Shown one piece after another: positions 1 to 64,000 of a stretch of DNA of 64,000 nt. The stretch is from positions 251,840-315,839 of the forward strand of contig JACPBB010000001.1 of assembly GCA_016180525.1 (NCBI GenBank), given 5' to 3'. Made by a program: the position numbers and the translations under genes. Source of the DNA: Parcubacteria group bacterium. GTDB taxonomy: Bacteria; Patescibacteriota; Minisyncoccia; Phycocordibacterales; UBA2135. Within the stretch, counting starts at the first letter, position 1. Each line of letters opens with the position of its first letter. The notes beneath the pieces were generated by a model that saw only the letters and a program-made list of their open reading frames with translations, was not told where the DNA came from and made no database searches.

Positions 1-543
1 CCGGAGCATCAGTTGTCTAATGCCTAGCGATTTGGCAAGGCAATACACAACATACTTATATGACATGTGTGGCGGATCATTAAAAAGAATAATGTCCGGC
101 TTAAGCGTCGTAAGCACTCCATACCAGTATTTAAGATAAACATGATAGAGGTGCATTTTTTTGCTGAGTGGTGTTTGGGTCCAATCAGTGCTATCCATCA
201 TAATGAGCGACGAAATTTCACATTCAAAAAAGCTTTTGATAAATGTTGGGTCTAGGGGTTTAAAAAATGAAACATCTATCCCTTCCGCGGGTATCCCCAA
301 AACAGCATCGTTGGAATTATGAAAAATGGTATTCGGGAATAATGCTTTGTTATTAAATACGTCGCTCATAAAATCACGCTTCCCCGCAGTCCAATACGCG
401 ATATCCAAAGGCAGAGACTTTATAACTTCGGTCAGCATTTTTGAATGAAAATCAAAAATCATTGCACGCATCTTTTTAGATGTTGAGCTTTGATGACTCC
501 GATTATTCTGTATTTTGTTCTGATTTTTTGTTTTATAACTCAT
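1..543 (-). CDS. partial CDS (runs off window start); hypothetical, possibly another TagF-like/GT-B glycopolymer protein
   Basis: Minus-strand ORF from ATG at 541-543 (MSYKTKNQN...KPDIILFNDPPHMSYKYVVYCLAKSLGI...) with no stop before position 1. Absent from the supplied track because it is truncated. Weak KPDxxF... resemblance to the 4810-6222 and 20288-21661 paralogs. Confidence 0.35.
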   Translation of the reverse strand, partial: MSYKTKNQNKIQNNRSHQSSTSKKMRAMIFDFHSKMLTEVIKSLPLDIAYWTAGKRDFMSDVFNNKALFPNTIFHNSNDAVLGIPAEGIDVSFFKPLDPTFIKSFFECEISSLIMMDSTDWTQTPLSKKMHLYHVYLKYWYGVLTTLKPDIILFNDPPHMSYKYVVYCLAKSLGIRQLMLR

Positions 544-576
544 AATAACAGATATTAATATAAAAATATTTTGCCG

Positions 577-620
577 TATCTATTGGTATCATTCGTATTC
601 ATAGTATATTGATATCTATA
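577..620. repeat. second copy of the GTATCATTCGTAT-type palindromic promoter-region element
   Basis: TATCTATTGGTATCATTCGTATTCATAGTATATTGATATCTATA lies upstream of the partial gene starting at 543. Related to 29041-29085 in reverse-complement orientation. Confidence 0.5.
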
Positions 621-654
621 TTTATTTTTTAAAATTATACCTCGTAAGAAGTAC

Positions 655-2106
655 TTATCGCAGCTCATAAATTTCAAAACCGTATGCGGGTTCGGCGGGA
701 ATATACTGACCTTCTATAATCTCGGCGCCTTCTTTAAAAAATCGGCTTCCTGGCGGCGCCACAACCACTTCGGGTAAGGACAGAGACAGCAGAGGGTTGG
801 AGCCCAAAACAGATGAGCCAATTGCCTCTATGACGACGCTGCGTTTCGGGTTTTGTAAAAGAGTATATACACTGATGTCGCCTAACACCGCGACGCTCTT
901 TTCAGCATACTCTTCATCCAAGTATTGTGCAGTCTTAATAGCGCTGTCTCCTGAAGAAATATCGGCTCCGGTGAATAAATGAATAAAGTGGACCCCGGAG
1001 AGAAGGGCAACAAAAAGAAGAGCGGCTACTTCAGCAGAGACTTTCGGCAACAGCGCAATGCGATTTTTAAATGCTTCAAACAGTAAAAGGAGCGCGTACG
1101 GGGAGAGCATCAGTATAAAAAGTTCCGCTGGGAAAATATACCGTAAATAGCCCGGGCTCCGAAGATAATACACGAATGCAAACAATGAATATATAAGAAC
1201 GAAGCGATACAAAAACGATATACGGGGCTGCCTCACTAGAAAACTGCCCGCAAGAAGCAAAAGCCACAAGAAAGAAAAATATATAAGTGTTGTTGCTTCA
1301 AAAAAATGGGAAAGATTTGAAGCCATGTTGAGCGCTGGATCTGAACCGAAAAAAGGATTTCTATAAAAATTTAGAACGTCTGTCCACAGCATAGGGTCAA
1401 GTGGGTTTGTCCGGATAAATAAGAAAGAAAAAAAGGCAGGGGGAAACATTCCGATTGCTATTAAACTCAAATCGGTAAAAGAAATGCCGCGTCTCATAAA
1501 AAAGAGAACGATGAGCGTCGGAATGAGCAGTAAAAACACGGACGGCTTCGCAACTGCCGCAAGACCAAACATAGCGCCCGCGGCAATTGAATTTTTCTTC
1601 TCAAGAAACAGATAAAGACCAAGGAGTGTAAGCGCAAACCCGGGAACTTCACCGAGCACGGTTCTCCCGACTCCATACACTGTTGGAAATCCGGTAAGAA
1701 GAAGAACCGCCCCTGCGGCAAGTTTTTCGTTGAAAAATTTCCGGATAAACCAAAAAGACAAAAGCACGGCCGCAAAGAGCCAAATTACCATATACACACG
1801 AGCAACGGTAAAAGAGCTCCCTAGCAGCTTAAATGCCCCCGCAAGGGGCAAGAGTACGGGGTATCCGGTCGCTTGCAAAAGATATGGCCTGCCTCCCCAG
1901 ATATCCGGAGCAAGTTCTATGTCAAGTACGCCATGCCGTGCAAAATTCTGTGCCAATCCAATACTCATCGCTTCGTCCGTCCATATACGAGGCTTAGTCG
2001 TCAAATAAAAAAATGAATATAATATTATAAAAACAAGTGAGCCGACAAGTACGGCCTTCGGGAACCACGTAACTGTTTTTAGATTTTGGAAAAAAGAGAA
2101 ATTCAT
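655..2106 (-). CDS. polytopic membrane glycosyltransferase, GT-C fold (PMT/ArnT-like, GT39/GT83-type)
   Basis: 483 aa with about 10 predicted TM segments at the N-terminus and a soluble C-terminal domain. WTDEA (DE-type) motif in the first loop as in PMT_2/ArnT-type polyprenyl-phosphate-sugar-dependent transferases. AAAGGA Shine-Dalgarno 5 nt upstream of the start. Confidence 0.5.
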   Translation of the reverse strand: MNFSFFQNLKTVTWFPKAVLVGSLVFIILYSFFYLTTKPRIWTDEAMSIGLAQNFARHGVLDIELAPDIWGGRPYLLQATGYPVLLPLAGAFKLLGSSFTVARVYMVIWLFAAVLLSFWFIRKFFNEKLAAGAVLLLTGFPTVYGVGRTVLGEVPGFALTLLGLYLFLEKKNSIAAGAMFGLAAVAKPSVFLLLIPTLIVLFFMRRGISFTDLSLIAIGMFPPAFFSFLFIRTNPLDPMLWTDVLNFYRNPFFGSDPALNMASNLSHFFEATTLIYFSFLWLLLLAGSFLVRQPRISFLYRFVLIYSLFAFVYYLRSPGYLRYIFPAELFILMLSPYALLLLFEAFKNRIALLPKVSAEVAALLFVALLSGVHFIHLFTGADISSGDSAIKTAQYLDEEYAEKSVAVLGDISVYTLLQNPKRSVVIEAIGSSVLGSNPLLSLSLPEVVVAPPGSRFFKEGAEIIEGQYIPAEPAYGFEIYELR

Positions 2107-2115
2107 TTTTCCTTT

Positions 2116-2814
2116 TTACTCCACAAAACGATGTTTAATTAAAACCCAGACCGCCTGCACTCCGTCACGCCACGCAATCTTTTTGCCTTCTTTTTTTGTG
2201 CGCGGGTAATACAATATGGGAACTTCTTCTATTTTTATTTTTCTTCTTCCAATTTTGGCGGTTACTTCCGGGCAAAATTCAAATCTGTTACAGGTGAGGC
2301 TCAGATTTTTTAAAAGATCCGCTTTAAATACTTTGTAACACGTTGGCTCATCAGTGATCTTAAGACCATATAATATATTTGCCAAAAAGCTTAAAAAAAC
2401 ACCGCCTAAATAAAACAAAGGACCAGCACTTTTTTTATTTAACGCGTTGAGATTACGCGAGCCATACACCACATCTACGCGACTGGACACAATGGGTTCT
2501 ATAAGTTTCTTGTAATCATTTGGGTCATATTCCAAGTCAGCGTCTTGAATAAGAATAATGTCTCCTGTTGCAGATTTAATCCCCTGCCGTATTGCGTAAC
2601 CCTTGCCATAATTCCGCTCTAAATTAATTATTCTTAGTTCTCTATATTTATAATTGCTTTTTACAAGTATTTGAGGCGTACGGTCAGTGCTTCCGTCGTT
2701 TATAACAATAACCTCTTTTTCTACATCAGAAAGTGGGGCCGCATAAACCAAAGAAAGAATTTTCTCCATTGTTTTTTCTTCATTATATGCAGGAATAATA
2801 ATAGAAAGTTTCAT
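2116..2814 (-). CDS. GT2 family glycosyltransferase, polyprenyl-phosphate sugar synthase type (DPM1/GtrB/ArnC-like)
   Basis: MKLSIIIPAYNEE...VIVINDGSTDRT...DADLEYDP signature of GT2 dolichyl/undecaprenyl-phosphate glycosyltransferases. Confidence 0.85.
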   Translation of the reverse strand: MKLSIIIPAYNEEKTMEKILSLVYAAPLSDVEKEVIVINDGSTDRTPQILVKSNYKYRELRIINLERNYGKGYAIRQGIKSATGDIILIQDADLEYDPNDYKKLIEPIVSSRVDVVYGSRNLNALNKKSAGPLFYLGGVFLSFLANILYGLKITDEPTCYKVFKADLLKNLSLTCNRFEFCPEVTAKIGRRKIKIEEVPILYYPRTKKEGKKIAWRDGVQAVWVLIKHRFVE

Positions 2815-2916
2815 ATTAATTAAATGAAAAATATAAAATGAAAAGCGAAAAATAAATCAAAACTACTTTTAATTTTGCATCGTTATTTTGCGTTTTGCGC
2901 TGTAAGTTTTGCGTTC
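2815..2916 (-). promoter_or_regulatory. conserved upstream element (AAAATGAAAAGCGAAAA ... TTTTGCGTTTTGC), copy upstream of the GT2 gene
   Basis: About 80 nt highly similar to 20243-20330. In gene orientation: GCAAAACGCAAAA...TTTTCGCTTTTCATTTTATATTTTTC then ATG. Confidence 0.6.
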
Positions 2917-4698
2917 CTATTGCCTAATATTATACATCTTGAAGAAGTAGGAGTCTTTCTTTTGGAGAAGATCGCCCGGCTTCCCAATTTCGGTTATTTT
3001 TCCATTATCTAAAACGAGAAGTGTGTCGCAATTCATAACAGTCCCCAAGCGGTGCGCAATGGCCAAAACCGTTATCTTTCCTTTTAAATTTTCTATGACT
3101 TCCTGCACCCGTTTTTCAGATTCGTTATCCAGTGCACTCGTCGCTTCGTCAAGAATGAGTAGTTGTGGATTTCGTGCCAACACTCTGGCAATAACGATTC
3201 TTTGCCGTTGTCCTGCCGACAAGCGGATGCCGCGCTCTCCTATTACCGAATCCCATTTTTTGGGTAATACTTCTATCGTCTCATAAATATTCGCCTGTTT
3301 CGCGGCGTATCTAATTTGTTCATCAGTGATGGTATCGTCAAAAAAACGAATGTTATTTGCTACTGTATCATTTATTAAATGAATATCTTGAGAAACATAC
3401 CCCACATTTCTACGAAATTCATGCAGATCAATTTCTGAGATTAAGGCTCTGTCTAAGAGAATGTCTCCTTTAGTCGGTTTAAATAAACGAAGCACGAGGT
3501 CAACAATCGTTGTTTTCCCCGCGCCAGAGGGGCCGATAAGCCCCACGAGTGACCCTTTGGGAACAGAAAAGGAAACTCCCGAGAGTATTTTTTTGTCTTC
3601 AGTATATCCAAATGACACATTGATAAATGAGAACTTTTCTTTAAACACAAACGCCTGCCCTCCCCTGTCTTCCTCTTCGTTTTTAAGCGCCCTTTTTTGA
3701 TATGAAAGCACGTGCTCAAGATATGGAATCATTCTAAATATGGTTTGAAGATGGGTCTGGAAACTTTGCACTTGAGAAAAAATTCTTTGAATCAAGTATA
3801 CAATGGCTATAAACGCGGGAAGATTAAAGTCTCCCGTTTTATAAGAAAAGGAAAAAAGCAGAAGAATAAAGATGACCCCGAACGGCTGAAAAAAGGAACC
3901 GAATACAGTGCTGATGAGCGCCCTCTTTATTTGAAGTTTCCGCAACGTTTCAAAATATTTTTCACCGACCTCTTCCACCGAATCGGTAACAGACATTGCT
4001 TTTACCGTTTTCATTCCAAGAACGTTTTCATTAACGAAGTGGGCGACACTTCGTGTTTTTTCGGCAACCTCTTGGCTTATCCTGCGCATTGTATTCACAA
4101 TCGGCTGAAATCCGATCGTAATAATAACACCCACACCCATAGTCAAAAGAGTTATGAAGAAAGAGATATTAACCGCGACAATAATATATACCAAAAGGCT
4201 CGTAAGAATGAGAATAAAAGAACTTAATGTCTCCAGAAGCTTTCTCACGTACGCAATTTCAACCGAAAGAACTTTTTCCAAGTGTCCTATTTTTTGATCC
4301 AGAAGGTGCCCCCATTTGGAACGCAGAGATTTTACAAAAAGCTCATCACGAATATTTTTTTCATAGCCATATGCTATTTTGAATTGAACGTATGACCCGA
4401 TAAACAGGACAGCGGCCTTTATGATAAAGAGAACCGCAATAAAAATAAGAAGATAATGTAAAGTAAAATCGGCTCCCAAAAACCCAAATAAACGTTCAAT
4501 AGCTTGTGAAATAAAATCATCTGCCGGACCAGCGTCTGTAATAAAAGAAAAAAGAGGAATCAGGGCATTAGCGCCCACACCCTCAAGAAGGCCGCTTAAA
4601 AAACCGATGCCGGTTAACGCCAGGATTTGTAATTTATAATCGCCAAACGCATCTTTCAACAAAGATAGGCCGCGAATGATTTTTTTAATAATATTCAT
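2917..4698 (-). CDS. ABC transporter, fused permease/ATP-binding protein (MsbA-like exporter)
   Basis: Six N-terminal TM helices. Walker A GPSGAGKTT, ABC signature LSAGQRQR, Walker B ILDEATSALD. Confidence 0.9.
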   Translation of the reverse strand: MNIIKKIIRGLSLLKDAFGDYKLQILALTGIGFLSGLLEGVGANALIPLFSFITDAGPADDFISQAIERLFGFLGADFTLHYLLIFIAVLFIIKAAVLFIGSYVQFKIAYGYEKNIRDELFVKSLRSKWGHLLDQKIGHLEKVLSVEIAYVRKLLETLSSFILILTSLLVYIIVAVNISFFITLLTMGVGVIITIGFQPIVNTMRRISQEVAEKTRSVAHFVNENVLGMKTVKAMSVTDSVEEVGEKYFETLRKLQIKRALISTVFGSFFQPFGVIFILLLFSFSYKTGDFNLPAFIAIVYLIQRIFSQVQSFQTHLQTIFRMIPYLEHVLSYQKRALKNEEEDRGGQAFVFKEKFSFINVSFGYTEDKKILSGVSFSVPKGSLVGLIGPSGAGKTTIVDLVLRLFKPTKGDILLDRALISEIDLHEFRRNVGYVSQDIHLINDTVANNIRFFDDTITDEQIRYAAKQANIYETIEVLPKKWDSVIGERGIRLSAGQRQRIVIARVLARNPQLLILDEATSALDNESEKRVQEVIENLKGKITVLAIAHRLGTVMNCDTLLVLDNGKITEIGKPGDLLQKKDSYFFKMYNIRQ

Positions 4699-4809
4699 AA
4701 TAATCCAGATAACCCAAATTATTTATCCGAATAACCCGGATATAATACTAGATATAATAATTTTGACATATAATTATCTGGGTTATTCGGATACATTTAT
4801 ATATTCGGA
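4699..4809. repeat. intergenic palindromic element, family 'AATAATCC / CCGAATAACCC', copy 1
   Basis: CCGAATAACCCGGATATAAT (about 4727-4746) versus the reverse complement of ATTATCTGGGTTATTCGG (about 4773-4790). Shares ACCCAAATTATTTATCCGAATAACCCGGATATAAT core with 9283-9417. Fills the whole gap upstream of the ABC transporter gene. Confidence 0.75.
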
Positions 4810-6222
4810 TTATGATGACATTTCTCCATTGGCGGTTTGTATCAGAATTTTCGCGATTCGCTCTGACGATTTTCCGTCAACTTTATAACACAGTTTTTGA
4901 AGTAATTGCTTTCGCTCCTCTCGCTTGTAACTTGGGTCAAGAAGGTAGGTATTAATACTTGCCTTAAGTTCATCTTCCGAGCGAGCCAAGTCAACAGCCC
5001 CTGTTTCAAGCACCCACTCCATATGGTCCTGCGTATAGAGCAAGGAAGAGACATCTTTTTTTGTGTGCGGGTGATGGAGAACGTTAAACGCAACATTTAT
5101 AAGCGGCTTGTCAAAGCACACACAATCAAGATTGAGCGTTGAAGCAACAGCAACCAATACGTCACAGTGATATATAAGGTTTGTAAATTTCTTTATCTCA
5201 TCCACGCCCGGGTCCCAATTATCTCCAAAAAAGTCTGAGAGAGTAAAATTTTTATCAACAACTACGTTAGACTCTCCTTCAAAGGCGGTAAGTCGCTTTG
5301 TTCTTGCGTCAGTATAATGCGGACGTATAAAAAGCTGAGCTGGAAGAGATAAAGCTCCTGGGGTGTTTACTAAGCGGACGAAGAACGAGACGACGCGCGC
5401 ATCGTCGGGTGCCCACGCTCCTTCAGAGCCATAAAAAATAATTTTTTTCTTCGGATCAAGCCCTACGGAGCGGCAATACTCCTCTCTGCTTACTAAAATC
5501 TCCGGCCTTCTGTACCAGTCAAATTGCGGAAAGCCTGTAACCACAATCTGCTCGAGCGGCATGGCCTGCACTCGAACAGCTTCTTTCTTCATGCGTTCGG
5601 CTTGCACAATAAGAACATCAGGAATGACGCGATATAACAATTGAGTTATGTTATCCCACCCCTTCGGCATTGCCACCGTTTTAACGCCACGCTTCTCTGC
5701 CTCTTTCATCATGTCTATGTCAAGATGGGCCTGTATTGAAGTAGAAAAAACAAGTGACGGTTTATATTTTTCAAAATATGAAGCATACGTATTGTGACTA
5801 AACACGCGTTTTTCTATAAAACGCGCGAATTTTTTGAGAAGAGGAATTTTGCTTGCGATTGAAAAAAGAATTAAATCTACATATTTCCAAAAAAATGCGC
5901 GCTCCCTCTTTTTGTCTGGCATGAATTGACTGTACATCCACCGAGACTTACTTGAAATAAGGAGTGGCGTTAACTTCGCAAATCGCGAATGTCCCCGTAA
6001 ATGTATACTCGGTGCGACTTCAAGAACGACCTGCTCGTCTTCAAGTTCTTTTTTTAAATATTCCGGAATTGATAGTAAACGATGGGTATCAAAAAAAATC
6101 ACAACGCGGAAACCAGCGTCTTTAAGATGCTTGAGAGTCCCGCTTCGCAGAATATTTCTTACGATAAAACCGCGGGTAATTATAATAAAAATTGTTTTTA
6201 GTTTTGCATTATTATTTTGCAT
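4810..6222 (-). CDS. GT-B fold, TagF-like (CDP-alcohol glycerophosphotransferase-like) surface glycopolymer protein, paralog A
   Basis: TIFIIITRGFIVRN N-terminus, IRPHY and HCDVLVAVASTLNLD...KPLINV C-terminal motifs resembling the TagF kpHP / ...DYSSV...KPiif motifs. Clear paralog of 20288-21661. The annotated ATG sits inside a conserved upstream promoter-like motif, so the true start is uncertain. Confidence 0.4.
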   Translation of the reverse strand: MQNNNAKLKTIFIIITRGFIVRNILRSGTLKHLKDAGFRVVIFFDTHRLLSIPEYLKKELEDEQVVLEVAPSIHLRGHSRFAKLTPLLISSKSRWMYSQFMPDKKRERAFFWKYVDLILFSIASKIPLLKKFARFIEKRVFSHNTYASYFEKYKPSLVFSTSIQAHLDIDMMKEAEKRGVKTVAMPKGWDNITQLLYRVIPDVLIVQAERMKKEAVRVQAMPLEQIVVTGFPQFDWYRRPEILVSREEYCRSVGLDPKKKIIFYGSEGAWAPDDARVVSFFVRLVNTPGALSLPAQLFIRPHYTDARTKRLTAFEGESNVVVDKNFTLSDFFGDNWDPGVDEIKKFTNLIYHCDVLVAVASTLNLDCVCFDKPLINVAFNVLHHPHTKKDVSSLLYTQDHMEWVLETGAVDLARSEDELKASINTYLLDPSYKREERKQLLQKLCYKVDGKSSERIAKILIQTANGEMSS

Positions 6223-6284
6223 TTTTCGTTTTAAGTTTTACGTTTATCTTACAACCTATAACCTAATACCTAGAACCTTGTTTT

Positions 6285-7568
6285 TTATTTATTTATAAAC
6301 TCTATTGTCTTATCAACTGATTTTAAATTAATGCCCGCATTGTCATATTGCTTTGGAAGTATTCCGCTTTTAAATTGACGTAATGTTTCTATAAATTCAT
6401 TTTCGTTAGCAACAACGTGTTTAATATAAAAATGTTTGGCGTTATCATTCAGTTTCCTAAAATTTGAAAAATTGGTAAATAGTGCCGGTACGCCGCTTGC
6501 GAGTACCATGTAATTCACGCTTGATGTCGGATCGCCAATGTATATATCGGACAAACACAAAAGTTCATCCGTCCTTGATTCATTGTGGTATATTTTAATA
6601 TCAAATTTTTTATATGATTCATATATCGTTTTTGTTTTGACCTCCGACGGATGAATTTTTAAAATAATATCCGCTGTTTCTGTCGGAAACACCGTCTGTA
6701 TCATTTTAAAAAGAGAGCTATGGTGAGTAACGTGCTCTTCTGGGGTCATGGTGTACCCCTCCGGAATAGGGAGAACGTGAAAACGAAACAGATTTACAAA
6801 AATTTTTATTTTATCTTCGGATAATCCGTATTTACTGAGAAGCTCTGTGCGAAAAAGATGATTTGAATCAATTTTCTGTTTTAGCTCATTTGTAATCTGG
6901 AAATCGAGAGGGCCGACAACGTGCACTGTCCTGAAATCATGTCCTTTTTCAACAGAATCTTGCGCTTCTTTTTTTGTAAACACACCGATTTTATTAGGGA
7001 TCGCTGGGGTGAATCCAAACCGTGGCTCTTTATAAAACAAATCCAATATCCAAAATAAAATTCCCAAAAGGCGGTAATATATATTTCGTGCAAATGTTTT
7101 TTCCTTCGCAGCAACACCGAAACTCTGCCTGGTAAGCAGTGCTGACCCCCATTGCAGCGTAATGGTTTCAATTCCCATCCGATTGGCCTCTTTAAAAATT
7201 GTATCATACGGGTACCTTGATTTTACGGCAATAATTTTTGCCGGCTTAATGGTCTTTAAAAAAGTACGGCACTCTATGCTGTGCGCGTACCTGTTCTTAA
7301 CCGGAGTAAAAAAAGGAATATGAAATTTAGAACTGCCCTTGAGACCTTTTTCAAGAATGTAATATGTATAGTGCTTGTGTTTGCAGTACTCAATAAGTTC
7401 TCTTCGACGGGAGTCATCTCCGCTTATAAATAAAAAACCGACATCGTAGGTATTTTTAAGATGCGGAATGAGCCGCTCATAGTGCTTGAGCGGCCCTATG
7501 TATTGCGGTATAAAATAAATTTTTTGTTTCGTATGCATATGCGCATTCATCAAAAACTCCTTACACAA
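6285..7568 (-). CDS. TagF-like CDP-glycerol/ribitol glycerophosphotransferase family protein (putative)
   Basis: LKIHPSE and LSDIYIGDPTSSVNYMVLASGVPALF motifs resembling the TagF/TagB C-terminal catalytic-domain motifs. Confidence 0.4.
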   Translation of the reverse strand: MCKEFLMNAHMHTKQKIYFIPQYIGPLKHYERLIPHLKNTYDVGFLFISGDDSRRRELIEYCKHKHYTYYILEKGLKGSSKFHIPFFTPVKNRYAHSIECRTFLKTIKPAKIIAVKSRYPYDTIFKEANRMGIETITLQWGSALLTRQSFGVAAKEKTFARNIYYRLLGILFWILDLFYKEPRFGFTPAIPNKIGVFTKKEAQDSVEKGHDFRTVHVVGPLDFQITNELKQKIDSNHLFRTELLSKYGLSEDKIKIFVNLFRFHVLPIPEGYTMTPEEHVTHHSSLFKMIQTVFPTETADIILKIHPSEVKTKTIYESYKKFDIKIYHNESRTDELLCLSDIYIGDPTSSVNYMVLASGVPALFTNFSNFRKLNDNAKHFYIKHVVANENEFIETLRQFKSGILPKQYDNAGINLKSVDKTIEFINK

Positions 7569-7605
7569 TCAATACTTTTAACCAATTTGTCCTTATTAAA
7601 GTTGT

Positions 7606-8463
7606 GTGGTTTCCGTCCTCTGTGCAAATCTTGTGCGCGAGAGAGCACGATGTTATATTGTACCAATGACAATGCGAGACAACAAAAAATGGCAAAAAAA
7701 TTGGCAGCAGGATAAGTTGTATGCCGATATTTTTAAAAAACGGGCAACAGGAGAGCTTCCCGAAATGGAATCGAGCAGGGCGGCGGCAAAAAAAATTCTA
7801 AAATATTTTAAATCCGGGTATTCAATGCTTGATGTCGGCTGCGGAGCCGGGCACTATCTTAACTCCTATGACAGACAACTGAAGGGCAAAAAATACACGT
7901 ATGTCGGCATTGACGCCTCAAAACGATATGTTGATATTGCAAAAAAGGTCTACGCAGAGAGGGGCAACGTGTCATTTCGTGTCGGCTCTATTTATAAATT
8001 GCCGTTTAAGAATAAGTCATTTGATATCGTGGTGTGCAACAATGTGCTCCTGCATCTACCCGAAATTAAACAAGCGATAAAAGAACTTAATCGGGTTGCC
8101 AAAAAAGTGGTGATTATAAGAACGCTTGTCGGCTACAAGTCGTATTATATTAAAAACGTCTGCACCAAAAGCGATTTTGAATATATTAATGTCCCCGACA
8201 ATGACCCGTTTTATAAAGACGGTAGCCCAAAGAATTTTTTCTATTTCAACATTTACAGCAAGCCATATATAGAGGCCGTGGTAAAAAAATATTCACCCAA
8301 AGCAAAGGTAAAAATAGAAGAAGACCGTGATTTTGACGTCAAGAATCTTGCCAAAAACAAAAAAGATTTCCGGGGCAGAATAAATGCCACGGAACTTGCC
8401 GGGAGCATGCAGGCATCAGGTTATATATTATTGCCATGGGCTTTCGTTACTATAGAAAAATAG
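7606..8463 (+). CDS. class I SAM-dependent methyltransferase
   Basis: LDVGCGAGHY (motif I), VGID, FDIVVCNNVLLHLPE (post-I/II). True start may be the internal Met at about 7666-7672. Confidence 0.85.
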   Translation: MVSVLCANLVRERARCYIVPMTMRDNKKWQKNWQQDKLYADIFKKRATGELPEMESSRAAAKKILKYFKSGYSMLDVGCGAGHYLNSYDRQLKGKKYTYVGIDASKRYVDIAKKVYAERGNVSFRVGSIYKLPFKNKSFDIVVCNNVLLHLPEIKQAIKELNRVAKKVVIIRTLVGYKSYYIKNVCTKSDFEYINVPDNDPFYKDGSPKNFFYFNIYSKPYIEAVVKKYSPKAKVKIEEDRDFDVKNLAKNKKDFRGRINATELAGSMQASGYILLPWAFVTIEK

Positions 8464-8481
8464 TCGCCAGTGGGAATTGTA

Positions 8482-9282
8482 TTACATCCGCTCTTTCTCA
8501 ACCCTAAGAAAAGTAATGTACATTTTGATGAAATTTGAGACGAGAAATCCAAAATTATAGAGCAAAATAAGTAACAGGTACCCCGCAAGAAATTCCCATT
8601 TTCCAAAAAGAACAAAGATAGAAAACCACAAAATAAGACCCGGTTCTGAAAAAAAATTATCTTTAATAAGCACATGTCGATATAATTTTGCCATGTGAAA
8701 GAAAACGCTCATACTTCTGCCCGCCTCTTTCCTCACGAAAGAAGCCGTTTCCATATCATCTCCTCGGTGATGGCCCATTAAAAAATTAATTCTCTTTATG
8801 TTAATCGTTCTGTAGAGCAGAAAAAAAAGTGACGCGCTGATAGCTGCTATGAAAATAATTTCGGGAGATAGGGGCCCTACGGTGACTCCCTTTGAAAATA
8901 AAAGATAGCCGATTGATGAGGGTATAAATGTGTAGAAAAAATCGGCGCCCAACGCATCAAGCGCACCCCCGTACGTGGTTCTTCCGTGAACGCGCGCGAC
9001 ATCTCCGTCAGTTGAGTCAAGAACGCCAAAAATAAATATTCCAATAATTCCCGCGATGGCATATCCAAGTATAAATAAAATCGCGCTTGTTATAATTGCC
9101 ACTAAACTTAAAAAAGTTACAACATCCGCTGAAATGCCGAGATTTAAGAATATAAATGCAGAGTATGGGGAAAGCGCTTTTGTAATAATGTTTATTGGAA
9201 CAAACCGCTCCGCCAATCTCCGTGCTACAGGACGATTGGGATCGTAGCGAGTATCAAAAATTTGTTTTAGTGAGTATCTCAT
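8482..9282 (-). CDS. CDP-alcohol phosphatidyltransferase family membrane protein
   Basis: DSTDGDVARVHGRTTYGGALDALGAD matches the D-G-x2-A-R...G-x3-D-x3-D signature. Multiple TM helices. Confidence 0.75.
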   Translation of the reverse strand: MRYSLKQIFDTRYDPNRPVARRLAERFVPINIITKALSPYSAFIFLNLGISADVVTFLSLVAIITSAILFILGYAIAGIIGIFIFGVLDSTDGDVARVHGRTTYGGALDALGADFFYTFIPSSIGYLLFSKGVTVGPLSPEIIFIAAISASLFFLLYRTINIKRINFLMGHHRGDDMETASFVRKEAGRSMSVFFHMAKLYRHVLIKDNFFSEPGLILWFSIFVLFGKWEFLAGYLLLILLYNFGFLVSNFIKMYITFLRVEKERM

Positions 9283-9417
9283 AAATAAAATAATAACCCA
9301 AATAATCCGAATTATTTACTCGAAAATCCCGAATAAAATTGTGAATTAATAACTCTTTGGGGAATGTCATATAATACATTCGTGATTTTCGGGTATATTC
9401 GTAGATTCGGGTTATTG
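9283..9417. repeat. intergenic palindromic element, same family, copy 2
   Basis: AATAACCCAAATAATCCGAATTATTTACTCGAAAATCCCGAATAAAAT ... GATTTTCGGGTATATTCG ... ATTCGGGTTATTG. Fills the gap upstream of the CDP-alcohol phosphatidyltransferase gene. Confidence 0.75.
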
Positions 9418-10299
9418 CTAATAATGTTTAAACCAAACATCAAAAAGACTTGCTTCTTTAGGAAAATACGCCTTTTGTGCTTTTATGAGACGCTGATCCC
9501 CAAACATTGCCCCGAGGTCAAACAGCGCAAATAGATTATTTACCCATCGCGGGAGCTTAACCGTATTATACGGCCGATAATCAAAAAATTCCCCCATGCG
9601 ATGTTTTGTAATTTCCAGTGTCGGAAATTGATGAAATAGTTTTTGCACCTCCCGCTTTGTAAATATGGCCGTCTTTGGAGTCCCGCCATGGACTTCCGTC
9701 ACTTCATTATATACTTTCTGCCAATCAAGCCCATATCTAAACCACTTTCCCCGCAAAATACCATGAATGAAACATCGTTTTATGTAGTGCTTCCAGCCGC
9801 GCGCATAGACCGTTACAATCGCCTTTCCGTCTGGTTTTAAAACGCGAAACATTTCATTAACCGCTTTTTGGGTGTCTGGAGTATGGTGAATTACTCCAAG
9901 ACAAACAACAAGGTCAAATGTTCCGTCTTTAAATGGAAGCGCCTCTACGTTTGCTTCTCGAACTTCTTTATACGGCAAGTTTCTTAAATTAAAATTAAGT
10001 TTCGTAAGCATTACTTGGTCCGGCCCTAAATCAGTTGCGGTTACATTCGCGCCATACTTTGCATATTCAACCGAATCGGTCCCGATACCGCATCCTATTT
10101 CAAGTACATCCTCTCCCCGATGATATTCAAACTCCATCTCGTTTTTTATGTATTCGTAATATATTTTATATCGCTTATAGGCAAGTTCATTAAACCACGG
10201 GAGTGTAAACGGCGTTCTTTTTGAATACCACTGCTGGGGAATATTTTTCTTTCCCCAATATTGTTTTACTTCATCAATGGTTATTGCTTTCTTGTCCAT
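9418..10299 (-). CDS. class I SAM-dependent methyltransferase
   Basis: LEIGCGIGTD, ATDLGP, FDLVVCLGVIHHTPD, LKPDGKAIV motifs. Confidence 0.85.
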   Translation of the reverse strand: MDKKAITIDEVKQYWGKKNIPQQWYSKRTPFTLPWFNELAYKRYKIYYEYIKNEMEFEYHRGEDVLEIGCGIGTDSVEYAKYGANVTATDLGPDQVMLTKLNFNLRNLPYKEVREANVEALPFKDGTFDLVVCLGVIHHTPDTQKAVNEMFRVLKPDGKAIVTVYARGWKHYIKRCFIHGILRGKWFRYGLDWQKVYNEVTEVHGGTPKTAIFTKREVQKLFHQFPTLEITKHRMGEFFDYRPYNTVKLPRWVNNLFALFDLGAMFGDQRLIKAQKAYFPKEASLFDVWFKHY

Positions 10300-10347
10300 G
10301 AGTTTGATAGTAAATTAAAACAGGAATAAAGACAAGAATGTTGCCTA

Positions 10348-10381
10348 AAGAAAAAACGGGCATGCGCAATGCGCGTGCCCG
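10348..10381 (-). terminator. rho-independent terminator after gene 10391-10867
   Basis: 11-bp GC-rich stem CGGGCATGCGC/GCGCGTGCCCG (one G:U) with AAT loop at about 10357-10381. On the minus strand it is followed by a TTTTTTCTTT tract (plus-strand A-run about 10351-10356). Confidence 0.7.
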
Positions 10382-10390
10382 TAAAACGTT

Positions 10391-10867
10391 TTATGCGAGG
10401 AGCCGTCTGACTTCCTCACCAATATCTCTCGGTGCCTCTGATTCCGGAATAGGAACGGCATCTCCTTTAACCGACGGAAGCCGAAACGAAAACCATCTCG
10501 TCCCATCCTCAAGGGCAAGCCACGTGTGCCAAACTCCGGGTCCATAAAAAATAACATCCGATTGCCTATCCATGATAACCGTTTGCCTAGGAAGGAAGAC
10601 TGCCAAGCGACCGCTTACCAAAAACGAGAACGTGGAAACTGTTTTGTAATCAACCCATGAGGCATTCGGGTTGCCGTTACCCCATTTTGAAAATCCGCGA
10701 TTTGCTTCAGTATATGCAGTCTCAAAGTCAGTCCGATGTTGCAAGCTGCCATCGGGCATAAAATTGCCGATAAACCAGTTCGGGCCCTTTGCCTTATCCA
10801 TAATTTGTTTCGCGACAATTTCTGCCGCATTGCCGGTAAAGAAAGCAGGCTTCCCACAACAGGACAT
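10391..10867 (-). CDS. hypothetical protein (possible cupin-like fold)
   Basis: 158-aa ORF in a locally GC-richer block with its own terminator. Weak G...P.G..H cupin-like motif (VIFYGPGVWHTW). No confident family assignment. Confidence 0.4.
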   Translation of the reverse strand: MSCCGKPAFFTGNAAEIVAKQIMDKAKGPNWFIGNFMPDGSLQHRTDFETAYTEANRGFSKWGNGNPNASWVDYKTVSTFSFLVSGRLAVFLPRQTVIMDRQSDVIFYGPGVWHTWLALEDGTRWFSFRLPSVKGDAVPIPESEAPRDIGEEVRRLLA

Positions 10868-10985
10868 TTTCGTCCTCCACGGTTGTTCCTGTGAAAAGAC
10901 TACACTATTTATTAAATAATGTCAAGTTTGACAAAATATTTTAATATGATAAAAAACAAAAAGCATTTAAAACAGGGCGATAAGA

Positions 10986-11396
10986 ATGGGTGTAGAAAAC
11001 AAGGTGGAAGTGGTAGTCGGAACTATCGTTGATGGTAAAACAGTAGCCGAAATTGGGAATATATTTTACAAAACAGAAGAAAAAATAGATTGGCGAAAAG
11101 ATGTTCCGGCTAAGTTTACTGATGGAACTTGCGGCGTAGTCATATTTTTCCCCGAGGACGGCCGAATGTCACTGCGTACGTTAAGATCTCCTGAGGGAAG
11201 GAGACTCCTTGAGACGTCTACGGAAGTCCCGACCATATGGCACGTTGACGGTGGACTACACGTCGTGGTCACAGCGCCAAAAACAAAAAAGGGGTTTTCT
11301 AAAACAGTTCGCATTGAATATTCGTGGATGGATGTAGATAGTATGGGTCAGCCATCAGAGGGAATTTGTTATTTTGCCAAAGCCGATAGGTGGTAA
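10986..11396 (+). CDS. hypothetical protein
   Basis: 136-aa ORF. It is one of only three plus-strand genes in the window, divergent from 10391-10867 and followed by a bidirectional terminator. No recognisable domain. Confidence 0.45.
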   Translation: MGVENKVEVVVGTIVDGKTVAEIGNIFYKTEEKIDWRKDVPAKFTDGTCGVVIFFPEDGRMSLRTLRSPEGRRLLETSTEVPTIWHVDGGLHVVVTAPKTKKGFSKTVRIEYSWMDVDSMGQPSEGICYFAKADRW

Positions 11397-11400
11397 TATA

Positions 11401-11434
11401 AAACATCTCGTTTTTTAAAACGAGGTGTTTTTTC
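11401..11434. terminator. bidirectional rho-independent terminator between convergent genes
   Basis: CATCTCGTTTT TT AAAACGAGGTG hairpin flanked by an A-run upstream and TTTTTTC downstream. Lies between the stop of 10986-11396 (+) and the stop of 11444-13486 (-). Confidence 0.65.
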
Positions 11435-11443
11435 TTTCTAATA

Positions 11444-13486
11444 TCAGTTGCGACTCGCTTCAATACTTATTGGAAAAGAAAATTTTCTGCCCGCGCGCTG
11501 TTCAGCAAGAAAGCTTGTTTCATTGAATTCTCCGAGAGAATATAAAACACGCAAAAGAAAGGTCTCTTCCCGTGGCATGTCGTTAAATTGGAGCATCGGG
11601 AGTCCCGCGACTTGTGCCATATCAGTTTTCAGCACAAAGTGTTTTTCTTTATCACCAATCACAAAAATTCCTTCGGTGTTACCGAGCGCGGTACGAGAAG
11701 AAACAAGTGAAGAAACCGGGGTCAGATTAATATTTTTGCTTTGTGAGAGAGAAAAACGCTCAATATCTAGTCCCCCGTTATGACAGCCGTAATAGAGCGT
11801 TTCACGGTCAAATGATTCTGGAATGAATGTAAAAATTCCCGAACGAAACGAAGACGGTGAAACTCCCTTTAAATCAAAAGAAAAAATATAATCAATCTTT
11901 GGCTTTCGTTTATGCACTCGTATTGTTTTATGTATTATTCCCGCGTCAATAGACACGTTGCCGGAAATCTCAATATATAAAGGCTCGTTTTTTACGTGGG
12001 CATTAGAAAGATTCATCAAATCAGTCATTTCTGGCCGCATGGGAATATCAATTGAAGTGTGGCCACTTAAAAAGTCATCTCCGAGAGTTATGTCATCATA
12101 ATAACCATGTGGAACGGTGCCCACAATGGGCTTATGATAAACCTTCGGAAATAGGAGGGACTCAACGGCAAGCCCTCTCTTTGTATTAAAAATTGCGTGC
12201 ACATCTGGCGTTTTAACAATAAGTCGTCCCCGCTCCTCATGCCACGTACCTTCTGTATTGCTCTCAAAGAAGGCGCCGTCTATCTGTGCATTATCCGCTG
12301 GGTGGACAATACTCAATGCAGTTTTTCGTGCATTTTCAAGTTTGTTTAAAAATTTTTTATACCGCTCCTCTTCAATGTGCGTCCTAAAATCGCTGCCCCA
12401 CAAATAGCAGAGCTCTTTCCAGGTGTCGCCGGACACACTATTTCCTCCGCGCGCATTTTCAATGGCATTTAGATGATTAAAAATTTTAAAACATTTTGAA
12501 TTTATTTTTACATTATCACGTCCGGTGAGAGCCCAACGAGTAATGTTATATTTCAACTGTTTTTTAACCGGAATGGGCTGGTCAGAAGATTCAAGCGACA
12601 GAGCATGAAACGCGTGTGGTGATTTTATTTCCAAGATATTTTCGGAAAACACGAGGTGCGTGTTATCCTCTTCCCGTAGATGCTCAAAAAGAGTTCGAAT
12701 GCGCTCCCACTCTCCCGCATCTTCGGAGAGCGCCTCTTCCTTATATCGGCCTGGTCTAAAATCAAAAATTTCAACATCACTGCCATACAGCGGAAATGCG
12801 CGTTCAGCTTCTCCTCTATGAGAGCGAATGTATGCAAGATATTCGTCTAAATCAAGTTCATTGTGCGCATATTGCTGAAACTTTTGAAAGGCAATGGAGT
12901 TATTCCAAATGACCGGAAGCGAATTATTATTATGGTCTATTGCGTGGTGGGAATAATACTGAAACTCTTCCGGCCACTCCGGATGAGAAAGACGAGGATT
13001 ATTCCACTCCATAATAATTGCCGCATATCCCGCTTTCTTATAGTGCGCGATGAGACTGCGCGAATACGCCTGTTCGTTTACATACGCAATAGTCGGCTTA
13101 ATGCCCAATAAGGATTCATATATCTGATTACCGATTTTTAAATTTTCCTCATTCACGCGAGAGGGTACGAGAGGCCCAATAATTTGCGCATAGCCGCTTC
13201 CGACGAATGTAACCACACCACGCTTCAATAAATCACGAAATAAAGAAATCCAGCTGGGATCAAGCTCTTGTATGCGCTCCAAAGTATATCCGCTTGCCTC
13301 AATGGTAATAGCACCCGGGAAATCATTCGCAAGGTTAAGAAGCGGCCAATAGCAACGTTTAATAACAACGCCCCTGAATTTCTCCGGGATTGAGGAATAC
13401 GAAAGATTTAAGTGAAAAACCGAATATATATTAAGTTTTCCCTTTTGTGGTGATCCTGTCGAACTACGTTTTTGATTTATATCCAT
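11444..13486 (-). CDS. glycoside hydrolase family 57 protein (alpha-glucan acting)
   Basis: FHLNLSY (cf. GH57 HxHxPY), AYVNEQAY (cf. nucleophile motif WLPECAY) and YGSDVEIFDF (cf. acid/base motif YDAELFGHW). 680 aa. Confidence 0.6.
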   Translation of the reverse strand: MDINQKRSSTGSPQKGKLNIYSVFHLNLSYSSIPEKFRGVVIKRCYWPLLNLANDFPGAITIEASGYTLERIQELDPSWISLFRDLLKRGVVTFVGSGYAQIIGPLVPSRVNEENLKIGNQIYESLLGIKPTIAYVNEQAYSRSLIAHYKKAGYAAIIMEWNNPRLSHPEWPEEFQYYSHHAIDHNNNSLPVIWNNSIAFQKFQQYAHNELDLDEYLAYIRSHRGEAERAFPLYGSDVEIFDFRPGRYKEEALSEDAGEWERIRTLFEHLREEDNTHLVFSENILEIKSPHAFHALSLESSDQPIPVKKQLKYNITRWALTGRDNVKINSKCFKIFNHLNAIENARGGNSVSGDTWKELCYLWGSDFRTHIEEERYKKFLNKLENARKTALSIVHPADNAQIDGAFFESNTEGTWHEERGRLIVKTPDVHAIFNTKRGLAVESLLFPKVYHKPIVGTVPHGYYDDITLGDDFLSGHTSIDIPMRPEMTDLMNLSNAHVKNEPLYIEISGNVSIDAGIIHKTIRVHKRKPKIDYIFSFDLKGVSPSSFRSGIFTFIPESFDRETLYYGCHNGGLDIERFSLSQSKNINLTPVSSLVSSRTALGNTEGIFVIGDKEKHFVLKTDMAQVAGLPMLQFNDMPREETFLLRVLYSLGEFNETSFLAEQRAGRKFSFPISIEASRN

Positions 13487-13530
13487 GTCGAATATATAAC
13501 CTATATTACATTACTTAGGTTAGTTTCATG

Positions 13531-13568
13531 TAAAGATAAAGGCTGTCCCAAGGACAGCCTTTGTGTTT
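13531..13568. terminator. rho-independent terminator downstream of the SDR gene (minus-strand operon end)
   Basis: Perfect hairpin GGCTGTCC-CAA-GGACAGCC at about 13541-13559 with T-rich runs on both sides (TTTATCTTTA on the minus side, TTTGTGTTT on the plus side). Confidence 0.7.
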
Positions 13569-13573
13569 AATTT

Positions 13574-14257
13574 TTATATCAGTGGATTTCTGTTAATCAT
13601 ATATGCGGGATCAAAATCAATGACACTCCCCGAAACCGCTTTCGCGCCCCCTTCCGCAAGCCATATTACATAGGAAGCCACATCTTCTGGTTCAATGAAA
13701 CGACCAGAGGGAATTTTTTGAGAAACAGCCTTCAGAAATTCCGGATTAGGCGGAGTTGCTTTCATGAATTTGGAAAGATGCCCGAGCCGAATACAATGAG
13801 TTGCAATGCCAAATTGGCCCCACTCAACAGCAAGCTCTCGCGTAAGGCCTTCTAAGCCAGCTTTTGAAGCCACATAGGCAACACGCCTAGGATACGGATG
13901 CGTAACATTGATAGAAGAAATTGTAATAAATGTGGAATGACCCGCCTTTTTCATTCTAGGAAACGCGGCGCGTGCAAATAAAAATGCTCCTGTCAAATTT
14001 ACGGCAAGGACATGATTCCATTCATCAAGAGAAAGTGATTCTGTTTCCTTAACAATGTTAGCCCCTGGACAATATATAGCGACATGAATCGTGTTGGGCA
14101 AGTCTTGATATGATTCTTCTTTGGTTGCGTCTGGATGATCTTCCGTGAGCCATGTCGGATGAACCGAGTACCCTGCATGAGTGAGCGTTTTAGCAATAGC
14201 CCCACCAAGATTCCCTGTCGCACCAACAACAACCGCATTTTTATTTTGTGTGTTCAT
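13574..14257 (-). CDS. SDR family NAD(P)-dependent oxidoreductase
   Basis: VVGATGNLGGAIA Rossmann motif and YVASK catalytic YxxxK. Start moved to the internal ATG (MNTQNKN), which has an AAGGTG Shine-Dalgarno 8 nt upstream. The longer track ORF overlaps the upstream gene. Confidence 0.85.
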   Translation of the reverse strand: MNTQNKNAVVVGATGNLGGAIAKTLTHAGYSVHPTWLTEDHPDATKEESYQDLPNTIHVAIYCPGANIVKETESLSLDEWNHVLAVNLTGAFLFARAAFPRMKKAGHSTFITISSINVTHPYPRRVAYVASKAGLEGLTRELAVEWGQFGIATHCIRLGHLSKFMKATPPNPEFLKAVSQKIPSGRFIEPEDVASYVIWLAEGGAKAVSGSVIDFDPAYMINRNPLI

Positions 14258-14259
14258 TG

Positions 14260-14859
14260 TTATTTCACCTTTTCCCAATGAGCGTGCTTTGCTAAGTATA
14301 CCCAAACATACGAAACGTGCACACCCGGCTCTCCAACCACGGGATGGTACCCCATGGGGATTGTGCTAAACGTGTGGCTCTTCACGGGCCACATCTCATC
14401 AACCGGTTTGCCATCATGCCAAACACCCTTTCCTCTCTGCCAGGCAACAGGCTCTCTGCCACGCACCCCACCCGTTAAAATGTGGAAAAAGACTTCTTCA
14501 AATCCTACTTCAGGATTCAATTCAAAATCATGCGGAAGAGACGACCATGTTCCAAAACCACGATGTTTTGTAATACCAAGACGCATTGTGGGAGCTGGCC
14601 CCCCTGGTTTTAAAAAATGATACACGTCTCTTTCTGCGTTTCCTTCCCCAACAACAATGCGATGCGCTTCCTCGGCTTTAACCAAAATAGGTTTTTGATT
14701 ACCGCTTTCCGTAAAAACTACTTCTTTTATATCACCCCCATCAAGAACTACCCGCGCACGTTCAATATTGGTCTTAAAAATCAAAACGCTCGGATTGCCC
14801 GGAAGATGTGATGCCGTAAGCGAGTCTAATTTTGGTGTATTGCTCCATTGTGCAAGCAT
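14260..14859 (-). CDS. KduI/IolB-family cupin sugar isomerase (5-keto-4-deoxyuronate / 5-deoxyglucuronate isomerase-like)
   Basis: EEVFFHILTGG...IPMGYHPVVGEPGVHVSYVWVYLA resembles IolB EEIYYHE...VPKGYHPVGVPDGYDSYYLNVMAG. Start placed at the internal Met (MLAQW), which has an AAGGAAAA Shine-Dalgarno upstream. The track ORF (to 14979) overlaps the neighbouring gene. Confidence 0.45.
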   Translation of the reverse strand: MLAQWSNTPKLDSLTASHLPGNPSVLIFKTNIERARVVLDGGDIKEVVFTESGNQKPILVKAEEAHRIVVGEGNAERDVYHFLKPGGPAPTMRLGITKHRGFGTWSSLPHDFELNPEVGFEEVFFHILTGGVRGREPVAWQRGKGVWHDGKPVDEMWPVKSHTFSTIPMGYHPVVGEPGVHVSYVWVYLAKHAHWEKVK

Positions 14860-14938
14860 ATTATTTTCCTTATGCATTATTCTTTTGTATCTAACATTAA
14901 TAGTGCACAATAAGTTGTTGCCACCTAAGAAAAATTTC

Positions 14939-16258
14939 TCATGATGTCCATGCTTTTCCTTGCGGAAATTCAAATTCATTTAAACTTTTTTGATACATTT
15001 CCGAACTATATCCAGCTTTTTCAGGAACAAGATAGCGGCCATTTTTTATGGTAACAGGATCAAGAAAGTGTTCGTGGAGATGTCCGACATATTCAAGTAT
15101 TCTATTTTCAAGTGAGCCACTTACACAAATATAATCAAAAAGTGAAATGTGAAGCGCTGATTCAGAAAGGCCAACACCTCCACCGTGCGGACATACGGGA
15201 ATTTTAAATTTTGCTGCCATAAGTATTACTGCAAGAACTTCGTTTACCCCTCCAAGACGAAACGTGTCCAGTTGGCAAAATTTCATAGCATCCGTTTGAA
15301 AAAATTGCTTAAACATCACTCTGTTGTGGCAGTGCTCACCGGTTGCAACTCCTATTGGAGTAATTGCTTTTGAAATCGCTGCGTGCCCCAAAATATCATC
15401 GGGGTTTGTCGGTTCTTCAATCCAATACGGGTTATATTCAGCAAGTATGTGCATATTTTTTATCGCGTCGGTAACCCCCCACACCTGGTTGGCATCAACC
15501 ATAAGTTTTCGATTTGGTCCAATTTCTTCGCGAATAATTTTTGCCCGACGTATGTCGTCTTTAATATCCGCGCCAACCTTTAATTTAAAATCATTCCAGC
15601 CGTGTGCCATCGCCTCTCGGCACAATGTTCGAATTTTTTCATCAGAATAGCCAAGCCACCCAGCCGCGGTTGTGTAGGCAGGAAACCCAACTTTTTTAAT
15701 TTCTGTCTCACGCATATTCCGAGTTCCCTGTAATTTTTTAAGCATTTTTAGCGTCTCCTCCTGTGTAAGGGCATCTTCAATGTAACGAAAAGGAACGCAC
15801 GCGACGAGCTCTTCGGGTGTCATGTCTACAAGTAATTTCCACAGTGGTTTATGTTCCGCTTTTGCATACAAATCCCACAGAGCATTCACCACGGCCGCCG
15901 TGGAGAGATGCATAACTCCTTTTTCAGGCCCAAGCCACCGTAGCTGACTATCACCCACAAGCTCATACCACAATCCACCCATATCAGAAGCAATTGAATC
16001 AAACGTCCTGCCAACAACCTTTTGCGCAATTTCCTTTATCGCCGCAACGCATAAATCATTGCCTCTACCTATTGTGAATGTAAGTCCATGGCCCTCTAAT
16101 CCACTTGAACTATCGGTATAAAAAATAACATATGCCGCCGAGTAATCGGGGGCTGTATTCATTGCATCTGATCCATCAAGATTGCGCGATGTTGGAAAAC
16201 GAATATCCTTTACGGTAAAACCCGTTATAACAAAATTGTGACTATTGCCTGTGGTCAT
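14939..16258 (-). CDS. fucD: L-fuconate dehydratase-family acid-sugar dehydratase (enolase superfamily, FucD subgroup)
   Basis: Near-full-length motif-by-motif match to FucD: DIRFPTSR, DGSDAMN, DYSAAYV, GRGND, DSQLRWLGPEKGVMH, GWLGYSDEK, KLKVGA, DDIRR, DANQ.WGV, EEPTNPDD, GEH..NRV.FKQ, GGVNE, AAKF, PHGGGVGL, HLHEHFLDPV. Confidence 0.8.
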   Translation of the reverse strand: MTTGNSHNFVITGFTVKDIRFPTSRNLDGSDAMNTAPDYSAAYVIFYTDSSSGLEGHGLTFTIGRGNDLCVAAIKEIAQKVVGRTFDSIASDMGGLWYELVGDSQLRWLGPEKGVMHLSTAAVVNALWDLYAKAEHKPLWKLLVDMTPEELVACVPFRYIEDALTQEETLKMLKKLQGTRNMRETEIKKVGFPAYTTAAGWLGYSDEKIRTLCREAMAHGWNDFKLKVGADIKDDIRRAKIIREEIGPNRKLMVDANQVWGVTDAIKNMHILAEYNPYWIEEPTNPDDILGHAAISKAITPIGVATGEHCHNRVMFKQFFQTDAMKFCQLDTFRLGGVNEVLAVILMAAKFKIPVCPHGGGVGLSESALHISLFDYICVSGSLENRILEYVGHLHEHFLDPVTIKNGRYLVPEKAGYSSEMYQKSLNEFEFPQGKAWTS

Positions 16259-17601
16259 GGTGATACGTAAAACAATATTATATCTCCGACATTTGTTCCC
16301 GTTGGCCCTCCAGTATCTATGTTTGAATTTATTGGCCGAAGTAAACTGCCAGTTTTATGCACTTCCAAAAAAGAAGCAATGGAATTTGTAAGCTCTTTTT
16401 CCTCTATTACACGAAGAGTGTCCGCGTCAATAATTGCTCCAGCGGACTCGGCTATAAAATCTACCCCATCGGTTGCAATAGATGCAATACACCAATTGCC
16501 CGGCAATGGCCTTAATGAAGCAAGATGAAGACAGGTAGCTATAAATTCCTGATTTCTGCCGCCTTTTTTATGAGGATAATCAAGCGTCACAGTTGTTTCG
16601 CCGCCATAGAGAAATAGAGTTGGTTTTGTAATAAGACGCGCTCTAGTATCTTCATATATGCGACGCGCGACTTCTTTTGCTTCCCCTTGTATGCGCGGCT
16701 CCACAACGGTCGCAATACTAAGCCTTTCTGCTTCTTTTTTTACTGCGCTTAAGAGAGTTTCGTTATGAGCAACAATATACTGATGAACTGCTGGCGGTTT
16801 ATCTGGCAAAGAAATTTTTTGTTCAGATTTTTTCAGAAAAGAAGTGATGGCAGAAGGAACGTCTTTGAGTAATTTTAAATTTTCAAATATACGCAATACA
16901 TCTTCACGCGTTGTTTGATTTCTTGAAAACGGTCCCGACGCTGTCATTCCGTGTCCAGCCCCTCCATTATCATCAGAAATAATGAAAGAAAGGATTGACG
17001 CTGGAGCAAAGTGTTCGGCCAATTTTCCCCCCTTTACGCGCGAAAGGTGTGACTTAATAGTGGTATTTTCATACCCGCTTGCGCTACGAGAGATGAGCAG
17101 CTCCGTCATCTTTTGCTTATCGGCAAGCGTTATTTCCGGGACAGGACAAACAAGCATTGAAGACCCTCCCCCTGAAATAAGCCCTATTATCAAATCATTT
17201 TCAGCAATATTATATTCTTCCTTAAGGGCAAGTATTCGCTTTGTGGCGCTTACGTTTTTTTCTGAAGGAACTGGGTGATCTGCCAATAAAAGCTTAATTT
17301 TTTTTGTTTTCGCGTTTTTATCATTTGACAGCACAATCCCAGCCGTAATTCTATTTGCCCCAATCATATCTTCAAGTGTTTCTGCCATTGCCGCAGATGC
17401 TTTTCCGGCGCCAATGACAAAAATTCTCTTGCCAAGAATATTATATTGTCCATTCGGAGTAAAAAGTGTGTCTCCTGTGAGGTTCAGCGCTTGTTTTAAT
17501 GCCTGACGGGGTAAAACGCTTTTAATTCCCGCTTCTGCAAGAGACAGCACGATTTTTCGCTCTGAAGTCGTCGCGAGTAAATTAAAATTTTTAATAATCA
17601 T
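16255..17601 (-). CDS. glycerate 2-kinase, MOFRL family (GckA/TtuD-like)
   Basis: 448 aa with the FVIGAGKASAAMA N-terminal domain and a C-terminal domain typical of the DUF4147+MOFRL architecture. Confidence 0.55.
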   Translation of the reverse strand: MIIKNFNLLATTSERKIVLSLAEAGIKSVLPRQALKQALNLTGDTLFTPNGQYNILGKRIFVIGAGKASAAMAETLEDMIGANRITAGIVLSNDKNAKTKKIKLLLADHPVPSEKNVSATKRILALKEEYNIAENDLIIGLISGGGSSMLVCPVPEITLADKQKMTELLISRSASGYENTTIKSHLSRVKGGKLAEHFAPASILSFIISDDNGGAGHGMTASGPFSRNQTTREDVLRIFENLKLLKDVPSAITSFLKKSEQKISLPDKPPAVHQYIVAHNETLLSAVKKEAERLSIATVVEPRIQGEAKEVARRIYEDTRARLITKPTLFLYGGETTVTLDYPHKKGGRNQEFIATCLHLASLRPLPGNWCIASIATDGVDFIAESAGAIIDADTLRVIEEKELTNSIASFLEVHKTGSLLRPINSNIDTGGPTGTNVGDIILFYVSP

Positions 17602-18314
17602 AATAGTTTGTCGCCGAAAATACTCTGCGCGTTTCTATAATCTTTCTCAATATTAATATTCACCCAGCGAGGATCATCTGAAAAAAACGGCTCTATTTTA
17701 ATTTCTTCAGATATTTTTGGGAGTGGCATAAAAAAACCTCCTCTCTGCGGAGCATCTCTAAACATTTCTTCGGCGATAGAAAAATAACGCTCACTTGCTG
17801 ATTGTGAAAGTTTGTAAATTCCAAACGCGCTACCGTGCGATAATTGTTCTATATCGTGTCCAATCTCTACAATGCTCTTATCAGAAACATGAACCAAAAC
17901 GGGGTGGGCTTCCGTATTAACAGGGTCTACCACAACTGCGTTATCTAATCCCGAGGCAAGAAAATTTTTTAGGATATCTGAATGAAAGATGGTGTCTCCA
18001 TTCAAAAAAAGCATTCCGTTAGTAACGTGTTCGCGCGCAAGAAACATTGAGTAAAGATTGTCGGTATTTTCAAAATCCTCATTAATAACAAACGAAAGAG
18101 AGCAGCCGTGAGAATTTTTTTTAAGAAAATCCATAACAGTTTCTGCTTCATAGCCAAGAACAACCGTAACTTTTTTTATTCCATTTTCAAAAAGACTCAA
18201 AAGTATGTGCTCAATGACTCGCTTGTCGCCCAGGGGCAAAAGCGCCTTCGGGTATTTCTCCGTCAGGTTTGCAATTCTTTTTCCGCGTCCCGCTGCGCAA
18301 ATTATTGCTCTCAT
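17598..18314 (-). CDS. LicC-like nucleotidyltransferase (CTP:phospho-alcohol/sugar-phosphate cytidylyltransferase family)
   Basis: MRAIICAAGRGKRIANLTEKYPKALLPLGDKRVIEHILLSLFENGIKKVTVVLGY...NTDNLYSMFL aligns closely with S. pneumoniae LicC (MKAIILAAGLGTRL..TENTPKALV...PLIEYQIEFLKEKGI...VGY...NNFYSLYL). Confidence 0.8.
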   Translation of the reverse strand: MRAIICAAGRGKRIANLTEKYPKALLPLGDKRVIEHILLSLFENGIKKVTVVLGYEAETVMDFLKKNSHGCSLSFVINEDFENTDNLYSMFLAREHVTNGMLFLNGDTIFHSDILKNFLASGLDNAVVVDPVNTEAHPVLVHVSDKSIVEIGHDIEQLSHGSAFGIYKLSQSASERYFSIAEEMFRDAPQRGGFFMPLPKISEEIKIEPFFSDDPRWVNINIEKDYRNAQSIFGDKLL

Positions 18315-18334
18315 TATCTATATAAAACACACTT

Positions 18335-20242
18335 TTAAAGAGAAATGTTGTATTCTCTCATCCACAACTCAAGGGTTGTGAGCATCCACACATTAAGCCC
18401 TTGTCGGCTATTCGGACCTTTGGGCACGCGCTCTAAAAATTGCGCAAGGTATTTTTCATTAAACAAGGACTTTGATTTTGAATTATTTCCGAGAAGGAGC
18501 TCTTTTGCCGAGGAATTAAACTCTCCGGCAAACCAATCGTTGAGGGGCGCTGGAGGACCGAGTTTCTTTCGATCAACAATTTCGCTAGGCAAATACTCGC
18601 GAGCTATCTCCTTTAGGAGATATTTAGAAATATCGTGTGTCTCGCTTATCTGGTCGCTATTTAAAATTTCTGCTTTCCTTTTGTCTTTTTCAGACTTCCA
18701 TCTCATTTTATACGAAAGCGGAAGTGAAGAAACATATTCAATTAAACGATGATCAACATACGGCTCACGCGCTTCCACAGAAAATGCCATTGAGTCCGTA
18801 TCGAGTCGGTGTAAAAGACCCAAAAGATGAGAGCGTTCAAAAACATGCATAATTTGTTCCTCATATGAAAGTCCTGACACTTCTTTAAACACTGCCTCAA
18901 AAAAAATTTTGTTAAGAAAATCACTACTATATTTTTCTACAACGCCCTGCTTAATAAGTTCTTTTTTTTCATTTTCTGGAAAATAAGAATAAAGCGATAG
19001 AAAATGGTCAACAATGGTTTTTTTATTCAAATCGCTATATTTCTTCAAGAGGTTTTTCTCAAGAGTTCCTGCCACCCCTTTGTGTATTCTTTCAAGATCA
19101 TATCCGCTTCTAAAAATTCTCCCATACCCGCCGAAAAGCTCATCGGCACCTTCTCCTGCAAGTACAACAGTAATGTGTTTTTTTAACTCTTTTGAGAGCA
19201 ACGTTCCAGAAACTTCAAATGGCACTGCGAGTGGAGCGTCTTTAAAGCGTATTGTCTCTCTCGCCGCATCAAGATATGTTTTGCCGTCAAGCAAAAGTTC
19301 ATGGTGTTCCGTATTAAAAAGTTTTGCCACCTTCCTGGCATATTTAAATTCATTAAAAGATTCTCCTTTAAAACCAACAGAAAATGTTTTAACTGGCTTT
19401 GGAGAAAGCAACGCCATGAGTACCGTTATTAAGCTTGAATCAAGACCCCCGCTTAAATAAGTACCAACGGGAACATCGCTTATCATTCTATATTTAATTG
19501 ACGAAAGAAGCAGTTCTTTTGTTTTTTCTTTTGCTTCTTTTTCTCCAGGATCTTTTTTATTGACAATCGCTGGCAATTTCCAGTAAGAAATCGGCTCGTT
19601 AACGGCTTTTGAAGTTACCGCAAGATAATGTCCCGGTAAAAGAGACAAAACCCCCTCAAACATTGTCTTTGCTCCTAATGGATACCGGTAGCTTAAAAAG
19701 TCCAAAAAACTCTCATAATTGAGTTTTTTTTGCAGGTCAGACATAGACAATATACCCTTTATCTCTGAAGAAAAATAAAATGTTCCTCTGTAAAAGGAGT
19801 AATAAAATGGTTTGACGCCCAATCGATCTCGGGCGCAAAAAAGTTCTTTTTTTTGTCTATCCCATATTGCGAAGGCAAACATACCGTTTAATTTTTGAAG
19901 AGACCGTGGCCCCCAGATTATGTAGGCGGCAAGGAGCACTTCAGTATCAGTTTGAGTTTTAAACGGGTATTTGTCCTTGAGCTCGCTTTTCAGTTCGCGA
20001 TAATTGTAAATTTCACCGTTGAAAACAATAGCGTATCTGCCGTCATGAGAGTAAAACGGTTGGCGGCCATCAGTAGAAAGATCAATAATTGAAAGTCTCC
20101 GATGTCCCAGCGCGATTCCCTCTTCCGGAGCATAGTAAATACCCGCATCGTCTGGCCCGCGATGAATCATCGTATCTCTCGCTTTTTTGAATTGTTCTTG
20201 GCTCGGCAAATGTTTGCCTAAAACGCCGATGATTGCGCACAT
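18335..20242 (-). CDS. asnB: asparagine synthase (glutamine-hydrolysing)
   Basis: N-terminal MCAIIG Ntn-glutaminase start, HRGPDD, and SGGLDSS PP-loop. 635 aa. Confidence 0.92.
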   Translation of the reverse strand: MCAIIGVLGKHLPSQEQFKKARDTMIHRGPDDAGIYYAPEEGIALGHRRLSIIDLSTDGRQPFYSHDGRYAIVFNGEIYNYRELKSELKDKYPFKTQTDTEVLLAAYIIWGPRSLQKLNGMFAFAIWDRQKKELFCARDRLGVKPFYYSFYRGTFYFSSEIKGILSMSDLQKKLNYESFLDFLSYRYPLGAKTMFEGVLSLLPGHYLAVTSKAVNEPISYWKLPAIVNKKDPGEKEAKEKTKELLLSSIKYRMISDVPVGTYLSGGLDSSLITVLMALLSPKPVKTFSVGFKGESFNEFKYARKVAKLFNTEHHELLLDGKTYLDAARETIRFKDAPLAVPFEVSGTLLSKELKKHITVVLAGEGADELFGGYGRIFRSGYDLERIHKGVAGTLEKNLLKKYSDLNKKTIVDHFLSLYSYFPENEKKELIKQGVVEKYSSDFLNKIFFEAVFKEVSGLSYEEQIMHVFERSHLLGLLHRLDTDSMAFSVEAREPYVDHRLIEYVSSLPLSYKMRWKSEKDKRKAEILNSDQISETHDISKYLLKEIAREYLPSEIVDRKKLGPPAPLNDWFAGEFNSSAKELLLGNNSKSKSLFNEKYLAQFLERVPKGPNSRQGLNVWMLTTLELWMREYNISL

Positions 20243-20330
20243 AAAAATTTAAAATGAAAAGCGAAAACGTAAAATAATTTTGAATTGTTATTTTAAGTTT
20301 TGCGTTTTGCTTTTTGCATTTAGAATTCCT
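20243..20330 (-). promoter_or_regulatory. conserved upstream element, copy upstream of asnB
   Basis: In gene orientation: GCAAAACGCAAAACTTAAAATAAC...TTTTCGCTTTTCATTTTAAATTTTT then ATG. A third, more divergent copy lies at about 6211-6260 upstream of (and overlapping the annotated start of) gene 4810-6222. Confidence 0.6.
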
Positions 20331-21661
20331 GTCAGGAATTCGTTGATTCTTTCGGCTGACTTCCCATCAAGTTTATATATAAATTGACTAATCATATTTT
20401 GCACATCCCTTTGTTGATTTTCTTCCAAAATATTCTTCAAAAATTTTAAAAATTCCTCCTCGCTTCTCGCAAGCCATGTTCCGCGAGATTCCATTAAATG
20501 CCTTACGTAATCGCTTATGAATAGTCGTTTTACCGACGCGCTCTCCGGAGTAGCAGTGACATCAAAGTTAAAGTTTACAACGGGAGTTCCGCACGCAATG
20601 GCGTCAAGCGAAAGCGTGGAGGCAACGTTCACGCACACATCCGCGTGATAGAGAGAGTTGAAAAGATTATACACGTGTTCTATTGAAGTATCATAATGAT
20701 CTCGAAGAGCGTGATTTTGTTTATCGCTCGTGTCAACAGCCATTCCTTTTTGCCCGCGTAAGGATAAAAACCGCTCCGCATCTCCCTTATAACCCAAGTG
20801 CGGGCGTATGAGTATGTTTGCCTCCGCAAGTTTTCCTTCATCCATAAATTTCCTGATTAAAAGAACGTGCTTTGATTCATCAAATAGTTTCGCCCCAGCT
20901 GAACCATAAAGAATTATTTTCTTTTTTGGATCAAAGTTGTGCTTTTTACAAAAATCTTCCCGTGAGAGTAATCCCTCTTTCCGCGCATAGAAATCAAACT
21001 GCGGAATGCCCGTAACGATGATTTCAGTATCAGAATATCCTTGGAGTGTAATCGCCTTCTCGCGCATAAAATTATTCCACACAATAAGAAAATCCGCCTT
21101 GGAGGAAAAAAGCGCCTGAGATACATTGTCCCATGTTTTGGGCATATCAACCGTTATTACACCAAAACGCCGTGCGCTTTCAATTACGCCACAATCACCG
21201 CCCGCTGCTGTATTAAAAACTAAATCAGGTTTATATTTTTCAAAAAGATAATCGTGGGCCAGAAGCGGATTTATAAATGAATGTACGGCGCGAATGATCC
21301 ATTTTGCGAAAGGCACATACCGCAGTGGCGCAAAAAAAATCATCCGAAGCGGAAAAAGAACGGTGCTCGGATTTTGTGGAGTTCCGATACTATACCGATA
21401 TCGGGCATATACACTACTGTTAAAAACAGCCCCCTTATAAAGCTCTTTAAAAAATCTTCTAAATTTTTCTTTTTGGTCCCAATGCAGGGGTTCTAATATT
21501 AAATTTTTATGAGCAAAACTGGAAAACAGTTCTGGCATTTTATAATATGGGGTCAAAACCACAACATGAAAACCGCTCTCAAGGAGACGGGAAACCACTC
21601 CAGTGTGAAACATATTGCGAATGATTCCTCCACGAGAAACAGTGATGAAAATTGTTTTCAT
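20288..21661 (-). CDS. GT-B fold, TagF-like surface glycopolymer protein, paralog B
   Basis: MKTIFITVSRGGIIRN, KYKPDLVF, IRPHL and HADVCVNVASTLSLDAIACGTPVVNF motifs. Paralog of 4810-6222. Confidence 0.4.
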   Translation of the reverse strand: MKTIFITVSRGGIIRNMFHTGVVSRLLESGFHVVVLTPYYKMPELFSSFAHKNLILEPLHWDQKEKFRRFFKELYKGAVFNSSVYARYRYSIGTPQNPSTVLFPLRMIFFAPLRYVPFAKWIIRAVHSFINPLLAHDYLFEKYKPDLVFNTAAGGDCGVIESARRFGVITVDMPKTWDNVSQALFSSKADFLIVWNNFMREKAITLQGYSDTEIIVTGIPQFDFYARKEGLLSREDFCKKHNFDPKKKIILYGSAGAKLFDESKHVLLIRKFMDEGKLAEANILIRPHLGYKGDAERFLSLRGQKGMAVDTSDKQNHALRDHYDTSIEHVYNLFNSLYHADVCVNVASTLSLDAIACGTPVVNFNFDVTATPESASVKRLFISDYVRHLMESRGTWLARSEEEFLKFLKNILEENQQRDVQNMISQFIYKLDGKSAERINEFLTGILNAKSKTQNLK

Positions 21662-21772
21662 AAGTAAGTAATAACCAGAATAATCCAGATTTTTTACCCT
21701 AATAACTAACTCAAACGTATGCTGTATCCGGCTTATTCGAGCAATCTATATGTCCGGATTATTATTATAACC
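21662..21772. repeat. intergenic palindromic element, same family, copy 3
   Basis: AATAACCAGAATAATCCAGAT (about 21670-21690) versus the reverse complement of GTCCGGATTATTATTATAACC (about 21752-21772); also CCGGCTTATTCGAG. Fills the gap upstream of gene 20288-21661. Confidence 0.7.
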
Positions 21773-22939
21773 TTATTGTTTTTCTTTAAGTTCTGACAGA
21801 GCAATCTTTAAAAACGAACCGGGACGCAAAAGTTCAAACGCTTCTCGAGCCATTTTTTGCCTCTCTTGGAATTCTTTATTATCTAAAGCATTATAAAAAT
21901 CAAGGATTGCCTGTTCAGTATCTTTAATACGAGTGTAGTCAACTGTAACGACAAATTTATCATAATCAATAAAATCTTTGAGTGGCAGTTCGCAATCCGT
22001 ATTAATGAGTACCGGAAATCTGCCGAGGGACAATGTTTCAAAAAAACGAACAGAGGCATTTCCGTTTCCTTTTGGGGCAAGCACAAAATCAGTGTGTAGT
22101 ATGCTTTCAACATATTCTTTTTCACCCTTTTCGTATCCAATTTGTTTTTTCCCATCAAACCCGCTTTGCGCGTTGAAAGACCTTCGTAATATAAAATTCG
22201 TATTTAAACGAGTTGACCCGCTAAGAACCTGTACGGCCTTTCTTCTAAAAAAAATGCCTCGCTTATGAAGTTCTGCATATTTGTCTTGAAAAACATATTT
22301 CTTTACATCAGAAAGCAGCGCTCTGCCCGCATATGTAATTCTTCGATAGAAACTCGGAAAGTTCGCCCATCCACAAAAACTGACTGTCGGTTTTTCATTT
22401 TTTTCACGCAAAAAAATGCTTTTCCATATTTTTTTTCTATATTCAGAAAGTTCCGGTGGCCTAAAGTGAAGCGGGTACGGCGGTGTTATTATTTCATTTT
22501 CTTTTTGTTTATATTTATATTGAGAATATCTGAAAATAATAGAATGCGGAATTGAAATATCTTCGTCGGAATCCGTCATCGAGAATACAAGTATCTTCTT
22601 TTTATATTTTTCAGCAAGTGAAATAAAATGCGCAAGAAGAGCCTCCGACTTTCGTAACGCACTCATTTTGTCTTCTTGGTTTTTTTTATTATATGGATAA
22701 CGCAATACCGCGTAGTTGTGTGGTAATAGTAAAAAATCGGCATCCTCTGGATTGCTAACAATTCGTAAAAAATCAAAAGACGCTTCACTGGAAGATCCTT
22801 GAAACATGTTCCACAAATTCGGCTCTATCTCTTTGTTTTTATGCAAAACTTTTTCAAGAAAAAAAACGAGTGGAGCATTTTTAAGAGGTGCCCCTATATA
22901 TACAGATATAACATTATTATTCATATTGTTTTTTAACAA
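21773..22939 (-). CDS. GT47 (exostosin-like) family glycosyltransferase, paralog 1
   Basis: C-terminal FVLAPKGNGNASVRFFETLSLGRFPVLINTDCELP...DYDKFVV matches the exostosin/GT47 motif F.L.PRG.G..S.R..EA...GCIPV.ISD...P....I.W..F.V. Confidence 0.55.
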   Translation of the reverse strand: MLKNNMNNNVISVYIGAPLKNAPLVFFLEKVLHKNKEIEPNLWNMFQGSSSEASFDFLRIVSNPEDADFLLLPHNYAVLRYPYNKKNQEDKMSALRKSEALLAHFISLAEKYKKKILVFSMTDSDEDISIPHSIIFRYSQYKYKQKENEIITPPYPLHFRPPELSEYRKKIWKSIFLREKNEKPTVSFCGWANFPSFYRRITYAGRALLSDVKKYVFQDKYAELHKRGIFFRRKAVQVLSGSTRLNTNFILRRSFNAQSGFDGKKQIGYEKGEKEYVESILHTDFVLAPKGNGNASVRFFETLSLGRFPVLINTDCELPLKDFIDYDKFVVTVDYTRIKDTEQAILDFYNALDNKEFQERQKMAREAFELLRPGSFLKIALSELKEKQ

Positions 22940-23627
22940 AAATTAAAGACATGCCAACAAAAGCATACAGGGTGTATGACCTCTCTGAAAGAAACGCGTA
23001 TATCTCATTTTCGCGCGGAACATCAGGATTAAATCTTGTGCTTTCAACGACGACAACGCGTGGAGCATATTTCCCCCAGTCGTTTGACTCCAAAACCTCT
23101 AAGTCCATTCCCTCCGCGTCTACATTTAACAAATCTATAGCCGTTCCTAGTGGAACATAATGCTTTAAAATTTCTCTAAGCGAGACACACGATATTTTTT
23201 GTTCACCGATAAAATTGACTCCAGATTTTTGTCTCCACATTTCTGCTTTTTCTTTTGAAAATGTATTCCAATTTGAGTGAGAAAATGTATAGTATGTTAA
23301 ATTTTTTCTTTCATTTGAAATGCCGGTTTGTATATTTGTGTCGTTGCGCCGGCAGAGATCAAAAAGTTTGATTGTTTCCGGATTTGGGTCTATATTTATC
23401 CCCCCCCACCCCTTTTTGTGTAAAAGATATGTGTTTGAATAGTGTTTCGGGTGATATGCCCCAACATCAACATAAAAACCGTTTTTTTTCTTGAGAAGCT
23501 TCTGGAGAATAACGTCTTCACCAAATTGTGAATAAGATTTTTGAGGATTGCTAAAAAAAGTATTTTTAAAAAAAGATATGCGTGGAAAATATGAACGAGG
23601 GATGAGTCGTTTTAATTGTTTTATCAT
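22917..23627 (-). CDS. FkbM-family methyltransferase
   Basis: YSQFGEDVILQKLL...GFYVDVGAYHPKHYSNT and NVDAEGMDLEVL are typical of the Methyltransf_21/FkbM domain. Confidence 0.75.
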   Translation of the reverse strand: MIKQLKRLIPRSYFPRISFFKNTFFSNPQKSYSQFGEDVILQKLLKKKNGFYVDVGAYHPKHYSNTYLLHKKGWGGINIDPNPETIKLFDLCRRNDTNIQTGISNERKNLTYYTFSHSNWNTFSKEKAEMWRQKSGVNFIGEQKISCVSLREILKHYVPLGTAIDLLNVDAEGMDLEVLESNDWGKYAPRVVVVESTRFNPDVPRENEIYAFLSERSYTLYAFVGMSLIFVKKQYE

Positions 23628-23688
23628 GTATCTTGTAATTTCAATTAAATAAATAGGGACGTGCTCAATAAAATTTAATTTACATTGA

Positions 23689-24615
23689 TCACTTATTTTC
23701 TATAACTATTTTTATAATGTAGGGGGTGCTTCCTTTGTTTTCATAATAAATACGAAGAATTATTTCAGCGAGAAAGCCCATCATGATGAGAAGTACCCCC
23801 ACAACGACAAAAAGCGCCGCAAGCGTCGGTAGAGGAGTTTGAGATAAATGAAAAAGTCCCAGCAATTTAAGAACAACGGACGAGGCGGCAGAGACAATTC
23901 CGAGAAAAATAGAAACAAGTCCCCATCCACCAAAAAATAAAAAGGGGCGCGCCAAGTAGTCAGACATAAACTTTATGACCAAGAGATCCGCGAAGCTTTT
24001 CATAAGCTTTGTGAGGTGGTATTTTGATACTCCTGACTTTCTGTATGCATGGCTAACAGGAACTTCGGCAACTCGCGCTCCACGAGCATATAAAATAGCA
24101 GGCAAAAAAGAGTGCATTTCCCCATATAAATGTAATCCCGCAAGGACTTCTTTGCGAATTGCTTTAAGAGGCGCCGCGGAATCGTGGAGCGGTAATCCGG
24201 TAATAGCGCTAGTAAGATTATTCGCCATGCGAGAAATCATCTTTCGCGTGAAACCATCGTGACGATTGGCGCGCCAACCTGAGACAACATCATATCCCTC
24301 GCGCAACTTTTGAATAAGGAGTGGAATATCTTCTGGGTTATTTTGTAAATCTGCGTCAATCGTCACAATAACATCGCCCCCGGCTTTCTTTATTCCGGCA
24401 TCAAGAGCCGCCGACTGTCCTTTATTTTTAGCTAAAGAAATTATTGTTAGTGGATAAAGTTTTTTAAGCGCCGCGAGAGTTTCGTCTGTTGACCCGTCAT
24501 CAACCGCAATAATTTCAAAATCCTCTGAAAGCCCCTCAAGCGATTGCCGTATGCGAAGGTGAAGTTCTTCAATATTCTTTTCTTCGTTATATGCGGGGAA
24601 AATAACCGAGATCAT
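23689..24615 (-). CDS. GT2 polyprenyl-phosphate glycosyltransferase with C-terminal TM helices (GtrB/ArnC-like)
   Basis: MISVIFPAYNEE, IIAVDDGSTDET, DADLQNNPEDIP and two C-terminal TM helices. Confidence 0.85.
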   Translation of the reverse strand: MISVIFPAYNEEKNIEELHLRIRQSLEGLSEDFEIIAVDDGSTDETLAALKKLYPLTIISLAKNKGQSAALDAGIKKAGGDVIVTIDADLQNNPEDIPLLIQKLREGYDVVSGWRANRHDGFTRKMISRMANNLTSAITGLPLHDSAAPLKAIRKEVLAGLHLYGEMHSFLPAILYARGARVAEVPVSHAYRKSGVSKYHLTKLMKSFADLLVIKFMSDYLARPFLFFGGWGLVSIFLGIVSAASSVVLKLLGLFHLSQTPLPTLAALFVVVGVLLIMMGFLAEIILRIYYENKGSTPYIIKIVIENK

Positions 24616-24687
24616 AAAAGCTAAATTAAAAATGAAAAATAATCTTAATATGACTATAACATCAAAAATAACAAAAAAGTAATTGTT

Positions 24688-25431
24688 TTATAATGATTTT
24701 TGCGCGACAACCAAAATAGAACTTCCCCAGGGAATAGGTATTATTTTCATCAAAATCCGCTCCATGGTAAGCCAGAATATTAAAAGTGAGTTCAAAAATG
24801 TGGGAAGTATAATGTCATCAGTTTTCGGCTGATTATTTTTTCTAGAAAAACGGAATGCCTTTCCCGCAAAAAATTTTAGTGCTCTAAACGGAATTGATAA
24901 AAAAACAAAGTGACTTGATTCTTTAATTATAAAGCCGGCCATCATTATTTTTTCAAGCAATTCTTTCTTTGCATATCGTCGCTTATGATGGAGCGCGATA
25001 TCGTGCTCCGACCACATCCATTTATACGCTGGAACGGTCAACAAAAAAAATCCACCGGGCTTTAAAATTCTAAATATTTCATGAAGTGCCCTCACGTCAT
25101 CATCAATGTGCTCAATAACATCAAGCGCGGATGCCCCATCAAAACAATTGTTCGGGAATGGAAGTTCTGTTGCAGAGCCTCGAACTATTTTTTTATATCC
25201 TTCTGCCTCTGCATATCGAAGCGCCTCATCATTTGAATCAACCCCCACCACTTCTCCAAATTCTCTGAGAAAAAGAATGTTTCCTCCGGGGCCGCATCCC
25301 ACATCAAGAATATTTCCCGTCTTTAAACGTGCGTGGCGCCTAAGCGCGTCTTTCAAGATGCGTCGCCTACCAACATTCCACCAAAAAAACCGCTCTCGGT
25401 CCTTTAAAAGTTTATATTCTTTATGTTCCAT
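24688..25431 (-). CDS. class I SAM-dependent methyltransferase
   Basis: LDVGCGPGGN, VGVDSN, FDGASALDVIEHIDDD, LKPGGFFLLTVP motifs. Confidence 0.85.
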   Translation of the reverse strand: MEHKEYKLLKDRERFFWWNVGRRRILKDALRRHARLKTGNILDVGCGPGGNILFLREFGEVVGVDSNDEALRYAEAEGYKKIVRGSATELPFPNNCFDGASALDVIEHIDDDVRALHEIFRILKPGGFFLLTVPAYKWMWSEHDIALHHKRRYAKKELLEKIMMAGFIIKESSHFVFLSIPFRALKFFAGKAFRFSRKNNQPKTDDIILPTFLNSLLIFWLTMERILMKIIPIPWGSSILVVAQKSL

Positions 25432-26053
25432 TGCGTTTATGCAGATAGACTTTGTTCAAAACATGAAATAATTTTGTGATAAAAGAGTTTTCAAAAAGAT
25501 TGTCGCTGTGAATAAGGATGCTTCGGCGCATTCCAGAGGCAATAGGGAGATTTCCGTGATATGTTGTTGACCCGTCGAAAACCATAACATCGCCTGCCTT
25601 AAGGGAAACTCGTGTAAAAAATTTGTCTCGTATCGATTTCCTGGGAAGAATAAGCCATGAAATAGGGTTTGTCCAAAATAATTTCGTAAGAGTATATATG
25701 AGTGAGGATTTGGTATGGCGGCGAAGATTCGGACGTATCAGTATGTCTCCATTCTCTTCTCCCAGAACAGAGCGAAGAACAATGAGTATTGTTTTTCTCT
25801 GATTATCAAAATGCCAACATTGTGATGCCCTGTTTCCTTTTTCTGTTACAGATCGTATTACGGTATATGCATTTTCCCCAAACTTGATGTTATCGCACTC
25901 TGCAAAAAGCTTATCTTTAAAGTCAGCTAATATTGTTTCACTGTGGGGAGGAGGTATAATTTCAAAACTCTCCCCACTGCTTGCGGCATCAATTTTTTTA
26001 TTTATCGCATCCAAAACCTCATTACTTATTGCTTGTTTTAAAATTGTATGCAT
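25421..26053 (-). CDS. hypothetical protein, possible 2OG-Fe(II) oxygenase/PhyH-like fold
   Basis: WHFD (HxD) followed about 75 aa later by TYHG is compatible with the HxD...H facial triad. Weak. Confidence 0.3.
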   Translation of the reverse strand: MHTILKQAISNEVLDAINKKIDAASSGESFEIIPPPHSETILADFKDKLFAECDNIKFGENAYTVIRSVTEKGNRASQCWHFDNQRKTILIVLRSVLGEENGDILIRPNLRRHTKSSLIYTLTKLFWTNPISWLILPRKSIRDKFFTRVSLKAGDVMVFDGSTTYHGNLPIASGMRRSILIHSDNLFENSFITKLFHVLNKVYLHKRNGT

Positions 26054-26086
26054 AAAAGCAACGTGTCATAGATATTATATAGAAAG

Positions 26087-27907
26087 TTATCTTGTTTGGT
26101 ATCTATAAATAATAACCACGCCCGTATCATATAATTTTTCATACCTTTCTAAAAATGTTCTGTTCATGGCAATTTTTTCCTCACGCGGACCTACAAAAAT
26201 ATAATCAAGGTGATACGGAATTTCTTGTGGCACTATGAATGTTTCATACTCGTGAATATACAACGTGGATACATCAGGCGGAAGTTTGTATACAGGATAC
26301 TTATATGGCCGTAATGCTGAATCAAGTGCTCTGCTATTATATTCCGCGGTAAAAAAATTAAAAACACCGCGTTCTGACTCAATAGTTTCGGCAAACACAG
26401 CAGGAGAAATACCTAAAAACTTATATGTAATAAAAAAACGGTCAAGAACCTCTACTTTTGAAAGAAGGTTGTTTTGAGATCGCGCCTGAAAGATTCTGTT
26501 GTGCGTATATGCCGCGAGCTCAATGTTTGTCTCAATCGATGGGGTCATGACAACACTGTCTTTGGGCGTATTTTTATTAAGCCATTCATATGCCTCCATA
26601 AGAGCCGGGGCAACGGTATAATTGGCGGCATATTTTATATTTTCCTTAATTGTGCTTTCTAGAACGTGCGTCGTCAAAAACAAAATGGAAATGAGCGCAA
26701 GGACTGAAAATATTTTTCTCAAATACAAAGATCGCGACTTGAGCAATGGATTCACAAGAACCCATCCATAATATGCAAGCGTCGGCAATATCATTCCGTT
26801 AACAATTAAAAAAACCTTATTCCCCCAATGGTCAGACTGAAGTGAAAAACCGGTAATGACATTTATGTTATACACGATAATCCCCGTCACAGACAACGCG
26901 GCAAGAAAAAAACCAAGGGTTTTTTTAGAAAGTTTTTGTCCGATGTAAAGAGCCGCTCCCGCCATAAACGTGTGCAGGATATAAGTCTTCCATAAAAACC
27001 ATCGTACGCCATACTCCTCTTCAATACCCATACGAGCCATAATATCATCGTAGGAAGGAAGTTGAGAAAGATTATATTGATTTATCCAGAACGGAACGGA
27101 GACAATGACTCCGATAATGCCAGATAAAAAAACGGTTTTAGCGAAGGAGTAATTTTTTGTTAATACAAAAAACAAAAAAAGAACGCCGAGAAAAATTGTT
27201 GCAAACACCCAGAAATAAAAATAGAGATAAAAGAGCAGCCCATAAAAGATTCCTCCTAAAACAATGAAGGTTTTTTGTCTTGATTCTTCAGTAAGCGCTC
27301 TATACACAAAATAAAACATCAATACAAAAAATGGACCGCTCGGAATGTATGAATCTCTCGCTAAGAAATTAAGTTCAGAAGTTGTGACTCCTGAAAACGG
27401 AATAAATTGAAATATAAGCGCCTTCAGCTCGGTTAAAGACGAGGGAGGCAGGAGGGTCGACAATTGTGGAAAAAGCATAACCGCGTATGCGGAAACAAGA
27501 GAGAAGAATCTATGCTGTGTAAATCTATAGAGAACTAAAAAGAGTGATATGAAAATAAGTATTGGAAAAATAAATTCTGTTATTATGATTCCGGGAAAGA
27601 TTGACTCAAATGGCAAGAAAAATGGAAAAAGAATTGTAGCTGATAAAATTGGCCATAAAATAGGGCCGCCTTTGTGCTCATATGTGTCCATTTCGCCAGG
27701 AATAAACGCCCCGTCGACAATGTCTCGATAACGAGCGGCGTGAATGTTAATGTGGTCAAATGTTGAAGTAATGGTAAGCGGAATATAACGTTCTCCACGA
27801 TCTGTGAGTGTTTCATAACGGACAAAATGCGGCAAAACAGAATAAACGATGCCGATCATAAGAACAGCAAAGAAAAAAAGGATCTTAAACGAAAACAATT
27901 TTTGCAT
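26087..27907 (-). CDS. large polytopic membrane protein (putative GT-C-type glycosyltransferase or polymerase)
   Basis: 606 aa with at least 12 hydrophobic segments plus a soluble C-terminal domain. Sits in glycan-locus context. No precise family match. Confidence 0.4.
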   Translation of the reverse strand: MQKLFSFKILFFFAVLMIGIVYSVLPHFVRYETLTDRGERYIPLTITSTFDHINIHAARYRDIVDGAFIPGEMDTYEHKGGPILWPILSATILFPFFLPFESIFPGIIITEFIFPILIFISLFLVLYRFTQHRFFSLVSAYAVMLFPQLSTLLPPSSLTELKALIFQFIPFSGVTTSELNFLARDSYIPSGPFFVLMFYFVYRALTEESRQKTFIVLGGIFYGLLFYLYFYFWVFATIFLGVLFLFFVLTKNYSFAKTVFLSGIIGVIVSVPFWINQYNLSQLPSYDDIMARMGIEEEYGVRWFLWKTYILHTFMAGAALYIGQKLSKKTLGFFLAALSVTGIIVYNINVITGFSLQSDHWGNKVFLIVNGMILPTLAYYGWVLVNPLLKSRSLYLRKIFSVLALISILFLTTHVLESTIKENIKYAANYTVAPALMEAYEWLNKNTPKDSVVMTPSIETNIELAAYTHNRIFQARSQNNLLSKVEVLDRFFITYKFLGISPAVFAETIESERGVFNFFTAEYNSRALDSALRPYKYPVYKLPPDVSTLYIHEYETFIVPQEIPYHLDYIFVGPREEKIAMNRTFLERYEKLYDTGVVIIYRYQTR

Positions 27908-27918
27908 AAAAAATTCTG

Positions 27919-29037
27919 TTAGGTTAATTTCTGAACTACATTAAGTAGTTCGCGACCTGCTTTATTCCACGAAAACTTTTTTGCGTGTTCGCGCCCTTTT
28001 TTGATTAAATTTTCACGCAAACCCTTTTCGCTTACTACTCTCTCCATCGCATTTGCAATTTCATTTATCTGAAGCGGGTTAATAAGAAGTGCCGCATCTT
28101 TTACTGTCTCTTCAAGTGATTCATACGGCCCTTGCCCAGATGTAATAACCGGAAGCCCGCAATCCATTGCCTCAAAGACAGGAAGAGCAAAGCCGCCTTC
28201 AAAAATACTTGGAAATACGAGCGCAAATGCCCGCTTATACATATATGATAATTGATTGTCTGTAATAAAGCCCGTAAATTTGACTGCCTGTTCGATACCG
28301 TGGTCTCTTATATATTTACGCATTTCTTCATAATACGGACCTCCTCCTTTCCCAGCGACAACCAACATGTATCCAGGATTATTTTTATAAAATTGAGTAA
28401 AGGCCTTTATGGCGACGAGGGGATTTTTGCGCGGCTTTAATACCCCTACAAAAAGAAAAAACTTTTCCGGAAGTCCCGCCTTCGCTCCACTGCGGCGAGG
28501 TAAGTCTATTTTTTCTTCAGGCAACTGACAAATAGAATCAAAGCCCATGTATACGACAGAAATTTTATCCGGCGAAATGCCGTATAGTTTTATAATTTCA
28601 TCCTTCGTCGTTTGTGATATAGAAACGATATGCCTTGCTCTTTTGAGCGATACTCCGTGATAAAAGCCGAGTATTTTATTGTGTATCGCTGTGCGCAGAT
28701 TCTCCGTTGGTAAATACTGATACGCAAAATCAAGTGCTATAACAATAGATTTTGGCGGCTGCCAAAAAAACGGCATGACGGGGGTGTGAAAAATATAGAT
28801 GTCGGCAGAAGGAGCGTGCCGCATCCTATCAAGCCAAAATGTCCCCTCTCCTAAAACGTGAAGCTTCCAATTTTTTCCGGGGAGCTGCGGGTTTTCCCGT
28901 GGTCTTTTTTTAACAAAAATAATATATTCGTTTTCTGAATCAGCCTCAAGCATTCCTGTCACAAATCCTAAAATCGTGCGGCCGAGCCCAGCCGGTTTGT
29001 CTTCGTCGTAAGGATGTAAGAGGATACCAATGCGCAT
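27919..29037 (-). CDS. GT4 (group 1) glycosyltransferase
   Basis: MRIGILLHPYD N-terminus and the GT-B C-terminal motif FPSIFEGGFALPVFEAMDCGLPVITS. The track ORF extends 45 codons further (to 29172), but that extension is encoded by a palindromic hairpin in the intergenic region, so the start is placed at the internal ATG. Confidence 0.85.
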   Translation of the reverse strand: MRIGILLHPYDEDKPAGLGRTILGFVTGMLEADSENEYIIFVKKRPRENPQLPGKNWKLHVLGEGTFWLDRMRHAPSADIYIFHTPVMPFFWQPPKSIVIALDFAYQYLPTENLRTAIHNKILGFYHGVSLKRARHIVSISQTTKDEIIKLYGISPDKISVVYMGFDSICQLPEEKIDLPRRSGAKAGLPEKFFLFVGVLKPRKNPLVAIKAFTQFYKNNPGYMLVVAGKGGGPYYEEMRKYIRDHGIEQAVKFTGFITDNQLSYMYKRAFALVFPSIFEGGFALPVFEAMDCGLPVITSGQGPYESLEETVKDAALLINPLQINEIANAMERVVSEKGLRENLIKKGREHAKKFSWNKAGRELLNVVQKLT

Positions 29038-29040
29038 AAT

Positions 29041-29140
29041 ATAGATACCAATATACCAATGATTACGAATGATGCTAATAAATACTAATGTAGCGTATTC
29101 GTATCCATTTGTATCATTAGTACAATTCGTATATTGACAA
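29041..29140. repeat. imperfect palindromic promoter-region element built from GTATCATTCGTAT / ATACGAATGATAC modules
   Basis: ATAGATACCAATATACCAATGATTACGAATGAT ... GTATCATTAGTACAATTCGTATATTGAC. About 38 of 45 positions match the reverse complement of 577-620. Confidence 0.5.
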
Positions 29141-29148
29141 GCGAGGAG

Positions 29149-29176
29149 CGAAATGAAAATTGCGATTTTCATTTCG
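29149..29176. other. perfect 12-bp-stem hairpin/palindrome (CGAAATGAAAAT-TGCG-ATTTTCATTTCG)
   Basis: Seen directly in the sequence. Flanked by an outer imperfect inverted repeat TTGACAAGCG...CGCTGTCAA. It explains the spurious MKIAIFIS N-terminal extension of ORF 27919-29172. Confidence 0.7.
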
Positions 29177-29228
29177 TCCGAGCGCTGTCAATATATAAGA
29201 CACAGTGCTTTTATATTAGTACCTGTTA

Positions 29229-29828
29229 TCATTTCTTGATTTCTAACTCCCACACGAGTATTTTAACTGGAATAAGCAGTGACAGATATTGGTCATAAAA
29301 CTTCGAATATTGATGTATAAACGCCTTAAACAGGCGCGTGAGGGGGTTCTGCGACAATTGTGGCCATCCATACCAAAAACCTATTTTTTTAAATTTGTGT
29401 TTTGTATATTGATACCCCGAAAAATGACTGTCTGTATCTAAAAAATAATCCATTGAAGATGAAGTAAAAAAGTGCTTCATCGTGGGATCTGAAAATGCGT
29501 CAATGGAACGAAAATATGGTGTAGATATTATAATGCGGGAACCATTCTTTCCCACGCGAGAAACCTCATTAAAAAAATCAACAAGAGAAGAAAGATGTCC
29601 GATAACACTGTGCGCAAAAAAAACATCAACACTGTTCGCCTCAAGTGGCCACGGCGTTAAATCAAGATTGTGCACGACGTCAACAGACGGAAATGTAAGC
29701 ATATCAATGCCTACTGCTCCCGCTAATTTTGAATTACCGCAACCAAGGTGAAGAACCTTTTTATCAGGAAAAAGATGTTCCTTTGAAACACCTCGATGAG
29801 TGTAAATTTGTAGAGCAATGCTTTGCAT
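29229..29828 (-). CDS. class I SAM-dependent methyltransferase (small)
   Basis: VLHLGCGNSKLAGAVGID, VDVFFAHSVIGHL, GKNGSRIIISTP motifs. Confidence 0.8.
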   Translation of the reverse strand: MQSIALQIYTHRGVSKEHLFPDKKVLHLGCGNSKLAGAVGIDMLTFPSVDVVHNLDLTPWPLEANSVDVFFAHSVIGHLSSLVDFFNEVSRVGKNGSRIIISTPYFRSIDAFSDPTMKHFFTSSSMDYFLDTDSHFSGYQYTKHKFKKIGFWYGWPQLSQNPLTRLFKAFIHQYSKFYDQYLSLLIPVKILVWELEIKK

Positions 29829-29838
29829 AAATATATAT

Positions 29839-29926
29839 GATGCGAAAATAGCGAAATCTATGCGAAATGTGCGAAATTATGAATTTTCTTTTCGTGGCTT
29901 TCGCATACTTTTTGTGGATTTCGTAT
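29839..29926. repeat. about 90-bp repeat element, copy A (GCGAAAT x4 followed by inverted TTTCG(C/T) x3)
   Basis: GATGCGAAAATAGCGAAATCTATGCGAAATGTGCGAAATTATGAATTTTCTTTTCGTGGCTTTCGCATACTTTTTGTGGATTTCGTATC. Copy B at 31625-31713 differs at about 5 positions. It lies immediately upstream of the methyltransferase ATG (29828) and overlaps the last ~17 codons of the aminotransferase ORF. Confidence 0.85.
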
Positions 29927-31040
29927 CGTGTTGTTTACTAAAAAATTCTTTTACCGCCGCAATAACTTTGTCTTTATCTTTTTTGCTCAAATGAGATGAG
30001 GATGGGAGATAGAGACCATTCCACCCCAAATATTCTGAAACTGGAAACAATCCATTTTGTCTATGAGACGGCTGAAGGTGCATCGGTATAAAAAATGCTC
30101 GCGATTCTATCCCTTTTTTTGCGAGAAAATCGATAAGCTTGTCTCTCTCCCCCGGTTTTTTGAGCAGAATCCCGTACATCCAAAAGACCGAGCGAATTCG
30201 AGACTTTTCCGCAGGAAATATCAGGCGGTCTTTAAGAACTGAAAGATTTTTTGTGTAATATTTAGCATTTGCTCGTCTTTTATTTACTAATTCCTCTAGT
30301 CGTTCAAGCTGGGCAAGTCCGAGCGCCGCAAGAAGCGAACTTAACTTCATATTCCACGCAACTTTTTTATGATAATAACGATTTTTACCCTTTCCGGACC
30401 AATAGTGGTCTCTGAATTTTGACACCTCCTCTGCCAATTTTTTATCATTCGTCGCGACCATCCCTCCCTCGCCGGTCGTCACTAATTTATTCGCGTAAAA
30501 ACTAAAACATGCCGCGTCTCCCAATGCTCCCACCTTTTTCCCTTTGTATAAAGCGCCTTGCGCCTCCGCCGCGTCTTCTAAAATAAATAATTTATGTTTT
30601 CGCGCGATTTTTTTTATTTCATCCATATCGCACGGGTGTCCGTAAATATGAACAGGCATAATTGCTTTTGTCCGTTTCGTAATCTTTTTTTCTATTTGGG
30701 TAACGTCAATATTTCCATTTGGCTCACAGTCTACAAAAACAGATTTTGCGCCGCATTGTGCAACCGCGTTTGCGCACGCCGCCATGGTAAATGTAGGAAC
30801 GATGACCTCGTCCCCTTTACGAATACCGAGCGCCCAAAGCGCGAGAAATAAGGCAGAGGCACCGGAGTTTACGGTAATCGCGTATTTCACGCCTGTCTTT
30901 TTTGCAAACGCTTTTTCAAATAACCCAACATATTTAGCCATACCGGAAATGTGCCCTGTTTTAATGGCGTCCATGACATAGCGTATCTCCCGTTGTGTTA
31001 TGTCCGGCTCGCAGACACGAATAATATTCTTAGGTTTCAT
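29877..31040 (-). CDS. DegT/DnrJ/EryC1/StrS-family PLP-dependent sugar aminotransferase
   Basis: GDEVIVPTFTMAACANAV, SFYANKLVTTGEGGMV, AIMPVHIYGHPCDMD. The last ~17 codons are encoded by repeat element A. Confidence 0.9.
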   Translation of the reverse strand: MKPKNIIRVCEPDITQREIRYVMDAIKTGHISGMAKYVGLFEKAFAKKTGVKYAITVNSGASALFLALWALGIRKGDEVIVPTFTMAACANAVAQCGAKSVFVDCEPNGNIDVTQIEKKITKRTKAIMPVHIYGHPCDMDEIKKIARKHKLFILEDAAEAQGALYKGKKVGALGDAACFSFYANKLVTTGEGGMVATNDKKLAEEVSKFRDHYWSGKGKNRYYHKKVAWNMKLSSLLAALGLAQLERLEELVNKRRANAKYYTKNLSVLKDRLIFPAEKSRIRSVFWMYGILLKKPGERDKLIDFLAKKGIESRAFFIPMHLQPSHRQNGLFPVSEYLGWNGLYLPSSSHLSKKDKDKVIAAVKEFFSKQHDTKSTKSMRKPRKENS

Positions 31041-31227
31041 TTTTAAAATTTCTAATTAATCTAATTACTCTAATTATTCTAATCAAATCCCAATTAATTA
31101 AATCCTAAATTAGAAATCCTAAATCCTAAACAAATACAAAATTCAAATGAAAAAATTATTAAGTGTTTTTATTTTTTGAATTTTTGATTTCGATATTGTT
31201 TAGAGTTTAGATATTAGGATTTAGAAT
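31041..31227. repeat. structured 187-bp intercistronic spacer: degenerate about 9-bp tandem repeat (TCTAATTAN x4) plus long imperfect inverted repeat
   Basis: TCTAATTAATCTAATTACTCTAATTATTCTAATCAAA..., AAATCCTAAATTAGAAATCCTAAATCCTAAAC versus the reverse complement of GTTTAGAGTTTAGATATTAGGATTTAGAATTT, and a nested inverted repeat CAAAATTCAAA / TTTGAATTTTG. Confidence 0.6.
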
Positions 31228-31611
31228 TTAAAGAATCTTTACTCTCACCGTATCATCTTCATATCCCTTCACGCCCCTAGCGAGTGTCGTCATGTCAAGC
31301 ATTGCCGCTGGAGAAAGCGCTTTATACGCGTGCACAATATTTGACGGAATACGACTGAACATTCCTTCTTTCAAAATAAATTTTTTCTTATTTTTTCCAT
31401 TTTTGTCTGAGACAACAAAAATGATTTTTCCTTTTAAAATATATGTATATTGTATAGATTTTTTGTGGTAGTGATTACCGCGCACCGCGCCTTTTTTAAA
31501 CGTAATGAGTCCCACATGAGAAAGCGGCTCTTCCACAATATCAAAAATATGCCCACGCGCATCCGTAAACGCGGGCTTAATCATATAATTTTCAACAACA
31601 GATTTTTTCAT
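31228..31611 (-). CDS. cupin-fold sugar nucleotide 3,4-ketoisomerase-like protein (FdtA/WxcM C-terminal-domain-like)
   Basis: 127 aa. GAVRGNHYHKK...NIVHAY His-containing cupin motifs similar to FdtA/QdtA. Context: next to a DegT aminotransferase and a C-methyltransferase. Confidence 0.5.
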   Translation of the reverse strand: MKKSVVENYMIKPAFTDARGHIFDIVEEPLSHVGLITFKKGAVRGNHYHKKSIQYTYILKGKIIFVVSDKNGKNKKKFILKEGMFSRIPSNIVHAYKALSPAAMLDMTTLARGVKGYEDDTVRVKIL

Positions 31612-31624
31612 AAAATAAATACAC

Positions 31625-31713
31625 GATGCGAAAACAGCGAAATCTATGCGAAATGTGCGAAATTATGAATTTTCTTTTCGCGGTTTTCGCATGCTTTTTG
31701 TGGATTTCGCATC
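31625..31713. repeat. about 90-bp repeat element, copy B
   Basis: GATGCGAAAACAGCGAAATCTATGCGAAATGTGCGAAATTATGAATTTTCTTTTCGCGGTTTTCGCATGCTTTTTGTGGATTTCGCATC. Immediately upstream of the ATG of the cupin gene (31611) and just past the stop of the C-methyltransferase gene. Confidence 0.85.
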
Positions 31714-32968
31714 ATACTATTTTTGGTTTGGGTATCGGAATAATAAACTTTCCACCCCGTTTTTTAAATTCCTCCAGATTTTTCATAATCTCTGTCGCGA
31801 AATTCCATGCAAGCAAGAGCGCGTAATCAGGTTGTTCCTTGAGAAGCGTCGCGTCATCATAAATCGGAATAAATGTTCCCGGAGTAAAACGACCAACCTT
31901 CAGTGGATTTTTTTCTGTAATAAAATCAAGAAACGTCTTGTCAATACTGCAGTAATTAAGCAAGGTGTTTCCTTTAGCGGGAGCAGAAATACCCGCGATT
32001 TTTTTACCCTCCCGCTTTAATTGTAGCAGAAGTGAGAGCATATCTCTTTTGTGCCGCTCCACATCCTCTGCAAATTTTTTAAGCCGTGATAAAGAATAGA
32101 TTCCAAATGTTTTTTCTTCTTCAATATAACGAGCAATATCCGGAGATACTTCGTGTTTTCCTTTATGCCCCACATAGTATCGCATACTTCCTCCGAAGTA
32201 ATCGCTTTTTTTAAGGCCAAATAATTCCAATCCGAGACGTTCAAAATATGCCGCCATCGGCTTTACCGATAAGTATCCGACATGTGAATGATAAATAGTG
32301 TCGTATTGAAATTCTTTAATTAAATCAATTACATACGGAGCCTCAACCGCGATAACGCCGTCATCCGCAAGAAGCGTTTTCATTCCTAAAACCGCGTCAT
32401 CAATATCATGCAGATGTGCAAAAACATTCGTCCCGGTAATAACGTGCGCCTTCCCATGCTCTTTTACAATGTCTACGGCAACATTTGTGCTGAAGAAATC
32501 AAGAATGGTCGGGATTCCGTTTTCAATCGCTTTTTTTGCGACATCCGCCGGGTCAACGCCGAGCACCCGCAACCCCTCTTCTTTAAATGAGTGGAGTAGC
32601 GCTCCGACATTGCTGCCGATATCTACCGCGAGGGCGTTTTTGGGAATATTGTGAACAGAACATATATCGTGAGCCATTTCCTTAAAATGTCCGCCGCCTG
32701 TTTTTGTTGTTGCCGCTGATTGATACAGATAATCTGTTTGATACAGAATTTTTGGATTCACCAGATAATCAATTTGAAGGAGCCCACAATCAAGACATGC
32801 AACAAGCCGAAGCGGATATCGTTCTTCGTGCTCGTTTAATTGCTCCTTTGTTGGAAAATGGTCCGAATGGGGCTGATGACTAAGGTCAAGAACTTGCGTT
32901 AAAGAATTACCCTTGCACATGTGACACCGCTCTACCATTTTCCCTCTTTGTGCTTCGCTCATAGCCAT
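31712..32968 (-). CDS. NDP-hexose C-methyltransferase-like (TylCIII/Methyltransf_13+12+14 architecture), paralog 1
   Basis: N-terminal Zn-ribbon CHMCKGNS...CLDCGL, a class I methyltransferase core (VDIGSNVGAL) and a C-terminal C-methyltransferase domain. Paralog of 54519-55757. Confidence 0.7.
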   Translation of the reverse strand: MAMSEAQRGKMVERCHMCKGNSLTQVLDLSHQPHSDHFPTKEQLNEHEERYPLRLVACLDCGLLQIDYLVNPKILYQTDYLYQSAATTKTGGGHFKEMAHDICSVHNIPKNALAVDIGSNVGALLHSFKEEGLRVLGVDPADVAKKAIENGIPTILDFFSTNVAVDIVKEHGKAHVITGTNVFAHLHDIDDAVLGMKTLLADDGVIAVEAPYVIDLIKEFQYDTIYHSHVGYLSVKPMAAYFERLGLELFGLKKSDYFGGSMRYYVGHKGKHEVSPDIARYIEEEKTFGIYSLSRLKKFAEDVERHKRDMLSLLLQLKREGKKIAGISAPAKGNTLLNYCSIDKTFLDFITEKNPLKVGRFTPGTFIPIYDDATLLKEQPDYALLLAWNFATEIMKNLEEFKKRGGKFIIPIPKPKIV

Positions 32969-33084
32969 AGTTGAGATTTATATAGTATTTAACACATTAT
33001 ACAGAAAAAAGTTAATATAGGAGTTCTATAACTAACTATTGACAAAATTTTTATTTACATTAGTGTAAAAATCAGTTTACGGGG

Positions 33085-33465
33085 ATGGAGGCTGTTTTGA
33101 AGGCTCTTTGGCACATTGCTTTGATTTCATTTAGGCCCGATGCGCCTGAGGAGATTCGTAAAGAAATTTTTGATCAATATCAGACCCTGGCAGAAGATTG
33201 CGGGGGCAGAGATACCGGTATTCTTTTTTGGAAAGTAGCCCACAATTTAGATCTACGAAAAAACGTGCATTTGGTGGAAATTGCCGTATTTAAAGACGAT
33301 GCCGCTCTGCAGGCGTTCAGAGGACACCCCAAACACAAAGAATTGACTGATGTGCTTTCAAAAGTTGCCGACTGGTGGGTCGGCGATGTATACCAGACTC
33401 TTCCTAATGATTTAATTACCGAAACCCCTTCGCATGAGGCGGCACTTTTAGATGGAGTTGATTAA
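33085..33465 (+). CDS. Dabb-type (stress-responsive dimeric alpha+beta barrel) domain protein
   Basis: 126 aa. VHLVEIAVFKDDAALQAFRGHPKH is typical of Dabb/EthD-like proteins. Confidence 0.45.
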   Translation: MEAVLKALWHIALISFRPDAPEEIRKEIFDQYQTLAEDCGGRDTGILFWKVAHNLDLRKNVHLVEIAVFKDDAALQAFRGHPKHKELTDVLSKVADWWVGDVYQTLPNDLITETPSHEAALLDGVD

Positions 33466-34190
33466 TGAAAAAACTAGAAATGAGAATTTGGGAGCGATTT
33501 CCAGAGCTCGTTCAGGCAGTAAAACTTGACCACGACAAAGCAGATCTCTTTCGAGTACACGACATTTTCCACGCACTACGCGTTGGAGAATGGGCATACA
33601 GAATTGCATATTCTGAATGGGGAGATGTGCGACTTGCAGAGCTCGCTGGAATAGCGGGAATCTGCCACAATGCTGACCACATGCTCTTTAAAAAAGACGG
33701 ACCGGATGAGCGTAGTGTAAAACACGATCGCATACGAACAGTGATTAAAAGGTGGCTTATATACACTGACACAAAATCAAACGAGCAAGAGTTAATTATA
33801 CAGGCAGTTATAAACCATACGAACAAAAACAGCGATTTTGATCCGAAGATACTGATAGCGCTTATGGACGCAGATCGTGTTGTAAATGCTGAAGCTGACG
33901 TCATTATGAGATCAGCACAATTTCGCAATTTGCCACCAATTGATTACAAACACTTCTTGAAAGATCCTAGTGCGACATACTGGAATCCAAAGACTGTAAT
34001 CTATGACCTGTCTGGGTGCCTTGACTGGTTTGAGGAAGGATGTCCGGTTTGTGTAAGAACACAGCTGGCAAAGCAAGAAGGAGGGTTTCTTGCGGCATAT
34101 CTTAAAAGATACCTAGATACAGTAGAACAACAGCTTAAAGATATAGGGCTTCTACCATGTCCGTTTGATGAAACATGGAAGGTGTCATAA
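33465..34190 (+). CDS. HD-domain-like phosphohydrolase (putative)
   Basis: RVHDIFHALRV (H...HD) then CHNADH and KHD motifs. Start overlaps the upstream stop (TAATG). Confidence 0.4.
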   Translation: MKKLEMRIWERFPELVQAVKLDHDKADLFRVHDIFHALRVGEWAYRIAYSEWGDVRLAELAGIAGICHNADHMLFKKDGPDERSVKHDRIRTVIKRWLIYTDTKSNEQELIIQAVINHTNKNSDFDPKILIALMDADRVVNAEADVIMRSAQFRNLPPIDYKHFLKDPSATYWNPKTVIYDLSGCLDWFEEGCPVCVRTQLAKQEGGFLAAYLKRYLDTVEQQLKDIGLLPCPFDETWKVS

Positions 34191-34200
34191 GTTTGCCTTT

Positions 34201-34228
34201 GCGGATGATTTTAATCATCCGCTTTTTT
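34201..34228 (+). terminator. rho-independent terminator of the plus-strand two-gene unit (also abuts the convergent GT4 gene end)
   Basis: GCGGATGATT-TT-AATCATCCGC perfect hairpin followed by TTTTTTATT. Confidence 0.7.
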
Positions 34229-35368
34229 ATTAATGAACGCAATAATTTTTTCCGCCCGCTTGTCCCATGTATATTCTTTCGCGTCTTCTAACGCTTGTCT
34301 TGAAATCTGCTCCGCTGTTTTTTTATCATTTAAAATTTTTTCAATTCCTCTCTTTAAATCTTCGGGGCTATCTGATTTTACAAGTACCGCATTTTTTTCA
34401 TTTAAAATTTCTCGGACAGATGGCATGTCAGAAGCCACTATGGGCACACCACTTGCCATATACTCAAACATCTTAATCGGCGACGTATCATGACGGGCAA
34501 ACACGGAAAAACGAGGGTCTTTGAGCGCCGCTTCGGAGTGCGACAAGACAAGCGCATCGGCCGCTTTTAAGTAGAGTGGTATTTCTTTATATGGTTTTTG
34601 CCCCAAAACAAGCACATTAGAAAGCCCTCCAGCATCTCTTTTAAATTTCTCCACATCCCATGGAGTGCCGCCAACAAAAACAAATAAAGATATTTGGAAA
34701 TTGCGCGCCACTTCAAGCAACACGTTCACGCCTTTCCAGTCATAGAGATGTCCTGTGTAGAGAACGATGGGCTTGTCGCTCGGCAGATTTATTTTTTTTC
34801 TCAATTCTTCCTTGCCATTCTGAATATCAAAAAGGTCCGGATCAAATCCGTTCCTTGCTACAATTATTTTTTCTTTAGATATGCCGAGACTTTTGTTGCA
34901 TTGCTCAACTTTCCAATAATTCGTCGCGATAATTCCTGAAAGCGGCCGCAGGAGCATTTTCCAGAGCCATACAAGCCGCTCCGGAAATCCATGTATATCA
35001 TAATATACCTGAACACCGGCAAGCCGTAGTAAAAATCCAGACACTTCATCGCGTGTGAGGAGGATAAAATTTCGTTTTTTCAAGAAAAATAATAAAAAAA
35101 CAGCAACGCCAAATGAAATTTGATTGATAACAAACCCGTAACGCCACCCCCATTTTACAGCATCAAAAGTGGGAACGTACCGAACAGAAAAATTTTTCTG
35201 AATGTTATAATATGAAAAAACATCGTCTCCAAACGGATTTGCAATTTTAGGCGCAAGAAGAAGCACTTGTGCGCCATTTTTCGCAAGCGCTTCACACGTT
35301 TTTACGATACTTACTCCGTACGCTTTGTCCGTCGGAATACGGGAATTGCAAATGTAAATGATTTTCAT
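34211..35368 (-). CDS. GT4 (group 1) glycosyltransferase
   Basis: MKIIYICNSRIPTDKAYGVSIV N-terminal domain. C-terminal GT-B motif FEYMASGVPIVASD. Confidence 0.85.
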   Translation of the reverse strand: MKIIYICNSRIPTDKAYGVSIVKTCEALAKNGAQVLLLAPKIANPFGDDVFSYYNIQKNFSVRYVPTFDAVKWGWRYGFVINQISFGVAVFLLFFLKKRNFILLTRDEVSGFLLRLAGVQVYYDIHGFPERLVWLWKMLLRPLSGIIATNYWKVEQCNKSLGISKEKIIVARNGFDPDLFDIQNGKEELRKKINLPSDKPIVLYTGHLYDWKGVNVLLEVARNFQISLFVFVGGTPWDVEKFKRDAGGLSNVLVLGQKPYKEIPLYLKAADALVLSHSEAALKDPRFSVFARHDTSPIKMFEYMASGVPIVASDMPSVREILNEKNAVLVKSDSPEDLKRGIEKILNDKKTAEQISRQALEDAKEYTWDKRAEKIIAFINKKADD

Positions 35369-36366
35369 TATGCGGGGTCAGGATGTGCCATATACCAATC
35401 ATGTGTAATCCTTAACCCTTCATCTAAAGAGACTTCCGGTGTCCACTCAACAAAAGCCCGAAGTTTTGAAGTGTCTGCAAGCCTGCGCTTTACGCTTCCT
35501 ATCGGTCCATTTTGTATATCAAGTTTTTTAGGGCGCCAGTCAACTACATCAAACATTCTTTCAGCCAATTCCTTCATGGTAATTTCCAGAGCGTCCCCAA
35601 TGTGTACCGTTTCAATTGGTTGGCTATCCGTTTTCTTCGAATCCATAAGCATAGACATCGCCCTCACAGCGTCACCAATATAACAAAATGTTCTTGTGTC
35701 ATCTGCCCCATAAATAGGAAATGGATCAGCGCGTGCCATGATTCTCTCCGAAAAGTCTGGTATAACATGGCCCTTATATCCAGCACGAGGACCATAAAAA
35801 TTGTGCGGCCGGACAATAAGCGCCTTAAAATTATGCATTTTCGCGTAATTGATGACAAAAAGCTCCCCCACAAGCTTTGTAGCAGCGTATGACCAGCGGG
35901 GATTATGCGTGTCGTGAATTACAAGCGGAACCTTCTCGGGAGTAGGAATAGGAAGCTGATTAAACGCATTAAGTCCTCCGGCATACGCTTCATTTGAGGA
36001 AGTAAAACAAAACTTACCCTCCTTGTTTTTCTCACGAAACCACTCGAGCATATAGATAAGCGAGAGTGTGTTAACACGCAGTACTTCATGCGGCATTTCA
36101 TAAAATAATTTTGTTCCGTTTACGGCCGCGAGATGATATACGTGGTTATAGCCACTACCTAATTTTTCATAAGAATCTGGCTTGGTGAGATCAAGGGCTA
36201 AAAATTTCACGCGCGGATTATCCAAAACATTTTGAAAATCCGCGTCTATCCTGCCACGCCTCAAATTATCAACTAAAACTAGTTCCACATCGGAATTTTG
36301 CAATAAATGTTGTGCTAGGTGATATCCAATAAATCCCGCACCGCCAGTTATAAGTATTTTTCTCAT
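35368..36366 (-). CDS. NAD-dependent nucleotide-sugar epimerase/dehydratase (extended SDR)
   Basis: ILITGGAGFIGYHL Rossmann motif and catalytic YAATK (YxxxK). Confidence 0.85.
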   Translation of the reverse strand: MRKILITGGAGFIGYHLAQHLLQNSDVELVLVDNLRRGRIDADFQNVLDNPRVKFLALDLTKPDSYEKLGSGYNHVYHLAAVNGTKLFYEMPHEVLRVNTLSLIYMLEWFREKNKEGKFCFTSSNEAYAGGLNAFNQLPIPTPEKVPLVIHDTHNPRWSYAATKLVGELFVINYAKMHNFKALIVRPHNFYGPRAGYKGHVIPDFSERIMARADPFPIYGADDTRTFCYIGDAVRAMSMLMDSKKTDSQPIETVHIGDALEITMKELAERMFDVVDWRPKKLDIQNGPIGSVKRRLADTSKLRAFVEWTPEVSLDEGLRITHDWYMAHPDPA

Positions 36367-36479
36367 AATAAAAAATTAAAGCTTAAAACAAAAAGTGCAA
36401 AATAGCAATGTAATAAAGCAGAATATTTTGAACTTTGAGTTGTTATTTTAACTTCTGTGTTTTTACATTTTAATTTTAT

Positions 36480-37832
36480 TTATATCGTATCGTATCCAAG
36501 ATTGCTATAATGCAATCCTTTTATATTAACAATCTCTTCTTTGGGCAACATAGACCATGTATCAAAAATAAGAGCTGGTTTTGCCATCTCACGGACATGC
36601 TCAATTTCTAAATTTTTATATTCTGGATGGTTAGTCATGATCACTATGGCATGCTTGTCCTTGAAGATGGCTTTTCCATCCGCAATCGGTTTTGCACCAT
36701 GTTTTGCAATTACATCGTCCGCAACAACAAAGTCGTGGCCGTGTATATGTATATTTGGATTACCTTTCAAGAACTTTAAAACATCAAGTGTCGGAGAAAA
36801 TCGCATATCCGACGTCGGCGGCTTGCCTTTAAACGCAAACCCTAAAATTGCCACGTGTTTTACGGCTGTTTCTTTGTGGTGCGTATTTAAAAATTTCATA
36901 ATTTGCCCGTAGACATACTCAGGCATTGCTTCATTCACACTTCTCCCCACTGCAGGAAGCTTCATCTCATATCCACGCTGCCGCGCGCTGTATTGCAATA
37001 TGTATGGATCCTTTGAAAGACAATATCCACCGACGCCTGGACTGGGAACGGGAATTTTGTCTCGAGTATATGCCTCGTTTGCAGCGTGTACTATTTTGTT
37101 TGTATCAAGATTAAACACGTCACATGCTCTCGCAAATTCATTTGCAAATGCAAAATTAAAATCACGAAACGTATTATTGAGAAGTTTTACCATTTCCGCC
37201 TCTTCAAGAAAATCAAGCATGATAGATTGGGGAGCAAAATGCTCAAAAAGTGCCTGTGTCAATGTCGCGCTTCTTTTATCAATACCCGCAATCACTTGCG
37301 GCAAGGTTCGTAATTCCTGAAGCGCGTCTCCTTCCACTGTCCGCTCGGGTGCAAATGCGACAGAAAAATCGGGTCCTGCTGTAAGGCCGGAACATTTTTC
37401 TAAAATTGGAATAACAAAATCACGGGTTGTGCCAACTGGCACTGTTGAGCGCAAAATTACCAAGTCTCCTCTTTTGAGCACTGCTCCAATATGCCTCGCG
37501 GAGTTTTCAAGATCTCTGAAAACGGGAGTATAGTTTAGAACTGGTGTCCCCACCGCGATAATATAGGTCGTTATGAGGTCATCGCGAGGAATAGTATCAA
37601 AACATTCAAATCCTTCGCGCTGCTGTTTTTCCAAAAGAGGCCTGAGACCTTTTTCATAAAAATGTGGCTGTAGATTGTTTATGCCATCAACAACCGTTCG
37701 GTTTATGTCAACCCCGTATACGCGCTTGCCACATTCATAAAGCGTTACTGCGAGAGTCAGGCCAACATACCCGAGCCCAAGAACACAAACGCTATTATTG
37801 GGAGCTGATTTTTTTGTTCTAAATGAATTCAT
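36480..37832 (-). CDS. nucleotide-sugar 6-dehydrogenase (UDP-glucose/GDP-mannose dehydrogenase family)
   Basis: VCVLGLGYVGLTLAV NAD-binding N-terminus and catalytic Cys motif GGYCLSKDP. 450 aa. Confidence 0.85.
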   Translation of the reverse strand: MNSFRTKKSAPNNSVCVLGLGYVGLTLAVTLYECGKRVYGVDINRTVVDGINNLQPHFYEKGLRPLLEKQQREGFECFDTIPRDDLITTYIIAVGTPVLNYTPVFRDLENSARHIGAVLKRGDLVILRSTVPVGTTRDFVIPILEKCSGLTAGPDFSVAFAPERTVEGDALQELRTLPQVIAGIDKRSATLTQALFEHFAPQSIMLDFLEEAEMVKLLNNTFRDFNFAFANEFARACDVFNLDTNKIVHAANEAYTRDKIPVPSPGVGGYCLSKDPYILQYSARQRGYEMKLPAVGRSVNEAMPEYVYGQIMKFLNTHHKETAVKHVAILGFAFKGKPPTSDMRFSPTLDVLKFLKGNPNIHIHGHDFVVADDVIAKHGAKPIADGKAIFKDKHAIVIMTNHPEYKNLEIEHVREMAKPALIFDTWSMLPKEEIVNIKGLHYSNLGYDTI

Positions 37833-37983
37833 CTATGCCTTGTATTATATAATTACTCAAACATAAAATCCCTTGCGACATAAGAACTAATGATGACACA
37901 TAGTGTAACAATGCATTCTATCTGCTTTAGTAATAACTAAAATGAACGAAAGAGAGTCACGGCTAAAAAGTATGAGAAAATTT

Positions 37984-39795
37984 TTAAAGATGCGACATTT
38001 TTTTTACAAGATAATCCTCCAATACCAAGTAGTCCATTTTTGTTTTCAAGAAACAGTTAAGAGCATCTTCAGGTGTCTCAACAATTGGATCCCCGCCCAA
38101 ATTAAAGGAGGTATTCAAAACAAGAGGAACCCCCGTTATTTTTAAAAATTCATCGAGTAGCTGCGCGTAGCGCTTGTTTGATTCTGGGGTCACCGATTGA
38201 ATGCGCGATGTATTATCAACATGCAACACAGCTGGTATGCGTTCTGCTTTATCCTTTCGCACACTAGCAGCAAGAAGCATAAAGGGACTTGGAACGTCAA
38301 TGTCAAACCACTCTCCAAGGTGCTCTTCCAGAATTGACGTCGCAAAAGGTCTCCATGGCTCACGGTGTTTTACCTTAATGTTTAAGATATCTTTCATTTT
38401 TTGGTCTCTCGCGTCACAGAGAATGGAACGGTTTCCCAGCGAGCGCGGGCCGTATTCAGAGCCGCCATGAAACCATCCAATTATATTCCCGTTCGCTATA
38501 AGCTCCGCTGTTTCTTTGCAAATATTCTTTGATTTAGAAACAACAATAAGATCCTTCTTTTTTCCAAGAGCATTTTGTATTTCATTATCGGTATAGGAAC
38601 GTCCAAGAGAAGCGCTCTTCATTCTCCACCAACGTGGCTCACCCGCTATAACATGCACACCATAGAGCGCGCATCCAAGCGGAACGCCCGTATCGGAAGC
38701 GCCCGGCTGAACAAATAATTGTTTAAATCCAACTTTGTCCAAATAGTTTCTGTTCGCATCTATATTGAGACCGACACCGCCAGCAACGCAAAGATTTTCT
38801 GAGCGAGCAATCTCTTTAAGCCTATTACCCCATCGAATTGAAATTTCTTCAAGAAGCTTCTGCCCCGCGTATGCGACTGAAGCATAATATGGATCTGGAA
38901 GCGGCTCATTTGTCCGTGCTACCTTATCAAATATAATATCCTGAAACAAAGTCGGCTCACTGAAAAAACGATATTTCCCTTGTGAAGCAAGGGTAAGAAT
39001 GTGTACCCCAAATGCTAAAATAGCTTCTCTGATTATCTTGCGTACCTTCTCTCTAAAAGAGATTTGCGGAGCGGAATTGTTCACCACATGCCCGCGCTTT
39101 GGTTTTGGGAATCGAATGCGTGGGTTACAAAAAAAATGGCCGTGGATTTCTTTAAACCATTGTTCCATCGGGTATTGTTTAATGATCCGGTCGTCACCAT
39201 ACGTGGCGAGCCCCATCATTTTTCCTTCGTTGTATTTTCCCAGCCCAAGATACTCACGGCATAAATATGTATAAAGATTCCCAACGCCTATGGTATAAAT
39301 AAATCCGATGCCGTTACGAAGATGGGTTGTTTTTTGAATCTCAACAAGACGATTTTTTTCTCCAAAATAAAGAGTTTCCGTTTCCCGAATGGGAATGCCG
39401 TAGTGACTGAAGAATTTCTCACCGTGTCCGTCATACACAAGCACCGCGGCTTCATCAAATGGGGAGCAAAAAAACGCAGAGGCGGCATGGGCATCATGAT
39501 GATTAATAATTTCAAGCCGTGCAGCCGCAAAAGCATGTTTACTGTCCCACTCACGGAAAATTTTTGCTGTTGGATATTCAACTTCTGAATTAAATTGGTC
39601 TATAACAATAAGATCAATGTCTTTTGGCTGTAACCCAAATGCGTCAAGACAATATTGTATGGAAAGTTCCGGAAACATGTATTGCGAATGCTTCACGCGG
39701 TTTAAGCGCTCTTCGGCTATTGCTATGATACGTTTCCCTGAAATAAGGGCCGCACCGGTATCATGCCCCGTCGCTTTTAATCCAAGAATATTCAT
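37984..39795 (-). CDS. carbamoyltransferase (NodU/CmcH/TobZ family)
   Basis: N-terminus MNILGLKATGHDTGAALI...ERLNRVKH (Carbam_trans_N) and a full-length 603-aa architecture with the C-terminal domain. Confidence 0.85.
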   Translation of the reverse strand: MNILGLKATGHDTGAALISGKRIIAIAEERLNRVKHSQYMFPELSIQYCLDAFGLQPKDIDLIVIDQFNSEVEYPTAKIFREWDSKHAFAAARLEIINHHDAHAASAFFCSPFDEAAVLVYDGHGEKFFSHYGIPIRETETLYFGEKNRLVEIQKTTHLRNGIGFIYTIGVGNLYTYLCREYLGLGKYNEGKMMGLATYGDDRIIKQYPMEQWFKEIHGHFFCNPRIRFPKPKRGHVVNNSAPQISFREKVRKIIREAILAFGVHILTLASQGKYRFFSEPTLFQDIIFDKVARTNEPLPDPYYASVAYAGQKLLEEISIRWGNRLKEIARSENLCVAGGVGLNIDANRNYLDKVGFKQLFVQPGASDTGVPLGCALYGVHVIAGEPRWWRMKSASLGRSYTDNEIQNALGKKKDLIVVSKSKNICKETAELIANGNIIGWFHGGSEYGPRSLGNRSILCDARDQKMKDILNIKVKHREPWRPFATSILEEHLGEWFDIDVPSPFMLLAASVRKDKAERIPAVLHVDNTSRIQSVTPESNKRYAQLLDEFLKITGVPLVLNTSFNLGGDPIVETPEDALNCFLKTKMDYLVLEDYLVKKMSHL

Positions 39796-39804
39796 AAAAA
39801 ACTA

Positions 39805-40959
39805 CTATTGAAAACTGTGGTACATAGTAATGTGTCTTTCTGTTGATTTACGCCAATTAAATTTTTCACGCACAAAGAGTTTCGCGCGCTCGCCCATTTT
39901 TTTTCGCACAATAGGATTATTGTAAAGAAAAACTATTTTCTCCGCAAGCGCACGAGAATCTCTTTCTTGTACTAAAAAACCAGATTTTCCATCTTCAACT
40001 GCCTCCGGTATACCACCACTGTGTGTTCCTAAGACTGGAACGCCATACTGTTGTGCTTCGAGATACGCGATGCCAAGACCTTCAATGTCCCCCTCTTCTG
40101 TATAGAAAAAAGACGGCATTGAGAAAAGATTTGAAATATTGTAAAAAACGGACACATCGGGAACCTTTCCCGCAAAAATAACCAGATCTGTAGCTCCGAG
40201 CGAGCGCGCCAATGTTTCAAAGTTTTTCCTCTCTGGACCATCTCCCACAAACATAAGTTTTATATGAAAATTTTTAATATTAGCGATTGCTTGAATTAAA
40301 TATTCTCCCCCTTTCCGCTTCACTAAGTGCCCGACATAAAGAACAAGAAAGTCAGCAGGTGTAATTTTGTATTTTTCTCTTATTGTCCGGGCGTCATCTT
40401 GAGAAACCTCCGGTGGAGTATCTCTAAGTGGATAATATATAACCGAGAGCTGTGACGCCAAAATACCATAGCGCTTTATTATTTCGTTTCGTGTTGAATT
40501 GCTAACCGCTATCGCGCGCGTCGCATGCCTTAATGTCCACTCTTTGGCAAAACGAGTCTTTCCGCTTCCTCGTCTCTCTAGTATGTCTGTTCCGTGAAAA
40601 GTAACAAAAACAGGCTTACGAAAAATATATCTTCCAATAAGTACTGCGAGGAATCCCATTGGAAAAACGTGTGTCGCGTGAAAAACATCATACTTCCTAT
40701 ACTTAAACGCGTAATAGCAGATGCTAAAAAAAATAGCGGCAAAAGACTTTTTATCGTCTCGAATAATTAATAATTTTTCATTTTCATATTCTTCACCCTT
40801 TTCCTGATTTTTAAGCGCAACAACGCTGACATAAGTGACGCTCGGTGATTGTGCCATGTAAAAGGAGAGACTGTGCGTAAATTCCGATATGCCTCCAACT
40901 GTCGGAGGAAAATCGGTTGTAAAAAAAACAATTTTTAGTTTTTTATTTTTTTGCTGCAT
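39805..40959 (-). CDS. GT4 (group 1) glycosyltransferase
   Basis: KLKIVFFTTDFPPTVGGISEF and EGLGIAYLEAQQYGVPVLGTHSGG. The track ORF begins at a GTG 10 codons upstream, so the start is placed at the ATG (MQQKNKKLKIVFF). Confidence 0.85.
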   Translation of the reverse strand: MQQKNKKLKIVFFTTDFPPTVGGISEFTHSLSFYMAQSPSVTYVSVVALKNQEKGEEYENEKLLIIRDDKKSFAAIFFSICYYAFKYRKYDVFHATHVFPMGFLAVLIGRYIFRKPVFVTFHGTDILERRGSGKTRFAKEWTLRHATRAIAVSNSTRNEIIKRYGILASQLSVIYYPLRDTPPEVSQDDARTIREKYKITPADFLVLYVGHLVKRKGGEYLIQAIANIKNFHIKLMFVGDGPERKNFETLARSLGATDLVIFAGKVPDVSVFYNISNLFSMPSFFYTEEGDIEGLGIAYLEAQQYGVPVLGTHSGGIPEAVEDGKSGFLVQERDSRALAEKIVFLYNNPIVRKKMGERAKLFVREKFNWRKSTERHITMYHSFQ

Positions 40960-41828
40960 AGTATCATTCCAAAATCTTTTTCCTTCCACGGTGTTATAAG
41001 AATATCAAGAACATATAATTTCACATACGCCCCGAAGGCAAAAAACATGAAAAAGAAATTCTTAAGCGTTTTTTGCCGTTTCCATTTTCCCCATAAGTGA
41101 AGTGAGCCAAGTTCATATAATAATGTCGGTGGACGACGAAACCACGCAGTCATGGGCGTAAATCCATTTTGTGTTAAAAATTGTTTCAAATTATCTTCAG
41201 AAAATTGAAATAAGTGGTGAGGCGGGGTCAGCACAGACCATGAAATATTAAACCGTTTGTAGAGTTTAAATGTTGTTTTAGCCCAAAAAGAATCGAGATT
41301 TGGTGTTGAAATAACAAGCACTCCAGTACTCTTTAGGACTCTGTGAGATTCAACAAGCAGTTCTTTGGGATTTTTCACGTGCTCAATAATGTCACCCAAG
41401 AAAACAGTGTCAAAAAAATTATCTGCATAGTGAGCATCTTTGAGTGTCCCCTGTTTTACATTGAGTTCGCGTGACCGCGCGATCTCCGCGGTCAATTCAT
41501 TTATTTCCACTCCATACGTCTCAAATCCTCTTTGTTTCGCGAAAAATAAAAAGTCGCCATTTGAGCAGCCGACATCGAGTAGTTTTCCATTTGAAACTGT
41601 CTTCTGTAAATAATTAAGTATTTTTTTAATATGCCGACTTTCTTTTACCGCAAGTTTTTTTCTATGCTTTTGATACCCGGCTTTTTTTGAATAAACCTCC
41701 TCTTGTAAATGCCGCTCATCGGGTTGCGGATTTACAAAAACAAGCCCGCATGCGGGACATTTTTGGTAGCCATACCTGTCTTTTTCAACGAAAAAGGCTG
41801 TTTTATTATTGCATATGAGACAGTTCAT
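40935..41828 (-). CDS. class I SAM-dependent methyltransferase with N-terminal Zn-ribbon
   Basis: CLICNN...CPACG zinc ribbon. LLDVGCSNGDF, VEINE, FDTVFLGDIIEHVKNP, LKSTGVLVIS motifs. Confidence 0.85.
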   Translation of the reverse strand: MNCLICNNKTAFFVEKDRYGYQKCPACGLVFVNPQPDERHLQEEVYSKKAGYQKHRKKLAVKESRHIKKILNYLQKTVSNGKLLDVGCSNGDFLFFAKQRGFETYGVEINELTAEIARSRELNVKQGTLKDAHYADNFFDTVFLGDIIEHVKNPKELLVESHRVLKSTGVLVISTPNLDSFWAKTTFKLYKRFNISWSVLTPPHHLFQFSEDNLKQFLTQNGFTPMTAWFRRPPTLLYELGSLHLWGKWKRQKTLKNFFFMFFAFGAYVKLYVLDILITPWKEKDFGMILCSKKIKN

Positions 41829-42847
41829 GAAAGAAGGCCTATTTTTTGTGCTTCGTTAATAATAGTAAGCACGCGCGCCTTTGTGGAGTGCCGTTTTAAA
41901 ATTTCTTGATATTCTTCTTCTAAATCTTTTTGATTATACCCATTTCGTAAAAACTCTCCCGCTTTTTTGAGTTGATATTCAAAATCATACAAATTATTGT
42001 ATTGAAAAATTCTTTTGTAATTCATCGCGTCGCTGTCAAGCTCAAACAAATCAAAGCGCTCCGCGATAATGAGACAGTTATTTCCTAAGATTTCCCAGAA
42101 GCGGCGCGAGTCATACCCTGCAGCGCCCGTTGAAACGCCGACTTTCGTGCGTGCCCAGATTTCATATGATTTATCGGGTGAATACGGACCCTTATGTATA
42201 AGCGGCAATTTGTATGTTTTCTTTGTGTGACACGTAAATCCATTCTCTGTGCAAAATTTTTGAGTTAACTCCGGAGCATAGCGCCGCGTTAGAGGGTAAA
42301 GCTCTTGCCCAAAAAAACAACTAAAATCAATGTCTTTCTCCTTGTTGGAGTCGTAATATTTCATAAACCGAGATTCAATGCCAAGCGGAAAAGGAATCAT
42401 GCCGTTTGTATATGGCTTTTCGCGCCTGAAATACAGCCGACATTTTTTTTGCATGTCTTTATTTGGGGCACCGAGCCCTTCGTATGCGCCTTTGATTATT
42501 TCGTACTGGATTTTTAGATCGCGCCATCTGTCTTTCCCAATTTCAGAACCGTCAACATAGACTGTCTTTCCCCACCCGTTTAGTTCGTCAATAAACGCTG
42601 TATCGGTGCCATATTTTCCGTACGAGAAAATAATCAGGTCAGCGCCCTTAGCAAACTCCGCCAGTTGTTTTTTGGAAACTCCAAACTGTTTTGTAAAAGC
42701 TTCTCCAAACGGGTGCGGATAATAATCGGGGTAAAAAAATTCAAGTTCTGGATTTTCTTTTTTTAATAAAAACAACCCGTCCAGGACAGTGTCGCAATAA
42801 AAATCATCTCTTTCTGTCGGCGTTACGACCGCAATTTTATACCGCAT
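41825..42847 (-). CDS. hypothetical protein, possible GT-B-like glycosyltransferase (CgeB/DUF-type)
   Basis: 340 aa with a two-domain alpha/beta-looking composition in a tightly overlapping GT operon. No confident motif. Confidence 0.3.
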   Translation of the reverse strand: MRYKIAVVTPTERDDFYCDTVLDGLFLLKKENPELEFFYPDYYPHPFGEAFTKQFGVSKKQLAEFAKGADLIIFSYGKYGTDTAFIDELNGWGKTVYVDGSEIGKDRWRDLKIQYEIIKGAYEGLGAPNKDMQKKCRLYFRREKPYTNGMIPFPLGIESRFMKYYDSNKEKDIDFSCFFGQELYPLTRRYAPELTQKFCTENGFTCHTKKTYKLPLIHKGPYSPDKSYEIWARTKVGVSTGAAGYDSRRFWEILGNNCLIIAERFDLFELDSDAMNYKRIFQYNNLYDFEYQLKKAGEFLRNGYNQKDLEEEYQEILKRHSTKARVLTIINEAQKIGLLS

Positions 42848-43895
42848 GTAATAATTGTGTTATGCGTTTAATAAGATTTTTTAAATCAAAATTTTGTTTT
42901 ACTTGATTATATAAATATTCCTGGATATTCAAAACCTCTTCTTCGCCCTTTATGCAGAGCGAATTTATTTTTTGAGCAAGATCGTTCGCGTCACGCTCCT
43001 TATAGAGCAAAGATTTGCCGTGTATACCAAAAACTTCAGAGAATGCTTTATTTGCCGAAAGCGCCATGGTCCCGCACGCGATACTCTCAAGCACCGCCTT
43101 ATCCATACCACCCGTTGGGGTCAAATTAACCGATATATCTGCTTCTTTATAATAGTCGAGCATGTCGGTATATGAAATTGCACCCTTAAAAAAAACTGAT
43201 TCTGATATGTTTTTTTCTTTAACTAGGGTTTTAAGTTTTTTAAAATACTCAACATCTGTTTTGTACACCGGAGCGCCGATGCACGTAATCATCGCATGAA
43301 TATTGTATTTCCTTTCTAGTGCGTGTGCTGCCTCAAACAAAATCTCTAAATTTTTAATAGGGGTAATTCTGCCGACATGAAGAATCCGAAGCGGCGTATG
43401 AAGTGGCTCATCTTTTTTACGCGTGAAGTGCGCAAAATCAATGCCGTGCCCCAAAAAGTTGACTTTTTTACTTTTAAGACGAAACGCCTCCGGGGTCGTG
43501 CTAAAAACAACGTGCGCTAACTTTTCTGCAATTCGCAATTTCATATTAACCTGTCGGTGCACGTACCACAGTCCAATTTTTTTATTCCACAGTCGCCACA
43601 AGAGTCCGCCGAGAATAATATATTCTGGATTCATATGAACAAAAACAGCATCGTAGCGATTTTTCAAATTCCAAATATATTTATAAAAATTAAAAATGTA
43701 TGAGATTCTTGATGTGCCCCGCTCTTTTCCTAAAGAAAAAATCCCTACGTTGTTGGGTAGAGTATGCACTCCTTTTTCAAGACAAATAACCGTCACGCCT
43801 TCACAGTATTGCGCAAACCGATGGATCCACGGATGAAAAAAGCCGAGGACATCATCTGCCGCATCAACTTTTTGAGTGAGTATTAGAATTCGCAT
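42837..43895 (-). CDS. GT4-like (group 1) glycosyltransferase
   Basis: MRILILTQKVDAADDVLGFFHPW N-terminal domain and C-terminal ...DKAVLESIACGTMALSA GT-B motif. Confidence 0.7.
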   Translation of the reverse strand: MRILILTQKVDAADDVLGFFHPWIHRFAQYCEGVTVICLEKGVHTLPNNVGIFSLGKERGTSRISYIFNFYKYIWNLKNRYDAVFVHMNPEYIILGGLLWRLWNKKIGLWYVHRQVNMKLRIAEKLAHVVFSTTPEAFRLKSKKVNFLGHGIDFAHFTRKKDEPLHTPLRILHVGRITPIKNLEILFEAAHALERKYNIHAMITCIGAPVYKTDVEYFKKLKTLVKEKNISESVFFKGAISYTDMLDYYKEADISVNLTPTGGMDKAVLESIACGTMALSANKAFSEVFGIHGKSLLYKERDANDLAQKINSLCIKGEEEVLNIQEYLYNQVKQNFDLKNLIKRITQLLHAV

Positions 43896-44839
43896 TATGA
43901 AACATCATCGTTCGCACTATTTAAAATCGTGTCTCCATACACCCCGCGCAATAAATCAAGGTCCTTGTTGCTTGAAACGAGCAAGTCAATATTTTTATTC
44001 TTCAGCGCGTCTAAAACCATATGCCCAAACGGGTCATCAATTTCTTTTTTATATATTTCGCTAAAAGCGGCAAAATCTTTTATGAAACAGTGTCCTCCCG
44101 CCCCGCGCCCGCTTTTGTGAACCGGCTCCATATGAAGTTCATACAAAGGAAGCGTTCGTTCCGCCTCGCCGCCTAGAGTTCCGCTTTTGTGGACCGGGTT
44201 CATATGAGATGTCCCGATTCTTGGGTCAGCAATCATTGCATCCCGAATTACCTCCCAGTCGCAGCCAATTTTGTTGGCTAAATCATAAAGCAAATTTATA
44301 TAAATTACTTTAAAATAAAACCAGTTGTTCCCGCCGTATTTAATAAGTTCAGCTTCTTTTGCTTTGCAGACTAAATCAAACTGTGCCTTTGGCAACACAG
44401 ACAAAACCTCTTTTGCTTTTTGTCTGTACTCATCACTCTCTTCTGAAATTCCAATAATATTGCGAAATGGTTGAGACGCGTCTTGCCTCGCGGTGGATTC
44501 GGTTAAAAATTCCGGAGAATGGAAAACAAAGATACCCGGATTCTCTTTTTGTATTGATTCGGTGGTTCCAGGGATAACGGTTGATTTAATAACCGCAATC
44601 TTTCCTTTTCCCACGAGCTTTACCACTTCACGTACGATGCTGTCGTCAAATTTTTGATTGCGAGTAGGAGTCGGAACGGCAATAAACACAATGTCGCAAT
44701 CTCGCACCTTCTCTCTATTTCCGGCATATTCCCTTTCCTGCGCGTAGCGAGTTACCCCATACCCCCTTCGTTCAAAATCATCGGCATAATTTTTGCCTAT
44801 CCAACCCTGTCCTATAAAGCCTATGTGTTGCTTCTGCAT
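43895..44839 (-). CDS. short UDP-glucose/GDP-mannose dehydrogenase-family protein carrying an internal duplication
   Basis: IGFIGQGWIGKNYA NAD-binding start, SPEFLTEST, and catalytic-Cys motif GGHCFIKD. Only 314 aa. Contains a 24-aa internal repeat HMNPVHKSGTLGG / HMEPVHKSGRGAGG. Confidence 0.55.
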   Translation of the reverse strand: MQKQHIGFIGQGWIGKNYADDFERRGYGVTRYAQEREYAGNREKVRDCDIVFIAVPTPTRNQKFDDSIVREVVKLVGKGKIAVIKSTVIPGTTESIQKENPGIFVFHSPEFLTESTARQDASQPFRNIIGISEESDEYRQKAKEVLSVLPKAQFDLVCKAKEAELIKYGGNNWFYFKVIYINLLYDLANKIGCDWEVIRDAMIADPRIGTSHMNPVHKSGTLGGEAERTLPLYELHMEPVHKSGRGAGGHCFIKDFAAFSEIYKKEIDDPFGHMVLDALKNKNIDLLVSSNKDLDLLRGVYGDTILNSANDDVS

Positions 44840-44914
44840 ATGAGTAGTAATTCTTCAGATTATATACTGTATATAAACAAAATACACGCTATTGAGTTGC
44901 ATAGTGGATGTATT

Positions 44915-45433
44915 TTAAAACGATGCCAGGAGTTGTGCAAATTCGTTTAAATTTGAAACTTCCGGAAACTCTGTTTGCTTGATATCGCTGCCGTATTTCA
45001 TTTCTTTCCGTCGCATACGAATCCCGACAATGTGTGGACATTGTTTTTTCATGTTTTGCAGTTGCGCAAAATCGTCATCAAGAAAAATTATTTTTTCTTC
45101 TGCGTGCTTAAATATGCGCTTGATTATATCCCCCTTCATTTCAGTACCGGTAAATATAGATTCTGAAAATAAGTTGAGGATTCCACTTTGTTGAACTTTA
45201 GCTTTTTGATATTTTTTATCGCCAAATGTCACCAAAATGAGACGGTGCTGTGAATGGTTTTTTAAAAAATCCACCGTGTCGGGAAACAAGAACATACCCG
45301 CTTTCCCGTGCTCTTTAAGAATTTTAAGACAGCGGTTGCTGTGTTCAACGCATGAGATATTCTCTAGCCCCATTTCTTTTTTATACTGCTCCGTATTAAA
45401 AAGTGTCCAATCAAAATCCAATAAAATGCGCAT
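44915..45433 (-). CDS. HAD-superfamily hydrolase
   Basis: Motif I DFDWTL (DxDxT) and motif IV FLDDD. Confidence 0.6.
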   Translation of the reverse strand: MRILLDFDWTLFNTEQYKKEMGLENISCVEHSNRCLKILKEHGKAGMFLFPDTVDFLKNHSQHRLILVTFGDKKYQKAKVQQSGILNLFSESIFTGTEMKGDIIKRIFKHAEEKIIFLDDDFAQLQNMKKQCPHIVGIRMRRKEMKYGSDIKQTEFPEVSNLNEFAQLLASF

Positions 45434-45440
45434 ATCAATT

Positions 45441-46448
45441 TTACATTATCTCAATAATAGCCCGCGCGAGCTTGTCCGGGTCATGCCTGATTAAACTCCT
45501 TCGGAGTGTGTCTCCTGATTTTTTCTTCACCTCTTCCGAAGCAAGGAAATCATTTCTAATAATAGCAGCGCTCCCCTCCTCTAAATCATCCGCGATGGGA
45601 AATTCTTTCTGCGCGTAGTATGCCTCAAGAATATCCTCCGGCAGATTATTATTATTTACAAGGACATAGTCTGGGTTTCGACCTGTATACTGTATCAGTT
45701 CAGTGAGGTGGTCATTTGCAGTAAAATTATGCGTTTGTCCGTACTTGCTCATAAGGTTCAAAACAAAAAGTAATTTTCCTTTTGAGCTCACGAGCGCTTC
45801 TTTTGTCCCTGGCACCACAACGCTCGCAAGAATGCTCGTATAAAGGTCCCCAGGACCCATAATGATAAGGTCTGCGCTTGCTATTGCCTCGCGTGCCCTT
45901 TCCGATATGCGCGCTTCCGGCTCTATCCAGAGGCGTTTAATTTTTTGCGTTCCGTCATGGCTCTCGGGCGGCTCATCAATGTAGGTCTCCCCTTTTACCG
46001 TATGGCCGCTTTCATACTCCGCGGCCAAAGTAATTTTTTCACTGGTAACCGGAAGCACTCTGCCACGCACGCGAAGCATTTGGGAGGCATATTCAATCGC
46101 GCGCTCTTCTGAGCCGAAAATATCGGTGAGAGCAACTAAAAATAAATTGCCGAAATTGTGTCCCTTGAGCCCCTCCCCTTTATCAAAACGGTGGAGAAAA
46201 AGCGAGCGTAGGGCATTTCCCACCTCGCTGTCGTCAGCAAGCGCGACAAGCGCCATGCGAAAATCGCCAACGGGCAAGTACCCGAATTCATCCCGCAGTC
46301 GCCCCGTAGAGCCTCCACTGTCAGCAACGGTTACAATCGCCGTTAAATCAAAAAGGTCTGGAGGGTATTTTTTTAATCCGGACAAAACAGTGTATGTCCC
46401 CGTCCCCCCTCCAATAACCACTATATTTTTTTGTCTTTTCGTAAACAT
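45441..46448 (-). CDS. YvcK/gluconeogenesis-factor family protein (UPF0052, CofD-like, UDP-sugar binding)
   Basis: IVVIGGGTGTYTVLSGLK...TAIVTVADSGGSTGRLRDEFGYLPVGD is typical of YvcK. Confidence 0.85.
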   Translation of the reverse strand: MFTKRQKNIVVIGGGTGTYTVLSGLKKYPPDLFDLTAIVTVADSGGSTGRLRDEFGYLPVGDFRMALVALADDSEVGNALRSLFLHRFDKGEGLKGHNFGNLFLVALTDIFGSEERAIEYASQMLRVRGRVLPVTSEKITLAAEYESGHTVKGETYIDEPPESHDGTQKIKRLWIEPEARISERAREAIASADLIIMGPGDLYTSILASVVVPGTKEALVSSKGKLLFVLNLMSKYGQTHNFTANDHLTELIQYTGRNPDYVLVNNNNLPEDILEAYYAQKEFPIADDLEEGSAAIIRNDFLASEEVKKKSGDTLRRSLIRHDPDKLARAIIEIM

Positions 46449-46500
46449 ATCTTGTATTCATCATAACTCTTTATGCTTACAAAAAGTACCTGACACAATT

Positions 46501-47337
46501 TTATATTTGCTTTCCTATTATCGATTCTAATTTTGAAGTGTAGCCTTGTTTTTCGATCGAAATAATTCCATCCGAATAAACTGGGTCGGAGCACTTAAGA
46601 GGAAGCCATATATAACTTTTAGTATCCAATCTATAGCATTTAAAATCTGAAGATTTTTCTAATGGAGGTAACGGTCTTTTAATATCATCAATCATTAAAG
46701 TGAAATCATTATAAAAATCTGGGAAGACGTAGATGGCTTGAGCATTAATATAGTCAACGACAGAGCAATATTTATTGCTACCGCCAACAGAGCATTGAGA
46801 ACTAAATTCGTTACTAGTAGCTAAATACATTAACAAAATTTCATCCCCTTCTCCTAGTTGTGTAAGGTTAAGTGTGCATTTACGGTTGACACAATTATTA
46901 AATTCTGCGCTTTTCAATATTTTTTCTTCGGCTTTTAATTCAATTGGGCCCTCTTGAATCAATCCATTCATAAATTCTAATTTGATGTTTTTTGCTTTTC
47001 TCGGGCTAGAGTTTGTTATGTATATAGAATATGCTGAGCAACTACCTTCACATAATATAAAATCAGGGTTGATTATCCCTTTTCCAGACTTATTTTTGTC
47101 CACATTTTGTATTGCCGTCAAAGTGCCATAACCATATTGAGTGGTGAATAGATAATTTACATCGTTGATCGTTGAATTCTCTACTAATTTTGTTTCGGTA
47201 ACAGATATTTCAATCGCAGGGTCTGCAAAAAATTTTCCTAGAAAATTTTTTGTCTTTGAGTTTATCGGATCTTCAAATACTGCATAGAGTGCTATTGTAA
47301 CGATAACCCCGATAATAAAATATAGCGCATTTCTCAT
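46501..47337 (-). CDS. hypothetical membrane-anchored/secreted Cys-rich protein
   Basis: N-terminal TM anchor (ALYFIIGVIVTIALYAV), then a Cys/Asn/Ser-rich domain. The gene is visibly AT-richer than its flanks. Confidence 0.5.
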   Translation of the reverse strand: MRNALYFIIGVIVTIALYAVFEDPINSKTKNFLGKFFADPAIEISVTETKLVENSTINDVNYLFTTQYGYGTLTAIQNVDKNKSGKGIINPDFILCEGSCSAYSIYITNSSPRKAKNIKLEFMNGLIQEGPIELKAEEKILKSAEFNNCVNRKCTLNLTQLGEGDEILLMYLATSNEFSSQCSVGGSNKYCSVVDYINAQAIYVFPDFYNDFTLMIDDIKRPLPPLEKSSDFKCYRLDTKSYIWLPLKCSDPVYSDGIISIEKQGYTSKLESIIGKQI

Positions 47338-47377
47338 ATTATTTTAAAAAATTGGTGCCAGGTACCTTTTTCATTTT

Positions 47378-48445
47378 CTATTTTCTGTGGTTTAACAGGC
47401 ATTGTTCAAAAGATTGTTTATACAAACGCAAATATTCTTCTTTATCTTTATAAGGATACTTGTATTCTAAAGGTTTGGGAAGTTCTTTTTTATAAAGCCG
47501 CAGGAGTATCTCTCCCAGTGACTGCGGGGTGTGTTCCGCGATATACGCCCCGACTTCATGGGCAACGCCTACATCAGTAGCAACAACTGGAATACCGGCA
47601 ACTCGCGCCTCAACCATCTGCAATCCATACCCTTCATACCACGAGGTTACAAGAAGCGCATCCGCGCCTTTATAATATCCCGCGACATCATTTTGCCAAC
47701 CGAGAAAAAGAACGTTATTTTGTAACTTGTAACGTGTAACTTGTAACTCAGGGTCGTTACGCTCCGAGCCGTCGCCGATGATGACAAGGCAAGAATTTGG
47801 AACATGCCTTTGGAATATATTAAACGCTTCTAGCGCAAGCATCGGATTTTTTTCTTTTTCAAGCCGCCCCACCCAGAGAATCGTGAAATCGTACCGTTTT
47901 GGTAAAGATGTTGGTTGCGCATTTTTAATTTTTTCTGCGTCTATCCAAATAGGCAGGACCGCGCAGCTTGTAGCTTGTAGCTTGTAGCTTGTAGCAAGAG
48001 AATTTTTTATTTTTTCACTAACCACGCGAATGCAATCCGCCCTCAAAAGAGTGCGCCGCAAAAACATTTTTCGGATGAAATTTTTTATGCTCGCCCTGGC
48101 AAAATACGGAGAGAAAACATCCGTATGAACTTGCAGTTGTAATTTTGCGTTTAAAGCTGACGCAAGGCGTGAGGCAATGAACCCTGTTTCAAACGGGTCT
48201 TGCGCTGTCACAATATCAATATCGCCCCGCACTCGTTTAACAATATTACCAATACCCCACAAAGAACTAAGCGGCTCATGAAAAACAAAAACGTTTGGAG
48301 AGATGCGTTCTTCTTTATATTTTCCAATCGAAATTACACAAATATAAAGATTTTCAAATAATTTCCCATATTCAACCATCCGCGCACGCACAGCGCTTCC
48401 TTTGTCAAAAATCTTCGCATCCCGTGAGAGCATTAAAACTTTCAT
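47378..48445 (-). CDS. GT4 (group 1) glycosyltransferase containing two heptanucleotide repeat tracts
   Basis: GRLEKEKNPMLALEAF...GDGSERNDPE...YEGYGLQMVEARVAGIPVVATDVG. Carries (TTGTAAC)x4 at about 47720-47747 and (CTTGTAG)x4 at about 47967-47994. Confidence 0.85.
   Translation of the reverse strand: MKVLMLSRDAKIFDKGSAVRARMVEYGKLFENLYICVISIGKYKEERISPNVFVFHEPLSSLWGIGNIVKRVRGDIDIVTAQDPFETGFIASRLASALNAKLQLQVHTDVFSPYFARASIKNFIRKMFLRRTLLRADCIRVVSEKIKNSLATSYKLQATSCAVLPIWIDAEKIKNAQPTSLPKRYDFTILWVGRLEKEKNPMLALEAFNIFQRHVPNSCLVIIGDGSERNDPELQVTRYKLQNNVLFLGWQNDVAGYYKGADALLVTSWYEGYGLQMVEARVAGIPVVATDVGVAHEVGAYIAEHTPQSLGEILLRLYKKELPKPLEYKYPYKDKEEYLRLYKQSFEQCLLNHRK
47720..47747. repeat. heptanucleotide tandem repeat TTGTAAC x4 (third unit GTGTAAC) inside a GT4 coding sequence
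   Basis: ttgtaacttgtaacgtgtaacttgtaac encodes LQVTRYKLQ. Confidence 0.9.
47967..47994. repeat. heptanucleotide tandem repeat CTTGTAG x4 inside the same GT4 coding sequence
   Basis: cttgtagcttgtagcttgtagcttgtag encodes ATSYKLQATS. Confidence 0.9.
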
Positions 48446-49494
48446 TATTTTAGTTTATTCTCAAATACATATTTCAGAAATGAATCAAATTTGAGATATT
48501 TCATGAACGTATCGCGAGCTAATGTTTGCTTCTTTTTAAATTCTTCGTCTGACATACCGTCCCAGAATTTCCTTATATATTTGTCCGTGTTTTTAATATC
48601 GGTATACGGCACAAACACAACAAATTTTTTATAATCTATTTCGCCTTCGCTGGGCAGCATCCATTCGGTATCAATTAAAACGGGAATTCTTCCTAATGCC
48701 AGTGTCTCATAAAACCGAACCGCCATATTCGCATCTCCGCGAACTATGAGTACAAAGTCAGAATTCCTGATGTTCCCAATATATTCTTTCCGTAATACCA
48801 TTGGGTCGCCTTGTACCGTATTTTTATTTGCTGAATAAAAGTTTCTTATCAAAAAAGAGGTTTTGATAAGCCGTGAATTTTGTAAGGCGGCAATTGCCCT
48901 TTTCCTCCAATAAATTCCTTGCTTGTGAACTTCGGCGTATCGGCTGCGAAAAATATATTTTTTCACATCAAGAGGAATTGTTTTTGAAAGATATTTTAAT
49001 CTCTGCCGCAGAGAATTGAGCTCAGCCCAGCCACAAAAACTCACTACAGGTATTTCTTTTTTATTACGAAGATAAAATAAATCATTTGCGAGGATATCGC
49101 TCGCGTAGATTTGTGTCGGGGTGATAATTTCATTTTCCGCTGCCCCCCGATATCTATATCCGGCATATCGGAAAAAAAGCGTATGCGGTAAATAAAATTG
49201 CTCGTCAGAATCAACGAGGGCAAACGCAAGAATCTTTTTATTGTGTCTCTGCGCAAGCTCAACAAAATGGCTGATATATGTCTTATTGTTTCTGAGCGTG
49301 GGATATGTATAGGGAATGAGGATAAAATCAGCACCTTCCGGTTTGCTTACAACTGTTATAAAACTGAAATCCATCTCATCAAAAATCGCCCTATACGGCT
49401 TCTTGCCTTCATACGGAGGAATTTTAAGCTCGCGGTTCAAGAACCGCAACGGCTTGCCGCCGGGAAATAGTTCACCAATATAGACCTTGGCCAT
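48445..49494 (-). CDS. GT47 (exostosin-like) family glycosyltransferase, paralog 2
   Basis: FVLIVRGDANMAVRFYETLALGRIPVLIDTEWMLPSEGEIDYKKFVVFVPY matches the exostosin motif. Collinear similarity to 21773-22939 throughout (ADFILIPY / ILAFALVDSDE / FFRYAGYRY...ENEIITP). Confidence 0.55.
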   Translation of the reverse strand: MAKVYIGELFPGGKPLRFLNRELKIPPYEGKKPYRAIFDEMDFSFITVVSKPEGADFILIPYTYPTLRNNKTYISHFVELAQRHNKKILAFALVDSDEQFYLPHTLFFRYAGYRYRGAAENEIITPTQIYASDILANDLFYLRNKKEIPVVSFCGWAELNSLRQRLKYLSKTIPLDVKKYIFRSRYAEVHKQGIYWRKRAIAALQNSRLIKTSFLIRNFYSANKNTVQGDPMVLRKEYIGNIRNSDFVLIVRGDANMAVRFYETLALGRIPVLIDTEWMLPSEGEIDYKKFVVFVPYTDIKNTDKYIRKFWDGMSDEEFKKKQTLARDTFMKYLKFDSFLKYVFENKLK

Positions 49495-49538
49495 ATAAAG
49501 AATTTCTAATTCACCTAATAAAATGTTTAACGCAAAAA

Positions 49539-51071
49539 TTAGAGCAATGTAACCAGTGATTCTATCGCTTTTTCTTTTGAAAACGATTTTGCCTTTTCTA
49601 TCCCGTTTTTTATCAGGTCGTTTCGCATGGCCCCATTCTTAAGAAGAGTTTTGACAGCGTTTTTGATTTCACTCTTGTCATTATATGAAACAAGCAGGCC
49701 CTCTTTTTGGTTCTCTATAAGCTCCGAGTTTCCTCCGATATTAGTCGTAATAATAGGGGTTCCGAGCGCCATTACTTCAAGCAATTGATGAGAAAACCCC
49801 TCATAGCCGGTATTGAGCACAAAGATATCGGCGGCTCGTATATATTCCGTAAGCATGCCAGATGACAATCTGCCGACTAAAAAAACTACATCTTGTAACT
49901 TGTAACTTGTAACTTGTAACTTGAGTGTTTCCCGCTCCGGTCCGTCTCCGGCTATATATAATTTAATATCGGGAATTTCTTTTTTTAGTTCAGCGATAAC
50001 GTCAATGAGCGCGGAAAATCCTTTCCACGGCACAAGCCGCCCCGCAGAAAAAATTACTGTTCCGTGCATTCCCAATTTTTCCCTTACGTTTTCTTTGGGC
50101 GCTAACGAAGCCGAAAACTCAAACGAATTATAAATGACTTTGATTTTCAGGCCTTCAATTCCCCACTGTTGTACGATTTTTTTGAGATATTCACTCGGCA
50201 CAACAATATGGCCTGCGTTTCGCGCGACAAGATGCTCAATTTTTCTCCGAGCTTCCGTCACGAAATCAAATTTTCTTTCTTGAAACTCCTCTGGCGTAAT
50301 AAATTTTCCATCGGTGTTTTTCATTTTTCGCTTTTCATTTTGCACTTGATACTGTTCCCACGCGTAGTCTCCCGCGATGCGTAACAAAAATTTTTTTCTA
50401 AGCAGTTTGGACACAATAAGCGCGGGAAATCCAACGCTTACCGGGTCAAGTGCGTATATAATTTCAGCTTCTGTGGCCCTAAAGCAAATAATTAAAAAAT
50501 AAACGAGGTGTCGAATAATTTTAGGCAGCTTGCGAACACTGCTAAAAGATACAATCGTAATGTGAATATTGCGACTTGGAAGCTCTGTTTCAAGAAGTTT
50601 TGCGTACGTAGCCGGGCCACCGATATCAGGAGGATAGAGCGGAGTGGCTAGGAGGACTCTCCCTTTCTGAGTGTGATTAAAAATAATATTTCCATATATA
50701 AAAAATGTTACGACCGCGATGGCGCCTGAAGAAAATACCTGCGCAAGCATGTACCAGAGGCCTGCAACAGAAACAAGTACGTACATAAAAAGGGCGTTCG
50801 CGGCAAGCCCCGTGAGCGCGGTTATAAGATATAGGGCGACTTGCCGTGAAATATCGTGCGTATGAGTATTTTTAAATGTCCATAATTTCTGCAACAGAAA
50901 GCTCGCAAAAAACGCGAAAACAAACGCAATCGTTGAGGAGAGAAGATACCACAGACCAACGATGTCAGTAAGCACATATAAAAAACTAAGCGATACAAAG
51001 GCCGCTATTCCTCCCGCAATTAGATATCGCGCGATTTTATTTTGAATAAATTTTAAAAACATAATTTTCAT
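49539..51071 (-). CDS. GtrA-like membrane domain fused to a GT4 glycosyltransferase; contains a heptanucleotide repeat tract
   Basis: N-terminal 4-TM GtrA-like segment (IARYLIAGGIAAFVSLSFLYVL...) followed by a GT4 domain (...GDGPERETL...GFSHQLLEVMALGTPIITTNIGG). (CTTGTAA)x4 at about 49892-49919 encodes KLQVTSYKLQ. Confidence 0.75.
   Translation of the reverse strand: MKIMFLKFIQNKIARYLIAGGIAAFVSLSFLYVLTDIVGLWYLLSSTIAFVFAFFASFLLQKLWTFKNTHTHDISRQVALYLITALTGLAANALFMYVLVSVAGLWYMLAQVFSSGAIAVVTFFIYGNIIFNHTQKGRVLLATPLYPPDIGGPATYAKLLETELPSRNIHITIVSFSSVRKLPKIIRHLVYFLIICFRATEAEIIYALDPVSVGFPALIVSKLLRKKFLLRIAGDYAWEQYQVQNEKRKMKNTDGKFITPEEFQERKFDFVTEARRKIEHLVARNAGHIVVPSEYLKKIVQQWGIEGLKIKVIYNSFEFSASLAPKENVREKLGMHGTVIFSAGRLVPWKGFSALIDVIAELKKEIPDIKLYIAGDGPERETLKLQVTSYKLQDVVFLVGRLSSGMLTEYIRAADIFVLNTGYEGFSHQLLEVMALGTPIITTNIGGNSELIENQKEGLLVSYNDKSEIKNAVKTLLKNGAMRNDLIKNGIEKAKSFSKEKAIESLVTLL
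49892..49919. repeat. heptanucleotide tandem repeat CTTGTAA x4 inside a GT4 coding sequence
   Basis: cttgtaacttgtaacttgtaacttgtaa. Same unit as in gene 47378-48445. Confidence 0.9.
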
Positions 51072-52258
51072 GATGCTGTTTCAAAAATATGTTTCATTGT
51101 GTTAGCAATTTTATTCCAATCGTGTTTTTCTGTAGCAACTTCACGAGCATTTTTAACAATAGTACTTATCGCTTCTTTGTGCTTCGGATTGATAATAAAA
51201 TCTACTTGATCTGCAACGCTTTTGGGGTCTTTTACTCCGCATATAAACCCGGTTTCTCTGTCTTTTAGAAAGTCTACTATGCCGCCAACGGCTGTTCCGA
51301 TAACCGGAATTCCCGCGGCCATCGCCTCAATAAAAGAATTGCCCATACCCTCCGAAAGAGAGGGACGAACAAAAATATCCGAAGATTTAAGATATGGTGG
51401 AACTTTTTTCCCGTCAATAAATCCCAAAAAATGAACTCTGCGCGAAACACCCACATCTTCCGCGAGTTTTTTGAGCATCCGCTCATCAGGCCCAACCCCG
51501 AGTACAATAAAATGAACGGTTTCTGGTAAATATCTAAGCGCCTTTATAACATCATCAACGGCGTTCTTCTTCACCAGCCGTGATGTCGTAATTAAAGCCT
51601 TATCTTTTTCCTGTATTTTTAAACTTTTTCGTAGCTCCTCTGTTTTATGTTTTTCGATTTGCGTTTTGAATTTTTCTACATCTACCCCATTCGGCACAAC
51701 GGAGCTCTTCCCTTTAAACCCCATTTTCCTTCCCCATTTTTCAAGAAACGAAGATTCGCCGACGAGATGGTCGGCAAGCGCAAATCCCCTTACAAACAAA
51801 GGCCATGCAGGCAACATTGTGCGTTCTATGTATTCGGGAGGATCTCCCTCTTGAAGCGTTAGAACATAAAAAACGTCTCTATAAAATGTTTTAAAAAGAC
51901 CGGCAGGAATTCCTGCAGAGTGTGCCATCATAGCCCACATGCCGTCAAAGTGGTGTGTGCGATGAAGCGCGGCCCCTTTTAAAAAAGCGAGAATCTGAAA
52001 AATATATTTGTTGAGGTGCAAAGGAAATAGGCGGAAATCGGCAGAGTTTGGACTCATTTTTGCAAAACCGATGCGATGCACAAAAACATTTCCAACCTTT
52101 TCTGATTTTGGCAGTGCCTTGTCAAACCGCGCAGTCACCATGTGAAACTCAAATTCATCAGGAGAAATTCTGTCCGTGATTTCTTTTATGGCGACTTCCG
52201 CACCCCCCACAAACGGATAATACGCAAGAGAAAATATAAGAACTTTCTTTGGTGTCAT
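51068..52258 (-). CDS. GT4 (group 1) glycosyltransferase
   Basis: VLIFSLAYYPFVGGAEVAI N-terminus and C-terminal EGMGNSFIEAMAAGIPVIGTAVGG. Confidence 0.85.
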   Translation of the reverse strand: MTPKKVLIFSLAYYPFVGGAEVAIKEITDRISPDEFEFHMVTARFDKALPKSEKVGNVFVHRIGFAKMSPNSADFRLFPLHLNKYIFQILAFLKGAALHRTHHFDGMWAMMAHSAGIPAGLFKTFYRDVFYVLTLQEGDPPEYIERTMLPAWPLFVRGFALADHLVGESSFLEKWGRKMGFKGKSSVVPNGVDVEKFKTQIEKHKTEELRKSLKIQEKDKALITTSRLVKKNAVDDVIKALRYLPETVHFIVLGVGPDERMLKKLAEDVGVSRRVHFLGFIDGKKVPPYLKSSDIFVRPSLSEGMGNSFIEAMAAGIPVIGTAVGGIVDFLKDRETGFICGVKDPKSVADQVDFIINPKHKEAISTIVKNAREVATEKHDWNKIANTMKHIFETAS

Positions 52259-52357
52259 TGATTAATGATAACACGACTGTATTCTATAACGTTTTCTGTT
52301 GCTGCTCATTGTTATCAATACTATTTTTAAAGAATGACCCACTTTGAGTAAGTAATT

Positions 52358-53317
52358 TTAACGAATCCACTGTAACTTTTTTATAAAAATAGAGCGGCTA
52401 TTTGCGCTGATGGATCGTTCTATGGCCTCAAGGACCCTTACTGTTGCAATCCCGTTTTTTATATCCGTTTTTGGTTTTTTGTTTGTTTTTATCATTGTGA
52501 GAAACGCTTTGAGTTCAGCTGTAAGCGGAAGGATTTTATTGTATGACGGGTGCGTAATGATTTCTTTTCCTTGTTTTGTGACATTATTTCTTTTTTTTAG
52601 CCCAACGTTTTTGTATACAGTTATTTTTTTCTTCGCCATTTCATCAAAAACAATCGTGCTTTTTTCTCCAACAATCGTCATTCGTTTTCTTTTTTCAGGA
52701 AACATCCAAGAGTTAAACATAAACGCTATTGTGCCGTTTTTAAAATATAGTTTGGCATATGTCGTATCATACAACGTACTTTTTGAACGCATATGCGACA
52801 CCTCCCAACCTAGAACGCGTATCGGGCTTTCCAGAAGTAAATCCAAAAGCATGTAAACATCGTGCGAGCCCCAATCCCACAAAACTGATACATCCTCGCG
52901 AACGGGTCCGCTGCTACAACCCTCGCTAAAAATATATCTTATTTTACCAATATGTTTTGCAAGCTGTTTTGTTTTAAGGTATGCCGGGTTGTAGAGATGT
53001 AGATGCCCTACAAATACACGCGCGCCGCTTTTACGCGCGGCGCGCGCAAGCACTAGTGCCTCCGCAACGTTTGTCACCATCGGTTTTTCAATAAAAACCG
53101 AAAGACCTTTTTTAATAAACGGGAGCGCGACTTTTGCGTGAGTAGCGGCAGGAGTTGCCACAATAACCGCATCAATGTCTTCCTTGTTTAAAAGAGTACT
53201 ATAATCGTATTCTGCTATATATGAAACAGTAACACTCTCTAATATTTTGAGGGTGCCAATGATCTTTTTTCCCCAGCGTCCCGCTCCAATAACCGCGACC
53301 CTTGTTCGTTTTATCAT
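52358..53317 (-). CDS. Gfo/Idh/MocA-family NAD(P)-dependent oxidoreductase (sugar-nucleotide dehydrogenase-like)
   Basis: RVAVIGAGRWGKK Rossmann N-terminus, ...DAVIVATPAATH..., EKPM motif. Confidence 0.85.
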   Translation of the reverse strand: MIKRTRVAVIGAGRWGKKIIGTLKILESVTVSYIAEYDYSTLLNKEDIDAVIVATPAATHAKVALPFIKKGLSVFIEKPMVTNVAEALVLARAARKSGARVFVGHLHLYNPAYLKTKQLAKHIGKIRYIFSEGCSSGPVREDVSVLWDWGSHDVYMLLDLLLESPIRVLGWEVSHMRSKSTLYDTTYAKLYFKNGTIAFMFNSWMFPEKRKRMTIVGEKSTIVFDEMAKKKITVYKNVGLKKRNNVTKQGKEIITHPSYNKILPLTAELKAFLTMIKTNKKPKTDIKNGIATVRVLEAIERSISANSRSIFIKKLQWIR

Positions 53318-53361
53318 TGAGGATTATTATCCCAATTCTTGCCTCTTATACAAAGCGTGTG

Positions 53362-54441
53362 TTAATTACCCTGAGTATAACTTGGATCATTTTTGCACCA
53401 CTCTATAAACTGCTCAAGTCCTTCCTTAAGAGAAACGTGTGGGGTAAAGCCAAGGTCATTCCGCGCTTTAGAAACATCCGGGCAGCGTCTCTGGGGTTCC
53501 CCCGCGGGGTAAGTTTCCGGATATGCTATAAGGTCATAAGAAATTTTGTTATCAAAAAGAGAAGTGAACAGCTCGGCGAGGTCTTTCATGCTTATTTCAT
53601 TTTCATCATTACCAATATTATATGGATGTCCCGGTTTGCCCTTAAGAAGTACGAGCAAAAATCCGGTAATCGCGTCCGTAATATAACAAAAAGTGCGCGT
53701 CTGATGTCCGTCTCCGTGTACCGGTAGGGGCTCGTTATTAAGGGCTCGGAACGCGAACATCGGAAGCACTCGGTGATCGTTATGAGACATGCCTGGGCCA
53801 AAGACGTTAAATGGCCGAACGATTGTTGTGGGAATACCGTATTGCTGCTCATAAATTGTGGCAATGGTCTCGCCGAGACGCTTTGATTCATCGTAGCAGG
53901 CCCGCGGACCAACTGACGAAACATACCCATGATATGTCTCCTGTGTCGGAACAGCTTTCGGGTCCGGGTCTCCGTATATTTCACTTGAACTGAAAAAAAG
54001 AAATCCCTCAAGGTGGTCTTTATTTTTTCGCGCAAGCTCAAGCAGATTCTTTACTCCGAAAACAGTGCCTTCAATCGTTTCAAGCGGATATTTTTTGTAA
54101 TACACGGGAGAAGCAAGGCCGGCCCCGTTTATTATAAAGTGAACATCCTCCCTCACCGGAAGCGGGTAGGTGACATCTGCCCATACCTCAAGAACGTCAG
54201 GTCGACCCTGATAATTAAAATGCGGATGGCGAGCCCCCGTAATATAGTTATCAACAGAAATAACGCGACACGGTTTAGAAAAAACGTTGTCATTCAAATA
54301 GGCAAGTGTGCCAACGATGTACTTTCCGAGAAAACCGCCACCGCCACTCATGAGAATTGTTTTCCCTTCAAACTTTTTTGCTTCTTCTCCAAGATTTTTC
54401 GCAATAGTCGCTATATCTTTTTTTACGATTTCTTGAGACAT
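53362..54441 (-). CDS. UDP-glucuronate decarboxylase / UXS-like extended SDR (ArnA-dehydrogenase-like)
   Basis: ILMSGGGGFLG; ETIEGTVFGVKNLLELARK, SSEIYGDP, GPRACYDESKRLGE and RPFNVFGPGM closely parallel UXS motifs (KTIKTNVIGT..., STSEVYGDP, GPRACYDEGKRVAE, RIFNTYGPRM). Start placed at ATG (MSQEIV); the track start is a GTG. Confidence 0.8.
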   Translation of the reverse strand: MSQEIVKKDIATIAKNLGEEAKKFEGKTILMSGGGGFLGKYIVGTLAYLNDNVFSKPCRVISVDNYITGARHPHFNYQGRPDVLEVWADVTYPLPVREDVHFIINGAGLASPVYYKKYPLETIEGTVFGVKNLLELARKNKDHLEGFLFFSSSEIYGDPDPKAVPTQETYHGYVSSVGPRACYDESKRLGETIATIYEQQYGIPTTIVRPFNVFGPGMSHNDHRVLPMFAFRALNNEPLPVHGDGHQTRTFCYITDAITGFLLVLLKGKPGHPYNIGNDENEISMKDLAELFTSLFDNKISYDLIAYPETYPAGEPQRRCPDVSKARNDLGFTPHVSLKEGLEQFIEWCKNDPSYTQGN

Positions 54442-54518
54442 ATGTTTAGAAAAAATTAAATGGAATAATATACAATACTGTAACTGGAAAATGCCCACAA
54501 AAGCAACTTTGCCGCGCG

Positions 54519-55706
54519 CTAAGAAACCTCTCGTGGTGGTATGGGTATTAGGTAGGTGTATTTTCCATTACGTGTTTTTTCCTTGATATCAGTAAAATAT
54601 TCATACGCAAACACGACAAGCACATCTATCTTATGCGTGTCTAAATGCGTTCTGGGAAAAATCGGTATATGAGTGCCAGGGCTAAACTTGTTCTGCTTTA
54701 ACGGACTGTCATCAATAATGAATTCAATAAGCTCGGGGCCAATATTACCGAAATTACAAATAGTGGCAACCCGCGCAGGAGAACCATATCCGGCAACTCT
54801 ACGGCCGGCATTTTTGTATTCTACGAGCTTATCTTTAAATGCGCCAATATATGCGTCAACTTTTTGACCAAACTCTTTCAGCGATTCCACGTGCAAATTT
54901 TCTTCTTCCTCTCTCAAAAAATTTTTTACACGCTCGCTTACGGGGGCAGCGTGTTTTGTATTCTGCGCATAAATCCTGATAGACCCTCCGTGTGGCTGAA
55001 TGTTTTCAACATCAGTAACAATCATGCCATGAGAAGCAAATAAATCTCTTAGTGAAGTAAGTGAGTAATAAAATATCCTATCAAGATAGAATCGTTCAAA
55101 TTGAACATCCCGTATGATATTTCCGATATATTCAACCTCAACAATAAAAACCCCTTGTGGCGCCATCACTTTTTTCACGTCGTCAATAAACTGATGCGGG
55201 TCATCCAGGTGGGTAAATATACTGCTTGCAACAATGACATCAGGAGCTCCGTATTTTTCCTTAACTTCACGTGCGGATTTTTCATTAAAAAAGGATGTTA
55301 CCGTAGTAAGCCCCTCATCGTTTGCGATTTTTGAAACATTAATAGACGGGTCAATGCCGACGGCCTTAACTCCTAATTTTTTAAGGGGGCGGAGCAATAT
55401 GCCGTCATTTGAGCCAACATCAAGAACAAACTGCGCCGATGTCAATTTACCCGCTAATTCTTCAAAATGTCTCACAAGGCCTGGGTTTACGGAAGAAAGA
55501 TAATAATAATCTTCAAACATTCTTTCACGAGATACAAATGTTCCAAGCTGAACATTTTTACACCCACCTTCACAGAAAAAAACCGAGAGTGGAAAAAAAT
55601 CTTCGCCCGAAAACTGATTCCTGGTCGGGTATTTGTTCGCAAGCGGCTGCTTGCCAAGATTGAGAAATTCTATTGAATTGTTTTTAAAACATAAACTACA
55701 TTTCAT
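54519..55706 (-). CDS. NDP-hexose C-methyltransferase-like (TylCIII-type), paralog 2
   Basis: Zn-ribbon CSLCF...CEGGCKN, methyltransferase core LDVGSNDGIL and a C-terminal C-methyltransferase domain. Paralog of 31712-32968. Start placed at the internal ATG (MKCSLCF); the track start is a TTG. Confidence 0.7.
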   Translation of the reverse strand: MKCSLCFKNNSIEFLNLGKQPLANKYPTRNQFSGEDFFPLSVFFCEGGCKNVQLGTFVSRERMFEDYYYLSSVNPGLVRHFEELAGKLTSAQFVLDVGSNDGILLRPLKKLGVKAVGIDPSINVSKIANDEGLTTVTSFFNEKSAREVKEKYGAPDVIVASSIFTHLDDPHQFIDDVKKVMAPQGVFIVEVEYIGNIIRDVQFERFYLDRIFYYSLTSLRDLFASHGMIVTDVENIQPHGGSIRIYAQNTKHAAPVSERVKNFLREEEENLHVESLKEFGQKVDAYIGAFKDKLVEYKNAGRRVAGYGSPARVATICNFGNIGPELIEFIIDDSPLKQNKFSPGTHIPIFPRTHLDTHKIDVLVVFAYEYFTDIKEKTRNGKYTYLIPIPPREVS

Positions 55707-55757
55707 ATAAATACAACAATACCATTCAAGCAGATGTCCGCCAAGACACCCACGCAA

Positions 55758-57170
55758 TTATTCCTTTTCTTCAAGAATTGTAAAGTCCTCTGCCGTAACA
55801 GTCTCGCCTGACTCTTCTAGCAAAGGAGCGCGAAAAACGAAAAAGAAGCCGAGAAACCCCATAAGCATGAGCCCCGCGAATCCGAAAAGCCATTTCATTA
55901 TGGAATTGTTTTGGCTATGTGCTCCTACGGCTGCCGCAACTTGTGTCTTTTCCGAAGCTGATTCTTCATTATTTAAAACAGGCTTTTCTTTTAATGCTTT
56001 GGTATCTGCATCTTTAGAGACGGTTACAACTATTGGAAGTGGAGATGCAATTGGGGGCACAGGAATATAAGCAGAAGCAATGTTTCCATTTGGATAAAGA
56101 AGGGCAACATCGCCACTAAAAGCAAGTCCGGTTACTTGCGGAGCAAATCGCAATGTTTTTCCTGAAGCGATAAGCGTATTTGCTGGAACCATAAAATGCC
56201 CACCTTCCGAGCGCAATACCCACCCTTCAAGATTGACTTCGTATTTTGTGTTGTTTGTAACTGCTATAAAAAAATCCTGAGGTGTGCCGATACCACTTAC
56301 CGCAATGTCAGAGGGAACAGTCATCACATTTATTTTTGCTGACGCGGCGTATCCGCCGGAACTCCCCTCAAGAACAACTATATATTCCCCGGGATAGCGA
56401 TATGTGTGAGAAACTGCCGAGCCCTCTCCCCTTTCACCGTCTCCGAAACTCCACAGAAAGCGGACGTTCTCTATGGGCTCACTCTTAAGGCCAAGAGCAG
56501 AGCCGCGAAAGGCAATTGGAGCGCCCACAAGCGCGACACGCCTTACCTGCCCCGCGCTCACAGTAATTGTTTGCTTTGGTTCTGGCGCATAAATACTTTC
56601 CGAGTTTCCTACAACTGGCCCTTCAAGTGTCTCACCCGCTGTCTCTTGGTTATTTCCTCCACCTTCATCATTTGTCACCCCAGGAGTTGGTAGTGCGGCA
56701 ATCCATTGTCCCTGTATTAATTGAATTGATAAGCCGTTTTTTTGTGCGCCAGCATTTTCCCCATATGAAACTGAGCCAACGGTCACACCACTTTCATTAG
56801 CCAGAGATAAAATATCGCCAATATCAGTGAGAGAAAAAGAGCCGTCAATCACAGTGCCAGAAAATCCTTGGTGCGTATTTAAAAATGTATCGGCCTCTTT
56901 GGCGATAATAGCATATGCGTTGGGAGACACGGTAAGAGTTCCTTGTCCCCCGTTCTTAGGCGGCTTTTCAAAAACGTGATTTGTTCCATCATTAAATCGC
57001 CATTCTGTGAGATCAACTGATTCACTTCCCTCATTTAAAATCTCAAACCATTCGTAGGCAACACCCTCTTCCGGAGCATACATTATTTCGGTAATTACTA
57101 CTTGCGCATGCGAAAAGACCGGAAAAAGAAAGAGAAATAAAGCTAATAATAAAGCAGCATGTCGTTTCAT
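55758..57170 (-). CDS. secreted/membrane-anchored surface protein with lamin-tail domains (LTD)
   Basis: Signal peptide MKRHAALLLALFLFLFPVFSHA. VVITEIMYAPEEGVAYEWFEILNEGSESVDLTEWRF is a classic LTD. A second LTD-like segment follows, then a C-terminal TM anchor. The track start is a TTG. Confidence 0.7.
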   Translation of the reverse strand: MKRHAALLLALFLFLFPVFSHAQVVITEIMYAPEEGVAYEWFEILNEGSESVDLTEWRFNDGTNHVFEKPPKNGGQGTLTVSPNAYAIIAKEADTFLNTHQGFSGTVIDGSFSLTDIGDILSLANESGVTVGSVSYGENAGAQKNGLSIQLIQGQWIAALPTPGVTNDEGGGNNQETAGETLEGPVVGNSESIYAPEPKQTITVSAGQVRRVALVGAPIAFRGSALGLKSEPIENVRFLWSFGDGERGEGSAVSHTYRYPGEYIVVLEGSSGGYAASAKINVMTVPSDIAVSGIGTPQDFFIAVTNNTKYEVNLEGWVLRSEGGHFMVPANTLIASGKTLRFAPQVTGLAFSGDVALLYPNGNIASAYIPVPPIASPLPIVVTVSKDADTKALKEKPVLNNEESASEKTQVAAAVGAHSQNNSIMKWLFGFAGLMLMGFLGFFFVFRAPLLEESGETVTAEDFTILEEKE

Positions 57171-57204
57171 TGAACTAGATTCTAGCAAACTATGTATTAT
57201 TTTC

Positions 57205-57238
57205 AAGAAAAAACGTCTGAAGAAATTACTTCAGACGT
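57205..57238 (-). terminator. rho-independent terminator after the NYN-domain gene
   Basis: ACGTCTGAAG-AAATTA-CTTCAGACGT 10-bp stem. On the minus strand it is followed by TTTTTTCTTG. Confidence 0.7.
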
Positions 57239-57255
57239 TTATGAAAAACTTTAAA

Positions 57256-58833
57256 TTATTGTGTGCGTGTCATTCTTCCGAATCGTGCTCCGTATCCGTG
57301 AACTCTTTGGTGATTCTTTTGAAACACCGTGAGATGTTTTGGTTCAACAAACAAAACAGAATCTGCCATGTTGTGTGATTTCTGATTTAAATGACCATGC
57401 TGTGCGATAAAGGCAATAGTTAATTTCGTATTCGTCTCTCTGGCCGCATGCCGCAAATGATGGAGCGTATGGTTGTAATCGCCGTCTCCCGTAACAAGAA
57501 TAACGTGAACGGTTGTATATTTTTCCATCGCGTCCCGCACAAAGAATCCTATGTCGCCAGACATGACTACGTCAGTATCCTTTTTCGGATGCCGAATAAT
57601 CGTAAATCCTTCCTGCTTTGCATTAAATTCAACATCACTCGCCAAAACTCCCGTCCACACATACGCGTATAAGCCCTGTATTCTTTCACGCGCGGATGGT
57701 TCTTGCATAATTGCAAGACGTAGAGCGTGCCAGTTGAGATTTTGAATGGAAAGTATTCTTCTCCCACATTCCTTTCCGTCTCCATCTACACCCTCTCGCG
57801 CTCCTGTAAGATTGCCGACATCAACGAAGATGAATGTTATCGGCTCCGTGCTTCTTTCGTCCTTCTTTTCGGCACGTTTTTTCAGGTCTTTAAGCGTTTC
57901 TGTCCTTACTAATTGAAATCCATCAGGCACTTGAAGCAATCCGACGGGCTTTTGTTCCGGCTTTTTAGGAAAAGAAACATATTTTTTGGGAATATCATTC
58001 CTTAAAATCTTTACCCGTTGAATACTCTGCCTACCACGGCCTTCTAAATCGTACACAAGCTGTATACATCCACGGTCATTGAGGTCTATTAAATAGGCCC
58101 GATATGCAACCTTGTACCGCCCGAGTTGTTTTTCTTCCACAACACCGAGAATTGCGATGCGACAGAGTTCTTCAAGTAGTGCAGAGAGATTTTTCCTCCT
58201 CGCCTCTTCGCCAGAGCCCCGGTGGGATGCAATGGGCCGCAAATTTGATAATACAGCACGATTTCTATCACTCTCATGAAGAGCGATAAAATCCATTTGA
58301 ACTTCTGTCACCGCGAAGTGCGCCGGTGTGTCCGACTGAAAAAGATTTGGCTTAAAAGGTTTTGTGGATGCCACCACTTCTTTATTGAATCCAGCACTCC
58401 CCGATAACTTCTTTTTTTGAATGGCCTGTATATCCTCCTCTGTACACTCAAGAAGCGTAAGCATTTGAGTCCAGCTCAGTGATAACGCAGTGCAAGCAAC
58501 CTTAAGTGCCGCGACAATATTTCCTTGAATTAATTCAACGTATTCTATTTTACCTCCATGCCGACGATCAATTACATCAGTTTCATACCTTACCTTAAGA
58601 CATGAACCATTGAACGGAATTTTTGACTTTTCTTTTGCGTCAAGAGCAAATAGGAATTCGTATCGCGCAGGATTTTCAAAAAACGGAGAAAGCTGAGCGC
58701 GCGGAACCCTATTCCCTAAAGAAATTGAATGCAGGTACACAAGAACGCCCGGGAGCTTCATTTCCCGCCCAAGACCCTTCTTTTTCATAGACAACACATG
58801 TTCCAGATATGCGACACTGCCTAGAGTGTGCAT
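57256..58833 (-). CDS. NYN/LabA-like (PIN-fold) domain protein with a large uncharacterised N-terminal domain
   Basis: C-terminal ITFIFVDVGNL...VHVILVTGDGDYNHTLHHLR matches the NYN/LabA catalytic signature. About 330-aa N-terminal region of unknown function. Strong GGAAGGAG Shine-Dalgarno upstream. Confidence 0.55.
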   Translation of the reverse strand: MHTLGSVAYLEHVLSMKKKGLGREMKLPGVLVYLHSISLGNRVPRAQLSPFFENPARYEFLFALDAKEKSKIPFNGSCLKVRYETDVIDRRHGGKIEYVELIQGNIVAALKVACTALSLSWTQMLTLLECTEEDIQAIQKKKLSGSAGFNKEVVASTKPFKPNLFQSDTPAHFAVTEVQMDFIALHESDRNRAVLSNLRPIASHRGSGEEARRKNLSALLEELCRIAILGVVEEKQLGRYKVAYRAYLIDLNDRGCIQLVYDLEGRGRQSIQRVKILRNDIPKKYVSFPKKPEQKPVGLLQVPDGFQLVRTETLKDLKKRAEKKDERSTEPITFIFVDVGNLTGAREGVDGDGKECGRRILSIQNLNWHALRLAIMQEPSARERIQGLYAYVWTGVLASDVEFNAKQEGFTIIRHPKKDTDVVMSGDIGFFVRDAMEKYTTVHVILVTGDGDYNHTLHHLRHAARETNTKLTIAFIAQHGHLNQKSHNMADSVLFVEPKHLTVFQKNHQRVHGYGARFGRMTRTQ

Positions 58834-58887
58834 GTTTCAACCGCTCCTTCCGTGGTTGCATTCCGGTGGAAATACTACCATATTTCA

Positions 58888-58913
58888 ATAAAAAAGCAAG
58901 TTTTAAAACTTGC
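58888..58913 (-). terminator. rho-independent terminator after gene 58970-60169 (perfect palindrome GCAAGTTTTAAAACTTGC + T-tract)
   Basis: 18-bp perfect palindrome at about 58896-58913, followed on the minus strand by TTTTTTAT. Confidence 0.6.
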
Positions 58914-58930
58914 ACATGTTTTTAGTGTAG

Positions 58931-58956
58931 AACTATTCCAGTATACTGGAATAGTT
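58931..58956. promoter_or_regulatory. perfect 26-bp palindrome AACTATTCCAGTA|TACTGGAATAGTT (candidate operator)
   Basis: Seen directly. Lies between the stop of 58970-60169 and the terminator, about 100 bp upstream of the NYN gene start. Confidence 0.5.
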
Positions 58957-58969
58957 TATGTTGGATTTT

Positions 58970-60169
58970 TTATTTTTGTAAAGAAGACAGCACTGTGTTT
59001 ACTAACTTATTTTTTTCTTCTTCGCTTAGAAATTGCTCCGGACCGCCAGACGGCTTTCCTGCAAGAAGCCATTGCTTAAAACAATCTTTGTATGTAGTAA
59101 GCGGTACCGAGACAAGCACAATATCGTCAACTTTTCTTTTGACATATTTGTTAAATCTTTCTTCATCTATTTTCCCCCGCGCTTCTTTTATCTGGTGCTT
59201 CTTCTTTATCAAGTTTGCACCTATGCTAGAAATCGTAAATTGAATGCCCACTATTCGCTTGTTTTTTACAAACTCATCTCTTGACATATCCGTACCCTCT
59301 ACAGCAACACCGAGAACTTTTTGGAGTATATAGACCTTAAAATCGTATTTTAATTCTGTATCTTCAATTGCGTTTGCCGACTCTACCTTAAATAGTATTT
59401 CCGGATTATTATATGACATTCTTATTAAAATATTTTTTGCCATTTTCTCTCCAATAGCACCAACTATAATCGTTCCTTGGAAGTGTTTTTCTATAAATTC
59501 TTCGTCTATATTTGTTCCCCCATGTGTTATTCCTTCAACAACAACAATTTCATCATTAAAAATTGCACCAATCTTCTGTCGCGCTTCTGATAAATCAGAT
59601 AATTTTCTTATTTTGCGCCAAACATCACGAGGGCACGATTCATCAGGCCTATATAAAATCCCCCAGTCCATGTCTGCTACGACATCACCGAATGTAATTT
59701 GTTTTTTCTTTCCATTTACATTTACAAAAATGCCCTTGTTCTCTTCGTTAAAAAAGACGACGCGCCTCCTTACTCTTTCCTCTTCAGGATAATCAATATG
59801 AGAATCAATGTCTTTAAGCCGTTTCTTTAATACATTCATTTCAATTCTTTTATCCGCGACAAAACCAGCCCGCTGAATATTTGAAGCTTCTTTTTGTTGT
59901 TTTTGTTTTTCCTTAATGCTTCTTTTGACTCTTATGCCATATTGAGGCGCGAATACACCTCTTTTTGTTTTCTTTGCTTTTTGAGAAGTTTTTTTTTCTT
60001 GTATTTCTTGAGTTGTTTTTATTTGTGACTGCTCTTTACTAAAATCATTTTTTGGAACTTCAACAGCCCTTGTCGCGTCTAACATCTCCTCTAGCTGCTC
60101 CGCGGCGATTGCTTCAGCCGCAAGTTTTTCCATCGGTGGTTTTAAATTTTCTGGTAAAAAATGCTCCAT
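58970..60169 (-). CDS. hypothetical protein with Lys/Glu-rich N-terminal low-complexity region
   Basis: 399 aa with no recognisable domain. Sits immediately downstream of the T4CP-like ATPase, separated from it by a 5-nt gap. Confidence 0.5.
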   Translation of the reverse strand: MEHFLPENLKPPMEKLAAEAIAAEQLEEMLDATRAVEVPKNDFSKEQSQIKTTQEIQEKKTSQKAKKTKRGVFAPQYGIRVKRSIKEKQKQQKEASNIQRAGFVADKRIEMNVLKKRLKDIDSHIDYPEEERVRRRVVFFNEENKGIFVNVNGKKKQITFGDVVADMDWGILYRPDESCPRDVWRKIRKLSDLSEARQKIGAIFNDEIVVVEGITHGGTNIDEEFIEKHFQGTIIVGAIGEKMAKNILIRMSYNNPEILFKVESANAIEDTELKYDFKVYILQKVLGVAVEGTDMSRDEFVKNKRIVGIQFTISSIGANLIKKKHQIKEARGKIDEERFNKYVKRKVDDIVLVSVPLTTYKDCFKQWLLAGKPSGGPEQFLSEEEKNKLVNTVLSSLQK

Positions 60170-60174
60170 AAATA

Positions 60175-62229
60175 TTATTTGGGATTTCTTTCATCGCCCG
60201 AGCTCATATCTAACATTTTTTTAAGCTCATCTTCAGGAATTTCCGGAATATTTTTTGGTTCTTCTTTTTTGGCCTCTTGAACATTTGGTTTTTGCTGCAC
60301 ATCGTTTGTTATTGGCTCCTTGTCATTTGCCGTCTCTTGTCTGTTGTTTCTTGCTCCGCGCGCTTCACTTCCCGAGGTTGGGATTTCTTGTTCCTTCGCC
60401 TGAAGAGCTTCTTTGAGCGTTTTCCGCAACTCATCCGCGTTTTGAGAGACCGATTCTTTTTGAGGAGAATTGGGACGAAGCGAACTTAATGAGACGGGCT
60501 GCTCTACGCGCTCTCTCGGCCATCGGTTTGACGAAGTTAGATCTTGAGAAGACGTAATCGGCTCCTGCCTTTTTTCATATATCCTCTGTGACGTTGGCCT
60601 TTCTCCCCTCAAGGTTCTTTCTGTTCTCGGAGGTCTGCCGTCGTTCCTCCTGTCAACATAAGTAGCATTAAATGCTTTTTTAAATGGCTGATGAACTGGC
60701 TGTTCATCCACCCGTCCGCCCCTTTGAGAGCGCTCGCCTACCCATGCGTTGCGCGCAGGTGGGCGAAGAGGCGCGGCAACAGCGGGCTCCCGCATAGGCG
60801 CCCTTTTTTGTTCATCTACTTGAGGAGAGCGAAATTCTCTTTCTCTTTCAGGTGGCCTTTGAAAATCTTTGCGTGGAGTGTCAAGCCGACTTTCTCTATA
60901 AGGCTTTTCCTTCTTTGACTGCTTTTCCGGAGGAGGTGCGGAGAGGTGCCGCTCTAAAATTTTAGATTCTACCTCCGCACGCGGGCGTGCGTATGTCTCC
61001 CGTGAATGGACGAGCACTTCTTCTTTCCATGACCGCGCCGGTTTTTCAATCGGAGGAAGAGTCACTGAAGAGAATGGTTTTGAGGCAAGTCCATCAATCA
61101 TTAACTTTAAATAAATTTGGTAGTATCCGAGGTTTACCAAATCCTCCGCCATAAAAGTCGGAGAAAATTCTTTCTCTAAAACCTCTGCGTCTTCAGCGCC
61201 GACCCGAAACACAATCGTGGTGCCCACGTTTCCAAAGACCGCCTCACGCACTTCATCAGGCATCTGACCTATATATTGGTGTGCAATAGTAAGAGATAAT
61301 TTATATTTACGCGATTCAGACAAAATATCGGCAAATGTTTCGTTCGCAAATGACTGGAATTCATCAACAAAAAAATAAAACGGGGGGAGTTTATTAAGTT
61401 CTGCGGCGGTTGTGTCAGCCCGAGACATTGCCGCAAGATAGATTTTAATAATGAGCATGCTCCCAATCAGTTTCGCGTTCGTGTCTCCAATTCTTCCTTT
61501 TGATAAGTTGATAATAAGAATCTTCTTCCCGTCCATCGCCTCTCTGAAATCAAATGAGGATTTTGGTTGACCTATAATATTTCTAATAAGCGGGTTTGAG
61601 ACGAATTGCCCGATTTTATTTTGAATTGCGGGAGTCGCTTCTTGTGTATATCTATCGGTATATTTTGCAAATTCATCAACCCAAAATGATTTGATAACTG
61701 GATCAGTAATATGGTCAACGACATCCTTGCGAAATTCTTTATTTACGAGCATGCGATTCACGTCAAGAAGCGTTGAATCCGGATATTCCAAAAGCGCAAA
61801 GAGCGTATTGCTTAAAATGTATTCCATTCTCGCCGACCATACATCGGGCCAGATTTTTTTAAACGTACTGATGAGACCGCTCACGACGAGGTGGCGTTTG
61901 TCATATCCCACATCTTCCATCACATTAAATGAAATAGGGAAATTTGCGTCAAAAGGTGCGAAGTGAATAACATCGTTTACGCGCTCTTCGGGAACATAAT
62001 CAAGAAGCGCGGCAGTTACTTCTCCGTGTGGGTCAATAAAGGCCATGCCATTCCCGTTTTGAATATCTTGCACTGCCATATTTTGTAAAAGTACCGTTTT
62101 CCCCATCCCCGTTTTTCCAATAACGTAGATGTGTTTACTGCGATCAAGCGCCTTAATGCCGAACACTTGTTCTTTCCCCCGATAATCCGCTTTTGCAAAA
62201 TATGTTTTTCTGCTTGTATCTTCTTTCAT
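60175..62229 (-). CDS. P-loop NTPase of the TraD/TrwB/VirD4 (type IV coupling protein) / HerA-FtsK superfamily, no TM segments, about 270-aa disordered C-terminal tail
   Basis: DRSKHIYVIGKTGMGKTVLL (Walker A), AFIDPHGE (cf. DPKGE of T4CPs), FYFFVDEFQSF (Walker B). The C-terminal about 270 aa are low complexity, rich in R/E/P/K/Q. Confidence 0.6.
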   Translation of the reverse strand: MKEDTSRKTYFAKADYRGKEQVFGIKALDRSKHIYVIGKTGMGKTVLLQNMAVQDIQNGNGMAFIDPHGEVTAALLDYVPEERVNDVIHFAPFDANFPISFNVMEDVGYDKRHLVVSGLISTFKKIWPDVWSARMEYILSNTLFALLEYPDSTLLDVNRMLVNKEFRKDVVDHITDPVIKSFWVDEFAKYTDRYTQEATPAIQNKIGQFVSNPLIRNIIGQPKSSFDFREAMDGKKILIINLSKGRIGDTNAKLIGSMLIIKIYLAAMSRADTTAAELNKLPPFYFFVDEFQSFANETFADILSESRKYKLSLTIAHQYIGQMPDEVREAVFGNVGTTIVFRVGAEDAEVLEKEFSPTFMAEDLVNLGYYQIYLKLMIDGLASKPFSSVTLPPIEKPARSWKEEVLVHSRETYARPRAEVESKILERHLSAPPPEKQSKKEKPYRESRLDTPRKDFQRPPEREREFRSPQVDEQKRAPMREPAVAAPLRPPARNAWVGERSQRGGRVDEQPVHQPFKKAFNATYVDRRNDGRPPRTERTLRGERPTSQRIYEKRQEPITSSQDLTSSNRWPRERVEQPVSLSSLRPNSPQKESVSQNADELRKTLKEALQAKEQEIPTSGSEARGARNNRQETANDKEPITNDVQQKPNVQEAKKEEPKNIPEIPEDELKKMLDMSSGDERNPK

Positions 62230-62253
62230 AGATTGAATTTTAACACAAATTTA

Positions 62254-63456
62254 CTATTCAGTCAAATCACCTAAAAGAGCCTCACGAGTATATTGATTTG
62301 AAGGATCCCACAACATCCAGCTATCCAGGCCGGCATCATAAACAGCCTGCATTTGTGTTTTAACCATATCTACTGTATAGGGTACTGGGTAATCAAAGTC
62401 CTGAAGCCATGGACGGAGTTTCTCTGGCGTTGAGCTTGCCGCGGTCAATCGCGCTGCCGCTCTATCCATTGAAAACTTGACGATTTCATACGGATACGCA
62501 TTTACGTTCTGGTATCCATTAAATCCCTTTGGATAATGAGACGGGTATACCATTGGTGCAATATAATCAAAATACGGCTCTGCAAACTCAAGTACCTGTC
62601 CGATGTTTAAATCGTCTGTGTTTGTGGAGGCCATTCCAAACAAATCAGCCGAAAGAATCACTCCGCTCTTTTTCAGCCCTTCGTAGAGATGGGCGAAAAA
62701 TTCTTTAAGCGTATGCGCTTTGCCAAATGCGGGGTCGGCAATAATACGCGCCTCACTCCATGGATAATAAATATCACGCATATTTCCGTCTGACGGGAAG
62801 CGAATGTAATCGTAGTTCAGTTCGTCAAAACCGATTTGGTAAGATTCCAAAGAAAGGTCAATTATATAACTCCAATATTCTTGCGCGCCAGCGTCTATAA
62901 AACTGATACCTTTATAATCTTTCCAAATTGTTTTGTCGGATTCTTTCTGCACAGCAAGGTCAGGTCGTTTTTTCGCAAAAAAGGGGTCTTGAAACACCGT
63001 AATCCGCCCAATGACATAAATATTTTTTTCGTGAAGCGTACGTATAAACTCTTTCATGTCCTGTACGCGACAGGTAATGCCGAGTGCTTCATTTAAATGA
63101 GAATTTTTAGTTTCAAACGCTATATTACCGCTGTAATCCTTGATGTCTATAATAATTGAGTTTAATTTTGTCTCCTCAATCAATTTTACCAGCCGACTGC
63201 GGATACTTGGGGTTCCCGCGACACAACTTGTCATGTAGATGCCATATACGGATTTCGGCGTTTTTATGTGAGTAACGGGTGGCTCCTTTATTTCTTCCGC
63301 AGCCTCTTCAAGCGCCGCAAGATAACTATCTCCATTGCCCGGCTCATAGACCGTTCTCACAAAAAAAGGTACGGTAAAAAATGCTACGGCGGCAAATAAA
63401 AAAAAGCCGACGCCCATAAGTATGTATCTTCTACTTATTGTTTTCATGTGGGACAT
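62254..63456 (-). CDS. putative glycoside hydrolase-like TIM-barrel protein (GHL/DUF4015-like) with N-terminal TM anchor
   Basis: TM anchor YILMGVGFFLFAAVAFF, then VYGIYMTSCVAG...IIIDIKDYSG...DELNYDYIRFP is typical of uncharacterised GH-like families. Confidence 0.35.
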   Translation of the reverse strand: MSHMKTISRRYILMGVGFFLFAAVAFFTVPFFVRTVYEPGNGDSYLAALEEAAEEIKEPPVTHIKTPKSVYGIYMTSCVAGTPSIRSRLVKLIEETKLNSIIIDIKDYSGNIAFETKNSHLNEALGITCRVQDMKEFIRTLHEKNIYVIGRITVFQDPFFAKKRPDLAVQKESDKTIWKDYKGISFIDAGAQEYWSYIIDLSLESYQIGFDELNYDYIRFPSDGNMRDIYYPWSEARIIADPAFGKAHTLKEFFAHLYEGLKKSGVILSADLFGMASTNTDDLNIGQVLEFAEPYFDYIAPMVYPSHYPKGFNGYQNVNAYPYEIVKFSMDRAAARLTAASSTPEKLRPWLQDFDYPVPYTVDMVKTQMQAVYDAGLDSWMLWDPSNQYTREALLGDLTE

Positions 63457-63640
63457 GCGCTTGGTGCGTAATATATGACTGATTTTCTTTTCTCTTTCTT
63501 AAGATCTGTAAAAAAGCAAACGATGCAACATATATTCCTGCGATAAACAAAAATACGGTTTTCCACGAGGGCGGAAAACCTAAAAACGGCAGAAAAAAAA
63601 TAAGCACCCCAAATACAAATAATGTCCAATATTGTCTCAT
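63431..63640 (-). CDS. small hydrophobic membrane protein (hypothetical)
   Basis: Two predicted TM helices (LFVFGVLIFFLPFLGF / VFLFIAGIYVASFAFLQIL). Start uncertain. Confidence 0.3.
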   Translation of the reverse strand: MRQYWTLFVFGVLIFFLPFLGFPPSWKTVFLFIAGIYVASFAFLQILRKRKENQSYITHQAHVPHENNK

Positions 63641-63668
63641 TAAAATAATTATAGCATACAAAACACTA

Positions 63669-64000
63669 TCACAGAGGCTCCACAAGTACCACAAATTCGC
63701 CCCTTATTTTTTCTTTGTTTTTTTCAAAATACGCGATAAGTTCATCTGCCGTGCCCAAAACCCCCTCCTCATATATTTTAGTAAGCTCGCGCGCAACAAA
63801 TATTTTCCTCCCCGAAGTAAGAAATTTTTTTAATGAGATAAGCGCTTTCATAATGCGATGCGGAGATTCATAAAAAACGACAGTTCGTTTTAATGCAGCA
63901 ATTTCTTTAAAAAGCGTTTCTCTTCCTTTTTTGTGCGGCAAAAATCCTAAAAATAAAAAATCGGATGAAGGAAGCCCACTTATTGAAAGTGCCGCAATCG
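63669..64000 (-). CDS. rsmI: 16S rRNA (cytidine1402-2'-O)-methyltransferase RsmI, partial (N-terminus beyond window end)
   Basis: ...SDFLFLGFLPHKKGRETLFKEI...VFYESPHR...RELTKIYEE matches the RsmI C-terminal half (GFLP.K...R, RELTK.FEE). The reading frame stays open to position 64000. Confidence 0.75.
   Translation of the reverse strand, partial: IAALSISGLPSSDFLFLGFLPHKKGRETLFKEIAALKRTVVFYESPHRIMKALISLKKFLTSGRKIFVARELTKIYEEGVLGTADELIAYFEKNKEKIRGEFVVLVEPL

What the first reader, a model, noticed from the sequence alone, without database searches (positions are those of the whole stretch)
57256..58833. Monocistronic NYN-domain (PIN-like nuclease fold) gene with a large unknown N-terminal domain, insulated by terminators and two perfect palindromes
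The C-terminus carries the NYN/LabA signature (D...N...GDGD). About 330 aa of uncharacterised sequence precede it. The gene has its own strong Shine-Dalgarno (GGAAGGAG). A rho-independent terminator lies just upstream (58888-58913, itself a perfect 18-bp palindrome) and another just downstream (57205-57238). A perfect 26-bp palindrome (58931-58956), a candidate operator, sits at its 5' side. It looks somewhat GC-richer than the glycan genes, by eye only. NYN nucleases recur in toxin/antitoxin and anti-phage systems. With the adjacent unknown 399-aa protein and the T4CP/HerA-like ATPase, this is the best candidate in the window for an uncharacterised defence or DNA-processing system.
Basis: partly seen in the sequence, partly recalled or inferred. 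Interest (0 to 1): 0.7.

Follow-up and report, generated by a model that had tools for sequence, protein, structure and literature searches.

The report
Winged-helix NYN nuclease gene in Paceibacteria
This is a stand-alone gene of an uncultured Parcubacteria (Paceibacteria) bacterium that encodes two nucleic-acid-binding winged-helix modules fused to a LabA/MARF1-type NYN nuclease; it belongs to a very small, fast-evolving family, and it does not form a system with the neighbouring ATPase.

Summary
The 525-aa ORF, its Shine-Dalgarno, both flanking terminator hairpins and the two perfect palindromes are all at the stated positions. The C-terminus is an NYN/LabA-type fold with intact acidic residues.

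The "unknown 330 aa" is resolved. It is two winged-helix (WH) modules separated by a disordered linker, and WH1 is a diverged duplicate of WH2.

The family is tiny: 22 representatives among 1.84 billion. The loci examined are Patescibacteria-type contigs. Most members are about 330 aa, with one WH plus NYN.

The proposed three-gene system is not supported:
- The T4CP-like ATPase is a widespread gene of Paceibacteria (more than 585 species hits, 67-76% identity). It normally sits as DUF4015 - ATPase - LTD/PKD protein. None of 80 such loci carries this NYN family.
- The 399-aa gene is absent from three of the four related NYN loci where the slot can be read. Its homologues lie in unrelated contexts elsewhere.
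- The NYN gene is a lineage-specific insertion with its own promoter, conserved in six loci.
- Its GC content is unremarkable (z = +1.1).
- There is no known defence system, no antitoxin and no viral relative.

The gene does evolve much faster than its neighbours, so a conflict role is not excluded.

Best reading: a WH-targeted, metal-dependent endonuclease, probably acting on RNA. It is a new variant of a known kind and of modest interest.

The parts
57256..58833 (-). CDS, 525 aa: WH1 - disordered linker - WH2 - linker - NYN nuclease
   Evidence: ORF. The start is supported by alignment with P0002 and P0023. AlphaFold model has mean pLDDT 83.6.
58399..58821 (-). WH1 (aa 5-145): a winged-helix module with a three-helix C-terminal extension. 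It occurs only in the long forms of the family.
   Evidence: pLDDT is mostly above 90. hhalign of WH1 against WH2 gives probability 90%, E = 1.4e-6, which points to an internal duplication. pI is 9.2.
58255..58392 (-). Disordered linker (aa 148-193), variable in length and sequence
   Evidence: pLDDT is below 50 in both models. The region is poorly aligned within the family.
57994..58221 (-). WH2 (aa 205-280): the family's core winged-helix module, with motifs RGxG...NLxxLLxxL...GCI..RGR..I.LL
57334..57846 (-). NYN (LabA / LK-nuclease type) domain, aa 330-500, with D338, N341, D419, D421, D427, D450 and D452
   Evidence: Foldseek: 2qip E = 4.3e-7, TMt 0.70; MARF1 NYN TMt 0.71-0.74. Family profile against PDB: 2qip E = 3.9e-5. 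Pfam NYN matches 21 of 23 members. Conserved columns are listed.
58844..58851 (-). Shine-Dalgarno GGAAGGAG, 10 nt before the ATG
   Evidence: Read directly from the sequence. An AGGAG is kept at the same place in L001, L009, L010 and L012.
58872..58899 (-). Putative own promoter: -35 TTGCTT (58899-58894), 16-nt spacer, TG-extended -10 TAGTAT (58877-58872)
   Evidence: The block ACTTGC-TTTTTT...ATATGgTAgtAT is the only well-conserved part of the upstream region in window, L001, L009, L010 and L012, and it is also present in L098. It falls below the consensus scanner's threshold. No experimental transcription start site exists.
58890..58913 (-). Terminator-like hairpin of the upstream gene: an 18-bp perfect palindrome plus a T-run. 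Its 3' arm and T-run overlap the -35 element.
   Evidence: An equivalent hairpin plus T9 occurs in L012.
58931..58956 (-). 26-bp perfect palindrome, starting 14 nt after the stop of the 399-aa gene. It is probably a 3' hairpin; an operator role is unproven.
   Evidence: 0 of 300 shuffles. Long zero-spacer palindromes occur at the same place in L010 (40 bp, perfect), L001 (40 bp, 75%) and L012 (32 bp, 88%), but with different sequences.
57201..57240 (-). Intrinsic terminator of the NYN gene: 12-pair stem, 6-nt loop, T-run. The LTD/PKD gene's own promoter-like site (57206-57179) follows it.

Best explanation
The gene encodes a cytoplasmic, modular nuclease. Two basic winged-helix modules are tethered by flexible linkers to a LabA/LK-type NYN domain. 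WH2 is the family's core module, and WH1 is a diverged duplicate of it.

**Proposed mechanism.** The WH modules bind a structured or double-stranded nucleic-acid element, or a protein partner. This places the NYN active site next to a single-stranded stretch. The NYN domain then cuts that stretch in a divalent-metal-dependent reaction, using D338, D421/D427 and D450/D452. The substrate is most probably RNA, by analogy with MARF1 and the bacterial NYN-plus-OST-HTH proteins.

**Genomic status.** The gene is its own transcription unit, with a conserved promoter and a terminator on each side. It was inserted, in one sub-lineage of Paceibacteria, between two genes that are usually adjacent: the T4CP-like ATPase and the LTD/PKD surface protein. 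It is not a component of a system with the ATPase or with the 399-aa protein.

**Shown.**
- The ORF and its signals.
- The domain architecture, from a confident structure prediction.
- The NYN fold and its conserved acidic residues.
- The WH duplication.
- The rarity and distribution of the family.
- The synteny facts.

**Inferred.**
- Nuclease activity.
- RNA rather than DNA as substrate.
- Targeting by the WH modules.
- A role in RNA turnover or regulation rather than in immunity.
For: **Architecture.** The AlphaFold model has mean pLDDT 83.6, with three folded blocks.

**NYN domain.**
- Foldseek to 2qip gives E = 4.3e-7. MARF1 NYN domains give TMt 0.71-0.74.
- The family profile against PDB finds 2qip at E = 3.9e-5, with the LVSGDGD motif aligned.
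- Pfam NYN matches 21 of 23 members.
- D338, N341, D419, D421, D427 and D450 are invariant or nearly so.

**WH modules.**
- WH1 against WH2 by hhalign gives probability 90%, E = 1.4e-6.
- The pI values are 9.2 and 9.9.

**Family.** There are 22 representatives at E <= 1e-3 among 1.84e9. Most are about 330 aa, with one WH plus NYN.

**Independence from the neighbours.**
- The ATPase has more than 585 species hits at 67-76% identity. Of the 80 best loci, 55 have DUF4015 nearby upstream, 24 have LTD/PKD directly downstream, and none has this NYN family.
- The literature reports 5,713 VirD4-like T4CPs in 2,918 Patescibacteria genomes, mostly away from virB4 (PMC12102498).
- Family members elsewhere sit next to SHMT and thymidylate genes, ribosomal protein S15, or DnaX.
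- The 399-aa gene is absent from L001 (only a 3' remnant is left), L010 and L012.

**Own transcription unit.** The promoter block is conserved in six loci, and there is a terminator on each side.

**Native composition.** GC z = +1.07.

**Precedent.** LK-nuclease (DUF88, 2qip) combined with a wHTH RNA-binding domain is a known bacterial and eukaryotic architecture (PMC2848206).
Against: - No biochemical or expression data exist for any family member.
- The window protein itself is below Pfam's NYN gathering score (22.5 against 24.2 bits).
- The WH modules match no specific WH family, so a choice between RNA, DNA or protein as ligand cannot be made.
- The gene evolves far faster than its neighbours. 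Against L009, the ATPase N-terminus is 91% identical, DUF4015 83% and the 399-aa protein 67%, but NYN only 34%. The gene is also split in L009. This fits a conflict gene or a dispensable gene better than a housekeeping RNase.
- ATPase-NYN-LTD adjacency persists in five loci, down to 31% NYN identity. Some functional link therefore cannot be ruled out.
Confidence: 0.55

Rival explanations
1. The gene is a single-gene conflict or defence nuclease of Paceibacteria, for example an abortive-infection or anti-mobile-element effector. The WH modules sense foreign nucleic acid. NYN then degrades invader or host RNA/DNA.
For: - NYN evolves much faster than all its neighbours: 31-35% identity, against 64-91% for the ATPase and 73-83% for DUF4015.
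- The family's distribution is patchy. The gene is a lineage-specific insertion.
- The gene is disrupted in L009.
- The PADLOC generic NYN model hits 9 of 23 members, best E = 1.2e-6.
- Duplication and turnover of the sensor-like WH module.
Against: - No known system architecture is matched. The PADLOC hit covers only about 50 residues of a 310-position model.
- There is no adjacent immunity, antitoxin or partner gene.
- The neighbours are housekeeping and glycan genes, not a defence island.
- The position has been inherited vertically across deep divergence.
- Composition is native.
- No relatives occur in IMG/VR, and there are no PHROGs hits.
Confidence: 0.2
2. The gene is a functional accessory of the conserved DUF4015 - T4CP-like ATPase - LTD/PKD module. 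The nuclease would process nucleic acid that the ATPase translocates, for example for uptake and nucleotide salvage in these auxotrophic bacteria.
For: - The order ATPase-NYN-LTD/PKD is kept in window, L009, L010 and L012, and ATPase-NYN in L001 whose contig ends before the LTD position, with NYN identity down to 31% and with both long and short forms.
- One distant member lies at the end of a thymidylate/dNTP-metabolism cluster.
Against: - None of the 80 other ATPase loci carries the family.
- The whole neighbourhood is syntenic in the five loci, so adjacency may simply be inherited.
- The NYN gene has its own promoter and is bracketed by terminators.
- Other family members lie in unrelated contexts.
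Confidence: 0.12
3. The 26-bp palindrome is an operator bound by the protein's own WH modules, giving autoregulation. It could also be a DNA or RNA hairpin that is the enzyme's cognate substrate. This reading can be combined with any of the explanations above.
For: - The two longest perfect palindromes of the window lie within 61 bp, just 5' of the gene.
- L010 has a 40-bp perfect palindrome, L001 a 40-bp imperfect one and L012 a 32-bp imperfect one at the same location. L001 and L010 share the outer ends ATTACT...AGTAAT.
- Two WH modules per polypeptide would suit a dyad-symmetric site.
Against: - The palindrome sequences are not conserved. The site in L001 that is orthologous to the window palindrome is not palindromic.
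- No long palindrome lies upstream of family genes in L009, L098, L013, L014 or L015.
- The palindrome lies upstream of the conserved promoter and directly after the stop of the preceding gene. That is where 3' hairpins are expected, and long terminator hairpins are common in this window.
Confidence: 0.15

Closest known systems
Bacterial and eukaryotic LK-nuclease (DUF88 / LabA-like NYN, PF01936) proteins combined with an OST-HTH/LOTUS winged helix. Examples are VPA0982 (PDB 2qip), LabA/LalA and MARF1 (limkain b1).
   Same: The nuclease domain is of the same type. 2qip is the best match both by structure and by sequence profile, and MARF1 NYN comes next. The logic is also the same: a PIN-like nuclease tethered to a winged-helix nucleic-acid-binding module (PMC2848206).
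   Different: - The WH modules are N-terminal, not C-terminal.
- The long form carries a tandem duplication of its own WH.
- In the loci examined, the family occurs only on Patescibacteria-type contigs and is very small.
PIN/VapC-type toxins of type II toxin-antitoxin modules
   Same: The nuclease fold is PIN-like, with a cluster of acidic residues. A DNA-binding module and a palindrome lie near the promoter.
   Different: There is no separate antitoxin gene. The WH is fused to the nuclease rather than carried on a labile partner. The palindrome is not conserved and lies upstream of the promoter.
Rae1/YacP and PRORP-type NYN ribonucleases
   Same: NYN catalytic fold. The predicted activity is metal-dependent endoribonuclease.
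   Different: There is no sequence-level match to these subfamilies in Pfam or NCBIfam. The accessory domains differ (ribosome-dependent action for Rae1, a PPR domain for PRORP; this is from general knowledge, not tested here). The genomic context is not a conserved housekeeping one.

Membership tests
NYN domain (PF01936; LabA / DUF88 / LK-nuclease clade) | PIN-like alpha/beta fold of the NYN type | tested here: met
   Foldseek against PDB: 2qip E = 4.3e-7, TMt 0.70; MARF1 NYN (6fdl, 5yaa) TMt 0.71-0.74, probability 1.00. The model has pLDDT above 90 over most of aa 330-500.
NYN domain (PF01936; LabA / DUF88 / LK-nuclease clade) | Score at or above Pfam's gathering threshold | tested here: inconclusive
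   The window protein scores 22.5 bits against a cut-off of 24.2, and the match covers only aa 398-489. But 21 of 23 family members match at E <= 0.1, best 8e-9. The family profile finds 2qip at E = 3.9e-5.
NYN domain (PF01936; LabA / DUF88 / LK-nuclease clade) | Conserved acidic/Asn active-site residues: D in strand 1 followed by N, central D residues, and a C-terminal GDxD motif | tested here: met
   D338, N341, D419, D421, D427 and D450 are invariant or at least 90% conserved in 20-23 sequences. D452 is nearly invariant.
NYN domain (PF01936; LabA / DUF88 / LK-nuclease clade) | Metal-dependent nuclease activity | not testable with these tools
   This needs purified protein.
NYN + OST-HTH/LOTUS architecture (LabA/MARF1 type) | Presence of an OST-HTH (PF12872) domain | tested here: not met
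Type II toxin-antitoxin (PIN/VapC-like) | Adjacent small antitoxin gene co-transcribed with the nuclease | tested here: not met
   No small ORF partner is present. The gene is bracketed by terminators, and the neighbours are a 399-aa conserved hypothetical and an LTD/PKD protein.
Known anti-phage defence systems (PADLOC-DB v2) | Full-length match to a system component, plus the system's other genes nearby | tested here: not met
   There is only a partial hit to the generic NYN model: E = 6.8e-4, 51 of 310 profile positions. The 399-aa, DUF4015 and LTD/PKD proteins have no hits.
MADS defence system (through the ATPase's mad8 hit) | mad8-like ATPase accompanied by other mad genes, with the patchy distribution typical of defence genes | tested here: not met
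   The mad8 hit is E = 2.4e-16. But none of the four neighbouring proteins scanned hits any PADLOC model. The ATPase is widespread and 67-76% identical across more than 585 species genomes, with constant DUF4015 and LTD/PKD neighbours.
Type IV coupling protein (VirD4/TraD/TrwB) - the neighbouring ATPase | T4CP nucleotide-binding domain above the Pfam threshold | tested here: met
   TrwB_AAD_bind scores 43.4 bits (cut-off 20.5), T4SS-DNA_transf 31.6 (20.1) and TraG-D_C 28.5 (22).
Type IV coupling protein (VirD4/TraD/TrwB) - the neighbouring ATPase | Encoded with a T4SS (virB4 and others) or a relaxase | not tested
   The rest of the window was not scanned for virB4 or a relaxase. The literature reports that most Patescibacteria T4CP homologues are encoded away from virB4 (PMC12102498).

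The most novel reading that the evidence does not exclude
The WH-NYN family is a fast-evolving, Paceibacteria-specific single-protein surveillance nuclease. It recognises hairpin or palindromic nucleic acid through one or two WH modules. In one lineage it has been recruited next to the conserved T4CP-like translocase, to police or process nucleic acid entering the cell. The palindromes that turn over yet stay perfect at its 5' side would then be cognate binding or decoy sites that co-evolve with the WH modules.
Probability: 0.08. Interest if true: 0.6.

Novelty: new variant of a known kind. Interest (0 to 1): 0.3.

Why it matters
Patescibacteria (CPR) have small genomes in which many genes have no assigned function. 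Resolving one of them into a defined architecture (WH-WH-NYN) gives a testable biochemical hypothesis. It also removes a false lead, namely the supposed ATPase / 399-aa / NYN defence system.

If the protein proves to be a targeted RNase, it would extend the known 'NYN + winged helix' design (LabA, MARF1) to a new, independently assembled version. If its rapid evolution reflects conflict, it would be one of the few candidate immune effectors specific to CPR bacteria.

On present evidence it is an ordinary lineage-specific accessory nuclease gene.

Tried and rejected
1. **Word-indexed protein search.** With the single protein, and again with the 23-sequence alignment, it returned only the protein itself and one 58% relative. 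The exhaustive HMMER search was needed to find the family.
2. **The search for related loci.**
   - A2 found nothing in JGI metagenomes.
   - A11 found only a contig already known.
   - IMG/VR gave nothing.
3. **AFDB50 fold search.** It was unavailable. The BFVD viral library gave only a LabA-like DUF88 protein of an algal virus.
4. **Sequence profiles of WH1, WH1+WH2 and the 399-aa family against PDB.** No significant hits.
5. **Rfam and tRNA scans of the region.** Nothing found.
6. **Possible link between the 399-aa protein and the 438-aa unknown next to a distant NYN member (L015).** They are unrelated.
7. **Promoter-like site 58982-58953.** It overlaps the palindrome and would make the palindrome an operator or leader hairpin. 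It was rejected as the main promoter for two reasons. It is not conserved in relatives, and the scanner's hits are no more numerous than in shuffles (16 found against 19 expected).
8. **Foreign origin by composition.** Rejected.
9. **Discordant phylogeny of NYN against the ATPase (gene replacement).** This could not be established. The ATPase tail identities for L001 and L009 (36% and 31%) are compatible with vertical descent plus fast NYN evolution.
Full report
**1. What is in the sequence**

The minus strand carries an ATG-initiated ORF of 525 aa at 57256-58833. GGAAGGAG lies 10 nt upstream of the ATG.

The upstream 399-aa gene stops at 58970. Three features follow it:
- A perfect 26-bp palindrome at 58956-58931.
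- A perfect 18-bp palindrome at 58913-58896.
- A T-run after the second palindrome, which makes it terminator-like.

Downstream of the ORF lies a 12-pair hairpin plus T-run at 57240-57211. A promoter-like site for the next gene follows at 57206-57179.

The two palindromes are the longest perfect palindromes in the 64-kb window. None of 300 locally shuffled windows reached 26 bp. As RNA, the 142-nt upstream region folds with z = -4.4.

**2. What the protein is**

*Sequence searches.*
- Pfam gives only a sub-threshold NYN hit on aa 398-489: 22.5 bits against a cut-off of 24.2.
- An exhaustive HMMER search of 1.84 billion representatives finds just 22 proteins at E <= 1e-3.
- Pfam NYN matches 21 of the 23 aligned family members.
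- The family profile finds PDB 2qip (VPA0982, the DUF88/LabA prototype) at E = 3.9e-5.

*Predicted structure.* The AlphaFold model has mean pLDDT 83.6 and shows these blocks:
- WH1, aa 5-145.
- A disordered linker, aa 148-193.
- WH2, aa 205-280.
- A second linker with one helix.
- An alpha/beta domain, aa 330-500.

Foldseek places the last domain with 2qip (E = 4.3e-7) and with the MARF1 NYN domains (TMt 0.71-0.74). D338, N341, D419, D421, D427, D450 and D452 are conserved. The active site therefore looks intact.

Most family members are about 330 aa and have one WH plus NYN. The window protein and a few relatives carry the extra WH1. Profile-profile comparison of WH1 with WH2 gives probability 90% and E = 1.4e-6. 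The 'large unknown N-terminal domain' is therefore a tandem duplication of the family's own winged helix. Both WH modules are basic, with pI 9.2 and 9.9.

**3. The neighbourhood**

*Loci that share the arrangement.* The order DUF4015 - T4CP-like ATPase - [399-aa] - NYN - LTD/PKD protein recurs in four other contigs.

| Locus | NYN identity to window | 399-aa gene | Notes |
|---|---|---|---|
| L001 | 58% | lost | only about 70 nt of its 3' end remain |
| L009 | about 34% | present | NYN split into two ORFs |
| L010 | 35% | absent | long form |
| L012 | 31% | absent | short 334-aa form |

*The 399-aa gene.* Its homologues in other Parcubacteria lie between unrelated genes: HSP20 and MurC in one case, MurJ and LepA in another.

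*The ATPase.* It is not an accessory gene.
- A scan of one genome per species returned more than 585 confirmed relatives. The 80 best are 67-76% identical over 420 aa.
- Of these 80 loci, 55 have DUF4015 nearby upstream, mostly within about 1 kb, and 24 have an LTD/PKD protein immediately downstream.
- None has a member of this NYN family within 8 kb.
- The literature agrees. It reports 5,713 VirD4-like T4CPs in 2,918 Patescibacteria genomes, mostly away from virB4 and possibly exapted (PMC12102498).
- The ATPase's PADLOC mad8 hit therefore reflects general ATPase similarity, not a MADS system.

*Other family members.* They sit in different places:
- After SHMT, at the end of a thymidylate/dNTP gene cluster.
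- Next to ribosomal protein S15.
- Between an unrelated 438-aa unknown and DnaX.

*Conclusion.* NYN is an insertion into a widely conserved gene pair in one sub-lineage. The adjacency seen there is most simply explained by shared ancestry.

**4. Transcription signals and palindromes**

The only well-conserved block upstream of the gene in the five syntenic loci is ACTTGC-TTTTTT...ATATGgTAgtAT. It is also present in L098. It corresponds to -35 TTGCTT, a 16-nt spacer and a TG-extended -10 TAGTAT. In the window, the -35 element overlaps the 3' arm of the 18-bp hairpin.

Long zero-spacer palindromes recur between the upstream gene and this promoter:

| Locus | Palindrome |
|---|---|
| Window | 26 bp, perfect |
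| L010 | 40 bp, perfect |
| L001 | 40 bp, 75% complementary |
| L012 | 32 bp, 88% complementary |

Their sequences differ. The stretch of L001 that is orthologous to the window palindrome is not palindromic. No long palindrome is seen in L009 or L098, or upstream of family genes in other contexts.

I read them as 3' hairpins of the upstream transcript, which turn over quickly. An operator or cognate-substrate role remains a minority possibility.

**5. Origin and evolutionary tempo**

The gene's GC is 44.0% (z = +1.07) and its GC3 z is +0.57. This matches both conserved neighbours. Nothing suggests recent transfer, and no tRNA or Rfam element lies nearby.

The gene does evolve much faster than its neighbours:

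| Locus | ATPase | DUF4015 | 399-aa | LTD/PKD | NYN |
|---|---|---|---|---|---|
| L009 | 91% (N-terminal part) | 83% | 67% | - | 34% |
| L010 | 64% | 73% | - | 44% | 35% |

In L009 the linker also carries a 50-nt GC-rich repeat, and the reading frame is broken. This tempo fits either weak constraint or conflict-driven change. With the available sequences the two cannot be separated.

**6. Defence?**

- PADLOC gives only a partial hit to a generic NYN model.
- NCBIfam and PHROGs give nothing.
- IMG/VR holds no relative.
- There is no partner gene, and the surrounding genes are glycan-synthesis and housekeeping genes.

The defence reading is therefore not supported. Because of the fast evolution and patchy distribution, I keep it as the main rival (0.2).

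**7. Comparison with the known, and verdict**

The closest known design is the LK-nuclease (DUF88/LabA NYN) tethered to an OST-HTH winged helix, as in bacterial LabA-like proteins and MARF1 (PMC2848206).

The nuclease domain here is a member of that clade: the fold, the motifs and the profile match are met, although the Pfam cut-off is narrowly missed by this one sequence. The WH modules are not OST-HTH, they are N-terminal, and they are duplicated. NCBI already labels the protein 'NYN domain-containing protein'.

I classify it as a new variant of a known kind. It is a small WH-NYN family, known so far only from Patescibacteria-type contigs. Most probably it is a WH-targeted, metal-dependent endonuclease acting on RNA (confidence 0.55).

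Interest: 0.3.

Noticed in passing
window 55758-63456; loci L017-L096: DUF4015 (putative glycoside hydrolase) - T4CP-like ATPase - secreted LTD/PKD protein is a widely conserved gene trio in Paceibacteria. Of the 80 best species loci, 55 have DUF4015 nearby upstream, mostly within about 1 kb, and 24 have LTD/PKD directly downstream. The ATPase N-terminal 420 aa are 67-76% identical across these species. The trio's function is unknown and may deserve study in its own right.
   Followed up: partly
window 60175-60969 (ATPase aa ~420-684): The ATPase has a long C-terminal tail rich in Pro, Arg, Glu and Lys. The tail is only 28-36% identical in the four relatives, while the N-terminal part is far more conserved (91% over its first 226 aa in L009; 64% over the whole protein in L010 and L012). 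Only its last ~15 residues (IPExxLKKMLDM...) are visibly conserved in L001 and L009.
   Followed up: partly
window 58970-60169; L001 622-700: The 399-aa gene encodes a hypothetical protein with about 20 homologues, the named ones from Parcubacteria. Its C-terminal ~290 aa are conserved, and it has no Pfam or PDB match. Its GC is low (36.0%, z = -1.6). In L001 the gene has been deleted, leaving about 70 nt of its 3' end directly after the ATPase stop.
   Followed up: partly
L009 5793-5842 and 8050-8099: A 50-nt GC-rich repeat (86% identical, containing GCGCGCCGCGC...GCGCGCGC) occurs twice. One copy is inside the 5' part of the 399-aa homologue. The other is inside the linker of the NYN gene, where the reading frame breaks into ORFs of 300 and 312 aa. 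It may be a small intragenic repeat element, or an assembly error.
   Followed up: partly
L098 121-160: The deposited start of P0024 (MVLCCQYTEAKRTED...) lies inside the conserved promoter block. The true start is probably the Met of MPEFSPGSEQ, 16 codons downstream.
   Followed up: partly
window 57170-57206: The mechanical ORF for the LTD/PKD protein starts at TTG 57206, inside a promoter-like site (57206-57179). Gene callers and the signal-peptide-like sequence favour the ATG at 57170, which gives 470 aa.
   Followed up: partly
window 31042-31223 and 31625-31713: These are the largest imperfect inverted repeats of the window: 57-nt arms at 70% complementarity, built from AAATCCTAAAT-like units, and 38-nt arms at 74%, built from GCGAAA-like units. 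They lie in what looks like a long intergenic stretch between the genes ending near 31040 and 31712.
   Followed up: no
L013 661-8969: A distant family member (P0030) lies at the end of a compact thymidylate/dNTP-metabolism cluster: DHFR, dCMP deaminase, ThyA, two dUTPase-like genes, Tmk and SHMT. This is a single observation. It may hint at a link to nucleotide metabolism, or it may be coincidence.
   Followed up: no

What the first reader, a model, noticed from the sequence alone, without database searches (positions are those of the whole stretch)
58970..62229. TM-less TraD/VirD4-type ATPase with a 270-aa disordered charged tail, followed by an unknown 399-aa protein with a Lys/Glu-rich N-terminal segment (5-nt gap)
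The ATPase has the N-terminal 'TrwB_AAD_bind'-like arrangement (DRSKHIYVIGKTGMGKT ... IDPHGE ... FYFFVDEFQSF). It lacks the N-terminal membrane anchor of conjugative coupling proteins, and no VirB4/VirB6/relaxase genes are present in 64 kb. Its C-terminal about 270 residues are extreme low complexity (R/E/P/K/Q rich), unusual for T4CPs. The downstream 399-aa protein has no detectable domain and a Lys/Glu-rich N-terminal segment. This could be an orphan DNA-translocase or defence-associated ATPase (HerA/FtsK-like ATPases pair with nucleases in several anti-phage systems). The next gene is the NYN-domain gene.
Basis: partly seen in the sequence, partly recalled or inferred. Interest (0 to 1): 0.65.

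Follow-up and report, generated by a model that had tools for sequence, protein, structure and literature searches.

The report
Soluble coupling-protein-like ATPase of Parcubacteria
The ATPase is one copy of a very conserved, membrane-anchor-less relative of conjugation "coupling" motors found across Parcubacteria-type bacteria. The unknown 399-aa gene and the NYN gene next to it are recent insertions, not its partners, so this is not an ATPase-nuclease defence pair.

Summary
A 684-aa ORF (60175-62229, minus strand) encodes a VirD4/TraD/TrwB-type ATPase with no membrane segment and a roughly 255-aa disordered R/E/P/K/S/Q-rich tail. Five nucleotides downstream lies a 399-aa ORF with no known domain, followed by a weak NYN gene.

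The ATPase belongs to a large Parcubacteria family: more than 8000 proteins and at least 584 species representatives. Its motor domain was 65-73% identical across the best 80 species loci. It sits in a conserved gene order: murD, murC, rsmI, DUF4015, ATPase, then a surface protein with LTD and PKD domains, then glycan genes.

In 82 related loci the 399-aa and NYN genes were never nearby. Three close relatives show that they were inserted stepwise between the ATPase and the LTD/PKD gene. That surface-protein gene directly follows the ATPase in about 40 of 72 species. In four species a ComEA-type DNA-binding module replaces its first domain.

The tail is not featureless. It carries conserved short helices, including a C-terminal "EIPEDxLRKML" peptide.

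Published surveys already report orphan coupling-protein homologues in most Patescibacteria. The function remains inferred. My best reading is an envelope DNA or substrate translocase recruited through its tail.

The parts
60175..62229 (-). Gene for the 684-aa soluble coupling-protein-like (T4CP-like) ATPase
   Evidence: ORF. Pfam TrwB_AAD_bind, T4SS-DNA_transf and TraG-D_C. An identical protein is in NCBI as 'type IV secretory system conjugative DNA transfer family protein [Parcubacteria group bacterium]'.
60940..62229 (-). Motor domain, residues 1-430: nucleotide-binding domain with an inserted all-alpha domain
   Evidence: AlphaFold2 10-residue block pLDDT is mostly 72-97 over residues 1-430. 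Foldseek: DotL 7.7e-11, HerA 2.6e-9, Cagbeta 2.7e-8, TrwB 3.7e-8 with TM 0.60 normalised to the target. Identity is 65-73% across 81 species loci.
62095..62118 (-). Walker A motif GKTGMGKT (residues 38-45)
   Evidence: G38, K39, T40, G41, M42, G43 and K44 are invariant in 65 homologues. Coordinates.
61348..61380 (-). Walker B region FYFFVDEFQSF (residues 284-294)
   Evidence: D289, E290, F291 and Q292 are invariant. Coordinates.
61531..61905 (-). All-alpha domain inserted between Walker A and Walker B (about residues 109-233)
   Evidence: Helices 109-233 in the model. The Pfam TrwB_AAD_bind alignment spans this region.
60178..60939 (-). Disordered R/E/P/K/S/Q-rich tail (residues 431-684), variable in length and sequence between species
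   Evidence: pLDDT below 50 over most of residues 450-684. Composition. Tail length in homologues ranges from 4 to 623 residues, median 211. Alignment.
60400..60498 (-). Conserved tail motif PVSLxxL ... NxxELRKxLxxAL (residues 578-610), a short helix within the disordered tail
   Evidence: L601 is invariant and L581 and L605 are at least 90% conserved in 65 homologues. Helix 596-613; its 10-residue pLDDT blocks are about 60 and 82.
60211..60243 (-). C-terminal docking-type peptide EIPEDELKKML (residues 663-673)
   Evidence: L669 and L673 are invariant; E663, P665 and E666 are at least 90% conserved. The strict motif is present in 101 of 120 close homologues. Relaxed variants occur in most species representatives. 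Helix 666-673; pLDDT block about 74.
58970..60169 (-). Gene for the 399-aa protein, a member of an uncharacterised Patescibacteria family. It is a lineage-specific insertion at this position.
   Evidence: ORF. No family hits. 604 clusters at 50% identity match the family profile. Absent from 82 related ATPase loci. Adjacent to the ATPase only in the window and in L090.
58973..59857 (-). Conserved domain of the 399-aa protein (residues 105-399), with invariant G237, E241, D270, D276, F277, G308, W367 and GGP375-377
59858..60169 (-). Variable K/E/A/Q-rich N-terminal segment of the 399-aa protein (residues 1-104)
   Evidence: Composition. Low pLDDT with long predicted helices. Poorly aligned between homologues.
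57256..58833 (-). 525-aa gene with a weak C-terminal NYN domain. It is also a clade-specific insertion.
   Evidence: Pfam NYN 1.7e-4, below cutoff. The orthologue sits between the ATPase and the LTD/PKD gene in L091 and passes the NYN cutoff. Absent from 82 other loci.
55758..57206 (-). Surface protein: signal peptide, LTD, PKD, second LTD, C-terminal membrane helix, acidic cytoplasmic tail (EDFTILEE). This is the usual immediate downstream neighbour of the ATPase. The likely true start is Met13, at 57170.
   Evidence: Pfam LTD 8.9e-23 and PKD. Directly follows the ATPase in 39-40 of 72 species loci. A ComEA-type HHH_3 module replaces the first LTD in L042, L058 and L074; L081 carries a plain ComEA-like protein in the same position. 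Tail motif.
62254..63456 (-). Membrane-anchored DUF4015 protein (putative glycan hydrolase), the usual upstream neighbour
   Evidence: Pfam DUF4015 2.5e-93. Upstream on the same strand in 49 of 67 loci.
62237..62265 (-). Promoter-like site just upstream of the ATPase start
   Evidence: TTGACT-17-TAAAAT with a TG extension. This is a consensus match only; the number of such sites in the region is not above chance.
58896..58913 (-). Terminator-like hairpin between the 399-aa gene and the NYN gene
   Evidence: 7-bp stem followed by a T run. This is a consensus match only.
57211..57240 (-). Terminator-like hairpin after the NYN gene, before the LTD/PKD gene
   Evidence: 12-bp stem followed by a T run.

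Best explanation
What is shown:
- The 684-aa protein is the window's copy of a strongly conserved Parcubacteria (Paceibacterota-type) gene whose position in the chromosome is also conserved.
- It encodes a soluble ATPase of the type IV coupling protein branch (VirD4/TraD/TrwB) of the FtsK-HerA superfamily.
- It has an intact Walker A and Walker B motor with the inserted all-alpha domain, no membrane anchor, and a long disordered tail carrying two or three conserved short helices.
- The 399-aa gene and the NYN gene are recent stepwise insertions into the ATPase/surface-protein junction. They are not conserved partners of the ATPase.
- The 399-aa protein belongs to a Patescibacteria-wide uncharacterised family that usually lies next to cell-wall or tRNA-synthetase genes.

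What is inferred:
- Like other members of this branch, the ATPase forms a hexameric NTP-driven translocase that acts on DNA, or on a protein substrate, at the cytoplasmic face of the membrane.
- Because it has no anchor of its own, it is probably recruited through the tail peptides.
- Its most consistent genetic partner is the gene immediately downstream in other species. That gene encodes a membrane-anchored surface protein whose N-terminal LTD domain is exchanged for a ComEA-type DNA-binding module in some lineages.
- The most likely role is therefore DNA handling at the cell envelope, either uptake or transfer. The ATPase could dock on the chromosomal T4SS-like machinery of Patescibacteria, on the Com channel, or on both.
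For: Family and fold:
- Pfam hits to coupling-protein families.
- Foldseek top hits are DotL, HerA, Cagbeta, TrwB, DndH-C and VirB4, with no FtsK among them.
- The model shows a nucleotide-binding domain plus an all-alpha domain.

No anchor: hydropathy.

Conservation and breadth:
- More than 8000 homologues, all named Parcubacteria or Patescibacteria where a name exists.
- At least 584 species representatives.
- Motor domain median identity 69%, against 48% for MurC, 48% for MurD, 51% for RsmI and 50% for DUF4015 in the same loci.

Gene order:
- DUF4015 is upstream in 49 of 67 loci and RsmI in 36 of 51.
- An LTD/PKD-family gene is immediately downstream in 39-40 of 72 loci. Intergenic distances are mostly -23 to +32 nt, which looks operon-like.
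- The gene after the ATPase is an LTD/PKD protein in 29 loci, a GT4 glycosyltransferase in 17 and an HHH_3 protein in 4, out of 76.

Link to DNA:
- HHH_3 scores 1e-16 to 1e-21 in L042, L058, L074 and L081. In the first three it is followed by the same PKD (plus an LTD-like region in L042 and L058) and a membrane helix.
- Published work reports T4SS loci lying with comF, recG and radA in one Patescibacteria phylum.

Tail motifs.

Insertion history of the 399-aa and NYN genes.

The 399-aa family in other contexts.

Literature: 5,713 VirD4-type homologues in 2,918 of 3,035 Patescibacteria genomes, only 148 near virB4, and the authors raise possible exaptation.
Against: - No experiment or interaction evidence exists. 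The mechanism rests on homology and gene neighbourhood.
- The whole murD-murC-rsmI-DUF4015-ATPase block is about equally syntenic. Part of the neighbourhood signal may therefore be inherited gene order rather than functional coupling.
- 32 of 72 loci have no LTD/PKD-family gene within about 10 kb downstream.
- DNA binding by bacterial LTD domains is not established. It is inferred from the domain swap and from the presence of LTD in extracellular nucleases such as ExeM (search hit only).
- I found no correlation between tail motifs and the presence of the neighbour.
- The 80 loci were chosen as the best ATPase matches. This inflates ATPase identity relative to the neighbouring genes.
- In the one Patescibacterium tested genetically, a Saccharibacterium, the coupling-protein homologue was reported as non-essential, and comEC was also dispensable.
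Confidence: 0.45

Rival explanations
1. It is a classical coupling protein acting in trans. On this view the ATPase is simply the substrate-recruiting ATPase of the chromosomal, relaxase-less T4SS of Patescibacteria (related to monoderm conjugation systems), encoded elsewhere, typically near dnaA. Its neighbours here would be irrelevant.
For: - Coupling-protein fold and families.
- The nearest relatives in cultured organisms include an anchor-less 883-aa coupling-protein-like ATPase beside conjugal-transfer genes and a VirB4-like gene on a Shouchella clausii plasmid.
- VirB4 is present in 2,417 and coupling-protein homologues in 2,918 of 3,035 genomes.
- From my own knowledge, coupling-protein genes are often unlinked from virB4, and coupling proteins are dispensable for pilus biogenesis. 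This would reconcile the reported non-essentiality.
Against: - Only 148 of 5,713 homologues lie near virB4.
- More genomes carry the homologue than carry VirB4.
- The protein has no membrane anchor.
- The tight operon-like coupling to the LTD/ComEA-PKD gene would be left unexplained.
- The homologue is non-essential where the T4SS is essential.
Confidence: 0.25
2. It is a defence-associated ATPase paired with nucleases. On this view the ATPase, the 399-aa protein and the NYN protein form an anti-phage module like HerA-nuclease systems.
For: - PADLOC hits to mad8 (2.4e-16) and to HerA models.
- Structural similarity to HerA.
- A weak NYN domain lies next door.
- The 5-nt gap suggests co-transcription.
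Against: - Zero of 82 related loci carry either partner gene.
- The partner genes were inserted stepwise in a narrow clade.
- The 399-aa family normally lies in housekeeping neighbourhoods.
- The ATPase is far more conserved than its neighbours and occupies the same chromosomal position across species.
- The neighbours have no PADLOC hit apart from a weak NYN match.
- Neither family is common on viral contigs.
Confidence: 0.03
3. It is an FtsK-like chromosome translocase of the divisome. On this view a soluble motor is tethered by a long linker and a C-terminal peptide to division proteins, and it is encoded beside mur genes.
For: - It lies next to murD and murC in most species.
- Its long P/Q/R/E-rich linker resembles the FtsK linker.
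- The layout of a globular domain, a disordered linker and a terminal peptide is typical of division proteins (my own knowledge).
- It shows housekeeping-level conservation.
Against: - FtsK and SpoIIIE are absent from the structural matches.
- The all-alpha insertion is typical of coupling proteins.
- There is no gamma domain.
- I could not test whether these genomes lack a canonical FtsK.
Confidence: 0.1
4. It is an element-derived DNA-processing ATPase of the kind paired with 'replication-relaxation' proteins in Bacillales plasmids and SPO1-like phages, which has become fixed in the chromosome.
For: - The strongest family-level match is phrog_5156 (8e-67).
- Homologues occur in 53 phage records, mostly Bacillus SPO1-like phages and phage G.
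- Homologues occur in 631 plasmid records, of which 467 are non-mobilizable.
- In phage CampHawk and in the S. clausii plasmid, the ATPase gene is followed by a replication-relaxation gene.
Against: - No replication-relaxation gene appears among the genes called around the ATPase in the related loci examined.
- The extra N-terminal region of roughly 330-400 residues seen in the phage and plasmid proteins is absent here.
- Identity to these proteins is only 21-39%.
Confidence: 0.07

Closest known systems
Type IV coupling proteins (TrwB of R388, VirD4, F TraD, DotL, Cagbeta)
   Same: - P-loop nucleotide-binding domain with an inserted all-alpha domain.
- Best structural matches and Pfam families.
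- A C-terminal extension ending in a conserved peptide. From my own knowledge, this resembles the disordered C-terminus of F TraD that docks TraM.
   Different: - No N-terminal transmembrane domain.
- Not linked to a T4SS or a relaxase.
- Strongly conserved, at a conserved position among core chromosomal genes.
- The tail is basic (net charge +9) and carries several short motifs.
Orphan VirD4-type homologues of Patescibacteria (Quinonero-Coronel et al. 2025, Microb Genom, PMC12102498)
   Same: This is almost certainly the same set of proteins. The paper reports 5,713 homologues in 2,918 of 3,035 genomes, mostly far from virB4, with possible exaptation noted.
   Different: In the passages I read, and in a word search for 'transmembrane', the paper does not describe the missing anchor, the motif-bearing disordered tail, the high conservation, or the DUF4015 / ATPase / LTD(ComEA)-PKD gene order.
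Anchor-less DUF87/coupling-protein-like ATPases of Bacillales plasmids and SPO1-like phages (phrog_5156; S. clausii WP_248290882.1; CampHawk gp129)
   Same: Homologous motor domain with 21-30% identity, and phrog_5156 at 8e-67. The plasmid protein also lacks a hydrophobic segment.
   Different: These proteins carry an extra N-terminal region of roughly 330-400 residues instead of a C-terminal disordered tail. They are followed by a replication-relaxation gene.
HerA-nuclease systems (HerA-NurA; HerA-Sir2 and HerA-DUF4297 defence)
   Same: Same superfamily. HerA structures are among the top matches, and PADLOC HerA models hit weakly.
   Different: - Only a short beta-hairpin precedes Walker A, not an N-terminal barrel domain.
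- No conserved nuclease partner.
- Not patchily distributed.
ComEA DNA receptor and Com DNA-uptake machinery
   Same: In four species the gene directly after the ATPase encodes a ComEA-type HHH_3 module on a membrane-anchored surface protein.
   Different: From my own knowledge, known Com systems use ComFA, PriA or ComM-type motors, not a coupling-protein-like ATPase. In the window the neighbouring protein has an LTD domain rather than HHH_3.
PD-(D/E)xK restriction-endonuclease-like fold (considered for the 399-aa protein)
   Same: - Alpha-beta-beta-beta-alpha-beta core in the model.
- Invariant E241, D270 and D276.
   Different: - There is no canonical (D/E)xK motif. K278 is not conserved in the wider family, and Q310 occupies the third strand.

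Membership tests
Type IV coupling protein (VirD4/TraD/TrwB) | P-loop nucleotide-binding domain with Walker A and Walker B | tested here: met
   GKTGMGKT (38-45) and hhhhDE (284-290) are present, with their core residues invariant in 65 homologues. Pfam hits.
Type IV coupling protein (VirD4/TraD/TrwB) | All-alpha domain inserted in the nucleotide-binding domain | tested here: met
   TrwB_AAD_bind at 2.8e-11 over residues 31-345. Helical domain at about 109-233 in the model. TrwB TM 0.60 normalised to the target.
Type IV coupling protein (VirD4/TraD/TrwB) | N-terminal transmembrane anchor | tested here: not met
   The maximum 19-residue hydropathy is 1.27, and the protein starts about 37 residues before Walker A.
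Type IV coupling protein (VirD4/TraD/TrwB) | Encoded with, or demonstrably working with, a T4SS and a relaxase or substrate | tested here: not met
   Locally there is no T4SS gene among the 20 largest ORFs of the window. A plasmid VirB4-like query and two conjugal-transfer protein queries found nothing in 85 sequences including the window. Function in trans is not testable with these tools.
Type IV coupling protein (VirD4/TraD/TrwB) | Hexameric ring with DNA-dependent or substrate-dependent ATPase activity | not testable with these tools
   Needs biochemistry or multimer modelling.
HerA-nuclease defence or repair modules | N-terminal HAS-barrel domain | tested here: not met
   Only two short strands (8-16 and 19-26) precede the P-loop in the model.
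HerA-nuclease defence or repair modules | Conserved adjacent nuclease partner | tested here: not met
   Homologues of the 399-aa and NYN proteins are in 0 of 82 related loci.
MADS defence system (mad8) | Multi-gene mad operon around the ATPase | tested here: not met
   The 399-aa protein has no PADLOC hit and the NYN protein only a weak generic NYN hit; neither matches a mad gene. The remaining genes in the window are envelope and glycan genes.
FtsK/SpoIIIE | FtsK-type motor fold, gamma domain and membrane domain | tested here: not met
   No FtsK or SpoIIIE structure is among the 50 listed matches. No transmembrane segment.
PD-(D/E)xK nuclease superfamily (399-aa protein) | Restriction-endonuclease-like alpha/beta core with a catalytic D...(D/E)xK motif | tested here: inconclusive
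   [not shown]
NYN ribonuclease domain (525-aa neighbour) | Pfam PF01936 above the gathering score | tested here: inconclusive
   In the window: 22.5 bits against a cutoff of 24.2. The orthologue in L091 scores 30.1 bits.

The most novel reading that the evidence does not exclude
A coupling-protein-derived cytoplasmic motor, co-operonic with a ComEA/LTD-type surface DNA receptor and a wall hydrolase-like protein, could form a previously unrecognised DNA-import or DNA-exchange machine in Parcubacteria. These bacteria cannot make nucleotides themselves. The conserved tail peptides would be the handles that dock the soluble motor on the membrane channel.
Probability: 0.15. Interest if true: 0.8.

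Novelty: new variant of a known kind. Interest (0 to 1): 0.45.

Why it matters
Patescibacteria make up a large share of bacterial diversity, and how they exchange material with hosts and the environment is largely unknown. A coupling-type ATPase that is present in nearly all of them, more conserved than their peptidoglycan enzymes, unlinked from the T4SS and missing its membrane anchor is a good candidate for a core, lineage-specific machine.

This analysis turns the published remark of "possible exaptation" into concrete tests. It names candidate partners: the LTD/ComEA-PKD surface protein with its conserved cytoplasmic tail, and DUF4015. It also identifies short tail peptides that can be used as baits.

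It removes a tempting but wrong reading of the locus as an ATPase-nuclease defence pair. It also flags the 399-aa protein as a member of a sizeable uncharacterised Patescibacteria family with no Pfam model.

Tried and rejected
- **Defence pairing.** Rejected on the neighbourhood survey: 0 of 82 loci.
- **MADS/mad8.** The 58-bit PADLOC hit reflects generic motor similarity. No mad genes are nearby, and the MADS preprint gave no functional information on mad8.
- **FtsK-like reading.** Not supported by the fold search. A literature search for FtsK in these lineages was uninformative, and I could not check whole genomes.
- **Tail motifs versus neighbour.** Correlating tail motifs with the presence or type of the LTD/PKD neighbour gave no clear signal. 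The regular expressions were crude, and using longest-ORF starts adds noise.
- **Domains in the 399-aa family.** A Pfam scan of ten diverse family members, including proteins of 705 and 742 aa, found nothing beyond one sub-threshold bZIP_2 match (E 0.0098).
- **Viral contigs.** No relative of the 399-aa family was found, and only three of the ATPase.
- **One wasted Pfam call.** It was aimed at the HHH_3-bearing neighbours but hit the wrong candidates, which were Wzy_C/TPR, MurD, a MazF toxin and others.
- **Promoter and terminator scan.** Site counts were not above the shuffled expectation, so I treat the sites as weak hints.

Full report
**Observation.**

On the minus strand there is a 684-aa ORF (60175..62229) and a 399-aa ORF (58970..60169), separated by TAA-tattt-ATG, a 5-nt gap. 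A 525-aa ORF (57256..58833) follows.

The quoted motifs sit at residues 38-45 (GKTGMGKT), 65-70 (IDPHGE) and 284-294 (FYFFVDEFQSF). Pfam gives TrwB_AAD_bind (2.8e-11), T4SS-DNA_transf (1.1e-7) and TraG-D_C (1.6e-6), with DUF87 below its cutoff. NCBIfam gives only partial hits to TraD/VirD4-type models.

There is no hydrophobic segment. The maximum 19-residue hydropathy is 1.27.

The tail is rich in R, E, P, K, S and Q, is 38% charged, and has net charge +9. AlphaFold2 predicts it to be disordered, with most of residues 450-684 below pLDDT 50.

The 399-aa protein has no hit in Pfam, NCBIfam, PADLOC, PHROGs or PDB sequences. The NYN assignment of the next gene is weak in the window (22.5 bits, cutoff 24.2). 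Its orthologue in L091 passes the cutoff.

**What the ATPase is.**

An AlphaFold2 model built from 65 homologues is confident over residues 1-430. Its best PDB matches are DotL (7.7e-11), archaeal HerA (2.6e-9 and 1.5e-8), Cagbeta (2.7e-8) and TrwB (3.7e-8, with the best TM-score at 0.60 normalised to the target). DndH-C and VirB4 follow. FtsK does not appear.

The protein is therefore a coupling-protein-type motor with the characteristic all-alpha insertion, but it begins only about 37 residues before Walker A and so lacks the membrane domain.

Outside Patescibacteria, the closest relatives are 21-39% identical:
- A stand-alone 395-aa protein on a Sulfitobacter plasmid (39%).
- Anchor-less proteins of about 880-900 aa on Bacillales plasmids and in SPO1-like phages. 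These correspond to phrog_5156, which at 8e-67 is the strongest family-level hit. In both the plasmid and the phage, the ATPase gene is followed by a replication-relaxation gene.

**Distribution and conservation.**

The protein search returned more than 8000 hits. The best 120 are 50-100% identical overall. Every hit that carries an organism name in its source annotation is from Parcubacteria or Patescibacteria; a few JGI entries carry only a generic protein label.

A scan of one genome per species found at least 584 species with a relative. The 80 best loci were fetched. By record title they include Kaiser-, Zambryski-, Taylor-, Nomura-, Yonath- and Adlerbacteria and "Paceibacterota". Some metagenome-assembled genomes are labelled Saccharibacteria or Gracilibacteria, which I could not verify.

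Across these loci the motor domain is 65-73% identical to the window (median 69%). In the same loci MurC is 48%, MurD 48%, RsmI 51% and DUF4015 50% identical. The loci were selected on ATPase similarity, so the contrast is somewhat inflated. The narrow range across named candidate phyla is still notable.

**The tail.**

Tail length in homologues ranges from 4 to 623 residues (median 211), and its sequence is not conserved overall. It does carry conserved islands:
- PVSLxxL followed by NxxELRKxLxxAL (residues 578-610). L601 is invariant, and L581 and L605 are at least 90% conserved, in 65 sequences.
- A terminal EIPEDxLRKML peptide (residues 663-673). L669 and L673 are invariant.

The strict terminal motif occurs in 101 of 120 close homologues. 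Relaxed variants such as EVSEETLRKML, FEVPEExLR and LERMMRV occur in most species representatives.

In the model these two islands are the only tail segments with raised confidence. They are helix 596-613, with 10-residue pLDDT blocks of about 60 and 82, and helix 666-673, with a block of about 74.

The tail therefore looks like a flexible tether carrying docking peptides, not featureless low complexity.

**Neighbourhood: the proposed pairing is not conserved.**

I searched the 82 non-redundant related loci with the window's proteins (tblastn). The 399-aa and NYN proteins were never found.

Homologues of the 399-aa protein in other genomes lie elsewhere:
- Between HSP20 and a MurC-like ligase (L001).
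- Between MurJ and LepA (L003).
- Next to a SpoU methylase (L004).
- After Ddl, FtsW, MurG, GltX and an M23 peptidase (L097, L098).
- Between LeuRS and a GATase-GlmS pair (L099).

Only the closest relative repeats the window's arrangement. L090, with an ATPase about 90% identical, has RsmI, DUF4015, ATPase, the 399-aa homologue and then the NYN homologue. L091, at 87% identity, has ATPase, NYN and then LTD/PKD, without the 399-aa gene. L006/L010, at 83%, have neither inserted gene.

The NYN gene and then the 399-aa gene were therefore inserted stepwise into the junction after the ATPase, within a narrow clade.

**Neighbourhood: what is conserved.**

The recurrent order is murD, murC, rsmI, DUF4015, ATPase, LTD/PKD protein, then glycosyltransferases.
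- DUF4015 is upstream on the same strand in 49 of 67 loci with enough flank. The median gap is 477 nt.
- RsmI is upstream in 36 of 51 loci.
- A profile of the downstream protein family finds it in 40 of 72 loci. In 39 it is immediately after the ATPase, with intergenic distances mostly between -23 and +32 nt, which looks operon-like.
- Where the surface-protein gene is missing, a GT4 glycosyltransferase usually follows (17 of 76).

In the window, the conserved neighbours are DUF4015 (62254..63456) and the LTD/PKD protein (55758..57206). The rest of the window is an envelope-glycan locus. No T4SS gene was detected in the window or in the flanks of the related loci.

**A lead on function.**

The downstream protein has a signal peptide, an LTD domain, a PKD domain, a second LTD-like domain, a C-terminal membrane helix and a short acidic cytoplasmic tail.

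In three species (L042, L058, L074), the first LTD is replaced by a ComEA-type HHH_3 DNA-binding module, scoring 1e-16 to 1e-20, on an otherwise similar protein. In L081 the position is occupied by a plain ComEA-like protein with HHH_3 at 2.8e-21.

By eye, about two thirds of the cytoplasmic tails end in an aromatic-x-I-[ILV]-E-[DE] motif (EDFTILEE in the window). A strict regular expression matched 8 of 24.

Together with the tight gene coupling, this suggests the soluble motor works with a surface protein that binds extracellular DNA. This is inference. DNA binding by bacterial LTD domains is not established, 32 of 72 loci lack the neighbour, and the flanking mur-rsmI block is about as syntenic as the ATPase itself.

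**Relation to the literature.**

A 2025 survey found VirD4-type homologues in 2,918 of 3,035 Patescibacteria genomes, 5,713 proteins in all. Only 148 lay near virB4. VirB4 was present in 2,417 genomes.

The survey noted that the homologue in Ca. Southlakia was not essential although the T4SS was, and that exaptation cannot be excluded. It also reported T4SS loci lying with comF, recG and radA in one phylum.

The Southlakia study itself states that its T4SS cluster lacks recognisable coupling and relaxase proteins, and that comEC is dispensable for growth.

The existence of orphan coupling-protein homologues in this group is therefore known. I did not find the missing anchor, the motif-bearing tail, the high conservation or the specific gene order described.

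**The 399-aa protein.**

A profile search found 604 clusters at 50% identity (560 at E ≤ 1e-10). One is labelled as coming from a Levybacteria genome. This is a sizeable Patescibacteria family with no Pfam model.

The N-terminal 100 or so residues are variable. Residues 105-399 are conserved, with invariant G237, E241, D270, D276, F277, G308, W367 and GGP375-377 across 56 diverse members.

The model is confident there, with pLDDT about 90 over most of the domain and pTM 0.72 for the whole protein. It shows an alpha-beta-beta-beta-alpha-beta core.

A nuclease-like fold is a lead, not a finding. The family's usual neighbours are cell-wall, division and tRNA-synthetase genes, which argues for a housekeeping role rather than defence.

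**Verdict.**

- The family assignment and the "orphan" status are supported.
- The ATPase-nuclease defence reading and the functional pairing with the 399-aa protein are not supported.
- The best-supported account is a core, soluble, coupling-protein-derived translocase that is recruited by tail peptides and acts on DNA or another substrate at the envelope. Possible partners are the LTD/ComEA-PKD surface protein and the chromosomal T4SS-like or Com machinery.
- Confidence is high for identity and evolutionary context, and moderate to low for the mechanism.

Noticed in passing
window 55767-55790 (cytoplasmic tail of the LTD/PKD protein); L032, L036, L056, L064, L074, L082, L087 and others: The single-pass LTD/PKD surface proteins encoded after the ATPase often end in a short acidic cytoplasmic motif, aromatic-x-I-[ILV]-E-[DE]. 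Examples are EDFTILEE, EWNIVEE and DEFDIE. This looks like a docking peptide for a cytoplasmic partner.
   Followed up: partly
L042:12113-13324, L058:11772-13031, L074:2400-3632, L081:6334-6996: In three species a ComEA-type HHH_3 DNA-binding module replaces the N-terminal LTD of the protein encoded directly after the ATPase. In L081 a plain ComEA-like protein occupies that position.
   Followed up: yes
window 60940-62229 compared with L011-L089: The ATPase motor domain is markedly more conserved (median 69% identity) than MurC, MurD, RsmI or DUF4015 in the same loci (48-51%). The loci were selected on ATPase similarity, so the contrast is partly a selection effect.
   Followed up: partly
L100 (Bacillus phage CampHawk gp129-gp128); L096 (Shouchella clausii plasmid): SPO1-like Bacillus phages and Bacillales plasmids share a two-gene module: a large anchor-less coupling-protein-like ATPase (phrog_5156, function unknown) followed by a 'replication-relaxation' protein, with a ParM-like gene nearby. 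In the phages no T4SS is present.
   Followed up: partly
L095 (Sulfitobacter mediterraneus plasmid, 6935-8122): This is the closest non-Patescibacteria relative at 39% identity. It is a stand-alone 395-aa motor domain with no anchor and no tail, flanked by a recombinase and transposases on a non-mobilizable plasmid.
   Followed up: no
L097 and L098 (6001 onward): Distant members of the 399-aa family sit at the end of a Ddl, FtsW, MurG, GltX, M23-peptidase, small-ORF string in two genomes. This hints at a link between this uncharacterised family and the cell wall or cell division.
   Followed up: partly
window 1-55700: Most of the window is one long minus-strand envelope-glycan locus. It contains many GT4 glycosyltransferases, CDP-glycerol glycerophosphotransferase-like proteins, a DegT aminotransferase, a UDP-glucose dehydrogenase, a carbamoyltransferase, C-methyltransferases and an ABC exporter. 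Two large ORFs have no Pfam hit at E ≤ 1e-5: 26087-27907 (606 aa) and 6285-7568 (427 aa).
   Followed up: no
L010 compared with L006 (between the ATPase and the LTD/PKD gene); L014:9999-10385: The junction after the ATPase is a recurrent insertion point. There are extra small ORFs in L010, a MazF/PemK toxin gene in L014, and the NYN gene with or without the 399-aa gene in the window's clade.
   Followed up: partly
window 63669-63941: Only the C-terminal 90 or so residues of an RsmI-like (TP_methylase) gene form an ORF here, bounded upstream by a stop codon. The gene may be split, or its start may have been miscalled near the edge of the window.
   Followed up: no
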